From positions 1 to 60,730 of the forward strand of contig JAPEUI010000099.1 in NCBI GenBank assembly GCA_026025075.1: 60,730 nt of DNA, read 5' to 3'. The notes under the pieces were generated by a model that searched no databases, was not told the origin of the DNA, and saw nothing but the letters and a program-made list of their open reading frames with translations. The stretch is from Vezdaea acicularis. Taxonomy: Eukaryota. Made by a program: the position numbers and the translations under genes. Shown in pieces: positions 1 to 60,730 of this stretch (position 1 is the stretch's first letter; each line of letters starts with the position of its first letter).

Positions 1-335
1 CCTCTTTCCAGCGCGCGGCACACAGACACCATTTGCAGCCGCCCGTAAGCCCGATGCTGCGCAGGTCGTTGCCCCGCGAGGCGGAGAAGGTGAGGAATTC
101 GTCTGTTACTTCCGCTGGAAGGGGGGGGCTGTTAGCTGGGAAGCGAGGGGGGGGAGGGGTATGGAGGGAGAGAAGGAGGGAAGGAGCAAGAAGGAACCGT
201 ACCTGCAACAGCATGATTTCCCGTATCCTCCGGCCCGACATCGCAATATCCATTACGGTAGAACCCCGTCATGGGCGATTTGGAAAAGAGGGCTAGTGGT
301 TTGCCAAGGACGTTCAGGCTTTTCGTGCTGGCCAT
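1..335 (-). CDS. DUF2237 family protein (3' end runs off the window)
   Basis: ATG at 335 gives MASTKSLNVLGKPLALFSKSPMTGFYRNGYCDVGPEDTGNHAVA. A GT-AG intron at 202-115 (CTAAC branch near 131-135) leads to AEVTDEFLTFSASRGNDLRSIGLTGGCKWCLCAARWKE. The NVLG..L / TGFYR.GYC / WCLCA.RW motifs are typical of DUF2237. Confidence 0.85.
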
Positions 336-864
336 TATGCTGGTTATAAGGAGTATCACAATGGATATGGATAGGTGGATGTGCATTGACTGAAGATATG
401 TAGAAGAGAGGGGAGGAAGGAGGGGAAGGGACTTGGGGCTTGGAGCCGTTGTTAAAGCTTAATCGGTGCATTCATGACGTTACCGAGGGTCATATGGAGG
501 GGTTTGGGGACACGCTCTTTGAGGCTCTGAGGTCGTGCATCTTGGCCCTGAGAGGCTAGAGGGGGTCTCACATGCTCAGTTGACTGTCTTCCGTCCTTTT
601 ACGGCTTTATTATGGGAGTTTGGGTGTTATTGCAGGGATAAATAGATCTTGCGGGTCGTCGAAGTCAGGACGTCGACGGAGATTCCCGAAAGCGTGGTGA
701 CGTTTCTCCGAACCCGAAGCTTTTTCTAGACCACTAATTATTCCTGACAGTGGACAATTCCAATCTAGAATGAACTCCACCCTTCCATCTTGAGCTTCGC
801 TGCCTTGCAGCCGAAGCCCTCTCTCCGAAGCTTTCACTATTTCCCAATCCCGAGACAATACGTA

Positions 865-2648
865 ATGGCGGCCTACAACCCAACAGGCAAGAAAGGCCCC
901 ACTGTCCTTGTACAGCCTCCTCTACTCATGCGAAACATGGACTATCTAACCTCCTCTACCCAGGTCACTGACTCGCGCGAACACCGCATCAGCCCTAAGC
1001 CAGGCCTTCAAGCCGAACGCCGCACTCCCACGCGCTTCATCAGTGTCGACAGTGTCCTCCAACATGCCTCCGAAATCCCCTCCGGGCAGCAGCGCGGGCC
1101 CCCTGGGCGTCGACCACCTATACTCAGTTTGCGCGGCAGTAGTGACCCACGATTACCCACACGACTCGCAACGCAACACATGCCCGCGCGTTCGACGAAA
1201 GTCTCCGAAAAGCTCGTCTTGATCCCCGAGACGCCCGACGAGGAAAGAAGCGACGGTGTCAAGGAGGACTTCGAGACAGACAACAATGCAGGTCCGCTGC
1301 GTGATGACGAGGAGGCTGTCCGCAAGACACCGACGAGTCTCCAGGCGGGCAAGTCGTACGCAGAGCGGCTCCCCAAGGCTAGGCGGGCGGAGAAGGTCGC
1401 GCGCGTGACCGCGTACTGCACGGCGCAAGCGTATAAGCTCAAGGCGACGGCGACGTTCGTTAAGGACAAGCATGGCGCCAAGACGAAGCTCTATGACGAC
1501 TGCCTATACACAGCATATCACCTACCGCTCATACCGGGCTTGGAGGGGTATCGCATAAGGAGTAGTCCTGTGCTGAAGAGTCCGGGGGGAAAGGCGGTGC
1601 TCGATGAGGAGATTGAGAGGAGCGAGAATAGGAATTACCATGAGGGGTACTTTGAAGATGTAGAGGAATATGGGGTGAGAGGGGGCGAGGAAGCGGAGGA
1701 TCCATCACCGTTGGAGGAGCGGAATGGGCGGGATATGGAGATCTATCAGAATAGCCAGCGGGGGGAATCGCCGAAGCGGATCGCGCCCGACGCCACGCGG
1801 TTTGCGGAGATGTTCGTCTTCTCGTACGGCGTCGCGGTCTTCTGGAATTTTACCGAGAGACAAGAGAAAGATGTCTTGGCCGATCTCACGTTCTCGGAGT
1901 CCGAGACGGGCGCCTCGCTCGTGGCCCGGCCGCTGAAAGAGGAGGACTTTGAGACGGAGGAGTTTCACTTCGAATACTCGGCCGATATCCCACGACCACG
2001 CGTCTTCAACGACATGATCACGCTGCGGTCAGGCGACCATATGATCAAGCTCGCCATGTCCCACGCCATCGGGCAGAGCACCAAGCTCTCCCTCTTCGAG
2101 GAACGCATGTCGAAGACGATGCAGGAAGTCCAGGGCGTGCCGAAGACGCTGGCGCTCACGGGCAATCTGGGCATGAAGCGAGAGGACGTCGTCAAGATCC
2201 TGGGCCGCCTGTTCATGAGCAGAGTCGACGTTAACCTCTCGAGCAATATGCTGGACATCCCGAACTTCTTCTGGGACTCGGAGCCGACGCTGCACCCGCT
2301 CTACGTCGCCGTCCGCGAGTATCTGGAGATCCAGCCACGCATTCAGGTCTTGAACGAGCGGCTCCGCGTGTTTCTCGACCTTGCCGCCATCCTGTCGGAT
2401 TCGATCGCGAACAAGAAAATGCAGCGTGAGTTCTCTTATCTTTTCCTTTACCTCCATCGCCTGCTTGGTCCTTCTTGTTAATCCTCTCCCTGATAGGTCT
2501 GACCTGGATCATCATCGTCCTCATCGTGCTCTCCATCGCGGTGACGGGGTCGGAGGTGTTCCTCCGCTTCGGCATCCTCTCCAAGATTCCCAAGACCGCG
2601 GTCGCCTATGGCGGCGCCATGTCTCATGTTGCGATGTCGATGCTTTGA
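865..2648 (+). CDS. RMD8: Sporulation protein RMD8-like (RMD1/Sif2-Sif3 family, DUF155)
   Basis: Motifs RVTAYCTA, FVFSYGVAVFWNF, KLAMSHAIGQSTKLSLFE and YLEIQPRIQVLNER. Introns at 910-963 (54 nt, in frame) and 2426-2496. The last exon encodes the C-terminal TM segment RLTWIIIVLIVLSIAV and ends at TGA 2646-2648. The RMD8 versus RMD1 paralogue call is from memory. Confidence 0.8.
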
Positions 2649-3890
2649 GGCGTTATGAGGATGTCAGACTAGGTCTCTTTTTCTGCTGTATCCATTTAAT
2701 CGAGGGTTCTGGGGGGTTTCTCTCCCATTTTTTTTTGGCGACATTGCGTGGGGATATCAAGTGGAAGAATGCATTGCATAAGACTGCTATGCACTGTATA
2801 TAAATACGAAATTGGAAAGGTACACCAACACGCCCCCCTCCCCCCCCAGCCCCGCAAACCATAGGGAGCCCACAAACTACGGGAGTTAATAGCGTGACAT
2901 GGAGATTCACCCCACCATTACAACAAGAACATCGTCAGTCAGCAAAGATGGATCCCGCGAAGTGAAGAGCACGTAGAACGCATGAGGCAAAGCACGCCGG
3001 TGGAGAAGGGGGCCGAAAGGCGGTAAGCAAAGGCTGACGGCCCGATCCGACCGTCCAACCCAAAGCAGGAAGGAGCGTCTGCGTATATATCCCACGTACA
3101 GGAGGAGCAGTACAGTTGAACACGTGAGCCGGCATGCGAGGGGTGGTCCATTGAGTACGTACCCCAGCACCACGCGATAGATAGCGCGGAACGGGGAGAT
3201 TTTTCGATTCTCGATATCCTCGCTCCGATCGAGCGGAATGGGGACCGACTGGGCTGGGAATGATCTTTGGTGGGTTAGTTGGAGGGGAAGTTGGACGCGA
3301 AACAGGCGACGCTTCATGCCCGTCGATCATATTGGACGAGAGAAGCGTGCAACGTCAGATTGGGCGCACCCTTCCCCCTCCCCAACACCCGCCTCGACGC
3401 CGCGTCGTATCCAAATAGAAACGGAAGAATGCCGGATGTGAGACGCTTACGATGGAAATGGTTGACCAAGGGAAATGCTCATACTTGTTCCCATCACGGG
3501 CAGCAGGGCGGGATGGAGAGTGGATGCGGAATGTGATTTCTTTTCGCTCTTTCTCTTTTTGTACCCACCCCACCCCTACTACCGCGTGGAGAAGGAGCGA
3601 TAGGCCGCACCGATTAGGGTACCGAAACTGGTGCGACTCGCTCGTTTTTTTGCCCCGCCGCTTAAGGCCCGTCCCTGGGGGTGACCGGGGGGGTGAGACT
3701 GTTCCGGCCAGGTGCCCGCGCGGGCCTCGCGCTGGGAAGCCTCGCCGCTTTTGCCTGACGCCCGGGCAGTTTGCAGAGGGCGAGAGAGATGTGGGAAGAT
3801 GACGAGCTGGAAAGAGAGGGGAGACAGCTTGGGTTGGTCAAAGTAGATGAGGTTAGAGCATAGCAGAGCGAAGCATCAGGACGCTCTCTT

Positions 3891-3893
<3 letters not shown>

Positions 3894-3925
<32 letters not shown>
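3894..3925. repeat. (CT)n microsatellite, about 16 units
   Basis: Uninterrupted ctctct run upstream of the ELL-like gene. Confidence 0.95.
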
Positions 3926-3929
<4 letters not shown>

Positions 3930-4536
3930 CACTCTTTTTTCCTCTCCGTTTGCCCTCGTTCGACGCACCGGCGATGCTCTGCCCCGGGCGCGCCTTGTCC
4001 CTCGCGCACCCTGGCACGCCTGGCTCCCCGGCTCCCCTGCCCGCCCTTGCTCGCTTGACACCCCTGCCCCATGCCCTGCCCACCGCGAACTGGCCCATTT
4101 TCGGTGCGCCGGCGCCCTCTAGCTCGTCCATGCTGTCAGTGCGAAATCCGTCACGCCCGCCCCGGCGCCACCACCATTGTCCGGCCACGCTCCCCACCCA
4201 TACACGCGCTATTCACTTTCTTCCTATTGTCGCCCTCCATTGTCCACCGACCACCGAACACACTCTCCTCTTCTACCAATTGCTCAACACTCTCTTCTTC
4301 TTCTTTCTTCTCCAACACCTTTTGACCTGCTGCACCGACCGTTGCAATCTTCACAACCCTTCTTTTCTCTTGAATCGTCACCGATGAATCAGCAGATGGA
4401 GAGCTTCTTATCCACGCCCGGTCATCGTTGACCCACCCTGCACTCTCTCGACGACATCCCACTCTATCTCTGTCTTGATTGCAGTCACGACTGCGAAGAT
4501 CAAATACCCATACCCGAACCGCTATCCATCTTTCCC

Positions 4537-6791
4537 ATGGCTTCTCTTACAATTCCGCCTGTCGGCCTATTGCTGCAGGGCTCCCCGGATGTCGACATTG
4601 GTAATCCACGTCCCGGCACTAAGCCACCGCAGGCGATGCGGCTCAGTCTGCCCGACAATTTGATAAAAGAGCTCTTGAAGAGCGAATCGAGAGGGAAGAC
4701 CGCCCGGATAGCCTTCGGGAACACTATAGTAAGTAAAAAAAACCATGCCCGCTGGACCGGAGACTTTACTCACCGATCTACCATTTTTAGTTTCTCCACT
4801 ATGGGGAGCAGAAGAGGGAAGTTCTCCAGACCACGGAGAACTTCCGACACGAACTTTATCGCCCGGTCAAAGGTGCTGAGAGTGAGAAACTGTCTTTTGC
4901 AGGGATCGTGAGCCACAACCTTGAAGTGCAGGACATCGAGAAGGTTCCCACTAGCGAAGATCCTGCAGTCCTTGCTCTCAAGGAGAAGTATGCCGCCATT
5001 GAGCAGGCAAGGAAATCTCATACGTAGGATACCTTCAATTCTGCCTGTATTATTGCAAAGCTGACAAGCATTCCTAATAGAACTACTTACGTCGGCGGCA
5101 CGTCTCCGCTCCCTCCCGCAGTCTCTGGCAGACGTGGGCTTGTCAAGGCCAATCAGCCAAAGGGACGTCTAGACTCCCACCGAACCAAGCTTCTTGGGAA
5201 TGGGCTCACTCGATCAATGCCGACTAGCCCAGCTCTGGGAGCTTCACGGTCGCCTATGATCACTGCACAGCCGCCTCCCACCTCCACCCCAGTGCTTCAG
5301 GATGAGAAGGCCATGAAGCTGCAAGCTCTTCGAAAGCCCTTCATACATCTCATGGCTATCGAACCCATCTTAGAAAAGCACTTGATCCAGAAGACTCGCT
5401 GCTCAACGACCGAGTGTGCGCAGCTGTTGAAGAAGGTCGGCAGACTCACAAGAGATAATTTGGCGTGGGAGTTGTCCGATAGGACCTATAAGGATCTCGA
5501 TGTTTGGACATTCCCGTATCCTAGTCAAGCGGCTCGGCAGTCAGCCATTCAAAACGCCATCTCCGCATTTGACCGCATGAGAATAGGAAAGGAAGAGCCC
5601 ATTTGGCAAAACTTACTTCCGAAGCACGAGCGAGGCAGGGGTAAAGTTCTGTCACGCCTAGATCTTGACCGTGGGCCTACTAGACAGGCTGGTTCAACTC
5701 CAACTATCCGGGTGCAGCGAGCTGAGGACCCGACCCCGAAGTCTAAGTCTTCTTCGCCAGAGAAGGAGGACCTCGCTAGTAAAGCTGCTGGAGAGAGCAA
5801 AGTCCGTTCTGCGTCTCAGCCACCCACGAAAAGACAAAAGATCAGTGAGAGGGAATTGCAGTCACGACGACTTCTGACAACGAACTCTTCAGACATGGCC
5901 AAGTCAAAGTCGGCTCGATCAATTCAGAAATCTTCCACAAGCAAAACGAGTACTAAATATAAATCAGAGGAGTTTGTACAAGACTCTGACTCACCTGAGG
6001 AGAAGGCACCATCTCGAGCTGCTCCGATCAAGACTGCTACCTCGTCTCACTCTGCGCAAGGGAATGAAAGCAAAATCCGGCAGAGGCCTCATGCATTAGA
6101 TTCGAATAGTTCATCTTCTTCGTCGAAAACTATTGCTACAAAGTCGACACACAATAAGAAGCCATCCGCAACTCTCGACACGCCTAAAGCCAAACCTCTC
6201 CCCTCCCAGTCACCTCGTCTTGATGGGAATGTGCGCAATGGCCATGCTCGCCACAGGAGCAGCACTTCACCTCAAAAGCCATCTCCTCTATCATCTCCTC
6301 CCGAAAACATGTCAGAGCTAGAAATGGATGAATACAACATTATATCATCATCATCATCTTCGCCTCTCATCAATCAAGTTCGAAGGAGCCTTGCTACACC
6401 GTCGCTTGTTGGAGATACATCGTCAACTGCTCGCGAATCCTCACGTAATGACGCCAACTCATTGAAGCGCAAGTTCGACGACACGGACTCGAGTGATTTC
6501 AAGGCTCCTTCTCAGAGTGGTGTAAATGGATTCGGCTCTCATCATTCAACCACGAAGAAATACCCGGAGGTCTTCTCGTCATCGAGCAGTGGTACGACCC
6601 CTGACAAGAAAAACCACGCTTTGAATCTTGCGAAGCGCTTCAAACACCTCTACAAGAGATATGAGAATCTTCACCGCGAAGTCTCCGCGCAGTCGAAGCC
6701 AGACTCTACGAAGGTGACAGAAGTTAAGAGACTACATAAGAGGCTCGCGGAGTGGAAGAGACAGATCGCCGAAGCGGCAGAAGAACTATGA
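4537..6791 (+). CDS. RNA polymerase II elongation factor ELL-like protein
   Basis: ATG 4537, with introns 4729-4790 and 5024-5080 joining to ORF 5217-6791. The central segment RKPFIHLMAIEP...WELSDRTYKDLDVWTFPY resembles the ELL winged-helix region. A long S/K-rich linker is followed by a helical C-terminus (KRFKHLYKRYENLH...RLAEWKRQI) resembling the occludin/ELL domain. Confidence 0.65.
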
Positions 6792-7207
6792 GATGTGAAC
6801 CAGACATCCCAAAGCTCATGTACTTCAGGAACGGTACACATGTGTGTTACGAGAGAATTACGACTGCATTAGATTGGTGATACCTCAGGGCCTGGGATTG
6901 GAGAATGATTGCATGTGGCGTACCAACGAATTCGGCTGGGATCTGTGATCAAATACTGGCATGATCACGATTATTTGATCGGAGCTGCGATACCCTGTCT
7001 CGAAATAGAGAAGTCCTATACAACAGAAGATATAGAGTGCAATGAAAGTATCAAAATTAGCCAAAGTCGCAGAAACCCTGCGTGCGTTTTGGTGATCCCT
7101 TTGCCCACACTCGCTTCATCTCCTAACCTGCTCTCGTGAGTCAAGCCCCACCAAAACTGCCACACTTCGCTTCTCTCGCCCGCCCTAAAAATTTCCCCAA
7201 GCCCCAC

Positions 7208-7214
7208 TATAAAA
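7208..7214 (+). promoter_or_regulatory. Candidate TATA box (TATAAAA) about 40 nt upstream of the RNase P RNA
   Basis: Sequence match and position only. Confidence 0.3.
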
Positions 7215-7250
7215 TCCAGCTCGCGCTCACTTTACCGCTCTTCTCTCCTC

Positions 7251-7763
7251 ACGTCGTCCCCACCACCGCCGCGTTTCTTTGCCACGAACAGACCGTCGGG
7301 TTCTCATACCCGACCGTCACGGCAACGGCCTTGGGTCTTACGAAAAAGGTGGTCAAATACCTTTCCTCGTGGGAACCAATGGTCCCGTCATCACACATGC
7401 AAATGAGAAATTCGGAGTAATCTTCACTCAGCATCGTCCACGTCTTTCTTTCTCTTTTCTTGGGGGCAACTCTGGGGGGAGGGGGAGGAGGCGTGGATTT
7501 TGTGCTCTGCCCGAGAGGGCCTGGCGTGCGTCGCGCGCTTGCAATTGGCATCAGAAAAGCAGGGCCGGTCACCTGAACCGTAGTAGCTCCGGCGAATGGT
7601 GAAGGGGGCCGGTTCCCTATGGGAGGGTCGTTGCGAAGATTGTGGGTGGTTCCTCTTTTTGGGGGGCTACGCCACTTGAGTGCAATACGCGGCGTACGTC
7701 TCTACTCTCCTTGGGGGGTAGAGGCGTGCCATTCGATTCCGATTACTCTGGTGGGGACGACGT
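7251..7763 (+). ncRNA. RPR1: Nuclear RNase P RNA
   Basis: Perfect 15-bp P1 (acgtcgtccccacca 7251-7265 / tggtggggacgacgt 7749-7763) and P2 (gccgcgt 7268-7274 / acgcggc 7687-7693). CR-I GAGAAATTCGGAG is at 7405-7417, a GAGA-tetraloop hairpin at 7509-7520, CR-II-like CAGAAA near 7552 and CR-IV TTGAGTGCAAT at 7676-7686. P15- and P19-like hairpins are present, and CR-V CGATTCCGATTAC (7734-7746) can pair with CR-I to form P4. The motifs match yeast RPR1 (GGGAAAUUCGGUG, UUGAGUGCAAU, CGAUACCGAUUAC) in the same order. Confidence 0.93.
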
Positions 7764-7766
7764 CAC

Positions 7767-7772
7767 TTTTTT
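7767..7772 (+). terminator. T6 run directly after RNase P RNA P1 (possible Pol III terminator or polypyrimidine tract)
   Basis: cacTTTTTTcttttcag, starting 4 nt after the predicted mature 3' end. Confidence 0.4.
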
Positions 7773-7859
7773 CTTTTCAGAAGGTGAGTATTCTCATGGG
7801 CATGATTGTCACTCTGTTTCTCTAAGCTCCGGAATTGGTAGGATGCTAGCTAATCTGTT

Positions 7860-8673
7860 CTACTTTGTCGTGGCTTGCTCCTCTTTTAGAGACCCCCGCT
7901 TGTACATGATATCAGTCCTCATGCTATACTTAGTGCCCGCGCGGACCTTATCTCCCGAATGCAAGAGCGGATGAGTAAAAACCAACACTCGCCCTGTCTT
8001 GCACTCCACGTCATAGCGGATGTCTCTGTCGGTCGGGCTGTGGAAAGGTGTTGCGCCTCCCTTGAACATTTCGTTGCCGGGTGTAGTAGCATCGTTCAGG
8101 TAGAGGTGTAGAGTCACAAAAGAGACCTCGGTATTGTCGGGAGTCCCATACGAGCCGTCACCGTGCGCTGGATGCTACTTGTTAGTCAGAGTCTGGATAT
8201 ACCATAAGTGCTGTAGACTGACGTTCAAAGTAGTCACCTGGCTCATATCTCAAGAATCTCATGCGCTCGTTCAGCCTACTGAGCGACCAATTGACCAATT
8301 TGTGTCTGTATCTTACTCCCACATCATCTCCCGTCGCAATATCGGAGGCTAGATAAGGGAGAATGCGTGACCAAAGCCTGTCAGCAAGCTCTGGAGAATC
8401 CCAGATGATCCTCCCGGATTTGCGATAGTTGATGTCCAGCATCTGCATGTCGCCCCCCATGTTGACCATGGCTTGCTCCCAAACGCCCTCATTCAGATCC
8501 TCGGCCGCTTTGATCAGAGCCGCGCACTCCTCCGCTGAGAGCACATTATCCAGTATCACCGCGTACATCCCCTCGTAGAATGGCAGCGGCGTCTTCAGGA
8601 AATCAATCTTCTGCTTGACGATCTCCGGGCCAGGGCCGAGCAGTAAGCCCTCTGGTAGTGGACCTGTAGGCAT
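7860..8673 (-). CDS. 2-oxoglutarate/Fe(II)-dependent dioxygenase (prolyl 4-hydroxylase alpha-like)
   Basis: ATG 8673 and intron 8222-8168 give LNERMRFLRYEPGDYFEPHGDG (HxD motif), TLHLYLN, GGAT.F, LLHSG (distal His) and KYSMRTDIMY (2OG-binding residues). Confidence 0.88.
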
Positions 8674-9900
8674 TGTTATGAAGTTTCTTTTGTGAGACAA
8701 TAATATATGTTTCTGGCCGAGTGATGAGAGAGCGAGCGGAAAGGACCGATTTATAGTGGAGCGGTTTTGGGGGGATTTCAAGGCGTTCTGACACAGTAAA
8801 TAGTGTTGTACGGCACCTTTTTGTTGATGCCTGGCTCGCTAAGCCCGGCGAGTCATTCTGTCTGCCTTGGCCTTAGCCATGAGGCCGTCATTGGTTTGAG
8901 GGCTCTGTAGCGGATGGCAGCCTGGCGAAGTTTACGGGTTAGGTTTGGAGGTAATACTACATGCCGTCGCGGTGGCTACCTCGAATGTCGCACGGTTGTA
9001 GTTTGGCTGGTTCGCGGCATTCGGTAGGGACTACGCGGGGAGCATTATATTGTGCTACAGCGCAGTACAATATAAGATAGTAGAGTACAGTACAGGGCCC
9101 ATCTCACAATTCCAATATGCAAATTATGATAGATTTGTCTTCCGAAAAGCTGGACAGTAGACCGTGAGACCACGCAAAAGCAGCGAAAGAAATTGTTTCA
9201 GAACCGCTACAGGAACCGTAGCTTTCCGCGCTCGCTCATTGGCTGCGTGCCTGGACCGCCTCTCAACGCTTTGGATCAGCCGTCTTGACTCTGCTCCCCC
9301 CCCAGCTCAGAAGCCATCTGGTAATGTGTCTGATCTGTAGAAGAGGGTTTCATGCTGCGTTTTGGCTTAGTGATTGATACTTGCTACAGTATCGTGCGCT
9401 CATGTGAGATGCAGGGATCGGCGGGTGTTGCTGCACTTTCCATCGGATCTGCCGAATCCAATAAGTCCTAGCCAGCCACAGTCGAAATTAAGCCGGTGGC
9501 TTGCTCTTGAGGTGCCAAGGTGCCCACTTTCGCTCTAGCTCGCTTCCGGCCTGAAGGACAACCCCTTCAAACATCGTCAGTTCTCGTTCATCTAACCCAC
9601 CAGCCTCCATCAACGGCGCGACACCGATCATTCACCGCCTCGCCGACGAAGAGGCTCGAGCTTGAGGCTCCCCTTGCTCTTTCTCGAGAGTCTTCCGTAC
9701 GAGCTAGACTTGGAAATTTGCTCCGTCGCGGATGTGGCTTGGACGCGATCGGTAGCGGATCACCTTGGACGACGATTGACCGACCCACAATTCCCTCACT
9801 CAATCTCATCACTTCGCATTCGACTACGTCGACCCTTCATCTCGACAGAGGAGGCTCTGTGCTTTGGCCTATCAATTAGACGGACGATAATACCGCCATC

Positions 9901-11143
9901 ATGTCGTCTGGACAGTCGACTCCCACCCCAAAGCCCGATATGCATCGGCATCGGCTTCCGACGCTCTTCGAGGTTCTCAGCAGGAGGACACTGCCTCCCG
10001 TCGATTTGTTCTCTTTCTACATCTATATGCGAGATCAGCAGAGATCTGTTGACTACTTAGACTTCTGGTGAGTTCCTCAATGGCGATTCTTTGTGATATC
10101 TAGAGTTGTAATTAATATGCGGATCCACTACCAGGCTCGATGTTGCACAACACATGTCCCTCTGCCGGCACTACGTTCGCGAGCTTCGTCGCTCTGTCAT
10201 GATTGGAACCCCAGAGAATGAGAAAGCACCGAGCAAACGGTCATCCGCGGTCCTTGACCACCTTGATGTGAATGACCCTGCTGGCCCTTCGATGCAGCTG
10301 AACCCCGAAGAGAAAGGCCACGATCAACGCTTATCGGCCTTCCTCCGCCATGAGAATGGAAACAAACACTCCCCCCAAGGCAGTCTCAACTCGCAGCACC
10401 AAGGGGCAAACGGCTCTGGCGAACGGCCACCCCGACCAAGTTTCATGAGCACCCAAGACCCCCGCACCGATTCGAATAGTCCAGCTCACACCGTAGCGAG
10501 GGCGGATATTCGTGCATCAGCAGAGAAGATTCTCTATACCTTCTTACTCCCTGGGTCGGAACGTGAGATTATCCTGCCAGACGCAATCACATCAGAGATC
10601 ACACGAGCGATTGAGGAAGATGGCCGTGACGACCCCGAAATCTTCGATGCCGCCAAGGACTACGTATTCCAAGCCATGGAGCGTGACGCTTTCCCAGGCT
10701 TCCTCCGCACCAAAGCCCTCGGCAATCTCGTACCACCTAGTCTCATGCTACGGCTGATTGCCGGGCTTCTGAGCATGTTTGGCGGATTCTGGACTGCCTT
10801 TGTGCTCGTCTTTCTAGATTATCCCCGCCATACCCGCGCATGGGTATGTTTCCCCTCTCTCATCATGATTTTCAATCTTGGGACAGATTACTAACACCCG
10901 TAACAGGTCCTCCTCCCTTTCGCAGTCGGCATCTACTTTCTCGCCACACACCAGTACAGCCTCGACCCCGTCATGGCCCTCGCCGGCTTCAGCGAATACA
11001 CATTTATGTCCTTCTCGCGCGTGCGCGAGCCCTACGTCCGCTCCCTCCTCACCAAGCGCTCCTTTGTCGTCTGGGGCTGGTGGTTCCTCTTCACCGCCCT
11101 CCTGACCTTGCTCTTTGTCTTTGTGCCTGGGAAGAGGCTCTGA
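9901..11143 (+). CDS. RAX1: RGS-domain bud-site selection protein Rax1
   Basis: RLPTLFEVLSRRTLPPVDLFSFYIYMRDQQRSVDYLDFW|LDVAQH, an RGS domain and three C-terminal TM segments ending VPGKRL. Introns at 10068-10134 and 10844-10906. Confidence 0.9.
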
Positions 11144-11946
11144 TGGGGACTGCATCAATCTGGGAACAGCAGCAACAATAGCAACAGCAACAGCGATGAC
11201 ATCTCAATGCACAAAGAAACGACACATTTCCACTTCTCCTAACCACTCCCTCTCGCGCGTTCGTGGCGTTTCTGCGTTCATTCTTTGACTTGAAGGGATC
11301 CTTTTTTCGGGCGTCGCCTTTTCGGATGGTGGGGGCGCCCCCCAGCTTGTATGTGGCTGGCACGGGGGATATAGGCTTGTTGGGTATCTTTTCCCACACA
11401 ATCGAGTCTGCGAGTACAGATCGTGCTACCCCTCCTCCTCCTTCCTCCTGCTGGAAGCGGGATGGGCCTACGATACCCTTTTTTTTCTTCTTCCCTTTTC
11501 TCTCGACAGGTGGAGATGTGCTTTCATTTCGGGGTTCTTCTCTCCGGCTCTCTGACAGGCTTTCTAGATCGAGGATCTTTTGTTTTCTCTGCTATGTTTC
11601 TTTTTTGAGAGATGATCATAATGACAAGGAGGAAGGGGGAAAGTTAAAAGTCCGGTGATGCTACCGGGGCCAGTTACTAATCATAATCCGTCCTTTCTCG
11701 ATTCTCGCATCTTGAAATCTGTTGCTCAGAACAACGGCTCGTTCTTGTTCTCAGGGGGCTGTGGATCAGATGGACCTCGTGGTTGGGATTACTTTGGGGG
11801 TGTGAGTGGTTCGCTATGCATACGCAAGCTACGCTCTGCCCCACTCCATTCCTCGAGAATCGCCCATAATTACGCCTCCCCCAATATCTAGCCCCTCTCC
11901 TTACCTCCCACAACCCTCTCGCCCCTTTTCCACCCCTTCAAACAAT

Positions 11947-12952
11947 CTACTTCCTCCCCAGCCCAAACCCCCTCCTCGGATTCTTCCGCCGCCCCTCCCA
12001 ATCCTCCCCCTCGACCTCCTCCTCTCCCCGCATCTCGCCCATCCCCTCATCCCCACCAGCCGTGCGCTTGCCACTACCCTTCCCGGGATCCGCAGTTGTT
12101 GCTTGACTGGTTTGCGAGCTACCGATACCACCAGTAGAAGCGGTATTAGCGCCGTTTGTGCCGCCCTCGCGTTTCTCCTCGCGGCGCTCAACGCCTTCAA
12201 GTGCCTTCTCGCGTTTCTCTTGGAGGGCGGCATCGCGCTCGGCTTGGTCGCGGGCGCGAGTACGGATTTTGGTGATTTCGTGGTCTAAATCGGCAAGGAC
12301 GTCGATGCACCGCGCGGAGAAGGCGCCGAGGGTGGCGGTAAGGGTAGGGATGCTGGAGGGGGCGAGGTCGCGGAGGGGGCTGAGTGATGAGATGGTGATT
12401 GTGGATGTGGAGGGGGAGAGGCGGGCGGAGAGGAGGGAGGCGTAGATGGCGGATGTGAGCAGGGATTCGAGGGAGGCGGGGGTGGGCAGGGAGAGGAGGG
12501 TTAGGAGGGAGGAGTAGGTGTGCCTCGAGGAGGGGGGGAGGGAGAGGAGGGTTAGGAGGCGGAGTTTTGTTTGTTGGGGCGGGGAGAGGGGGGGGAGGGA
12601 GGGTGTTTCTGTGGGTGGCCAGTTGGTTAGTGGAGGGTTGGTAGTGGTGGGACTTAGGGATGGCTTTGCCAATGACGGAAGTAGAAGAAGAGAGAGTAGA
12701 ATACGCACCATGATAGTCCTTCCAAGTACCCCAACAGAAGATCTCCAGTAGCCTGTAATACGCAACATACTGCTCCTCCTCCGCTTCTCGCAAGGCCTGG
12801 ATCTGGGGAGAGTTGAGCAGCTCGCCGAAGACGTAGGTGTGTGGATCGGAGGTGGCGCGTGTGATCAGCTCGCTGGCGGAGCGCGGGGAGGTTGCGGATT
12901 TGCTGAGGGCGAGGTAGGGCGCTAGGGCTTGGAGAGCCCGGTGTTGGTCCAT
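11947..12952 (-). CDS. CSN7: COP9 signalosome subunit 7 (PCI domain)
   Basis: MDQHRALQALAPYLALSKSATSPR...ATSDPHTYVFGELL and LLEIFCWGTW. Intron 12708-12609 is followed by KLRLLTLLSL, LESLLTSAIYASLLSARL and PLRDLAP. Confidence 0.88.
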
Positions 12953-13859
12953 TGGTGGTTTCGAGTGGTTGTGGTTGTGGATGTTTTGAGAATATAGACT
13001 GGGTGGTTGTGATTAATTTGAGAGGGTGACTTGGATGGTTGCGGTTGATTTGAGAGTGTGAGGAGGCGTTGGAGGTTGAGCTTTGAAGTCCAAGCTATGT
13101 ACAAGCTTACTTGCACAGTGATGGAGCTGGTGGAGGCTTGGAGAGCTTTGAGGTGGGAGCTTCAATCGTCAGTTTGAGGGCCTGTTTGGAGCGGCCCCGC
13201 GCTAGATCGCTTCGGGATTTTGAAGATTGAGGACAAGCCACCAATCGATTTGGGGCGTATCTTGCATGGGATGGGGAAACAAATGACCTGATACACCGTT
13301 CAGCTACATGATATTCTATCTTGTCATCAGAGGTATTTATAAGTAGGGATTTGGTCATTCGGCGCTCGCTGCAGCAACTTCCCGCTCTCCCCATGGTGCT
13401 CTAGGCTTTCTCATTTGATCCTCAAGCATTCATTTTTAAGACTTCATAAATATCAATTATTCAATGTACATTGCAATTCACATAAACCACTTTATTTTGA
13501 GCGTGGGTGAGAAGGTATTGGGCGCTGGGCGCTTAAACCTTATCGCGCGGACAGTCGGATGTTTCGGCGACTCTCCGTTACCCCCGTCCAGATTCGCGTC
13601 TATCCACGACTGCTGAATAAAGCCCATCCAAAAGGGGACCTTCGAACCTACGAACCTGTTTTTCTTCACCAAAGCTCTCTCCGAAGACTCGTAAGCACTT
13701 TGCGCGAGCCGCGCCTGAGCCGACTTCTACCCGCAGTCAGCTTACGGGGAACCTCCGTGATGTCTGATTGACGCAGCGCGCTTACAAAACCGGCGGGTGG
13801 CCACATACCTTTTTCCTTTGAATATACTTCTAGGCCCCACTGTACACCTTTAATTCATC

Positions 13860-16800
13860 ATGAGTTCTTCATACGCCCCTGTTTCCACGCAGGACCTTGA
13901 TATTGCGCCGCTGGCGGCTCGCAGCAACGACACTATCCAGAAAACACAAGCACAAGCGCCCCATATGGCTACAACTACACTACGGGTAGATGGCATGACG
14001 TGCGGCGCCTGTACCTCCTCCGTTGAGAGCGGATTCAAAGGCATTGATGGCATTGGGAGTATATCTGTCAGCCTTGTGATGGGTAGATCGGTGGTCATCC
14101 ACAATCCAGCGAAGATCTCGGCCGAGCAAGTCAAGGACATAATCGAAGACCGAGGTTTCGATGCCGAAGTCTTGTCGACAGACCTACACCAAGCTAATAT
14201 GGAGGATTATGACGAGGGGCAAGACCGTGAAGAGAGCTCGAATTGGAGCTCAACAACAGTGGCTGTAGAAGGGATGACATGCGGGGCTTGCACGGCTGCG
14301 GTTGAAGGGGGTTTTAAGGATGTACCAGGCGTCAAGTCCTTCACAATATCGCTGATGACCGAAAGAGCCGTGGTTGAGCATGATGCTTCGATACTTAGCT
14401 CGGCGCAAATAGAAGAGATAATAGAGGATAGAGGCTTCGGCGCAAAGGTCTTGGATACACAAACCCCAACCGCAAGGAAAAAGAGGAGGAGGGAAAGTCT
14501 ATCAATGTCTAAGATTACGAAGACGACCGTATCGATAGAGGGCATGACTTGTGGTGCGTGCACCGCAGCTGTGGAAGGTGGATTCAAAGATATGGATGCT
14601 GTGCTTCAATTTAGCATCAGTCTCCTCGCAGAGCGCGCCGTCATCGTGCATGACGCAGGGAGACTCCCGGCTGAGAAGATCGTAGAGATCATTGAAGACA
14701 GGGGCTTCGACGCAAAGATCATCACATCCCTGGTGGAGGGGCCTCAACATCATCAGTCATCTTCGACGGTTCAGCTCAAAGTCTTCGGTCTTGCAGACAA
14801 TGCCGCAGCTTTATCGCTCGAATCTACTCTTTTGAGGTTGCCGGGCGTCAGTTCGGCGGCTATAGATTTCGCAACTTCTCGGGCGACAATCACGCATCAA
14901 TCAACAGTTACAGGCCTAAGAGCACTTGTGGAGGCTGTGGATAACGCCGGCTATAATGCTCTTGTCGCAGACGCTGATGACAACAATGCACAACTTGAGT
15001 CACTAGCAAAGACAAAGGAGATACAGGAATGGAGACGAGCCTTCAGAATTTCATTATCGTTCGCTATCCCGGTCTTTCTCATCAGCATGATATTTCCCAT
15101 GTTCATCAAATCGTTAGATTGCAGCGACGTCGTTTTGCTGATACCGGGCCTCTATCTCGGAGATGTTGTCTGCCTTGCACTCACCATTCCAGTGCAGTTT
15201 GGGATCGGGAAGAGATTCTATGTGTCTGCCTTCAAATCTTTGAAGCATGGCTCGCCAACAATGGATGTCCTTGTTGTGCTGGGTACCTCTGCAGCTTTCT
15301 TCTTCAGCTGCGCCGCGATGGTAGTATCTATCCTAACACATCCGCATACAAGACCGGCCACAGTCTTCGACACGAGCACGATGCTCATCACTTTTATCAC
15401 TCTCGGAAGATACCTAGAGAACAGGGCTAAGGGACAGACCTCAAGAGCGCTTTCCCGACTGATGTCCCTTACACCTTCGATGGCTACCATTTACGCTGAT
15501 CCGATCGCCGCAGAAAAGTCAGCAGAAGGCTGGGACGATGCCGCAAGCCCGCTCGCGGAGAAAGCTAAGGATAGTGTGGATGGTCCAAACGCTATTGAGG
15601 AGCGCACTATACCCACAGAACTGATCCAAGTTGGAGATATCGTGATAGTCAGACCAGGTGACAAGATACCAGCCGATGGTACTGTTACTCGAGGCGAAGC
15701 CTATGTCGATGAAAGCATGATTACTGGCGAAGCCATGCCCTTGCTGAAGCGCAAAGGCAGTATCCTTATTGGTGGCACTGTCAACGGCGCGGGCAGGGTT
15801 GACTTTAGAGTCACCCGAGCAGGCCGAGATACGCAACTGAGCCAGATCGTCCAGCTGGTCCAGGAAGCTCAGACGAGTCGGGCTCCTATCCAGAGAATGG
15901 CCGATGTGGTGGCTGGCTACTTCGTCCCGATTATCATAGGCCTTGGGGTCATCACTTTCATTGCTTGGATGATTCTTAGCCACGTCCTGCCACATCCTCC
16001 GATGATCTTCACGCATCCAGCAAGCGGCGGATCGTTCATGGTCTGCCTCAAGCTCTGTATATCTGTCATCGTTTTTGCTTGTCCTTGTGCCTTAGGCCTG
16101 AGTACGCCAACAGCAGTCATGGTTGGCACTGGTGTCGGCGCTGAGAATGGCATCCTCGTCAAAGGTGGCGCTGCCCTCGAGACTGCCACGAAGGTCACGC
16201 ACGTTGTCCTTGACAAGACCGGTACGCTCACTATGGGAAAGATGAATGTCTCACATACGGATATCGACGAAGGCTGGACAATGAACGAGACTCAACGCCG
16301 ATTATGGTGGACGCTGATAGGTCTTGCTGAGCTGGGCAGTGAGCATCCAATCGCTCAAGCCATCTCAAGCGCAGCAAAAGAGCAACTAGGTCTTGGTCCT
16401 GATGATACTCTCGCCGGCACTGTGGGCGACTTCCAAAATACCGTTGGTCGTGGCGTCAGCGCCCTTGTCGAAGCCTCCGGTACCCGAACAAGACACCGGG
16501 TCCTTGTAGGCAACGAGGCATATCTTCAAGCTGCCGGAATCTCACTAAACAACTCTATTGCTGCCTCGTCCTCCGCAGCTAGTGCTCCTCCTGGCTCTAC
16601 TACGATTTACACCGCAATCGACTCCTATTTCACTGGCACTATCTCCCTCTCCGACACTCTCAAACCCTCTGCACGCGCCTGCATCACGGCCCTCCACCAA
16701 ATGGGAATCACTACTTCCCTTGTCACCGGTGACCAAGCTCTTGCCGCCTATCATATCGCCTCTCTCGTCGGCATTCCCCGCAAGAATGTCCACGCTGCCG

Positions 16801-17393
16801 TCTCACCCGGCGAAAAGCAATCCATAATCCAATCCCTACAATCCCCATCCGCCCTCGGCACCTCGGAAACCGTCGCCATGGTCGGCGACGGCATCAACGA
16901 CTCTCCCGCACTCGCCTCCGCGGCCGTCGGCATCGCCATGGCGTCCGGGACCGACGTTGCCATGGAAGCCGCAGACATCGTACTCATGCGTCCCGAAGAC
17001 CTGCTATCCATTCCCGCAAGTCTGCACCTCGCGCGCACAATCTTCGACCGAATAAAGATGAATCTACTGTGGGCCTGCGCGTATAACGTCATCGGTCTAC
17101 CCTTCGCGATGGGCGCGTTCCTGCCATGGGGTTACCACCTACATCCCATGGCTGCTGGTGCCGCGATGGCCGCGAGCAGCGTCAGTGTCGTCGTGAGCAG
17201 CCTTTTGCTCAAGTTCTGGAAGAGACCTGCGTGGATGAATGTCGAGGCCTTGGAGGCTAGAGGGGATACGGACGTCAAACGGAGGGAAATAGGGGTGGTG
17301 GAGAGGTGGTGGAGGAGCATGCGCAGGGTACTGGCGAGGAATGCAATGCGGGATCAGGGCTATGTGCCGTTAGAGACGGTCGAGCCTGTTTGA
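13860..17393 (+). CDS. CCC2: Copper-transporting P1B-type ATPase
   Basis: Single 1177-aa ORF with three GMTCGAC metal-binding domains, TGE, CPC, DKTGT, SEHP, GDGINDSP and the YN / MAASS transmembrane Cu(I) ligands. Confidence 0.95.
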   Translation: MSSSYAPVSTQDLDIAPLAARSNDTIQKTQAQAPHMATTTLRVDGMTCGACTSSVESGFKGIDGIGSISVSLVMGRSVVIHNPAKISAEQVKDIIEDRGFDAEVLSTDLHQANMEDYDEGQDREESSNWSSTTVAVEGMTCGACTAAVEGGFKDVPGVKSFTISLMTERAVVEHDASILSSAQIEEIIEDRGFGAKVLDTQTPTARKKRRRESLSMSKITKTTVSIEGMTCGACTAAVEGGFKDMDAVLQFSISLLAERAVIVHDAGRLPAEKIVEIIEDRGFDAKIITSLVEGPQHHQSSSTVQLKVFGLADNAAALSLESTLLRLPGVSSAAIDFATSRATITHQSTVTGLRALVEAVDNAGYNALVADADDNNAQLESLAKTKEIQEWRRAFRISLSFAIPVFLISMIFPMFIKSLDCSDVVLLIPGLYLGDVVCLALTIPVQFGIGKRFYVSAFKSLKHGSPTMDVLVVLGTSAAFFFSCAAMVVSILTHPHTRPATVFDTSTMLITFITLGRYLENRAKGQTSRALSRLMSLTPSMATIYADPIAAEKSAEGWDDAASPLAEKAKDSVDGPNAIEERTIPTELIQVGDIVIVRPGDKIPADGTVTRGEAYVDESMITGEAMPLLKRKGSILIGGTVNGAGRVDFRVTRAGRDTQLSQIVQLVQEAQTSRAPIQRMADVVAGYFVPIIIGLGVITFIAWMILSHVLPHPPMIFTHPASGGSFMVCLKLCISVIVFACPCALGLSTPTAVMVGTGVGAENGILVKGGAALETATKVTHVVLDKTGTLTMGKMNVSHTDIDEGWTMNETQRRLWWTLIGLAELGSEHPIAQAISSAAKEQLGLGPDDTLAGTVGDFQNTVGRGVSALVEASGTRTRHRVLVGNEAYLQAAGISLNNSIAASSSAASAPPGSTTIYTAIDSYFTGTISLSDTLKPSARACITALHQMGITTSLVTGDQALAAYHIASLVGIPRKNVHAAVSPGEKQSIIQSLQSPSALGTSETVAMVGDGINDSPALASAAVGIAMASGTDVAMEAADIVLMRPEDLLSIPASLHLARTIFDRIKMNLLWACAYNVIGLPFAMGAFLPWGYHLHPMAAGAAMAASSVSVVVSSLLLKFWKRPAWMNVEALEARGDTDVKRREIGVVERWWRSMRRVLARNAMRDQGYVPLETVEPV

Positions 17394-17677
17394 TACTCAG
17401 TTCGCTATTTTTTGGGTTCTTGGTATGGCATAGCGCTCACAGTCGGGAGGGGGAATGGAGTATCTGCGAATTGATGGGTAGATGGCGGTGGATTCGTTCG
17501 CATGGAGCATGAAGAATTGATATTCTAAAAGTGTCGAAGGCAACGCCTATAAGTCCATGCGCTATTGCAGTAATTTACATGCAGCCCAACTACATTGTAC
17601 AACACCTCCAAGGCCGACCTCTAAACTCCATATCCATATCCATCCTAGCACCCACCCATATTTTCCATCGCAAATCC

Positions 17678-19060
<1,383 letters not shown>

Positions 19061-19388
19061 TCCACTTGGTCCTTCTCGCCGTAGCGAAGAATGAATACGG
19101 CCTAACGTGCTCGACCTTTCACACCCTGACGACTTAGAAGAAGGCGCGGTTATCGATCGTCAGTTCCCGAAGTTTCGCTTGGCGGAAGCGCTAGACCTGA
19201 TTAGGCAACAATGCTTAGGGAGGACCACAACTACATGTCTCCATCCAAATATGGCGTTACATAACGCTGCATTTTTAGTATATTTCGAGCCCACTTCTGT
19301 TGGACCAATTGGCCAATTTTGAATCGCCGTATACCCCACAAAGCCTATAACTTGATATCCTATATACAGCGGCATATACAGAGCAGAA

Positions 19389-20025
19389 ATGGCGTCTACA
19401 GCTCCGCAAACGAAGGAGGGGCCTACGGGTAAGTAATTGAAGCTGACGTCCGGCAGACATACGAGCTGTTGATCATGGGCTAATAGCTTTATAGTCTCGG
19501 TCAAATCTGCTGACATGGTGGGCAAAGCATCCGTGATCAAGGACTTTTTCAATAAAATAACATTTGTCACAGACTGAAGAGATGCAGCAATTCGTAATCG
19601 GAACGAGTAAGAGCATCACAGCTGATACTTGTGCTTCAACGAGCCATCCTAATGATTGCGAAGCAAAGGACGCCATAATCACCAATGAATTGAAAATCGA
19701 GAAGGTAAAAAGCTTGCACCGAGGGCATCCCATGGACGACCCCGCTAACGTCTGGCACCCAGGAAATTGCTGAATATATTAAGAAGACCGTATGTTTCCG
19801 ACTTTTGATCGTGTTCTAGCATTCTAAACTTTCCAAGATGGACAAGCACAAGGGCGCGACATGGCACTGCATTGTTGGAAGAAATTTCGGATCTTTTGTG
19901 ACACATGGTACACCACTCAATATCTCTATTGCCGTGCGTCTTCGCTGACTGAGTCGATAGAAACGAAGCACTTCATCTACTTCTATTTTGATCATTTCGC
20001 GATTTTGCTGTTCAAGACAGCATAA
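19389..20025 (+). CDS. DYN2: Dynein light chain LC8 (7 exons; not represented in the ORF track)
   Basis: Exons 19389-19428, 19495-19517, 19573-19606, 19664-19704, 19763-19789, 19838-19907 and 19961-20025. They splice to ...VKSADM TEEMQQ...[56 protein letters not shown]. Confidence 0.93.
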
Positions 20026-21544
20026 ACGACAAGGCTTCTGATCGTTCACAGCGAGCAAAAGGGTATTATTAGACAGTATCTGTACAAATGAGAAAAGTCA
20101 CAAGGCGTAGTCTGTCATATCCCAACAATATTGACAAGACTAGGAAGGAAATTCGGTTTTAAATAGCGTTGCAGAAGTGCGTTCCGTCGTTATACCTCAA
20201 TGCATCATGTGCTACTGTACACTGCAAACACTTGTGATGTTGCCGCCTGATGCAAAATTAAGTTAGGGAATCCTCAAAGCGTCTACCGCATTCTCGGGCA
20301 GTAGCCGTTCGTAGATCGGTATTACTTCCCCTAAGCTCCGCAACTTGATAAATTACTACTTGAGTGGCCGCGATACCATAAAGCGTGTGAGTATCGGTTA
20401 AGTCGTTCGTGACTTCCTCTTACTTATACTGTGGCCCTGGCCTTGGGGGAGGTCCTCCAGGGCCTCCTCCGGGGCCGCTTTGCGATATAACATGCCCCCC
20501 TGAGTTCTGTGACTGGACGTCAGGACGATTTTTGATATCTTGCATAAAATGACAGATTGGGCAGGCGAGCTCCTATATACGCTATTAGCCGTTTAAGTGG
20601 GACTCAATTGAGCTACACGCTCACTTGATATGGATGAAATGCCAAAGGGAGCACAGGAACCCAGCAGACCGTGAACCAAGGCCATCGCTTTATACAATGT
20701 GCTGACCAATTACCACAGTTGTGGCATTGCGCCGTGACACTTTCGTATCCTTTCAGCGCCGAGGTGAACTCTAGGTCTTGTTAGCTATGCGGATTGCGCA
20801 TCACAGGGTATCATTATTCTACCATGGGTTCCACAAACAAGGATAAAAGCCATGATTCTCTCTAAGAGAAGAAGGAAAAATATGAATGAAGGTTATGGAT
20901 CTAAAAGTATGTAGCTTAAACATCTGTGGATGGCGACGTGACGCGTACAAGTACTTCTATTCCGGTGGCGCTACACATCCTGGCGCGGATCTTTCGCTTG
21001 TTACGGGACAAACGGGATCCAATATTCTGAAGTGGAAGAGTTGGAATTTTCCGCTCTATTTCCCGGCGATTGCCTGGAGGTACGATGATACTCTAATTTT
21101 CTACACATTTACATTTTTCTCGCAGGACGTGCTGACGGCAAGTAGTATACGGCGTTGTCTTCTACAGTTCTTTACCTCGATTCCCGTTCATATCGCTATG
21201 AACTCCTGCCATTAAAGCGAGACACGAGGTACCCCAACTTTTCTACCAGTTTGCGGAGTGTACAGCCAAACATCCTTCAGGATCGCCATCATTGGTGCAA
21301 TTAACGTATGGCAGGTGCAGGGAGGATGCTTGCGTCGTTTTATCCACGTTCCAAGTTTTGCCCATGGCAGTTAGCCGCCAGGGCGTTCTCGAGGCGCCCT
21401 CGAGGCGCCCAACCACACAGTGCTACGTTCCAGGACTTCTCCATGCCCTCAGATAGAGGAGCTTTAATACCTCTACCATGGCACCGAGCCTTCTAGTGTC
21501 CCTACTAATTGTTCATTTTGATATGATGTTTTAGTGCAAGTACT

Positions 21545-22893
21545 ATGTTGCGGTCATTTTTGCTATGTTTTCTCTCGTTTTGCTTCATACTTACAACCTT
21601 AACCTCGACTGCAGCCCGGGCAGTAATAGACTTATCTCCTAGTAAGTCTGTCCTGGGGAAGCCGCTGGACAAATATAGTACCCCTCATGTTATACACGGG
21701 CGATCACCGTTCAAGACGACGGAGAACCCCCAATTACATGAATCCGGCTTGATCTCGTTGTCTCGCCGTGGCGAAGCCTGCGGATTTGCGGGCAACTCCG
21801 ACATCTATGGGTTCGGTATCCGTCTCGGCTTCTATCTCCAATGGATATATTCTAGGCTTTCGCGGGAGTACTTTTCCGGCCTTCCTCGTGATCATATGGA
21901 CATCGATAATATATTGTTAGTCGCTTTATTCGTTGCGATAATGAGCATATCATATACCAGTAACTCCGTCTACTCCGTTGAGCTTTTGATCATGATTAGC
22001 ATTTTCTTTTCGCACAGCCTGATCACTATGTCGACTTTCAAGAATCTTATGACATCGACAGAAGTATCTATATACGGGACGCGCGTGCGAGCCCTTCTGA
22101 ACGCGGCTATGGCCCCATTCGCTGTTTGGTTTTGGGTTAAGGGCATTTATCTGTACAAGGAAACCCCGTGCGGTTCCTTTGCATTTCTTTTCGCAAAAGT
22201 TGACATGTTTGGAGCCGCGCGGATTATTCTTATCGTTGTCTCAGTATTAGTCGCAATACTTACAACCGCTATATTTATGGTTGGGATCATAGACGTAGCT
22301 TCTTCAAAAGTTTGGAAGACTCTCAATTGGATCGAGCTTTTCGGATTACATTCTATTCAGAAAGCGAATGCACCTACTATATCTACTGTGACAACGTGGA
22401 AGGGGTTGTTCTGTACTTTTTTGGGCGTCATCTATGGCCAGGGCCATTATGAAGTAGGAGGCCATAAATGGAGTGAGTTATCAAGGTTCAGGAAGGGGGA
22501 TATCATGTAAGAACACCACGAGTATGTAGACTATGACTAAGCTAATAACTATCAACTAGGTCCACTCTTGTTACGACATTCGCGGTGGTCTGGACCATTC
22601 TCGCTATGGAGCTGACCATAATATGGAATGGAATTACTGGCGTATATGTCCTCAACACGACAGGCCAACTTATTCCCTTTGTTATTGGCCTTGGGGGTTT
22701 ACTGAAAACCCTTTATGAAATATTTTCCGAGTGGTATAGGGGCTCCAAGCTAGGTGTGCCTCGGTCTGAAAGGACTAAGGGGGATACAGGGAAGGAGATG
22801 AAGGATGAGAAAAAACGGGTTGTCTTCATACCGGTAAAAGGTAGAGCGGTCTCGTTCGTGGAAAACACCCCTGGTCGACGTCTTTCTTTTTAG
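21545..22893 (+). CDS. Uncharacterised fungal multi-pass membrane protein (signal peptide plus about 7 TM)
   Basis: Hydrophobic N-terminus and the motif CGFAGNSDIYGFGIRLGFYLQW. Intron 22507-22559 joins ORF 21545-22510 in frame to the exon containing ELTIIWNGITGVY...GQLIPFVIG. Confidence 0.75.
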
Positions 22894-23062
22894 TATCACG
22901 ATCCCGATCGCGAACCTCGAACACCTGTCGTTATTGTAGTCATCGTAGTCATCGATATCAAGCCATTTAGGATAGATAAGCCTTTGTGGTACTTATTCGG
23001 TCAAGTCTAGTGAGATCGCATCTAAGATCCGCATGCCTTACACTGAACATCCAGAACACGTA

Positions 23063-24618
23063 TCAACTCATATCCACGTCCTTCTCCTCGTCCTTAGCTA
23101 CTCCATCGCCGTCCCCTACCAGCTCCCCATCCGCATCAGCCAATACTGTATCCTCCTCATGCTGTAGCGTTGCCTCACTCTCCTCCTCCCCATCTTCAAC
23201 CTTCCTCCCCGTCGCTGCCTCAACATCAAAGCCCGATCTCCCACTGCGCTCCGCTCCCTGCGGTCCCATATCCTCCATGCCTACCAGCTCCGGCCCCCTC
23301 GCATGGGGCACGCCCTCTTCCTCTTCACCCTCACTCTTGGCCTCGGCAGCCACACTCCGCGCCTCAGCCCGCGTCGCGCTCCGCGTCTGCCGCGTTTGGT
23401 TCACCGGCACGACACCCGCTTCTTGTTCCTGCCGTAGCAGCTCGCCCTGCGTCACAGCTCCTGCCTCGCGCATCGTCTCAGCCAGTTGTCGCGCGGGTAG
23501 TAGATCTGAGGCTGGGCCTTCGAAGCTTTGCCGTCCAGATGATGAGGCTATGGAGGTGGAATGCGGCACGCCGTTTATAGCAATGGAGACTGTCTCTACG
23601 GACCCGACGCCTAGTGGACCATCGATCGTGATGGTGCTCTCGGTGTGCAGGTCTGGCTGCTGGTCACGAAGCCATGGAATGGGCGTTAAGAGGGCTCCGC
23701 CAAGGGACTCATCGCTCCCCAATGCTGCACTGGATGTGATACCGTTGAAGAGAGTGGTGGTGCCATTTTCAGTAGGGCGGACAGTGCTGGTTGGGAGGGG
23801 GAAGAGGGAAAGTGGGGAGGTGACGGAGAGGATGCGGTCAAGGGCTGATAGGTAGGATGAGAGGCGTTTGTAATGCTGCCGTGGGTGTAGGAGAAGCTCT
23901 GCCAAGCGCTGGGCTGTGTGGGGTGGAGCGAGGGAGAAGGTTCTGGAGAGCGTTTGGGTTATTGATGTGTAGAGGGATTGGAGGTCGGGAGGGAGGTATG
24001 CATCGGGATCTGAGGTGGTTACGGCCGGCGCCGATGTTGCTATAGATAGAGGAGGCGCAGGAGGTCGGAATAAACGCGGGGGAGGTGAGTTCTCCTTGTT
24101 TGTGGTCGTTGAGCTTTGGCTTTCGTTGCCGTCATTGCCATCTATGCCGTCTAAGCTAGTTGGTAGGGGAGGGCGACGTCGAGCTATTAACGCAGGTGGG
24201 TGAGGCGGACGGGGAAAGTCATTGTGAATTATCTAAAGGTGGTCTTAGAACATTCCAAGTGAATCCAATGTTTTGTGACAACACACATGGTCTAATCGGT
24301 CTAAGAGACGTCGTTGTAGCGCTGGCCACTCATCGCTGTCATTGAGTTAGTTTCAAGGCAATAGGGTTAGCTTAGAGAACGGGAAGCTTACTAGTCAACA
24401 GTGCCATCCTTCGCAATCACCGCTAGCTGCTCGTCATCTGCGAAGACAGATCAGCGTTTGAAAATCATAGGAACCAAGATCGCGTCTCGCGGCGCATTGA
24501 GAGCAAGCATTGCGCAGAGGTAATTGAAGATTCCTTCAAACCGGGCAAAATTGCGAAACGTGATAACATTGACTACACAGCAAAGTCTAGGGTGTGCCGC
24601 AAGCTCACCTGTTATCAT
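23063..24618 (-). CDS. PSY4: Protein phosphatase 4 regulatory subunit 2 (PPP4R2/Psy4-like)
   Basis: The conserved PPHTAQRLAELLLHPRQHYKRLSSYLSALDRILSVTSP motif and an acidic tail are present. The 5' exons MIT|DDEQLAVIAKDGTVD|YDEWPALQRRLLDRLDH|IIHNDFP are joined by three introns (first 24608-24438). The start codon is less certain. Confidence 0.8.
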
Positions 24619-26025
24619 GCTCACTGCTCCTGGCATTGTGAACCCGAAGGATACTGTTGGGCAAATTTCTAGGCTGTTCGCGATTAGAATATCTCGGGAA
24701 GACGTGGTCAAGGAACGCGCCACCCCGCGCCCCGATCAGCCGTTACACACGGTAGGCGCCGCACGAGCAGAAGCAAACGTGAGGTCAGTCCAGACGAATC
24801 ATATATATCTCTCATTTTCAAGGGGTTAAGGGGAGTGCCTCAAGTCAATGGCGGGGCAACCCAAAGCCCCTTCTCTGTGAACTCAGCTCTCTCTGGTTTC
24901 TAGCTTGAACTGAACTGAATTGAACTTATTTGCATTTCACAAAGGTATTCTAGACCACCAACAGGCACAGGGACAACCTCCACCGACGCTGGCTGTGTCC
25001 TCAGAGTTTGGCATCTCACGTCAGTGGTGGACAGTAGCTTCATAGCATGCTCGTCCAGCAAACCCTAGGCGCGCCTATTAATAGTCGTCGGCGTGTGGAG
25101 CATGCCAAGCCCGGGTACAAACAGAGGCAGCCGACTCGGCCTCAGCTGTGCATGCATCGATAGGGGCATCGTGCAAGAGCCTCCACCCTCCTTACTAGTA
25201 TCTGTAAAAGCTGTTGTATGTGACTTCGGAAATATCTTCGCAATCATTTGATCGAAAAGAAGCTCACGAAATTATCGGTGATAACTGCACACGAAACGCT
25301 ATTACCTCCACGTACTCGTAAGCGAATGACTCGTGAAAGCGACCTACGAGCGCCGGCACCCTCCACGACCCCAACCCTGTCAGCAGCCATCGCTACAAAG
25401 ATTTCTCAGCCTTGAGCCCAGTAGACCCTCTTTTTCTCACTTTCATTCTAATCCTCATTCATCTTCCGGACGTCTCCTCGCTCATTTTCATCCCATCTCC
25501 ATTCTTGCTGGGGATTCCTGTAACGACCTCATCCTAACGACCGTCTCCTTTCATTTTCTTTCTGCGGCGAAACTCGACGCAGACTCGCCAAGCCGTTTCA
25601 AGGACTCCCCTCGGAGCCAACGACGCGGAACGTCCTTCTACACACGCCTCATTGAACCCTAAATCTCGAACTGTCGACAAAGCCGTGTGTTGAATCCTAA
25701 CTTTCTCTTCTCTTTTTGAATTGAGTGAGCACTCGGTCGCGTGCTCTTGCAGCGGCTGAGACACTTAATCATCACAAAGCCAGCAGCCGATTGTAGGACC
25801 TCGCTCTTGTGAGACACAAGATCCCCCTTGTTCTAGGAAAAGAATATAAAGCAGAGCTCCCAAAAGGGGCCGCACAATACCGCCAAAATTAGCCGGCACG
25901 AAGCTCGGAAGTCTCTATTGGGGGGGGCATCTATAGATAGATCGTATCCTTCATATTCGGAGGGATACCATCATCGAGAGGGTTTAACAGCTGCTACTGC
26001 TGGCAGGGCTGCTGGGTCTTCGAAG

Positions 26026-27241
26026 ATGTATACGCCATCATCGTTGTGGACTTGGGCGTTCACAATCGTCGCTCTCATCCAAGCGGCTATTATCTTGTCG
26101 TTTGAAAGGTAGGCTCCTCTATCAAGATGGAACACAATTCGGGACCGGCACTAATGTTTTCTTAGCTACACCTTCGCAAGATTTCAAATAGCACTGAAGG
26201 AAAATGCACAGAACAACCCCATAGCTGGGCCCTATACCCGAATTATACCTACCTATCTTACACTGTTCATTTTCGGTTTCCTGTACCAGCTGGTCCTTGT
26301 TTGGGATGCTCTACGCCTAAAAAACACCATTCAAGTGATTGGACTATGCCTTTACAACCTAGGTCTTATGATATACGCAGCGGTACAGATAGAGCAGATT
26401 CACGATGCTTTGGAACAGCTTGGGGGCCAGAACCTACTCGACAAGGGTTATGAAAACTTATGGTTAAAGGTCAAACCATTCCTGGTAGCCGTTCCTTGCA
26501 TTCTCGCCGTGGGGTTGGTGTGCCTCTCTTTCATAGCTTGGAAATTATACGACGAATTTGCGTGGACGATTTACAAGCATATTAGCGCCGACTTGAGGAT
26601 GAAGAGAAGGTACCTTACCTTCCAGGTAAGTTCCCGTTGACCAAGCTCATGTAGATAAAAAAGAAACTAATCCTGGCGTGCAGATCTATATTGCCTTGCT
26701 GAAGTTCGATTTTTTCTTCTTCCTTGGGTTCACTGTACAATTTCTTGTCGTAGTGAAGTTCCCTTTCAAGGACCCAGAGTTTGGCTTGACAATTGCTGCC
26801 GTTCCTGTCACTATCCTTATCCTCGTGATGGCTGCATTTTTCACTCGAAGAGAGAACAAATTCGGCATGTCTGTCATCATCGTAAGCTCCACGACGAAGG
26901 TTACCTGAGCAGGTCTTGTGGTTGCTGATATAAGCTAGATTCTCTTCTTCTGCGGCATGGCATACTTCATCTTCAAGCTTGAGCGAATGTACGAAAAGAA
27001 CGAGACCCAAAGGAACCGGTACAAATCAGGTCGGAAGTCATTGACAACATTCGCCGTCATCACTCTAATCCTTATCATCATGACGATCACAAACGCGATC
27101 GCTTGTGCTTTGAACTTTGGAAAGGGACTCAAGCCTCACATATCGGAGAGAAAACTCGAGGATCACGACGAAAAGGACATCGATACGGAGATGCCAAATC
27201 TGAACCATGGACAAATGCCAAGTCGAATGACCATTGACTGA
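26026..27241 (+). CDS. UPF0658-like multi-pass (Golgi) membrane protein
   Basis: MYTPSSLWTWAF..., IPTYLTLFIFGFLYQL, WDALRLKNTIQVIGLC, KLYDEFAWTIYKHISADLRMKRRY and LLKFDFFFFLGFTVQF, with three canonical introns. Confidence 0.75.
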
Positions 27242-28887
27242 GAGCGTTGCCTCTTGTCATTGGTCTTTACCCGACTGTAGCCTAGAAAATGTGAACGGAA
27301 GAGCTGTACAGAGAGGGGAGATGAGGAGCTGGAAGTTGTACTGGCGAGTGGCCCCGAGGGGGCCGGAAAGGAACGGTTATTGCCATGAACCGCGTGGATC
27401 GTTGGTGGTCAGATCTACGGTTGAATCCTTGGAGCACTTTTGGCGACATCCAAGGTGTTTCTGACTTTTCGCCTTGGGAAGCTATTTCTAGTGCCACACT
27501 CTTGTACATTCGGCAAAACTGGTGTTTGGTGTCATTAATGATATCCACGCTTTAGGCGATATCGTCTAAGCGTCTTATTATCAATTCGATTTAGTGCTTT
27601 GTTGATTAATTGCGATGTCGCCCCTTGTGAGAGATATCACTTCTGATCGCAAGCTCTTGAGTGGAATAACAAAGCTAATCGCTTCACACATGCAATTTAC
27701 CGCTGTTCCGGGACTTGAATACTTAAGACCTTTGACAAACCATGTTTGTCAAGTTTTTCTTGGATCTCAACAGCCGTGCGTTCTTATTGGGTTGGGCTTT
27801 CGTCCGGTCATGTCTCAAGTTACCTGCACGGTCCACGAATGCGTACACCAGTCCAACATTGGCGCGTCGCAAAGTATATATCCTTTTTTAGTTGATCTTG
27901 ATACGAGAGAAAGTACATTCGGCCCTTTTAGGGTGGCCGGAGCGAAACGTCGCTGACATTGAAAGAGGCTTAAGGAAACTACAGAGCGGGGCCTGACTCC
28001 CTGAGGATATCTCACAACATCCGGCCTACCCGGAATCCTCAAGCATTTGAACAGTATTCAGCAACTCATAACCCTCTTTTCAAATATCCCAGTACGCACA
28101 ATAGTGATTAAGGGTCCTGCCTCTCGCCAATCGCGCCACTGCTACTGCTTACACCCTGAACCTCCGTGCCTGAACCTACACCAGCCTCCCACTGCGGGTG
28201 TTGCTGCGAGATCGGACATTCACGGCGAGAAGAATAACGCCTAGTCTCGGCACATGCGCCCAAACCCCATGCCAAAGATTATGTGCTTGGGGCCGTGCTT
28301 GTTCCGATAATCCTCAACCACGTGGAAAGTAAGCAGCCTCGTCGATCGCGCCATGGCGGCGGTTCTCATGTGCCTTCAAGGGATGCTTGGACCCGATACC
28401 CCACTGTCGCTAAGATTGCGCCTTCCCTGTCCCTTTACCTTAAAAGCGCAGGTTGTCAGACAGAGCTCCGCATTTGCGGCAATTATTCTTTGGATGTGAG
28501 GTGCGGCAGTTGTCGCGCACGGGCCATTTCGGGCATCTCAGGACCGCTCGGGCCACTTTGCGAGATGAATCAAGCGGTTCGGCGGAGATCCCCACCGGAG
28601 GCTTGGGGCTCTGACTATCTGGGGCATGTGTCTTGGGCTATGGCAGGGCTGTTGACCCTTGATACAATGCGGGGAAGGATTTTCCGTCCCGTAGTTGAGA
28701 CGGCGCCAGAGGCGCAAATGCCGTGGGGCCAGCAAGGTTGATAATATTTAGGGCCATGGGAGCTGCTGTTTGTTTGGGTTGTCTCGTTATCACCGTGGCT
28801 TGATGCTGAACTTATGAGAGTTCGTCTGAAGCTAAACCGTGGAAGCATCTATCCATTGAGACCAAGAGTACATGATACAACGCCGTC

Positions 28888-29607
28888 ATGTACCTCGACT
28901 CCCTCTTAACCTCACGAGCCTCTCTCCGCACAGCTCTCCTCCTCTTCTCATATCTCCTCCCCGCCGTCTCCTCCGTCTCTCTCAACTACCCTTTCGCAGT
29001 CAACCCACACTTCCATTGCTACGGCGATCTGCCCAATGACGGTTATCCAGCGGAATACCCGCAATCGACATTCGCATCCATGACCGACCTCTGCTCGCAC
29101 AACGAGCTAGCGAATGTTGGCTGCATCTGCTATAACTTCGCGGTTGAATGTGGCTTCTTCACGTGGAACCCTCAGCTCATCGCCGCATTCAAAGACCTCT
29201 GCGAACTGCGCTGCACATGCGACTACGAAAAAACGTGGCCTCTCGAGATCCAGACCAAAGACCGCGATGAGCCGTACAAAGGAAGATTGCCTGCGGAATC
29301 GCCGCAAAGGAATGGGGCTGGGATCTCGCGTCAGGGCAGTACATCGAGCGATGGTAGTTGGGTCGTGGTTGATGGTCAGAGCGTGCAGGGTACACTGGCA
29401 AGAGTGGATGGTCCAGCTCATTTCAGGCCTGCGGAGCAAAGGAGGAAGAGGAAGTGGGGGTCTTGTGATGGGAAGAGAGTATGGAGGTGGCAGGAGGGGG
29501 ACGATCCGGTCTTTCCGCCGCCTAGGTGTGCTGCTGACAGCGGCAAGATGAATACCGGCTGGCTGGCATTGGACATGAATTTCGCGAGTGGTGGAAGGCG
29601 GAGATGA
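28888..29607 (+). CDS. Small secreted cysteine-rich protein (effector-like)
   Basis: Signal-peptide-like N-terminus, an 8-Cys domain (CYG...LC...CIC...EC...LC...CTC) and a low-complexity basic tail. Confidence 0.65.
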   Translation: MYLDSLLTSRASLRTALLLFSYLLPAVSSVSLNYPFAVNPHFHCYGDLPNDGYPAEYPQSTFASMTDLCSHNELANVGCICYNFAVECGFFTWNPQLIAAFKDLCELRCTCDYEKTWPLEIQTKDRDEPYKGRLPAESPQRNGAGISRQGSTSSDGSWVVVDGQSVQGTLARVDGPAHFRPAEQRRKRKWGSCDGKRVWRWQEGDDPVFPPPRCAADSGKMNTGWLALDMNFASGGRRR

Positions 29608-29792
29608 GAGTTGTGCGGATAAAGAGCTACAGAGTCTATTTATATCCTGTTTTTGAAAGCGAAATAGATTGCAAGGGCAATTCACGAAAATCAGCTGAAT
29701 AACACAGGCATGCTCCAGAAGGCGGAATTAGAGGGTATTCTATGATGCTCTCGCTGCACGATATACTCTGAGATATCCGCAGCCTACTCTAG

Positions 29793-30772
29793 TTACTCTT
29801 CCTCAGCGCCCCCCTCCTCTTCCCTCAGGAATGGTAAGAACCTGACCTCCACAAAAGCGCTCTTTCCTTCCTCACAGTCCACCAAGAATTGGAAGCTCGC
29901 AACACCCGCTTTATCAATTCGAATGCTCACCTTTCTAGCAACTGCCATCGCCCGACTAGCTTGCTGGAACCCAGCGAAAGCATATTCTTGGGACATTCGC
30001 CGTGCCACCTCAAATGTTTCCAAGATTTGCGGGTCTTTGGTAAACTCCACGCTTGCAGAGCCTAGTGCGCCCGCTCCCGAAAGAGTAAGGTATGGTGCTC
30101 GTGGAGAGGCACTCAATACAAGGCGGGTGGGATTGGTCGGGGAGAGCTCAATGATGGCATCGTGAAGGATAGCAGAGTTCAAGATAATTTTTAGCGCGAG
30201 CGAGGTGCGGTCCAGAGGAAGATCAATACGTTGTGAGCTTTCGTACGTTGTCAGAGCGCACGTAGTTTTCACGCCACTTTCAGAGAGATGAAGTTGGAAA
30301 GGCGAGCCGGGGGATGGATAGGACATCTGACATAGGCTTGTGGTACCCAGAGATTGAGGTGAGAACGCTGAAGGGCGGTTGATAGATGTTATCAGTTGAT
30401 TGAGCTGCTGGCGAGGAAATGCGTCGGTAGAGAAGATTTGCAGAGTTTCGAGAAGGGCCGAAAGAGATATCTCGAAGGGATCCAGAGAAATAGATGGGTC
30501 TACGGGGTTGTAATTGTAGCTCGTAAACAGCTCCTTGTCAAGGAAGACGAACCCTTAGTAAATATTTAGTCTAATTCTTTTGAAAAAAAAAATGGGGGGA
30601 ACATACCTTGAACAGCAGGTGAGCCCTCAACGCTAAATTGAAGCCCATCCGCCGTGATCTGGACTTGTGCTTTAGCTGCAAAGCTAATACATCGTAGAAG
30701 AATGAAGAGCTGTCGAGCCGAACTGGATATTGCCGCGAAGACTGGGGTCTCAACGCCGGCGTTTGATGCCAT
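29793..30772 (-). CDS. RAD1: 9-1-1 checkpoint clamp subunit Rad1 (Rad1/Rec1/Rad17 family)
   Basis: PVFAAISSSARQLFILLRCISF. After intron 30606-30554 come GFVFLDKELFTSY, LLETLQIF, TTCALTTYE, GALGSASVEF and ARKVSIRID. The symbol follows S. pombe/human nomenclature. Confidence 0.88.
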
Positions 30773-32699
30773 TGTTGCGTTGCCAAACGTTTGTGAAAGG
30801 ACAAGATTGAGGAGAGAGAATTGGGAATGGAATTTGAGATTTGCAGTCTCCCAAGTTGCGGCCAAAGCGGGAGCACAAAGCGTGTACGGAAGATCCAACC
30901 AGCAGAATATCTAGCGAAGATTCAATGGCTTGCGAGAGACTAGTTTCCCGTACGCTCTTGCACACCAATCAATACTGTCATTGTACACGACTTATTTTTC
31001 TTCGCCACACAAAGTCCCAAGGATCAAACGTAGACGCCGACAGCACAGATCGTGTAAACCGCACCAAAGCTAAGAATAATCAGCACTCTAACAGAGAACA
31101 GGATACGGGGGGTCCTGCATACCCAACTGCAAGAGATGCAGGGACACCAACAAGGGCAACGTTCACAAGAGATCGATCTGGAAGCGCTTGTCAGTATTTT
31201 AGACCTCGGACAGAACCAACAGCAAAAACGTACTCAATGAGAAATAACCAGTCAGAAGAAGGGCTTCACAAGGTCAGTTCCATAATCGTTTGACAGAAGG
31301 TCAAATCACAAACCGCCAAAGAGTAAGACAGAGCCTACGAGCAATTGGTTGTTCTTCCCAATGGTTGGTTGGAAAGGACTGCTTGCTGCGCTATTCCAGA
31401 CTTCTAGCAACGACGACATCTTATTCAAGGATCAATGCGTTTAAAATAAAGAGTGAGGTGAGGTTCAGCTGGAAAGCAAGGGTGTTGGCTTCGAAGTCAA
31501 CTGATCTAACAACTTTCATGTTTTTATAGTCGTTAGAACCACTTGGCATCTGGGTCTCCCTGGAATTGCACAAAGGGCTCGTATGTTCAAACGTTGTTAA
31601 TGTTTTTCACGCTACCATCGCGCTATGGCCGTAGCACGGATTTCTGTCAATATCATGGCCTCCCAGTACAGATGGTCTTAGAGGTTCAATTCCCTCTAAC
31701 ACGCAGTGGACAAAGATTATGCGACTCCTACCCTATTGGACGTATTGATACCTTTTACTAAACATTCTTGAGACCTCACGTGCACTATAAGTCTGGTCAA
31801 TTTGGCCGAGCAGTGTCCCGCCCGTCATCCTATTTCCTTGCGCACCCAGATAGTGCACAGGGGTGTCAAACAATACGGCCATACTCGTGTGCTTTTGGTT
31901 GAGGGGAGGAGAAAGTGGTTATGGACCTTTTCTTCGTTTTGCATACCTTACATCCTTCACGTACATAATTGTTCTTCCTTTGTTCTTCCTCATACTAGAA
32001 GCGTGGCATTAACTCTAAAGTCTACTTCAACCCCTCTACAGTGGCACCCAAGGTCCACACTTGTTTTAGAAATATCACAGGTACTTGTGTATGCACGATG
32101 TCTCACCCTGACTGATCAAAGCTTGTGGGAAATTGGCTACGAAGGAATGGGGTAAATAATGCCGAGATGGCCAGCCTGCTCTCCGAATCTTAACCCCCAT
32201 CGAACACTTAATGATTTCAAATCAAAATAGAAACGGAATATTTGACATGAAACTGCTAAGAATGCTCCAGACCTTCCAAATTTATCTGAAGAAGAAGGGC
32301 ATGAGCAGGATTGTTCCTGTCTCGAGGGGCAGGTTGAAAGCGTGCCCAATGGCAAAAGGGGGGAGCACACAACGGTAGCGATAGGTACAGCGTCTAAACG
32401 CTTGCAGATTCCCAACTCTAGGCTATAGTGGAGCGTGGTTGTGCCATGATAGTTATTTGAAGTCGTCAGCTTCAACAATCGCGAAATGAGCCTTTGGAGA
32501 GCTCGCGTGGCATTTGCCGCCCATCCTACCCCCCTGTAACTAGACCGAAGGCACCAACCACAGCTTAGCCAGTTTGCTGCAGCCTTACACGAAGCCACTT
32601 AACGCGTGCGGGAATCGCGTATTCCTTTCGCCATCGCCATCGTTTGCAAGATCAACGCGCCATCCCCAACCACAGGAGCGACAGTTAGGATTTTTAAAT

Positions 32700-34788
32700 A
32701 TGGGTGATACTATGACAGATGCAGCCACCGCTGCTATCTCACGAGGGGCCATTGAGTAAATCTATTTTTGCTACTGGTATTGGCATTACCCTAATTGTTG
32801 GTAGTGCTATTGTTAACGCCGCACAAAATCCACAAGCTGCTTGGCCTAACCCAGTCCTACAATGTTTACAGATACGAGAGATGAAGGCTGGCCCTCAGGG
32901 TGGTCCAACGAGATACCGCATCGTCTTGAGCGATATCGATCATTTCTCACAGGGCATGCTTGCCACTCGTATGGCGCCTCCAGCTGATCTGACTATATGA
33001 GCTGACGGCTGTCTAGAAGCGAATGACGTTGTTGAAAGCGGAAAGTTGAAGAAGAACTCAATCGTCCGTGTGACCTCTTTTAATTCCAACCAAGTTAAAG
33101 AGAAAAGGTGGGCTAGATCCTATGGAGACGTTGTACTGTATAACTATTGACTCCATTAGGATTGTGATAGTGCTTAGTCTTGAGATTCTGGAAGAGCATT
33201 GGCCACTCGAGAAGCTTGGTAACCCAGTACAGGTAGAGACAAGGGACTTAGTGGATATCAAACCACAGCCGACAACCATTTCAAGCAATGGATTTTATGG
33301 CAATAAGCCCCAAGCAGCTCAACCCCAACGTTCAGCCCAGGCTCTCCCATCTCGCCCAGTGGGTACAGCTCATGCTAACATCTACCCCATCGAAGCATTA
33401 TCGCCTTACGCCCATAAATGGACAATTAAAGCACGGTGTACACACAAATCTGATATCAAGACATGGCATAAACAAAGCGGAGAGGGCAAGCTCTTCAGTG
33501 TCAACTTTCTTGATGAGAGTGGTGAGATTCGAGCTACAGGGTTTAACGCTGAATGTGACATGCTCTATGATATCTTTCAGGAGGGTGAGGTCTATTATAT
33601 CTCCAGTCCTTGCAGAGTTCAATTAGCGAAGAAGCAGTTCACTAATCTCTCTAATGATTACGAACTGACCTTCGAGCGTGACACACAAGTCGAAAAGGTA
33701 TGCAGTGTCTTCCCAACGTATCAACGGGTCATCACTAAATTTTGCAGGCCGAGGATCCAACCGACGTACCAGTCAACAAGTTCGCCTTTACAAGCATTGG
33801 GGATCTACAATCAGTTGATAAGGACACAACCATCGATACAATCGGGGTGCTCAAAGAAGTCGATGAGGTGACTCAGATAACGTCAAAGACCACCAGCAAG
33901 CCCTACGACAAGCGAGACCTCACTTTAGTAGACAACACCGGCTTTTCAGTACGCCTTACTATATGGGGAAATACAGCAACTAACTTCGATGCGCCTCCAG
34001 AGTCAGTCTTGGCTTTCAAAGGAGTCAAGGTATCTGACTATAACGGTCGGAGTTTAAGCTTGCTAAGCTCTGGCTCGATGACAATCGAGCCTGACATCGA
34101 CGAAGCTTATAAGCTTAAAGGCTGGTATGACGCTTCCGGAAGAATGGATAAATTTACGTCACATGCTTCGATGGGAAGTGCCGGCGCTGCTGGAGGCCGA
34201 AGTGATCCTCTGAAGACCATAACTCGAGTTCTCGAGGAGAACCTGGGCATGTCTGAGAATCCCGATTACTTTACCGTACGAGCCACGATTATATATGTTA
34301 AGCAAGACTCCGTCTCCTATCCAGCATGCCTCAGCGATAATTGCAACAAGAAGGTAGTGGAGATGAATCCAGGAGAATGGAGGTGCGAAAAGTGCGACAA
34401 GACTCACCCCAGACCTGAGTATCGATACATCATGTCGGTCAATGTTAGTGATCACACAGGCCAGCTATGGCTAAGCTGCTTCGATGATGTTGGCAGAATG
34501 ATCATGGGCGTGTCTGCCGATGAGTTAGCAGTGATGAAAGAAAACGACGAAAAGGCCTTTTCAGATAGATTCCAGGATGCTACTTGCAAGACATGGATGT
34601 TCAAATGCCGAGCAAAGATGGACAACTACCAAGATCAGCAGAGGTAGGTTCTCCTTGCCCCTAAGACGATTCGTTACTAAAAGTTCTCAAACAGAGTCCG
34701 ACACCAAGTCACCGGCGCTTCAGCCGTCAATTACGTAGCTGAAGGCAAGAAGCTCGTTGAAATGATGAAAGTCTATAACCTTGATTAA
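32700..34788 (+). CDS. RFA1: Replication protein A 70-kDa subunit
   Basis: RYRIVLSD, IYPIEALSPYAHKWTIKAR, GEGKLFSVNFLDESGEIRATGF and the Zn finger YPACLSDNCNKKV...WRCEKC. Five short introns; TAA at 34786-34788. Confidence 0.96.
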
Positions 34789-34998
34789 GCAATACATGGC
34801 TGAGCGTGGATGTCCAAAGCAATTCTTCGATTGTGGCGATGTATTGTTAATGTCATCATAGTACCGAATTGGGGAATCAGGGGCGCATTTAACTTTTTGT
34901 GTCGTTAATGATATGTTTAAAGGTCACAGACTAAGATTGACGACTATTGACTGTTGACTGTTGTTGACTTCTTCAATTCTAGATTTTCCAGGGACTAC

Positions 34999-36074
34999 TC
35001 AATAGACAGTGCATATGATTTTCCCCTTAGTCTTATTACTCTCCATTAGCTTATGAGCATCAATGATTTTTTCCCACGGGAACACCTGGTCTATCAGGAT
35101 CTTGAAAGTACCATCGGCAAACTTCGGTAGTGCATGGTCTTCCAAAGTATCCCGAAGCTTACCCTGATACTCCGGGTCCCTACTCCTCAAGCTGCTCCCC
35201 TCGTATCTGAGCCGCTTATATACAAAAGCTCCGATATCAACTCCCGCGGGCAACTTAGTGCCACTGAGAGCCCCTAAATTAACAACACGGCCATCCCTCG
35301 CTGCGGCATCTAAGTTCCCCTGGAAATAATTCTGTCCCACAAAGTCTATGATCAGATCAACGCCCTTGCCTTGCGTGACCTTTAAGATCTCTTTCGACCA
35401 GTCTTGCTCATGGTAATTGAAACCAGCCGTGGCCCCCAACTCGTTGACGCAGAAGTCGATTTTCTCTTTTGAACCCGCTGTGACATATATAGCTGAGGCA
35501 CGGTCCTGCCGTGCTAGCTGTATACCAGCGATCGAGACCGATGATGCACCGGCATGGAAGAGGACCGACTTCCCGGGCTTGAACTCGCCGACGAGCCAGA
35601 GCGCTTGCGTGGCAGTGATCCACGTCTCGGGTATACCAGCCGCCTGCTCCCAAGAAAGGTGTTCCGGCTTATGAATCAGCATGTGCGTTGACACTGCGAC
35701 ATATTCTGCATATGCCCCTCCGTACGCAAGGCCGAAGACCTTGTCGCCGACTTTGAAGCCTCGCTCTGCGTCTTTGCCTAAGCTCTCTATCGTGCCGGAG
35801 AATTCGACGCCGAGGGTCTTAGGGGCTTGGGGTGGCACTGGGTATTTCCCTTCCCGCTGCAGAAGATCCATGCGGTTCAGTCCGAAGGCCTTAACCTTGA
35901 CGAGAGCGTCGGAGGACTTGGGCTGGGGTTTCGGTGTATCAGCGTTCATGAACAATGCATCCACGGGGCCCTTCCCGTTCTTGATGTCTAGAGACCATAT
36001 TGTCAGCATGGCTGGCTAACATTGAAGGCTCAAATCCATGATAGGCTTCAGACCGGCATACCGACGGCTCGCAT
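34999..36074 (-). CDS. NAD(P)H:quinone oxidoreductase (PIG3/zeta-crystallin-type MDR)
   Basis: MRAV, intron 36061-35988, then DIKNGKGP. Motifs VKAFGLNRMDLLQREGKYP, LGVEFSG, AAGIPETWITA, HAGASSV and MESNKTKGKI. Confidence 0.92.
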
Positions 36075-36389
36075 GTTCTCCCCCATCCTGACGAGATAGA
36101 CCTAGCCAAGTACACAAGCAATGAAGCTCCAAATATTGAGCTGAGATTTGAAGCTCGATCAAAGGGTTTAACGGTTACGCAAGAGGACCAAGGAAGCTCT
36201 CCTATTGTCTCACAGTCATGTCAGATTCCAATTACCTCATCAGCCTACGAGTGGGCATGATGATTCGTCTATGTGATCGTGCACCTCGGCAAAGCTACAT
36301 TGCTGCCGCATGTCACCGCCCTCTTGCCGAGCGGAACTTTCTTTCGCACATTCTGAGGTTTTTCCGGAAGCAACAAATAGCCAATAAAA

Positions 36390-38330
36390 ATGGCTAAAAG
36401 AACGCTAGAAGACACCGATGGTACGGAGCAAGCTCATAAGAGGAAGAAGAAGCAAGGCCAGAAGGATAAGTCAACACAGCCTGAAACTTCCGAGACCGCT
36501 GGATCGGTCAAACCTGACCCCCCGGCCACTAGCCACGAGCAGAAACTTTCGAAAGAGGAACGCAAGGAACAGAAACGGTTGAAGAAGCTTCGCAAGCTTC
36601 AGGAGGAAGCAAGTACTGAGGGTACCGCTCAACCGACGCAATCCATTCCTCCCCCCGATGAGCGAGACAGGACGGGTTCGGAAAGGGGGCGGGAAGAGCG
36701 CAAAGAAAAGAAGCGATTGAAGAAACTCCAGAAGCTTCAAGAGGGAGTGGACGAGAAGAACGGCGTAGGAAAACTACACTCCCCCGACAGAAGTAAAGAT
36801 TTGGGTATGTCCAACGGGCACGGTAAGCAAGGTGCGAACTCGAGTGCGGTCTCAAAAGCAGTGCATAAGGAGAAAGGGTCGAAAGATACGACTGGAGGAG
36901 CGCATTCTATATCAAGTTACGTCCAGGATGGCGCTCTGACGAGCTTGCCCCAAGCCGAAATTGACTCATTCCTATCCTCAAACTTCATTACAATCGCTGA
37001 TCCTCTCTCAACTGAGTTGCGCCCAATCACGTCCTTCTCATACCTTCCCAAGATCAACAGCCTACATGATCCCTTCAAAGGCTTTACTAATCCTACGCCT
37101 ATCCAGGCAGCCGCATGGCCATTCCTTCTAGCGGGTCGGGACGTCGTTGGTGTGGCAGAAACTGGCTCCGGAAAGACGCTAGCATTTGCAGTACCATGCA
37201 TTCGATATATCACTTCGACCTTTCAGGGTAAAGATCTTAGAGGTGTCAAGGCGGTTATCGTGTCACCTACAAGAGAGCTTGCTTTGCAGATCCACGAGCA
37301 AGTCACAAGGCTAGCTGAGCCCGTAGGTCTTGATACCGTTTGCGTATATGGAGGGGTTTCCAAAGATGAGCAGCGGAGGAATTTAAAAACTGCTAGTATT
37401 GTCGTCGCTACACCGGGACGTCTAAACGATCTAATTAATGAGGGTGTGGCGGACCTTAGTAGGGTAGGCTATATGGTGTTAGATGAGGCGGATAGAATGC
37501 TCGACAAAGGTTTCGAAGAAGAAATCCGCAAAATCATTAACACTGCCCCTTCTAAGGAGTCGCGGCAGACATTGATGTTTACGGCTACCTGGCCGCCGTC
37601 TATTCGAGAGCTTGCTGCTACATTCATGAAATCCCCTGTAAAGATAGCGATTGGCGACAACCCAACGGGCGATCTTCGGGCCAATACACGGATCGAGCAG
37701 ATTGTCGAGGTGATAGACAGGTATGGCAAGGAACAGCGTTTGTTGCAGCTCCTTAAGCAACATCAAAGTGGCGCGCAAAAGAACGATCGTATCCTGGTAT
37801 TCTGTCTTTACAAGAAAGAGGCTACACGCGTAGAGGGTTTCCTTCGCATGAGAGGAATGAGGGTTGGTGGCATACACGGGGATCTGAACCAATCGCAGCG
37901 CACTGCTAGTCTGGATGCCTTTAAGAAGGGAAAAGTTCCACTGCTAGTCGCAACGGATGTAGCCGCGAGAGGTTTGGATATTCCCGCTGTGAAGTTGGTG
38001 ATCAATAATACATTCCCCTTAACTGTGGAGGATTATGTGCATCGCATCGGGAGGACCGGGAGAGCAGGGGCTGGTGGTATCGCCATTACCCTCTTCACCG
38101 AGGAAGACAAGGCACTATCTGGGCCGTAAGTATCCCTTGTAAGGACACAGTAGAGAATGCTGACTTCTTTTAGTTTGATCAATGTGCTGAAGGCTGCAAA
38201 TCAGCCTGTTCCAGAAGAGCTTCTCAAATTTGGCACGACCGTAAAGAAGAAGGGTCATGATGCATACGGCGCCTTTTTCAAGGACACAGGTCCCACCAAG
38301 GCGGCAACGAAAATCAAATTCAACGGCTGA
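36390..38330 (+). CDS. DBP3: DEAD-box RNA helicase Dbp3
   Basis: K/E-rich N-terminus, [21 protein letters not shown] motif [15 protein letters not shown] and [10 protein letters not shown]. After intron 38126-38173 the protein ends [19 protein letters not shown]...KIKFNG. Confidence 0.95.
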
Positions 38331-38350
38331 AGTCTGTGATGAGTCGAAAC

Positions 38351-40102
38351 TTAGCTAGACTCGACTTTGGGAGTATTGCCTTTAGCGAACAATAGTCTGT
38401 AGCACTGCATGAGGAAGTCGCGTTCAAAATAGAAACTATAGATCGTTAGACCTCAAATACATGGTATCAAAGTACAAGGGACACATACATCAGTAATAAG
38501 GTCGATCCAGCTATTGGAGTGCACTTCAATAAATCCCATGAGGTTCCATCGAACGTACGGCTGGTTCCTGACATTGTGGCGGTTGCTGCCCCTGCGGCCG
38601 CAAATGTTCCATAGCTAGGAATCATTCCCCAGAGATCCAGGTTTGCTCCCCTACTTTTCAGATGGGCTTTTATGAATCGCATACTCCAAGCGATCCTTAA
38701 TAGCATGTTACACGCGTTGGCAGCAACTATGCCTTGTGCTCCCCAACCCAGTACCTGCAGGAAGACGAAACCTGACGCAGCAAAAATTCCGCTAAAGACA
38801 AACATCCACAAAGACTGGATGCGGAGTTCGGCACTTGTAGCAACAGATGAAATGAATGCCTCAGTCACACCATTCAAAGCTAAAAGAGGTATATAGTAGC
38901 AATAGGATGCTAAAACAGCTCCAGCCCCATACTGTGTCCAACGTGAACCAAGTATGAGAGCGAGTAATGAAGGCGCAATGGTAGGTCCGATCGCAACTGC
39001 GATCGTACAAAATACAAGATAGAACCGAAGGAGGGTTGCAAGGGTGCTGGCGGCTATATCCATATTCTGCTTCTCCAACTTGGACGAGGAGAGAAGAGCG
39101 GAAAACAAATTACGGCTGCTCTCCTCTATTGGTTGAAAAAGCATACGTGCTACAAGTCCGCCATAGTTAGAAGCCACAGCATAGACTCCCTGGTCAGCGA
39201 GAGTTGAAAAGGTTGCCATTAGCAGGGCGTCCCCTTGGGTCAGTACGTGCTTGATTCCCGTCTGGATGTACAGGCTTGTCGCAAGAGAAAGGACAGGCCG
39301 GGACCAATATTTGAGAACATAAAGAGATGGATCCCTAATCGTTTAGCAAAAGCTGGCTGGGACTATTCGACAAATAGGCATACCTTGAGAACAGGGGCTG
39401 GGCAGATAGACTAAAGCCACCATACGCAGATATATTCCACAACCTCCAGTAGTAGACTACCAGCAAGATGAAGCTATACCCCATCTGCCCAAGAGCAAAC
39501 GGAAGCACCCCCAGGTCTTTCCCATTACGAGTCGCGTATATAGCAATTGCAGCTGTGAGGCCACATCTGACAATGGTGGCTGCGGACTCAGCCGCGGCGC
39601 GAATCTTGTAAAGCAGCTTCTGTTGAACAACTACGAAACATGGTTCCGTCAAGAGCTCCCAAAATGCTGCAACACCATACAGGTTAAGGGACTCGCGGAA
39701 GTAGGGAGTATCAAGAACTTCCGGCACTGTTGATAAAATGTACACCCGTCCCAGTCCATAGGCAAGCGGTAGGCCAAGGTATATTGAGAGGTAGGCGATG
39801 TTTACCACAGACTGGGTCCGTCCACCAGGAGTTTGGGAATCAATCAAGCCCTGTGGAACTTTCTCTTTAGGACTTTCGCTCTGTTGGACGGCCGGTTGGC
39901 GCTGTACAGCAATACGGAAGCTCTCGCGAGCAAAGTAAAGCACGGAGATAACGTATAGCTCGAGCTGCGTGGAAATACCGAGTAACGAAGGTGATAGAAA
40001 CCGTAATAAGACCTGATTGACACCAAAAGTTAAACCGCGAGAGAGAAACTGAAGAAGAATAAGGTAACTCGCGCCTGTGGCGGACGCGGATAGGGCAGAC
40101 AT
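38351..40102 (-). CDS. RFT1: Rft1 (Man5GlcNAc2-PP-dolichol translocation protein)
   Basis: [61 protein letters not shown] and [14 protein letters not shown]. Two introns; stop at 38353-38351. Confidence 0.93.
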
Positions 40103-40360
40103 CTAGATGTCTAATTGATGAAGTATAAGCGTTGCTCAAAGTATAGGGTTTGATTAGGCGGCGCATGGCTTGCATCTTGACCCCTGCAAGCCCGTATTGC
40201 ATCCCTGGATATCTGGTGCGGCTGCAACCTCGAGCTTCCCTCGCCCGCTTATTGGCTTGGCTCGGGGAGGATGTATCACCGTCCTCGTGAGCTTTCTCCA
40301 ACCTTCAAGATCGGACCATGAAATTTGTCTTCTTCCACGCAAGGCGGTTGACGACCCGCC

Positions 40361-43300
40361 ATGAGTTCAGGAGGACTGGTAGCTCCCTCATCACGTAGAG
40401 CTTCCCTAAGACCGAGCGTGAGATGTTCAAGTCACTATTGTTTGATATAGCTAATCTAAGGAAAATAGTTGCGTCAGGCCACCCTAATTCTACCTCGCAC
40501 TGGAGAACGAGTCAAACGACAAGTCACTCTTCGAGGGCCTGCTTTGAGTGACTGGGAAGTGGATGGGTCTAATGGTGACGAGACGCCTCTACTTGGTGAG
40601 CCCGTGCCGGGGCGGCCAAATAGCTTCAGAAGGGCACGGCACACTTTCCAGCGGCTCTTAGTCGATCATGCGAAGCGGTTCTGGGTATTCGCTACCTCAA
40701 AAACAGGGCAGGATATTCTAAAATGCAGCCTCGCATATTTTCTCGGGAGTTTGGCAACTATCGTGATTCCCATAGCTCGCCTTTTAGGTCGGCAAGATGG
40801 GAAACATGTCGTGGCTACAATTACAGTTTACTTTCACCCCGCGAGGTCTCAAGGTAGCATGCATGAAGCTACTATCTTAGCATTGATAGCTTTCCTTTAT
40901 TCGATGTTTCTCTCCGTCACAAGTATGGCGGTGTCGGTTTTCTTTAAAAACTGCGATTTATTGCCGTTGGGACATGCAATAGTTCTCATCGTATTCGTTG
41001 GGGGTGGATTGGGCTTGGTGGGCTGGCTAAAGCAGCGATTCAACGACCCTCTGGTCAATATTGCTTGCTCTTTGACTGCTCTTGCAACTATATCCATCCT
41101 CACGAAGGAAGGGGCTGTCCAGGCTGCAACATTCTCTGACGACAAGATTGCTCAGATAGCGAAGATGGTCCTGCTGGGTATTGTTATCACCAATTTTGTT
41201 TCTCTCACCTTCAGACCTGTTTCCGCAAGGAGAGAGCTTCGGTATACATGGTTTCCACTCAGTGCCGATGCATGCCACTAACATATTTTAGCAAATCCTT
41301 CATTAAGACTACAGACGCTTTCGGTGAAATGCTTGCTATCATTACAAGAAGCTTCTTGAACGGGTCTGAAGACGAGTTATCCCATGAGCCCTCCAAAGCA
41401 GCGTCTGAAAGGTACAGGACTGTCTTCGACGCTCTAACGAAAAACCTGCAAGAGGCAAAGCTGGAACATTATGCTCTTGGTACAGAAACGGAATATCACA
41501 TTGAGTCCAAGCTTGTGAAATGTATGCAAAGACTTGCACAGGATATTGGAGGACTCCGGAGCGCTGCAACGACGCAGTTCAGCCTATTAGCGAACAAGAC
41601 GGACAAAGATTCAATATCATCTATCACGTCAAGTCACGACTCGGTGACTCCTACTCCACCACAGGTTATATCGCCCTTGGTGTCCCCCAGTCGGACTTTC
41701 CCGCGTTTATCCGCAATCGACGAAGTCCCGGAAGAACTGGTCGGATATGAGAGCGATGAACAGGGTCGATCGGCTGGAGAAACCCCTCCACGCCGTTCTA
41801 AAGAGTACAGTGAGAATAGTGATGCTGCATCAACGTTGCAAAGCCATAGAACCGAGTTCTCTTCTCTCCCAAGTGCCGCCTCTTCGGCGGAAATCTTTGC
41901 TAGGTTTATCAAATACCTTGGACCTTCCATGAAGTCTTTGACATACACCTTAAGAGAGATCCTAGATGAGCTGCCATTCAGTTCAGGGCCAGATTCTCAT
42001 GTTGCTTTCAACAGTCACTTCAGCAGCAGCCTCGATGAGGCCACCGAGCTGTACAGTAAGGCACGCTGCGAGGCCCTCAAGCTAATTTATAGAAGCAAAG
42101 ATCTTCAGAAGACGCGATCCGCCGAGATTGAGGCCGACTACGAAGAAGTTGCTGCCAGCTGCGGGCATTTTAGCTTTTCTCTGTTAGACTTTGCGGGGGA
42201 AATGAAGATATATCTAGGCATATTAGAAGAATTAGCCGCAGAGATTGACAGGACCCCCCGGCGCCGATCGTGGCGATGGCTACATTTCTGGCATCGGGAA
42301 CCAAACAAAGATAACCAGGCTAAATACGATAGCAATGAAAATGCTGCTCTCCAAACCAGTTTACTTGAAGAAGCCATGGGAGGCCAGCTCCCTCGCGACA
42401 TCGTCATTCCGTTGAAACGACGAGCCAGCGTCGTGACCTTCGAGGCAACACGTAAACAGACCATCTTCTTTCGGCTTTATGAGGCCTTTCGAGATTTTCG
42501 CCGAGATGATGTAAAGTACGCGATCAAAGTCGGCGTTGGAGCGGCTTTATACGCCCTTCCGTCTTTTCTATCGGCTACAAGGCCTTTCTATTCGCACTGG
42601 CGAGGCGAATGGGGTCTATTATCTTATATGTTGGTTTGCTCCATGACCGTCGGTGCATCTAACACTACTGGGTATCAACGATTCATGGGCACGTGCATGG
42701 GTGCGGTGTGCGCAATTGCCGCATGGTCAATATCGCAAGGTAATCCTTATGTCTTAGCTACGCTAGGATGGATTATGTCCCTAGCAGGCTTTTATGTCAT
42801 TTTAGCCCAGGGAAAGGGGCCTATGGGTCGGTTTATTCTATTAACTTACAATCTCTCTGTACTTTACGCATACTCGCTCTCTGTGCAGGACGACGACAAT
42901 GATGATGACGAGGTTAGTTGAACCCTACAGCCTCAGACAACGAAAATATGGCCCCTTTGTAAGACTACTAGCCATCTTACTAAACTATGCTTCAGGGGGG
43001 CACAGAACCTTTAATCTTCGAGATTACGCGTATGTATTATTTACAGAGTCGAATCCTCCCATACTTACAATATGCAGTCCATAGAGTCACAGCCGTTCTC
43101 TCGGGATGTATTTGGGGCTTATTGATTACACGGGTAATGTAAGTATCTCTCTTGTACCTTGTGCTAGCCTCTCTATATTAACCCAGTTTCGCATCGAGCT
43201 TGGCTTTCCTTCCATCGATTGCGTATATCAAAAGAAAATAGCTAATTCCAGATAGTTGGCGGATCAGCGCTCGTCGTAAGATTAAAGACGGCCTCAGCCT

Positions 43301-44072
43301 CTTATGGCTACGGATGGGTCTGATCTGGAAAAGAGACCCACTCTCTACACTTTTAGAGTGAGTCGGCCCCCCATCGTTGATAGCTCAGATGACTTATGCG
43401 TGCAAGGGGCGAATCTCCCAATACATACATGAACCTTCGGGAAGAACTCGAATTACAATGGTTTCTGACGCGGCTAGACAGTCTTCGTAAGTCAGCTGCT
43501 TCCGAATTTGAGTTCAGGGGGCCCTTTCCCTCCGTCGAATTCGGGGAAATCTTGGAAAGTACTGGCAGGATGCTCGACGCGTTTCATTCTATGAATGTTA
43601 TCATTCTCAAGGACCTTAATGCTTCAAGGGGGGAAGTAGACATACTGAGATACACGGAGCGAGAGCGTGGCCAACTTTGTGCACGGATCAGTCATTTATT
43701 CCAAGGTAAACTAGTCGACGCAACCAAGTTGCTCTGTGTCTAACCATAATAGTGCTTGCATCTTCGATGAAGCTCGAATATCCCTTAAATGACGCTCTTC
43801 CAAATACAGACCATGCTCGCGATCGCCTGTTGACGAAAATCTTCGCTTTCCGAAAGCGCTCTCAATTCTCGCCAATTCCTGATGAAGATTACGCTCTTCT
43901 TTATGCTTATGGTATGTTGCAATTGCTCAGTATTTCCCTTTAATGATACAACCATCTCACTTTTGATATAGCTTTAGTGACAGGCTTGATTTCCGATGAG
44001 ATTGCGAATGTCAGTATGAAAATAGAACGATTGTTTGGCATATTCGATGAAGACATGTTGAAGCTACAATAG
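40361..44072 (+). CDS. Putative ER transporter, FUSC-like / aromatic acid exporter (ArAE) family
   Basis: LKCSLAYFLGS, ATITVYFHPARS, KYAIKVGVGA, WRGEWGLLSY, RFMGTCMGA, GRFILLTYN and EFRGPFP. About 8 introns including short exons; the protein ends DEDMLKLQ*. Confidence 0.8.
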
Positions 44073-44682
44073 ACATGTCTCCGGAACTTACTCAATCAAA
44101 GAGCACAAAAATAATGAAAGCGTCGTGAGAAAATCAAAATTGCACTTCCTTATCACTAGAATATCGCTATCAGTGAAGGAGTCCTAATAGAGAGGACAGA
44201 CGGGAGAACCGAAGCTGCATTTGGCGGTAGTATTTGCTAGGGAGTGTTTGTGCCTAGCATTCAGGGGCTTAAAGAGGTGTTCTTGCGCTTAAACATCGCA
44301 TTTGCTTGTACTACCATGGCTTTGACCTATCCAGCATGATGTGTTATTGAATGAAATCCACACCCGTGTTATGTTTACGAAGAGCACTATAAGTAGACCT
44401 ACACGCTCTTGAGACAATCCGCAAAATGTTGTGGACCAAAATTGTTAGCATCTGACTATCGCGCAAATTGTAGCAGAACTACGGCAGTTCCCGAAAGGTG
44501 GGATCCGCAACGTCAGTTGTGACCCGTCAACATATATTCTCAGCCTGGCCATCAACCCATCTCTAAACCCCCCTCCCATCTATTTCACCAAATTCTCAAA
44601 CCTTACGGTGCTCGGAAGAGGTCCATAGAGCCCGCAGAGCGACCTAGGCGTTGCCGGGCGCATTCCCGCCCACCGAGCGACG

Positions 44683-46111
44683 ATGCCTGACATTGATCCT
44701 GCGGCTTTGAGCCGCAATGGTCCCGGACCAAGCACAACGATTGCGCCGACGTCTATCACCAAGTCTATCGTAACTTCGTCAGCCCCACCAACCCGGAAGG
44801 AAAGCAAGACGCACTCGATGGTTGCAAGGATAGACTTGGAGCCTCTATATACAGCATTGAAAGCAGGGGTTGGCGAGCAGTGGGGAGTCTACAAGGAGAG
44901 CATAACACTGTTCATGTTAGGTAAGTACAAGAATGGGGTTCAATCTTACATGTTATTCCTGAACTGGTCAATGACGGCACTGGGCACATGTGAAAATTAG
45001 ACTAACAAACGCTCGCATCAGGCCAATTCAATCAGGAGGAACTCAACACACGTCTTGCGACAATCGTCACTGATGCTCAAACAGCCCATTTGCATAATCA
45101 GCTCGTATCAGCTATCTATGGTAATGTAACTCGAGAGCTTCCAGAGCAGGGTGTTGCAACCTGGGTCAGCGCAAATGATAAGCCGACTACAGTCTCAAAG
45201 CCTGTAAGTGGGGACGCTGCTGAGCAGCGCCTCAAAACCGAGATAATGCAGTTGCCAGCGCGGGATCGCCGGCGTATTAAAGAGACTGGACGAGAGCTCG
45301 GCGATATTGGAGACCCGTATGACTTCTACTCTGGGTTATTGATTGATGAGAGGCGCGCAAAAGATATAAAATTGCCAGACGTGGTGCCTGCTAGTGCAGG
45401 CGGTCTGAGCAAGACGAGTAAGTACTAGTCCAGGCACTGCTTAGTCTCAATACTTAACATAACGTAGATTGGGAATTGGAGATTCGGAAACGTTATATGC
45501 AACCTCTTAGTTCGGAGACGGGAGAACTTCCATCAGCGGCCACAATCAAGGAGCGAATCGTGCCAATATGCTATGAAGAGGGAGTTGTCTCTGGTCCCTC
45601 CTTAACAGTCCCTCACTTCCTATCCGTTGCGACTTCTACCTATATCAAAGAAGTTCTCTCCTCAGTCTTCTCCCGAACAAGATCGAATGGGCCTAACTAT
45701 ATATCAACAAACAAATACAAACGTCAGCTTGAGCGAGAAGAAGAGCTCTGGCTCAGAGAAGAGATTGCCCGCAGTAGCGGGGGACTGCTTCCAGTTGAGC
45801 AGAAAGCGGCAGCTGAGAGGGATCCTTTAGCAATGGCAGATATGCGCATCGCGGTGGAGATGGGTGAACCTTGGCTGGGAAGTATGCCTTTAACGGTGCA
45901 CAACATCATCACAAGCTACCTAGGAGACGATGACACTCTAGAAGGAGAGGCTAATGATGAACGTGCCAATGGCACTGAGAGAAAAAATAGTGATATAAGA
46001 ATGGAGAACAGCGACGCCAGTGATTCTGCATACGGCTGGGAAGGTGGTGCGCAAGCTGATCGAGACATGCTGGACAGTCTCCTGGATGACTGTCTCGCTG
46101 TTGGGCAATGA
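44683..46111 (+). CDS. ADA1: SAGA complex subunit Ada1/Hfi1 (SAGA-Tad1)
   Basis: [41 protein letters not shown] and [10 protein letters not shown]...PICYEEG, with two introns. Confidence 0.85.
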
Positions 46112-46541
46112 ATGAAGTACGTTCTTCTCATTTCAGGGTATTGAATATCATGAAAAATGCATCGGGCGGAGCGTCGAAATAGCATTGGGACGGTGGGAAC
46201 TGATTGGGCATTTCTGGTGTATTCATTTTATGGGGAGAGCCATGGGATATGTGCTGGGGTCTGCATTCAGGGTGGCTAGATAATGTGTCTGTTAGATACC
46301 CATTGAATGTGCTTTATCAATCAAAGCTGAACCAGCAGTGCTATGGTTCCGGGACGTGATTTTTCATTCGTCATAGTCGGATGTGGGTAAATGGAGTGAA
46401 CATAGTGACAGCCATGGCAAGCTATATTAAATGATGGTGTGCGCGAAGTGAGCGTGCATGAGATAGCTAGTAGCCCAGCCATGTGTGGTCGGATCTATAC
46501 AGATTCGTGAACCCTATGGTACATGAATTACTAACGCGACA

Positions 46542-49415
46542 TTACCCCAATCGAGTCGCCACCAATTTCAATATCTCCTCAACATTCTTTTTCGCATTAC
46601 GTGGGTCCTTGGCAACGCTCTGCCAGATCTCACCATGCCTTGGTTCGCTGACAACGCATTTCGAAATAACGTCCTCCCGTTTCTCCTGGTGAAAATCAGT
46701 ATCATCACATCTGCCATCATCAAGTCGATACCTTACCTCTGTCCCATGCTGATACAAGAATTTTAAATACCAAGCCCAAGTGTCACCGCAATCGGAATCA
46801 AGAAGGATCGCCTTTTCGAACCATGAAATCGCCTTCTCCAGTTGCCTATTAGCCCAGAAGAGCCGTGCCGCCGTAACGTAAAGAATCGGATCGCTGTCAT
46901 TCTTCCGGATCGCTTCCAAGATCCGCTGCTTGCGCTTTGTCCTGTCTTCAAGATACCAAATGCTCTCGGTCCACAGTAAACCTGAATCGGGAATCTCTTG
47001 TAGTGCTTTAGCCATCAGGTTTCGTGCTTGAGCCATTTTGCCGTCCCGCCGTTCTACACGCACACTCTCCACCCATAGCTGGGCGTTCTTGGGATGCTTG
47101 AGCCGGGCCCGGTCGAGGACACTACGCGCTTTGACAACCATCCTTTGCTTTTCTTCAAGACGAGAAGCAAGAAGCCAGAGAGGTATCGAGTTTGGACATT
47201 CACGAGTCCCTCTGCCGAAAGCCTCGCGAGCCTGTGCAGTTTTGTTCTCAAGTTCGTATATCTGGCCTTTCATCATCCATAGTTTATCCGCCTTAGGGAA
47301 AAGCTCCAAGCCCTGGTTAACGAGGTCCAGAGCAGCTTCGATATTACCTAGCTGTCTTTCGTACGATGCACTCTTAATCCAAACGCGATCTGTGCCTGCC
47401 TCTTTCCGTGCCTCAGCCAATAGCTCTCGCGCTTTTTCGGTCTCGTCGTTATCTGCTTCAAGTTTGACAGCTGCAAGCCAGATGTTCTCGTTATTAGGGT
47501 TCTGCATAAAGGCTTTACCAAGCACAATACGAGCATTGTCCATCTCTCCAGCCTGCCACTTCTCCTTGGCCAACATCATCCACAACCTTTCACTCTGAGG
47601 ACAAGCTTCTACCGCCTTCTCGAGGAGTGGCCAGAGACCCTCTTTAGTTCCATGGTTCTTTTCAAGGTCAGCAGCCGCAAGCCAGATTGACTGCTTGTTG
47701 ATAAATACGCGAAGTGCGTATGCGTATATCGCTCGAGCAGTTCCGTACCGACCTCGACTTATACTAGCTTTTGCATCCTCCATCCAGATCTCCTTTCTGT
47801 CGTCGTCTTCATCAAGACCCCACCCTAGTGTCTCGCGTACAATAGCACCACATGTTAAGATAGCACCCTCTTCCTCGCACTTCTCTGCCTCGGTGATCCA
47901 TTCTTCGCGCTTCAGCATTGCTGACTCCTTGGCTAGGGCTTGAACTGCACGCTTCATGACGTTAATCTTGTCGGCGTTCCCCATCTGTTCTTGCAACCGA
48001 GCCGCTGCTATCCAGATTTCATGGCTAGTAGGGATGGCTTTCCGTGCTTTGTTAAGGACTTTCTGGGCATTCTCAAAACTTTCAAGACGTGCCAGAGCAA
48101 GCCACAGCTCAACAGACAGGGGTATTAGTTCTGTGGCTTTGGCTAGAAGTAGTCGAGCATCGTCAGGGTTCTCTTCCAGATTAACTGCTTCTTTCCACAA
48201 CACTACAGATTGAGGAATATGATCGAGAGCTAGTCGAATAACCCGCTTCTTAGCCCGCTGGTCATTCTCCAGTTTCATGGCCTCGATCCATAGGGATACC
48301 GAATGGTCGATATTCTTGATGGCGCTTGCAGCAATGATCTTAGCGTTGTGCGTATCATTCAGTCGGATGTTTTCTAGCCAGGCGTCTTCGCTCTTTGGGC
48401 AGTATTCGCACCCACGAGCTATGACGTTCCTCGCTGCGACGATCTTTCCTGCAAATTCTTCCAATCGAGCCGCTGCAATCCAGCCGGGTGCGTGCTTTGG
48501 GTTCGTTTTAATGACAGACTCTAGTAATACGCGGACACGCTTGACATCCCCCACTGCCACCTCACCAGCCTTTAACTCTGACTTGGAAAGACTGGTAAGA
48601 TAGCCCTTCGGATCAATGTTTGTAGCAGTTCCAGCTACGGAATCGGTTCCTTGAGCAGCCTGATCTAGCCGCACCTGTAGCACTTTGTCTCGAGCAGCTC
48701 CAATGTCGGCAAAATTTGTCATGGTGCCATCCGCAGTGTCTTCTGATACAGTAGTGTCAAACTGCGTGGAGTCTCGAGCTCCAGCAATTACGCTGTCTGG
48801 TACTGCATAAAACCGTTGACGTAAAGTCTGCTTAGTGCGCCTATTCTTGCCAGTAAGGTCCCCAACCTCTGGTAAGTTTGCCCACTCATCGTCGGTCACG
48901 GTTGTGAGCGCTCGTTTGAGGTCGACGAATGTTTGCTGAATCTTCGGGTTTTTTCGCTCGTACTCTTCTCGTTCTTGCTTTTCACGGGCTTCCCTGGGAA
49001 GATGTCGGTATGCTGCCCAATTGGATAAACCATTTGCAATATGGAGGGACGGGGGAACAAACCTTCTAATTTTCCTCCTCCTGTCCATGCGCTCATCTAC
49101 TTCCTGGTATATCCTATCCGCCTCGTCGTCGTCCTTGTCATATGCGCCGCTAGCAAACAGCCCAACTTCATTCTCAGGATCTTGGAATCTCTCATCATCC
49201 TCTTCTTCTTCCTTCTTAGCTCCATAAGCTGTCGGAGGTGCAGCACCGAGAGCCTGAGCGCGTTTCGCAAGGGCTTCTTTGATCTGGTCTTCGCTAGGGC
49301 CCTCTCTGCCAGGACCTAGATCCGAACGTGTGATGAACCCGGTCGCGCCTCTTCCGAGACCTGCAACATAGTTCTCCGGCGCTTGCTGATTCAAAAAGTC
49401 CTTCCGCCCAGACAT
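46542..49415 (-). CDS. PRP6: Pre-mRNA splicing factor Prp6 (HAT repeats)
   Basis: MSGRKDFLNQQAPENYVAGLGRGATGFITRSDLGP, TNPKHAPGWIAAARLEE, HAT repeats and EPRHGEIWQ. Two in-frame introns at 49062-48994 and 46736-46686. Confidence 0.97.
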   Translation of the reverse strand: MSGRKDFLNQQAPENYVAGLGRGATGFITRSDLGPGREGPSEDQIKEALAKRAQALGAAPPTAYGAKKEEEEDDERFQDPENEVGLFASGAYDKDDDEADRIYQEVDERMDRRRKIRRFVPPSLHIANGLSNWAAYRHLPREAREKQEREEYERKNPKIQQTFVDLKRALTTVTDDEWANLPEVGDLTGKNRRTKQTLRQRFYAVPDSVIAGARDSTQFDTTVSEDTADGTMTNFADIGAARDKVLQVRLDQAAQGTDSVAGTATNIDPKGYLTSLSKSELKAGEVAVGDVKRVRVLLESVIKTNPKHAPGWIAAARLEEFAGKIVAARNVIARGCEYCPKSEDAWLENIRLNDTHNAKIIAASAIKNIDHSVSLWIEAMKLENDQRAKKRVIRLALDHIPQSVVLWKEAVNLEENPDDARLLLAKATELIPLSVELWLALARLESFENAQKVLNKARKAIPTSHEIWIAAARLQEQMGNADKINVMKRAVQALAKESAMLKREEWITEAEKCEEEGAILTCGAIVRETLGWGLDEDDDRKEIWMEDAKASISRGRYGTARAIYAYALRVFINKQSIWLAAADLEKNHGTKEGLWPLLEKAVEACPQSERLWMMLAKEKWQAGEMDNARIVLGKAFMQNPNNENIWLAAVKLEADNDETEKARELLAEARKEAGTDRVWIKSASYERQLGNIEAALDLVNQGLELFPKADKLWMMKGQIYELENKTAQAREAFGRGTRECPNSIPLWLLASRLEEKQRMVVKARSVLDRARLKHPKNAQLWVESVRVERRDGKMAQARNLMAKALQEIPDSGLLWTESIWYLEDRTKRKQRILEAIRKNDSDPILYVTAARLFWANRQLEKAISWFEKAILLDSDCGDTWAWYLKFLYQHGTEVRYRLDDGRCDDTDFHQEKREDVISKCVVSEPRHGEIWQSVAKDPRNAKKNVEEILKLVATRLG

Positions 49416-49661
49416 TTTCTCGTTATAGTGTGCTGTGAGAAACCTCAGGGTGGGAGGCTTGAAAGTGTCCAGGAGCGGCAAATCAACGGGCTTCATGAGC
49501 TCTGAAATTTAGGCGAATCATTGCCTGCCGCCCACAAGGATCTCGAACCACTAGTTGCCTTCCTTCCCCACGCAGAAAAGATCTACCTTTCTAATATCTG
49601 GAGGAGCTGTATAGGGTCATTTTGCAATCGAGAAAGCTTTCACACGGTCGTGTCACTCATC

Positions 49662-50849
<1,188 letters not shown>

Positions 50850-51067
50850 GCTTGAAAGCTTGAAACCATAGTGCAGTCCAGCCTAGCGTCAAGTGGTCCG
50901 TATGCGCAGTGGCCAGGGGCACTGGCGCCTGATTTGGTGCCTATTTCGCGTTTGCCCCAGCTTTCGCGAAGCCCGAGTGCCCCGCCAGAACCCTGCAACA
51001 AATAAAAGTCTAGCATTACCATCTGTTTATTCCACAAAATCTTTCAGTGGGTTTTGTTACTTGAAGG

Positions 51068-53787
51068 ATGGAGTGTAAGCATATTCACTCGCCCGGTAAG
51101 CTATCTCAATCTTGCTAACACCTACAAATGCATAAATCATACCCGTTCAAGTTTACCAAATAAGGTCGCCGAGTGGAGCGTCCCAATCTTCTCCAAGTAC
51201 TAGATCGAAACCTTGCTAATGCTAGATTTCGAGCTCCAGAGCTTCGCGCACCTACGCCAAATCAGTCTGTATATAGAGAAGACTGTACACAATGCTTCGA
51301 CTCAATCGTATGGCTCTCCATAAGTGCTCTATTGCTTAACATTATGCTAAGCCTTATCACCGCAGGATGACCCTGCTGGGCTTAATGTCTGTCTATATTG
51401 CTTCAACGGAGGCTGCACTACAGAGAGAGATCATGCCGCGCTACACCATAGGAACTCAGGGCATCCCCTCGTGCTTAATATCAAGAGGACTCGAAAAGCT
51501 GTAAAGCGTGATGAACCGCCAAAGAAAGTGACAAAACTAGAAATCGCTGCGGAGACTGAGGCAGATAGATACAATACCTCGATACGGGTACGATGCTATG
51601 AATGCCAAATGGACGATGTCGACAAGACATCGGGAAAGCTTCCTGCTGTCGTTGATGGTATCATGAACGCTATGACGTTCGCCCGCCAAGAAGAGGTCAA
51701 AGCCTGGGAACAAGAGTTCACAGCATGCGAGCATACCCTTTGCCTAGAGCAAGAGCCTGCAAGAGAGATCGCCTCTCAAGATCTTGGCCAATGCTCTATG
51801 TGCGATCTGAAAGAGAATCTTTGGCTTTGCTTGCAGTGTGGCAACCTGGCATGCGGACGTTCTCAATCTGGTGGTGCCCGCGGAAATGGCCATGGTCTAG
51901 CTCATGCAGACGCTACACACCACCCGATAGCAGTCAAATTAGGATCGATTACACCAGAGGGGACGGCTGATGTGTATTGCTATTCATGTAACGATGAGCG
52001 AATCGATACGGAGCTCGCTGCTCACCTTGCTCACTGGGGCATCAACATCGCTGAGCGCGAAAAGACAGAGAAGAGCTTGACGGAGATGCAGATCGAGCAC
52101 AATTTGCGCTACGACTTCTCAATGACAACGGAAGATGGCCATGAGCTGAAGCCTATATTCGGAGAAGGCTTCACTGGTTTGAAGAACATAGGGAACAGCT
52201 GCTATCTCGCAAGCGTACTCCAATGTCTCTTTGCCTTACCACAGTTCAAAGACCGATACTACCGTCCAAATGACGCACCGCCAGCAGTATCAAAGCCCGC
52301 CGAAGATCTAGAGACACAGCTACGGAAGATGGCAGACGGACTGCTCTCAGGACGCTACTCCATACCAGACTCCGATGTCACCCTGCACGAAGACTCTGAC
52401 GTACACTACCAAAAAGGTCTGGCGCCAGCAATGTTGAAGCACCTGATCGGACGAGGCCATAAAGAGTTCTCCACCATGCGCCAGCAAGACGCCTCTGAAC
52501 TGCTCCTCCACCTGTTCAAGCACATAACCCGCTCCCAGCACCCTGCCCCCTTCCGCAACCCAGTCTCTGCCTTCACCTTTGTCATGGAGCAACGCCTACA
52601 GTGCATCAACTGTCGTAAAGTCCGCTATCGCACCGATGAACAGGACAACATCTCTATCCCTATCCCCGTACGCCGGCTTCCTCACGCCAGCTCCTCCGAC
52701 CCCAAAGACGCCGACACCAAAAAAGACGACTTCGCACCTGTCACCCTTAAAGAATGCCTTGACATCTTCACCGCCGCTGAGTCCGTCGAGCTCACCTGCT
52801 CCTCTTGCAATAGCAAAGCCGGCTTCGTAAAACGCTCCCTCTTCAAGACCTTTCCCGCCGTCCTCGCTATCAACGCCCGCCGCTTTGAGCATGTCAACTG
52901 GGTCCCGACCAAGCTAGACATCCCGGTCGTCGTCCCCGACACGCCCTTCACCATGGACGCTTACATATCCAAAGGGCTGCAGCCAGGCGAAGAGGAACTC
53001 CCCGATGATGGCACTAATACTCCGGGTGCGCCCCCAGCGTTCACTCCGAATGAAGTCGCGCTCGAAGCTTTGCAGAGCATGGGCTTCCCGCGCCCGCGTT
53101 GCGAGCGCGCACTACACGCTACAGGGAACGCCGATGCCGAGAGCGCCATGAACTGGCTGTTTGCGCACATGGACGACGCGGACATCGATGACCCTGTAAA
53201 CTCGGGCGTTCCAGTCATCACGGACTCGGTGGCGGCCCCGAACGAGGAGCAGATCGAGATGCTAGGAGCAATGGGCTTTGGGCCCGCTCAGGCGAAGAAG
53301 GCGCTCAGAGAGACGGGGGGCGATGTCGAGAGGGCTGTGGAGTGGCTATTCAGTCATCCGGACGAGGTGGGCGAGGAAGAAGCTGACGGCGTAGAAAAGG
53401 GGCCCGGTGAGGGGGCCGAGGGTGGGAACGCGAAGGAACTCCCCGGAAGCGCAGAACTACCCGCAACCTTCCAGCTACAGAGCATCGTCTGCCATAAAGG
53501 CGGCTCCATCCACGCCGGGTAAGTCACATCATACCCCCCTCTCCCCTCTTTCCTCGCCCCCAAATAAGAAATTAGACAAGCCTATCACCCTCGAACAAGG
53601 CAAGTATCTCTTTACTGACCCAAATCCCCCGTGCGAAAATAGGCATTACGTCGCTTTCATCCGCAAGCCACTCCCCCACGAACAGACTGACTCGTGGGTC
53701 CTCTTCAACGACGAGAAAGTCGTCAAGGCCCTCGATGCGGATGAGATGAAGAAGTTTGCGTATGTTTACTTCTTTCGTCGTCTCTAG
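51068..53787 (+). CDS. UBP14: Ubiquitin C-terminal hydrolase Ubp14 (isopeptidase T / USP5)
   Basis: VYREDCTQCFDS, a ZnF-UBP domain (NLWLCLQCG), Cys box GLKNIGNSCY, two UBA domains (MGF) and His box HKGGSIHAG|HYVAF. Three introns. Confidence 0.96.
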
Positions 53788-54147
53788 AGCCGCGCTTAAC
53801 GGGATACGGGATGTGCTTGGTGTGAGGGGGAGAAGAATGAAATGGGGGGTTTTGGTTGGGTTGGGGGATTTCTTGTAGGTGGGTGCGTGTGGTAGATGAG
53901 AATAGATAGGAATACTGTGAATGGGGTTGGTATACATTGCAACTTCCCCGGCCGTAAAGAATAAGCGTGTGTAGTACGCGGACTGATGCATGGAGGTTGC
54001 GCAGTTGAGCACGATTATTTGTTGAATAAAACAGCCTCCCGAAGCTCAACGGAGCAACTACCAATACCCACCCTACCCGCACCGGCCATGTCACACAGTA
54101 GCCCCCTAACGCCAACCCAACCCTTCCCCTCCTTTCCGCAATCCCCA

Positions 54148-55385
54148 TCAATGCCCCTTCAACCAATCCACCATGAGGCCAAACGCCCTCACTTGCTCCT
54201 CCGCAATCCGCTCATCCTCATACTCCCCTTCAACCGCAAAGCCATGCGGCACCCCTTTAAACACCTCTACTTCATGCTGAACACCCCTCTCCTTCAAGCC
54301 CTTGATCCCCTCCTCCCTGATCTCGTCCGGAAAGAGCTGATCACCCTCCACACAGACCAAACAAAGCGGGGCCTTCACATTATCCAGATCCTCAGCGGTG
54401 ACTAACGCAGCATGCGCGACGGCTCCAGCGCGAATGACCGGCTCAGCGAGGCCAGCTTCCTCGTCTTTCCCCGCTTGTGCGGCGGCGAGGGCGAGCACGG
54501 ATTTTCCGCCGACGCAGTAGCCGACGGCGTAGAGGCCGCTGCCGGCGGCGAGGGCGTCGGCGAAGGAAGATGTGCAGCCGTTGATCACGCGGTGGAGGAG
54601 GGGCAGGATTCGCTCGGGGGTTTGCCGCGCGAGCCACATGTCGATGAGGAAGGATTTGGCGGTTGAGGCGAGGCTGAGCTTTACTTGTTCGATGACGGAG
54701 GGGGTGGTTGTTGGGGGGGCGGCAGTTTCGGTGCGGGAGCTCGTGGGGGCGGGGTCGCCGGCGAAGCTGGGGGGGCTTAGTGGGGGGGTGTACCTCTTAA
54801 AGAAGGGAAGGGGGGGTTAATGGAAGGGGGAGCGTACAGATCTGGCATAACTACCAAAAATCCCTCTTTTGCGAACTTATCAGCCTGTAGCTGGTTATTG
54901 GGCGAGTGTAGCCCGGCGCCGTTGGTTAGGAAAAGGAGCAGTTTGGAGGGCGAGTGGGGATAGTCGGAAGGTTTCGAGATGTAGACCTAACGGGGACTAT
55001 AAGCTAGCTTGTCGGTGATATGAGAGATGAGGGGATGGCAAGTGAAGGCTCACATCGATATCATCAAGCTTGGAGAGTTCCTGGATGTTGTGAGAATGCT
55101 GGACGGGTTATAGGCAGGGGAAGGAGGCATACCCCGCTTGGTTGCCGGCCACCTGCTGTCAAGTCGTTAGTGCCCGGTAGATGAGATCTCGAGGAAGTGT
55201 ACATACATAATGGCCGGTCTGTGACGCAGTGTTCCTAGATCCTCTCAGCAGAGTGCTATATCAGACAGAGGTTCGAGGAGGCTTACGCCTAGACTCGCAC
55301 CCTCTTGTGCTGGAGTATCGCCTGGTACCAAGCTCGGAGCAGCATCGCTCTCCGGTGCCTTGGTGGCGACTTCTTCGTCCGCCAT
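54148..55385 (-). CDS. Dienelactone hydrolase family protein
   Basis: ATG 55385 and five introns give EHCVTDRP, VYISKP, NNQLQADKFA...VVMPDLFAGDP, nucleophile motif GYCVGG, EGD and VPHGFAV. Confidence 0.88.
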
Positions 55386-55790
55386 GTTGTGGGGAGTTTC
55401 AAGGTGTATAGGCGGTCTTGAGCAAGGTTTTGGAGTGCTGGCTACAAGCTATTGCAAGGTGGTTGACGAAGCCATGCCTTTGTTTCTGCCGCATAAGCTC
55501 GGCTGGAAGCTGCTGCAGGCTAAGTCGCTTAAGGCCCCGCCTCCCGCAGTGGGGAGCTCGGAGTTTTGAATTTCTCCACGGGTCACCCCCTTCACAGCGT
55601 AGATGACTGCTTTCACCACTAGAGTATTGATTATGTCAAAAATGCGATCAAGTGTGATATCCAGTGATGGATTCGGTATTACTATGCAGACGCTAAATTC
55701 AAATCCAAATCTCTATGAACAATGCCAATGCCGGTTTTGAAAAAGAAAAACAAGCCTCCTTAGATGCCCTCATATACAGCCACATCCTTA

Positions 55791-58050
55791 TCAGTATCCC
55801 CTATACGCAGGGTAATTTGATTGGACAAGAGGCACCGTCGGTTGTCGATGGAACGGCGGTGGGCTCGATCCATGACTGTCCGCGCTGATGCTTCGGGAGT
55901 GGTCACGTTGTCCCAATGGGGCCGCCGCACCTAGGAGATGGTTACCCTCGGTGGTCCTTACAGCCGACCGACTGTATCGCCTTTCTCCATACCCGGGTTC
56001 CCCGTAAGCTGGGACGGGATCATAGACACCCCTAATGTGATCCTGGGGTATACTCTGCTTCCTCGAATGGCCATATGTGTTCGGGTCAATGAGGAGCGAG
56101 TTACGAGCATCAAGTGGAGTCAAGTTGTCGAGATCACGGTTCATTTTCTCTGAAAGAGTACGGGTCAGCCAGAGATAGCGATGGGGCAGATAATGTAAAC
56201 TTACCGGCTTCCTTTCTCCTCTTTCGGTGGGGGTTCGTTCGGCAGCAGACAATGATCGCGTTGACCGCTATTAAGATAGCCAAAACTCCTGTAAGTACTG
56301 ACTGTACTGCAATAAGGACAACGCCAGTAATTGTCTTAGTTTGTGTCGAGAACCCTAATTTGTCGACGAAGACCAAAACGCAAACAACCGATAAAACTCG
56401 GACGATCTGGATGAAAATATTGATCCACATGCCCGAGGTGGTGACATACGGCCTCGTCCAAACGAGTAGGCCAAGCATGAGCGCCTCGCAAATGAGCTGG
56501 CCGGATGTCTGAGTGAGACCATGGCCGTCTCCTGCGGCGATAACGGTACCCTTGGCGAACATATAGATGATGGCCGGGATGAAAACCCACCAGAGGTCTT
56601 TCTTGTATTGGTCGTAGAAAAGACTGTAGCGGCGCCATGTTTCCTTGTTCTCAAAAAGGGCGGACGAATCTCCTTCCATCTTCTTGAATCTGTGGGCAAG
56701 CTGCCAGATCTTGAAGGTAAAGGCGCCGAGGATAAGCGTGAAGACACTGAGAGTGACGCCAGCGAGAACTTTGGCAGCCCAAGAGTCGCCATGGGTGAAT
56801 TGATAGACACAGTACAAGACCCAGACGCCGTAGAGCACGAGAATCAAATTGACGATCGTCCTGGCGAGGAGGCCCCAGTATCGCTTTCGAAAACCAACAA
56901 GGTTCTTTGGGAAAGAACCGAAGAGTGCCCAAGTCTCAAGGATGACCTTGAACAGCAGGATGCCAACCGTGATCGCGGCGATGACGATAGCAAAGATCAG
57001 TAGGACAGTCATGAAGGTGTTGGCTTGAGGAATGGTCAATTGCTCGACGTAACCCTGAATCCCAGAGACAAAATGCTGTTGCTTGGATTGCTGAGTGGTG
57101 TTGCTCGCCGAAGAGCCGTTCACGCTAGTTGAAACGTCTCTTGCCATCAACGCACCATCAAATAGCATCTCAAAGGCACGCTTCGTGAGATTCGTTTGTC
57201 CTGGCGAGGATACGTGAACAAGCGTCGCATTTTGAAGGTACGCGACACTGTCGGTCGTCAAGTTCCCTCCAGTATGGTTTCGGAAATTGTCGATGCTGGT
57301 TTGCATCGAAGTCCAAGGGACCAAGCCTCCGCTAAACGCGAAGTTCTTGCTGAAGCTGCGGTAAACCGGTGGATAGTTCACACTGAGCATGCCATTCATA
57401 GCAATGGACTGGAACCACCCCATGGTCTCGCCAAAACTCGGGCTCGGGGCGCTAGTCCCAGCACCTCCCGCAGCACTCCCTGCTGCAGAGATTCCGGAGA
57501 AAACCAGAGCACATCCGGCGATTCCTGCAGCAATGTATGACACGGCTGGTACGTCCGCAGTCTTACCGTTGTTGACTGTCGACTGGATACAGGCGAGGTT
57601 TTTGCCGCCGTCCACCGACTTCAGCTCCAACTTCGCCTGCCCATCCAGATCAGGAACGGTGAAGGCGATGGAGGGAATCATGCTGGCAAAGGAAGATGGA
57701 ATGCTCTGCGAGCCTTTTGCGGCAAAGTTCCCCTTCGGGACCGGACAAAGCTGGTCTACTTTGGTATCTGCGTCGCAAGGATTGAAGTCCTTCTGGTATA
57801 CTTGAGCTCCATAGGCTGTGACCGACAACGACGCAGTAACATTCTGTATCTCCGAGCTGCTCCCCGACACGTCGAACGTGACTTGGTTTGTCGAACGATC
57901 GTATTGCACGTCGACATTGTTGACTTGAATGGTGGCATCGCTTAGACACGATGAGAACCCATCCGTTTTTATGATATCGGCTGCGAAGACTCCGACCGGC
58001 AGAGCTCCGAGCAAGAAGAGGGTTGCATAAGGGATCGATTTCAACCTCAT
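55791..58050 (-). CDS. FLC/Pkd2-like TRP-family membrane protein (ML-like domain plus TRP domain)
   Basis: Signal peptide and ML-like domain (FNPC...LCPVP...IAFTVPDLDG...ACIQS), WFQSIAMNGMLSVNYPPVYRSF and multiple TM segments. One 3' intron near 56204-56151. Confidence 0.9.
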
Positions 58051-60071
58051 GGCTGCGAGGGTCCCTCGCCGGGGCGTGACTGGGGTTCTATCGAATGGAT
58101 ATAGACCAGGGCGGCGGTGAATCAGGTCGCGTTTGCTGGGTTATTGAGAGCAACGACGAAAGATTCTGCAGGTAGTGCTGTTTCAGTCGACTGTTGGAAT
58201 AAGTTCTTTGTGAATGAATAATGCTATGCTTTGTTGTAACGCTAAAGGTTGCCGTAGCTTAAGGATGGGTTCGAAAACAAAGCTATGCAAAGGTCGTGTC
58301 CCAAGATCAACCCAGGATTAAGGTCGTGAAGGAGAATGAAGGTATTGGAAGGTTCGGCGTGGGTTATGGAGAGCTTTCAACGAAGGGAGCTCTAGCAACA
58401 ATTGGAGAGAGAGAGAAGGAGAAGAGCAGTGAGTGACGGGTTGAGAGGAGGAAGAGAAGACGAAGGTTGAAGTCAAGGAGATGGTGGAGAGGAAGGTGGG
58501 TGGAGAGCAGGCAGGTCGAAGGTTCTGCTGGGACAGGGCGTGTTCGTCTCCCTTTCCTGGCGAGCCAAGGGTCGTCGGCCGCCGAGCAAGACTTTCTTCT
58601 TCTGTGCGCCGGGGTGTTTGGGATTCAAGGGCAGCCCAGCCAATCGCCGTGGCGCTACAGTAGCGAGTGGAGCCTGGTCGCGGTTACGGTTAGTCCAGGC
58701 ACGGCCGACTGCCAGGGGCAACGCAAGCAAGACGCCGCTCGTTTCCGTTGAGGGGAGAGTGGAGATGGAGGTTATCTGCAGCACGATGGAGGCATGGGCG
58801 ATGTAGATGTTTGAGGCTCGTGCAAAGCGTCGCGGAAGAGAGCGAGGAGATCGGCCAGCTCTTATTGTTGACTCCGCACCGTCACGGGCGCTGCCAAGGG
58901 TGACCGGGGCGCTGGAAAGCTCCGACTGCGCCTTCCTCGCTACGGACGTCGCGCCCGCCACAAAGAGGTTGCAGCGAAAAAGGCTCTGTTCGGCAGGAGG
59001 CGGTGCCCGTTCGTGAAGGCAGTTGCGAGGGAGGGCCCACCAAACCGTATGCCCAAACGCACGGTTTCTATTTAATGTTCTTACGTCATCGGGAAACCCC
59101 CGTGGAGTGTTGCACGCTGGATCTCGATGGTATTTCAATGGTATTTCAACCACGACAAAGAAAGGGACTCTTGCTGGACCTCTCTCGGCCGTCTACGACT
59201 TCGCGTTTGCCGTTTCAGCGGGCGCATCTCGACTGGTCCTTGCCCAGACGGCAGCCTCGCTTGGCGGGGCCTTAGGCCCTGGGCGTCACGCCCTCTCTCT
59301 CCCCGACCAGACTCGCCAAGACCAAGCTTTTCCATGTGCACTGCGCAACCCTATTTCTGGACGTTCGCTTGCACCACCACTTCAGCTGCCAAACAGAGAG
59401 CTGCTGTCCGCGATGTCAGGCTGGACAATGCAAACAACTACATCTTGGTTTGAATCGTATCTTCTTCGGTAGGTTTGCAGTTTGTGGTCGTTGCTTTGAT
59501 ACCTGGGGCATCGTTACGGTTGTTGAATTTTCGTTTGTTAGCGGGAACGATGTCTGATCGAGCGAAGGAGCACGTGCATGCAGCAATAGTTGACGGACAA
59601 CATGAATATTTAGCTTGCAGAATCAATGAAGGCAGTAACTAGGCTCTTTTGGAATGTAAGGACTAAGCCATGATATACACAGACGATGGAAGTGGATGTT
59701 TCTTCAGCTATGAACTTCGCTCCACATTTACTTGGCAAGGCCCACGTTGACCATGTAGCAACCTTGGTGATACTTTCAGTGCGAGGAAAATTGTCTGGTC
59801 ACGCTCAGTGCGGGAAACAGTGCGATGAATATTTTTAAATTTGGTAGAAAAATTCTTCCATAGCCTTTTAAATGCGACCATGTAATCAAGGATCTGATCC
59901 AGTCCTCGTACATTTTTCACCAGAGCTCTATACGTCGCCATTAGCAGGGTAGTTGACGTACCCCGCGATGCATGGTGGGGCGTCCCGCCAGGAAAACGTA
60001 AAGTCCACAGCTTGACACCACCAACCGTGGATACATGGTGACACTGCACCAAACAGGGGAATTAAGGCAAC

Positions 60072-60730
60072 ATGTCGATTGTGGCGGGTGAGTGACCGAT
60101 CCTTCGTTCTTAACTTTCACTATCTCGAGTTTGACCAGGATCACAGACGCCATCTGGGCTCCGTCGCCAAATACAACGCGTGGACAGCCAACGCCCCTAT
60201 CCACCGACTCGAAGGGTGAACGCATCGCATACGCCGTGAGCCGTTCCATGATTTACACGCCATCTTGAAACTGCTGACTGTCTATTTTCTCTAGTCTAAC
60301 AAATCCGTCTTCCTCCGCTCCATCGACAATCCTGCCCTTAGCACGCAATACACTGCGCACACCACCCAGACGACCGTCGCCCGCTTCTCGCCCTCCGGCT
60401 TCTATGTCGCCAGCGGCGACATATCTGGCTCCGTCAGAGTCTGGGACTGCGTCGGAGAGGGCGCTACAAAAGGTTGTCCCTTCTAGCTATCCTTTCGATG
60501 CCTACCCAACTCCGCTAACAGCTCATCTGACGCAGGCGAATATCACATTATCAATGGGCGCATCAACGACATAGCCTGGGACGGCGACTCGCAGCGCCTG
60601 ATCGCCGTTGGTGACGGCAAAGAACGCTTCGGACACTGTATCACGGCCGATAGCGGTAACTCTGTCGGCGAGATAACAGGGCACAGCTCGCAGATCAACA
60701 GCGTCTCGATACGGCAGCAGCGCCCCCTGC
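60072..60730 (+). CDS. AIP1: Actin-interacting protein 1 (WD40), 5' part
   Basis: [20 protein letters not shown]...[17 protein letters not shown]...[24 protein letters not shown]...[42 protein letters not shown], with three introns. Runs off the window. Confidence 0.93.

Follow-up and report, generated by a model that had tools for sequence, protein, structure and literature searches.

The window (the whole 60,730-nt stretch of DNA that was analysed) contains on its plus strand a nuclear RNase P RNA of ~514 nt, which extends from 7251 to about 7766 (3' end predicted); RNase P is the enzyme by which transfer RNAs are trimmed. We read its gene as an independent unit that is Pol II-like rather than Pol III-like, and whose 3' end would be made by the spliceosome at 7783/7784 (probability about 0.6). 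A 5' splice site and a branch site follow the RNA in 49 clusters of related loci, with a spacer of randomised sequence between them, and this lends strong comparative support to one of two models put forward in an earlier sequence-only reading, namely a spliceosomal precursor end at this junction. Dozens of related fungi retain the splice signals, which suggests that the RNA end is made by the splicing machinery and not at the usual Pol III stop signal. To our knowledge, spliceosomal cleavage as a route to an RNA 3' end is known for telomerase RNA only.

Table 1. Features of the RNase P RNA locus and its surroundings (window coordinates)
Feature	Position	Strand	Remarks
TGAGTCA, promoter-like element	7137..7143	+	contains most of GTGAGT 7136-7141
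TATAAAA	7208..7214	+	43 nt before first P1 base
Pyrimidine-rich tract ending in C	7217..7250	+	directly before A7251; CA at putative start
P1, 5' strand	7251..7265	+	from fold; 15 bp with 7749-7763
CR-I (5' strand of P4)	7405..7417	+	RF00009 alignment
Internal T5 run	7656..7660	+	inside RNase P RNA
CR-IV	7679-7686	+	RF00009 alignment
CR-V (3' strand of P4)	7731..7748	+	RF00009 alignment; 18-mer used as search pattern
P1, 3' strand	7749..7763	+	from fold
Trailer, pyrimidine/U-rich (CAC, T6, C, T4, CAGAAG)	7764..7783	+	between P1 and 5' splice site
5' splice site AAG/GTGAGT	7781..7789	+	predicted cleavage between 7783 and 7784; kept in 49 clusters
Branch site GGATGCTAGCTAAT	7841..7854	+	predicted branch A7853, 69 nt after G7784
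First AG after branch point (TAG)	7887..7889	+	36 nt from A7853; candidate, unconserved 3' splice site
Convergent neighbour, 2OG-Fe(II) oxygenase-like gene	7860..8838	-	PF13640, 27.4 bits (cut-off 27), E 6.6e-6

At the gathering threshold, Rfam gave no match in the window, and the RF00009 score of the RNA (18.8 bits, E 0.0029) lies below the gathering score of 28. Judged by its conserved elements and its relatives, the element is nevertheless a nuclear RNase P RNA, because CR-I, CR-IV and CR-V are present and 24 of the 31 tested relatives with the same layout score above the RF00009 threshold (29.3–50.7 bits). CR-I pairs with CR-V as P4 in the RF00009 alignment of the window RNA, which is ~100 nt longer than the median among relatives (514 vs 416). 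The RNA folds with an MFE of -252.7 as compared to a shuffle mean of -195.7 (z -9.67). P1 reaches -22 kcal/mol or better in 37 of the 38 clusters with enough upstream sequence and is kept by compensatory changes, both strands varying across clusters among the matches listed. A metatranscriptome contig is identical to the window over 7398-7712, in a type of library that can contain DNA; it is one of five contigs that could be placed in a single run covered as contigs only (word share 0.30), the other four deriving from related RNase P RNAs, and all five stop short of the leader, the trailer and the splice signals.

Related loci were collected by scanning metagenomes with the CR-V 18-mer, which yielded at least 109 loci, all of them exact carriers of the 18-mer. 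After 14 chance matches had been dropped and near-duplicates merged, the remaining 95 loci and the window formed 55 clusters among the matches listed, 54 of them with at least 100 nt of downstream sequence. Forty-nine clusters, including the window, share the same layout without a GGGTAAC motif (among the matches listed); the clusters are not phylogenetically independent. The RNase P RNA relatives, together with the style of introns and promoter, mark the source organism as a fungus. In the loci, Rfam recognised nothing but RNase P RNA and, in those of the rDNA type, LSU rRNA. The five clusters without splice signals carry T runs after P1, and two of them lie in rDNA: clusters L043 (members L018, L061 and L071) and L048 adjoin the LSU rRNA 3' end, like the RNase P RNA of the Auricularia rDNA spacer as described in the available text of PMC9849065. 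These rDNA-type loci lack the 5' splice site and the branch site and have T runs and CMGGGTAAC instead, whereas the window gene is situated outside rDNA.

A 5' splice site-like sequence was present at +28..42 after CR-V in 49 of the 54 clusters as compared to 12.6% of 30,133 control windows; two of the 49 sites (L006, L070) were placed by hand. The family has the form (C/A)AG/GTNNGT and lies 14–21 nt past P1 in the 35 clusters in which the gap could be measured, with the window site 21 nt past the last P1 pair. Position -2, which was outside the search pattern, is A in 42/49 clusters, and position -1, likewise outside the pattern but weighed when choosing among candidates, is G in 44/49. GT and the +5 G occur in 49/49 clusters, partly as a result of how the sites were picked, and position +6 is T in 34/49. 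Together with the branch core ACTRCTRAY, the 5' splice site was found in 39/54 clusters and in 2 of the 30,133 control windows. GTRAGT by itself occurs 24 times on the plus strand and 13 times on the minus strand of the window; in a post hoc sliding test, copies ≤150 nt upstream and ≤40 nt downstream of a 508-nt span coincided at 0.07% of positions. Both GTGAGT copies reported by the sequence-only reading are present at 7136-7141 and 7784-7789, and the distances given for them, 115 nt ahead of P1 and 21 nt beyond it, fit a P1 formed by 7251-7265 and 7749-7763.

The branch site lies 29–89 nt beyond the 5' splice site across clusters and follows an extended consensus, GGATACTRCTRAY, of which at least 10 of 13 positions are matched in 40/49 clusters (among the matches listed). 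The branch adenosine is invariant in these 40 clusters (40/40), every substitution at motif positions 3, 5, 8 and 11 is an A/G exchange, and the sequence flanking the motif is unconserved. The remaining nine of the 49 clusters, the window included, have GCTRAY; in the window this is the GCTAAT noted earlier at 7849-7854, and the complete site, GGATGCTAGCTAAT, is one base longer than the family consensus, which it matches at 8/13 positions when aligned without a gap. The extended motif presumably provides additional pairing with U2, to GUAGUA and its next bases. Since the ACTRCTRAY core occurs just four times elsewhere in 282 kb of loci, it is not used by the ordinary introns of these contigs. 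The spacer between 5' splice site and branch site has a median pairwise identity of 0.47 as compared to 0.46 for shuffled pairs, and grouping of spacers at 70% identity or more leaves 43 groups. Pairing of the branch motif with the RNase P RNA itself was considered and rejected, as a complementary 6-mer is found in 1/35 RNAs.

No 3' splice site is conserved across the 49 clusters among the matches listed. The first AG follows the branch A by 4–99 nt and is a YAG in 13/49 clusters (background 0.40, p 0.03) and a GAG in 23/49 (background 0.30, p 0.009). The distance is within 7–25 nt in 29/49 clusters and did not differ from that in 24 control candidate introns, a motif-defined, small and noisy set (Mann-Whitney p 0.30). 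In the window, the AG at 7888-7889 is indeed the first after A7853, as had been reported; its TAG is preceded by a pyrimidine-rich stretch (0.79) and falls in the coding region of the convergent minus-strand gene (ORF 7860..8174). The control-like spacing and the pyrimidine stretch ending in TAG thus leave room for complete splicing. Possible impediments to the second step are the extended branch motif, a C at 5' splice site position +3 (8/49 clusters), a non-YAG first AG (36/49) and, in the window, the 36-nt distance. We consider first-step release, as in telomerase RNA, somewhat likelier than complete splicing followed by trimming.

From the signals, their positions and their conservation we infer the following route, in which polymerase, cleavage and trimming are all proposed steps. 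Transcription would begin at A7251 or slightly upstream of it, with TGAGTCA, TATAAAA and the pyrimidine tract on its 5' side, and would proceed through the RNA and beyond the U-rich trailer. The spliceosome would then assemble on the 5' splice site (7784) and the extended branch site (7841-7854, A7853), and its first catalytic step would cut at 7783/7784 and thereby free the RNase P RNA as a 5' exon, whose ~20-nt trailer may subsequently be trimmed towards P1 or the U tract. The more general proposal that the RNase P RNA, an essential ribozyme RNA, has left Pol III in a large group of filamentous fungi, and is made as a Pol II transcript that is cut at its 3' end by the first step and released without exon ligation, with the spliceosome held by the extended branch site and in some lineages by GUCAGU, is tentative and in our estimate falls somewhat short of even odds.

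The closest known system is telomerase RNA, whose mature end is directly followed by a U/pyrimidine-rich motif, by a 5' splice site and by a branch site (PMC4299874, available text). The layout behind a structured noncoding RNA, with 5' splice site and branch site after a U/pyrimidine-rich stretch, is the same here as in Schizosaccharomyces pombe TER1 and the telomerase RNAs of other fission yeasts, Aspergillus and Neurospora (available parts of PMC4299874 and PMC4993307). As a candidate Sm/Lsm-type site, this stretch has a T run of 5 or more in 36/49 clusters and no more than T3–T4 in the other 13. In telomerase RNA the second step is blocked via hyperstabilisation of U2 or U6, including by GUCAGU (PMC4299874, as far as its accessible text goes); the candidate stalls at the RNase P RNA loci are the extended branch site, the +3 C and the absence of a conserved YAG. 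The loci differ from telomerase RNA in the kind of RNA, RNase P RNA, in the first intron base, which is G in 49/49 clusters as opposed to A in Aspergillus telomerase RNA introns, and in a 13-nt branch motif specific to these loci. Like the RNase P RNAs of insects and crustaceans, as portrayed in the available text of PMC6797745, the window RNA would probably depend on Pol II, tolerate T runs in its interior and require trimming. Insect and crustacean RNase P RNA, however, resides inside an intron of a protein-coding host, whereas the window RNA is placed as an exon upstream of the 5' splice site and has no conserved host.

If our reading is true, RNase P RNA would follow telomerase RNA as the second class of natural substrates whose 3' ends the spliceosome processes, and the biogenesis of the two RNAs would be tied together. 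RNase P RNA and telomerase RNA share Pop proteins. It would also mean that RNase P RNA has changed its polymerase twice, once here and once, independently, in insects and crustaceans (PMC6797745, available text). According to the accessible text of Kannan et al. (PMC4299874), computational searches for further substrates of spliceosomal cleavage had been hampered; with the two splice signals downstream of RNase P RNA in 43 or more diverged lineages, there is now a second candidate that is concrete and can be clearly assayed. The sequence-only reading knew of no description of either of its models for a fungal RNase P RNA, and our literature search, which covered texts mostly outside subscription journals, likewise found no description of splice signals or Pol II transcription for this RNA in fungi. 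In the accessible portions of the literature on 'spliceosomal cleavage' from 2015 on, nearly all entries concern telomerase or telomeres (the exceptions deal with Gene Ontology annotation and drug repositioning) and none the biogenesis of RNase P RNA. The flank motif also aids the annotation of long RNase P RNAs that are missed by Rfam, such as the one in the window (18.8 vs 28 bits).

The region upstream of the RNA has promoter-like features of its own. TGAGTCA, which we take to be a bZIP/Gcn4-type core, has counterparts in the relatives: GAGTCA occurs in 11/33 upstream regions (-150..-1) as compared to 2.9% of 956 windows of background sequence (p about 1e-9), TGACTC is present in further clusters, and GAGTCA in either orientation is found in 16/33. 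TATAAAA has three copies only on both strands of the window, but TATAWA at -40..-50 occurs in just 5/37 clusters, which speaks against our reading. The mean pyrimidine fraction in 33 clusters is 0.77 at -40..-1 vs 0.52 at -200..-101, and P1 begins with c/AAGC in most clusters and with c/ACGT in the window. Pol II start sites of Aspergillus nidulans coincide with CA, are surrounded by pyrimidine-rich sequence from -50 to +25 and have a TATA element 30–45 nt upstream (PMC4046813, available text). By analogy with these start sites, the pyrimidine tract and the C/A junction match the composition of a Pol II core promoter.

The alternative that fares best, although we regard it as unlikely, is an ordinary Pol III gene ending at 7767-7772 with splice signals of secondary importance that serve, for example, to dispose of read-through or invading Pol II transcripts. 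From yeast to human, RNase P RNA is as a rule transcribed by Pol III (PMC6797745, available text), and the window gene resembles Saccharomyces cerevisiae RPR1 and other Pol III genes in its CR-I, CR-IV, CR-V, P1 and P4 and in the T run after P1. This T6 run (7767-7772) lies four bases past P1, and the longest T run between P1 and the 5' splice site is T5 in 17 of the 49 clusters and at least T6 in another 19, so that 36/49 have T5 or longer there; 27/35 RNAs have no internal run above T4, and the five clusters without splice signals, two of them in rDNA, have T runs after P1 as well. The trailer is a possible Pol III terminator or a possible U tract at which trimming stops. Against a Pol III gene and unlike RPR1, 13/49 clusters have at most T4 before the 5' splice site, and the internal T5 run of the window, pointed out in the sequence-only reading as awkward for Pol III, has equivalents of T5 or longer in 8/35 clusters, including runs of T10, T7 and T6 inside three RNAs. 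The leaders are also unlike that of RPR1 in that A-box-like motifs occur in 2/35 and B-box-like motifs in 1/35, with none of either in the window as searched with consensus patterns, in agreement with what had been observed for the window before. CR-V resembles a B-box, a likeness that was set aside as CR-V was the search pattern and is invariant by construction. The downstream splice signals are conserved, and their tight spacing of 14–21 nt to P1 and a branch motif special to these loci argue that their role is primary. The spliceosome makes poor use of Pol III transcripts as substrates. Promoter composition, missing A/B boxes, internal T runs and the lack of a T-run terminator in 13/49 clusters together point away from Pol III.

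It is less probable still that the U1 and U2 snRNPs bind these signals without cleavage, acting in termination, nuclear retention, quality control or RNP assembly, and that a nuclease or other pathway forms the 3' end. The conservation data would also fit such binding, the 3' splice site is unconserved, and two metatranscriptome contigs from related RNase P RNAs stop within the P1 3' strand, a weak hint given that contigs cannot show ends. The invariant branch A and the G residues at 5' splice site positions +1 and +5 are, however, catalytic residues and go beyond what binding would demand, and telomerase RNA, the sole precedent of this layout, does get cleaved (available text of PMC4299874).

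The other model of the sequence-only reading places the RNA inside an intron from 7136 to the AG at 7889 (or 7780), from which it would be released by excision; the host would be noncoding or a transcript that reads through from the upstream gene. We hold this model to be very improbable. The two GTGAGT copies and the branch point are indeed present, and insect RNase P RNA does derive from a Pol II intron (PMC6797745, available text). The upstream signal, however, is not kept: GTRAGT within ≤300 nt upstream was found at scattered positions in 6/37 clusters, with about 5 expected by chance, and the window copy overlaps TGAGTCA, whose GAGTCA recurs upstream in relatives. Of the flank motifs whose conservation the sequence-only reading proposed to check (GTRAGT...CTRAY), the downstream 5' splice site and branch site are kept and the upstream GTGAGT is not. 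In addition, the TATA box and the start-site-like composition lie inside the proposed intron, and since the conserved 5' splice site comes after the RNA, the RNA takes the place of an exon. An upstream intron ending at P1 was likewise rejected; in relatives AAG comes next after the pyrimidine tract, the window has no AG there, and an upstream 5' splice site is unconserved. Chance matches in an intergenic region, conceivable for short motifs such as GTRAGT and CTRAY that were picked after viewing the sequence, are refuted for the downstream pair by its joint frequency in clusters and control windows and by the randomised spacers between the signals, and have a negligible probability as an explanation of the locus; by the same sequence comparison, chance does account for the upstream GTGAGT as a splice site.

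The neighbouring genes differ between lineages, belong to several unrelated groups and are mostly convergent, with no conserved host, so that the splice signals appear to travel with the RNA gene. A shared downstream host was rejected, as there is no conserved same-strand gene or second RNA downstream. The 'ELL' label that had been given to the upstream ORF was left unconfirmed by Pfam, in which the ORF matched no family. In the window, the 3' end of the convergent 2OG-Fe(II) oxygenase-like gene overlaps the 3' part of the putative intron and is separate from the RNA gene. A copper ATPase is also encoded in the window.

The element between the two GTGAGT copies of the window is accepted here as a long RNase P RNA with a predicted length of about 514 nt, closed by a terminal helix (P1) of 15 bp and folding with an MFE of -252.7 kcal/mol versus -195.7 in shuffles (z -9.67). 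An Rfam search of the window at the gathering threshold gave no match, whereas relaxed Rfam filters gave a match to RF00009 (nuclear RNase P) of 18.8 bits (threshold 28; E 0.0029) in which CR-I, CR-IV and CR-V are aligned. The RNA falls below the threshold because of expansions, which lengthen it by about 100 nt beyond the median of its relatives; one of them is a long, nearly perfect hairpin in which a pyrimidine run pairs with a G-rich run. A match of this hairpin to MIR815 (19.6 bits, E 0.94) was rejected as spurious. One metatranscriptome, from biocrust, contains a contig identical to the window over 7398-7712. Among its contigs aligned over 7398-7761 are also some from at least two further RNase P RNAs, whose similarity to the window is confined to the CR-I and CR-V regions; two of these contigs stop within the P1 3' strand. 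Inspection of the sequence returned both GTGAGT copies of the sequence-only reading, and its GCTAAT, first AG and internal T5 run likewise lie where it had placed them.

Features of the RNase P RNA locus and its surroundings in the window
Feature	Position	Remark
Upstream ORF	5028-6791	587 aa, serine/lysine-rich
Upstream GTGAGT	7136-7141	
TGAGTCA	7137-7143	overlaps upstream GTGAGT
P1, 5' strand	7251-7265	pairs with 7749-7763
RF00009 match	7399-7752	relaxed filters
Hairpin	7435-7499	expansion within the RNA
Internal T5	7656-7660	
CR-V 18-mer	7731-7748	3' strand of P4
P1, 3' strand	7749-7763	
T6 run	7767-7772	
Downstream GTGAGT	7784-7789	5' splice site
Branch site GGATGCTAGCTAAT	7841-7854	one of nine clusters with GCTRAY
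GCTAAT	7849-7854	branch A at 7853
Overlap with end of 2OG-Fe(II) oxygenase-like gene	7860-7889	coding end at 7860; overlaps last 30 nt of putative intron, first AG included
First AG past branch A	7888-7889	distance 36 nt

Relatives were gathered by scanning public metagenome contigs with the CR-V 18-mer. At least 109 loci were obtained, and for 80 of these the sequence included flanks of up to 2 kb. Fourteen loci (L002, L007, L010, L030, L037, L038, L042, L047, L055, L058, L069, L075, L076 and L079) were removed as chance matches since they lacked any P1-like continuation. Joining loci with more than half of their 12-mers in common reduced 95 loci and the window to 55 clusters, of which 54 were usable after omission of L094 (15 nt downstream only): 49 of the main type, the window included, and five of a separate type. 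The RF00009 threshold was passed by 24 of 31 main-type loci tested.

A GTNNG-type site lies 30-41 nt past the 18-mer in 49/49 main-type clusters (those of L070, GTATGG, and L006 set by hand); among 30,133 control windows drawn from these loci, 12.6% have a 5' splice site-like sequence in the same position range. Position -2 is A in 42/49 and -1 is G in 44/49, neither being part of the search pattern; at +6, where the pattern admitted any base but G, 34/49 have T, and T predominates at -8 to -5. The last P1 pair precedes the site by 14-21 nt in the 35 clusters with a placeable P1. Beginning 29-89 nt downstream of the 5' splice site, a 13-nt branch motif, GGATACTRCTRAY, is matched at 10 or more positions in 40/49 clusters; all 40 share the branch A, and the columns on either side of the motif show no conservation. 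The other nine have GCTRAY. The 5' splice site combined with the core ACTRCTRAY was found in 39/54 clusters versus 2/30,133 control windows. Only four further copies of the motif exist in 282 kb of loci, thus ordinary introns of these contigs do not use it. Spacers between 5' splice site and branch site are as dissimilar as shuffled sequence (median identity 0.47 versus 0.46) and leave 43 groups at ≥70% identity, which reflects selection on the signals rather than recent common descent. A complement of the motif was present in only 1 of 35 RNase P RNAs searched, which suggests a trans-acting partner. Positions 3, 5, 8 and 11 of the motif vary between A and G only; the uridines of the U2 branch-recognition sequence are, we assume, their pairing partners, and such variation would preserve this pairing.

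In order, the loci thus comprise the RNA, a U/pyrimidine-rich trailer, a 5' splice site and a strong branch site; no fixed 3' splice site follows. From this conservation we infer that the 3' end of a Pol II-type precursor transcript is most likely (roughly 60% probability) set by the spliceosome acting at 7783/7784, in support of one of two models of the sequence-only reading. Fungal telomerase RNA genes have the same layout, and there the first step of splicing creates the 3' end, with the second stalled by U2 hyperstabilisation and a long branch-to-3' splice site distance or by a GUCAGU 5' splice site, as described in PMC4299874 and PMC4993307. Compared with these features, the branch site is extended here, and C is found at +3 in 8/49 clusters. 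We found no prior description of a spliceosomal 3' end for a fungal RNase P RNA in the mostly open-access literature searched.

Complete splicing of the precursor, through both steps, is a possible alternative. No 3' splice site downstream of the branch A is conserved among the 49 clusters, where the first AG follows after 4-99 nt and is YAG in 13 (background 0.40, p 0.03) and GAG in 23 (background 0.30, p 0.009). Against a reading without a conserved 3' splice site, this distance is 7-25 nt in 29/49 clusters, distances do not differ significantly from those of 24 motif-defined control introns (p 0.30), and in the window a TAG closes a stretch rich in pyrimidines. Pol III transcription ending in a T run past P1 is another possible reading, weakened by the T-run data. 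According to PMC6797745, Pol III transcribes the RNase P RNA genes of organisms from yeast to human, insects and crustaceans excepted. The T6 of the window, immediately past P1, is a textbook terminator, and 27/35 RNAs lack an internal run above T4. However, from P1 to the 5' splice site the longest run is at most T4 in 13/49 clusters (T5 in 17, T6 or longer in 19), and 8/35 RNAs carry T5 or longer internally, including T10 (L036), T7 (L014) and T6 (L016). The leaders bore out the reported absence of A and B boxes, with A-box-like motifs in 2/35 and B-box-like motifs in 1/35. Excision from an intron beginning at the upstream GTGAGT, the other proposed model, is not supported: the suggested comparison of flanks, made across the clusters, upheld the downstream signals but not the upstream GTRAGT, which occurs within 300 nt of P1 in 6/37 clusters, scattered and at about chance level.

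Upstream composition resembles that described for Pol II start sites in A. nidulans, namely pyrimidine-rich at -50 to +25, with an A/T peak at -45 to -30 and CA at the start (PMC4046813). The pyrimidine share is 77% in the 40 nt preceding P1 versus 52% farther upstream, P1 begins with A preceded by C in most clusters, and the window has TATAAAA at -43. GAGTCA, the sole enriched hexamer outside the pyrimidine tract, is upstream in 11/33 clusters versus 2.9% background, and in 16/33 in either orientation (GAGTCA/TGACTC), lying some 25-60 nt or about 113 nt ahead of the RNA gene; in the window it is part of TGAGTCA. This core presumably resembles a bZIP (Gcn4/CpcA-type) site, the factor being our guess; if so, amino-acid or general stress control would extend to RNase P RNA. 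The genes on either side belong to several unrelated groups, and in many cases the first gene downstream is convergent; hence the splice signals belong to the RNA gene itself. In the window this neighbour, the oxygenase-like gene, is also convergent, so any transcript through the splice signals would be antisense to its end. The upstream ORF, previously labelled ELL, matched no Pfam family at E 0.01, leaving that label unconfirmed. In most relatives the first bases of P1 are AAGC and the last are GCTT, with CA(C/A)C next to them; the window instead has ACGT...ACGT and a following CAC. The conserved CA past P1 may indicate where the mature RNA ends or where a protein binds.

The five separate-type clusters (L043, L048, L001, L039, L104) lack splice signals and have T runs past P1, T6 to T18 in four and T3 in L104. 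L043 groups with L018, L061, L071 and L109, and L001 with L029. One or more copies of CMGGGTAAC lie downstream, which we take to resemble a Reb1-type terminator or roadblock site. An Rfam search of L001, L039 and L104 gave no match. The L043 cluster and L048 adjoin the 3' end of LSU rRNA, i.e. lie in the rDNA spacer, the same arrangement as published for the RNase P RNA gene of Auricularia (PMC9849065).
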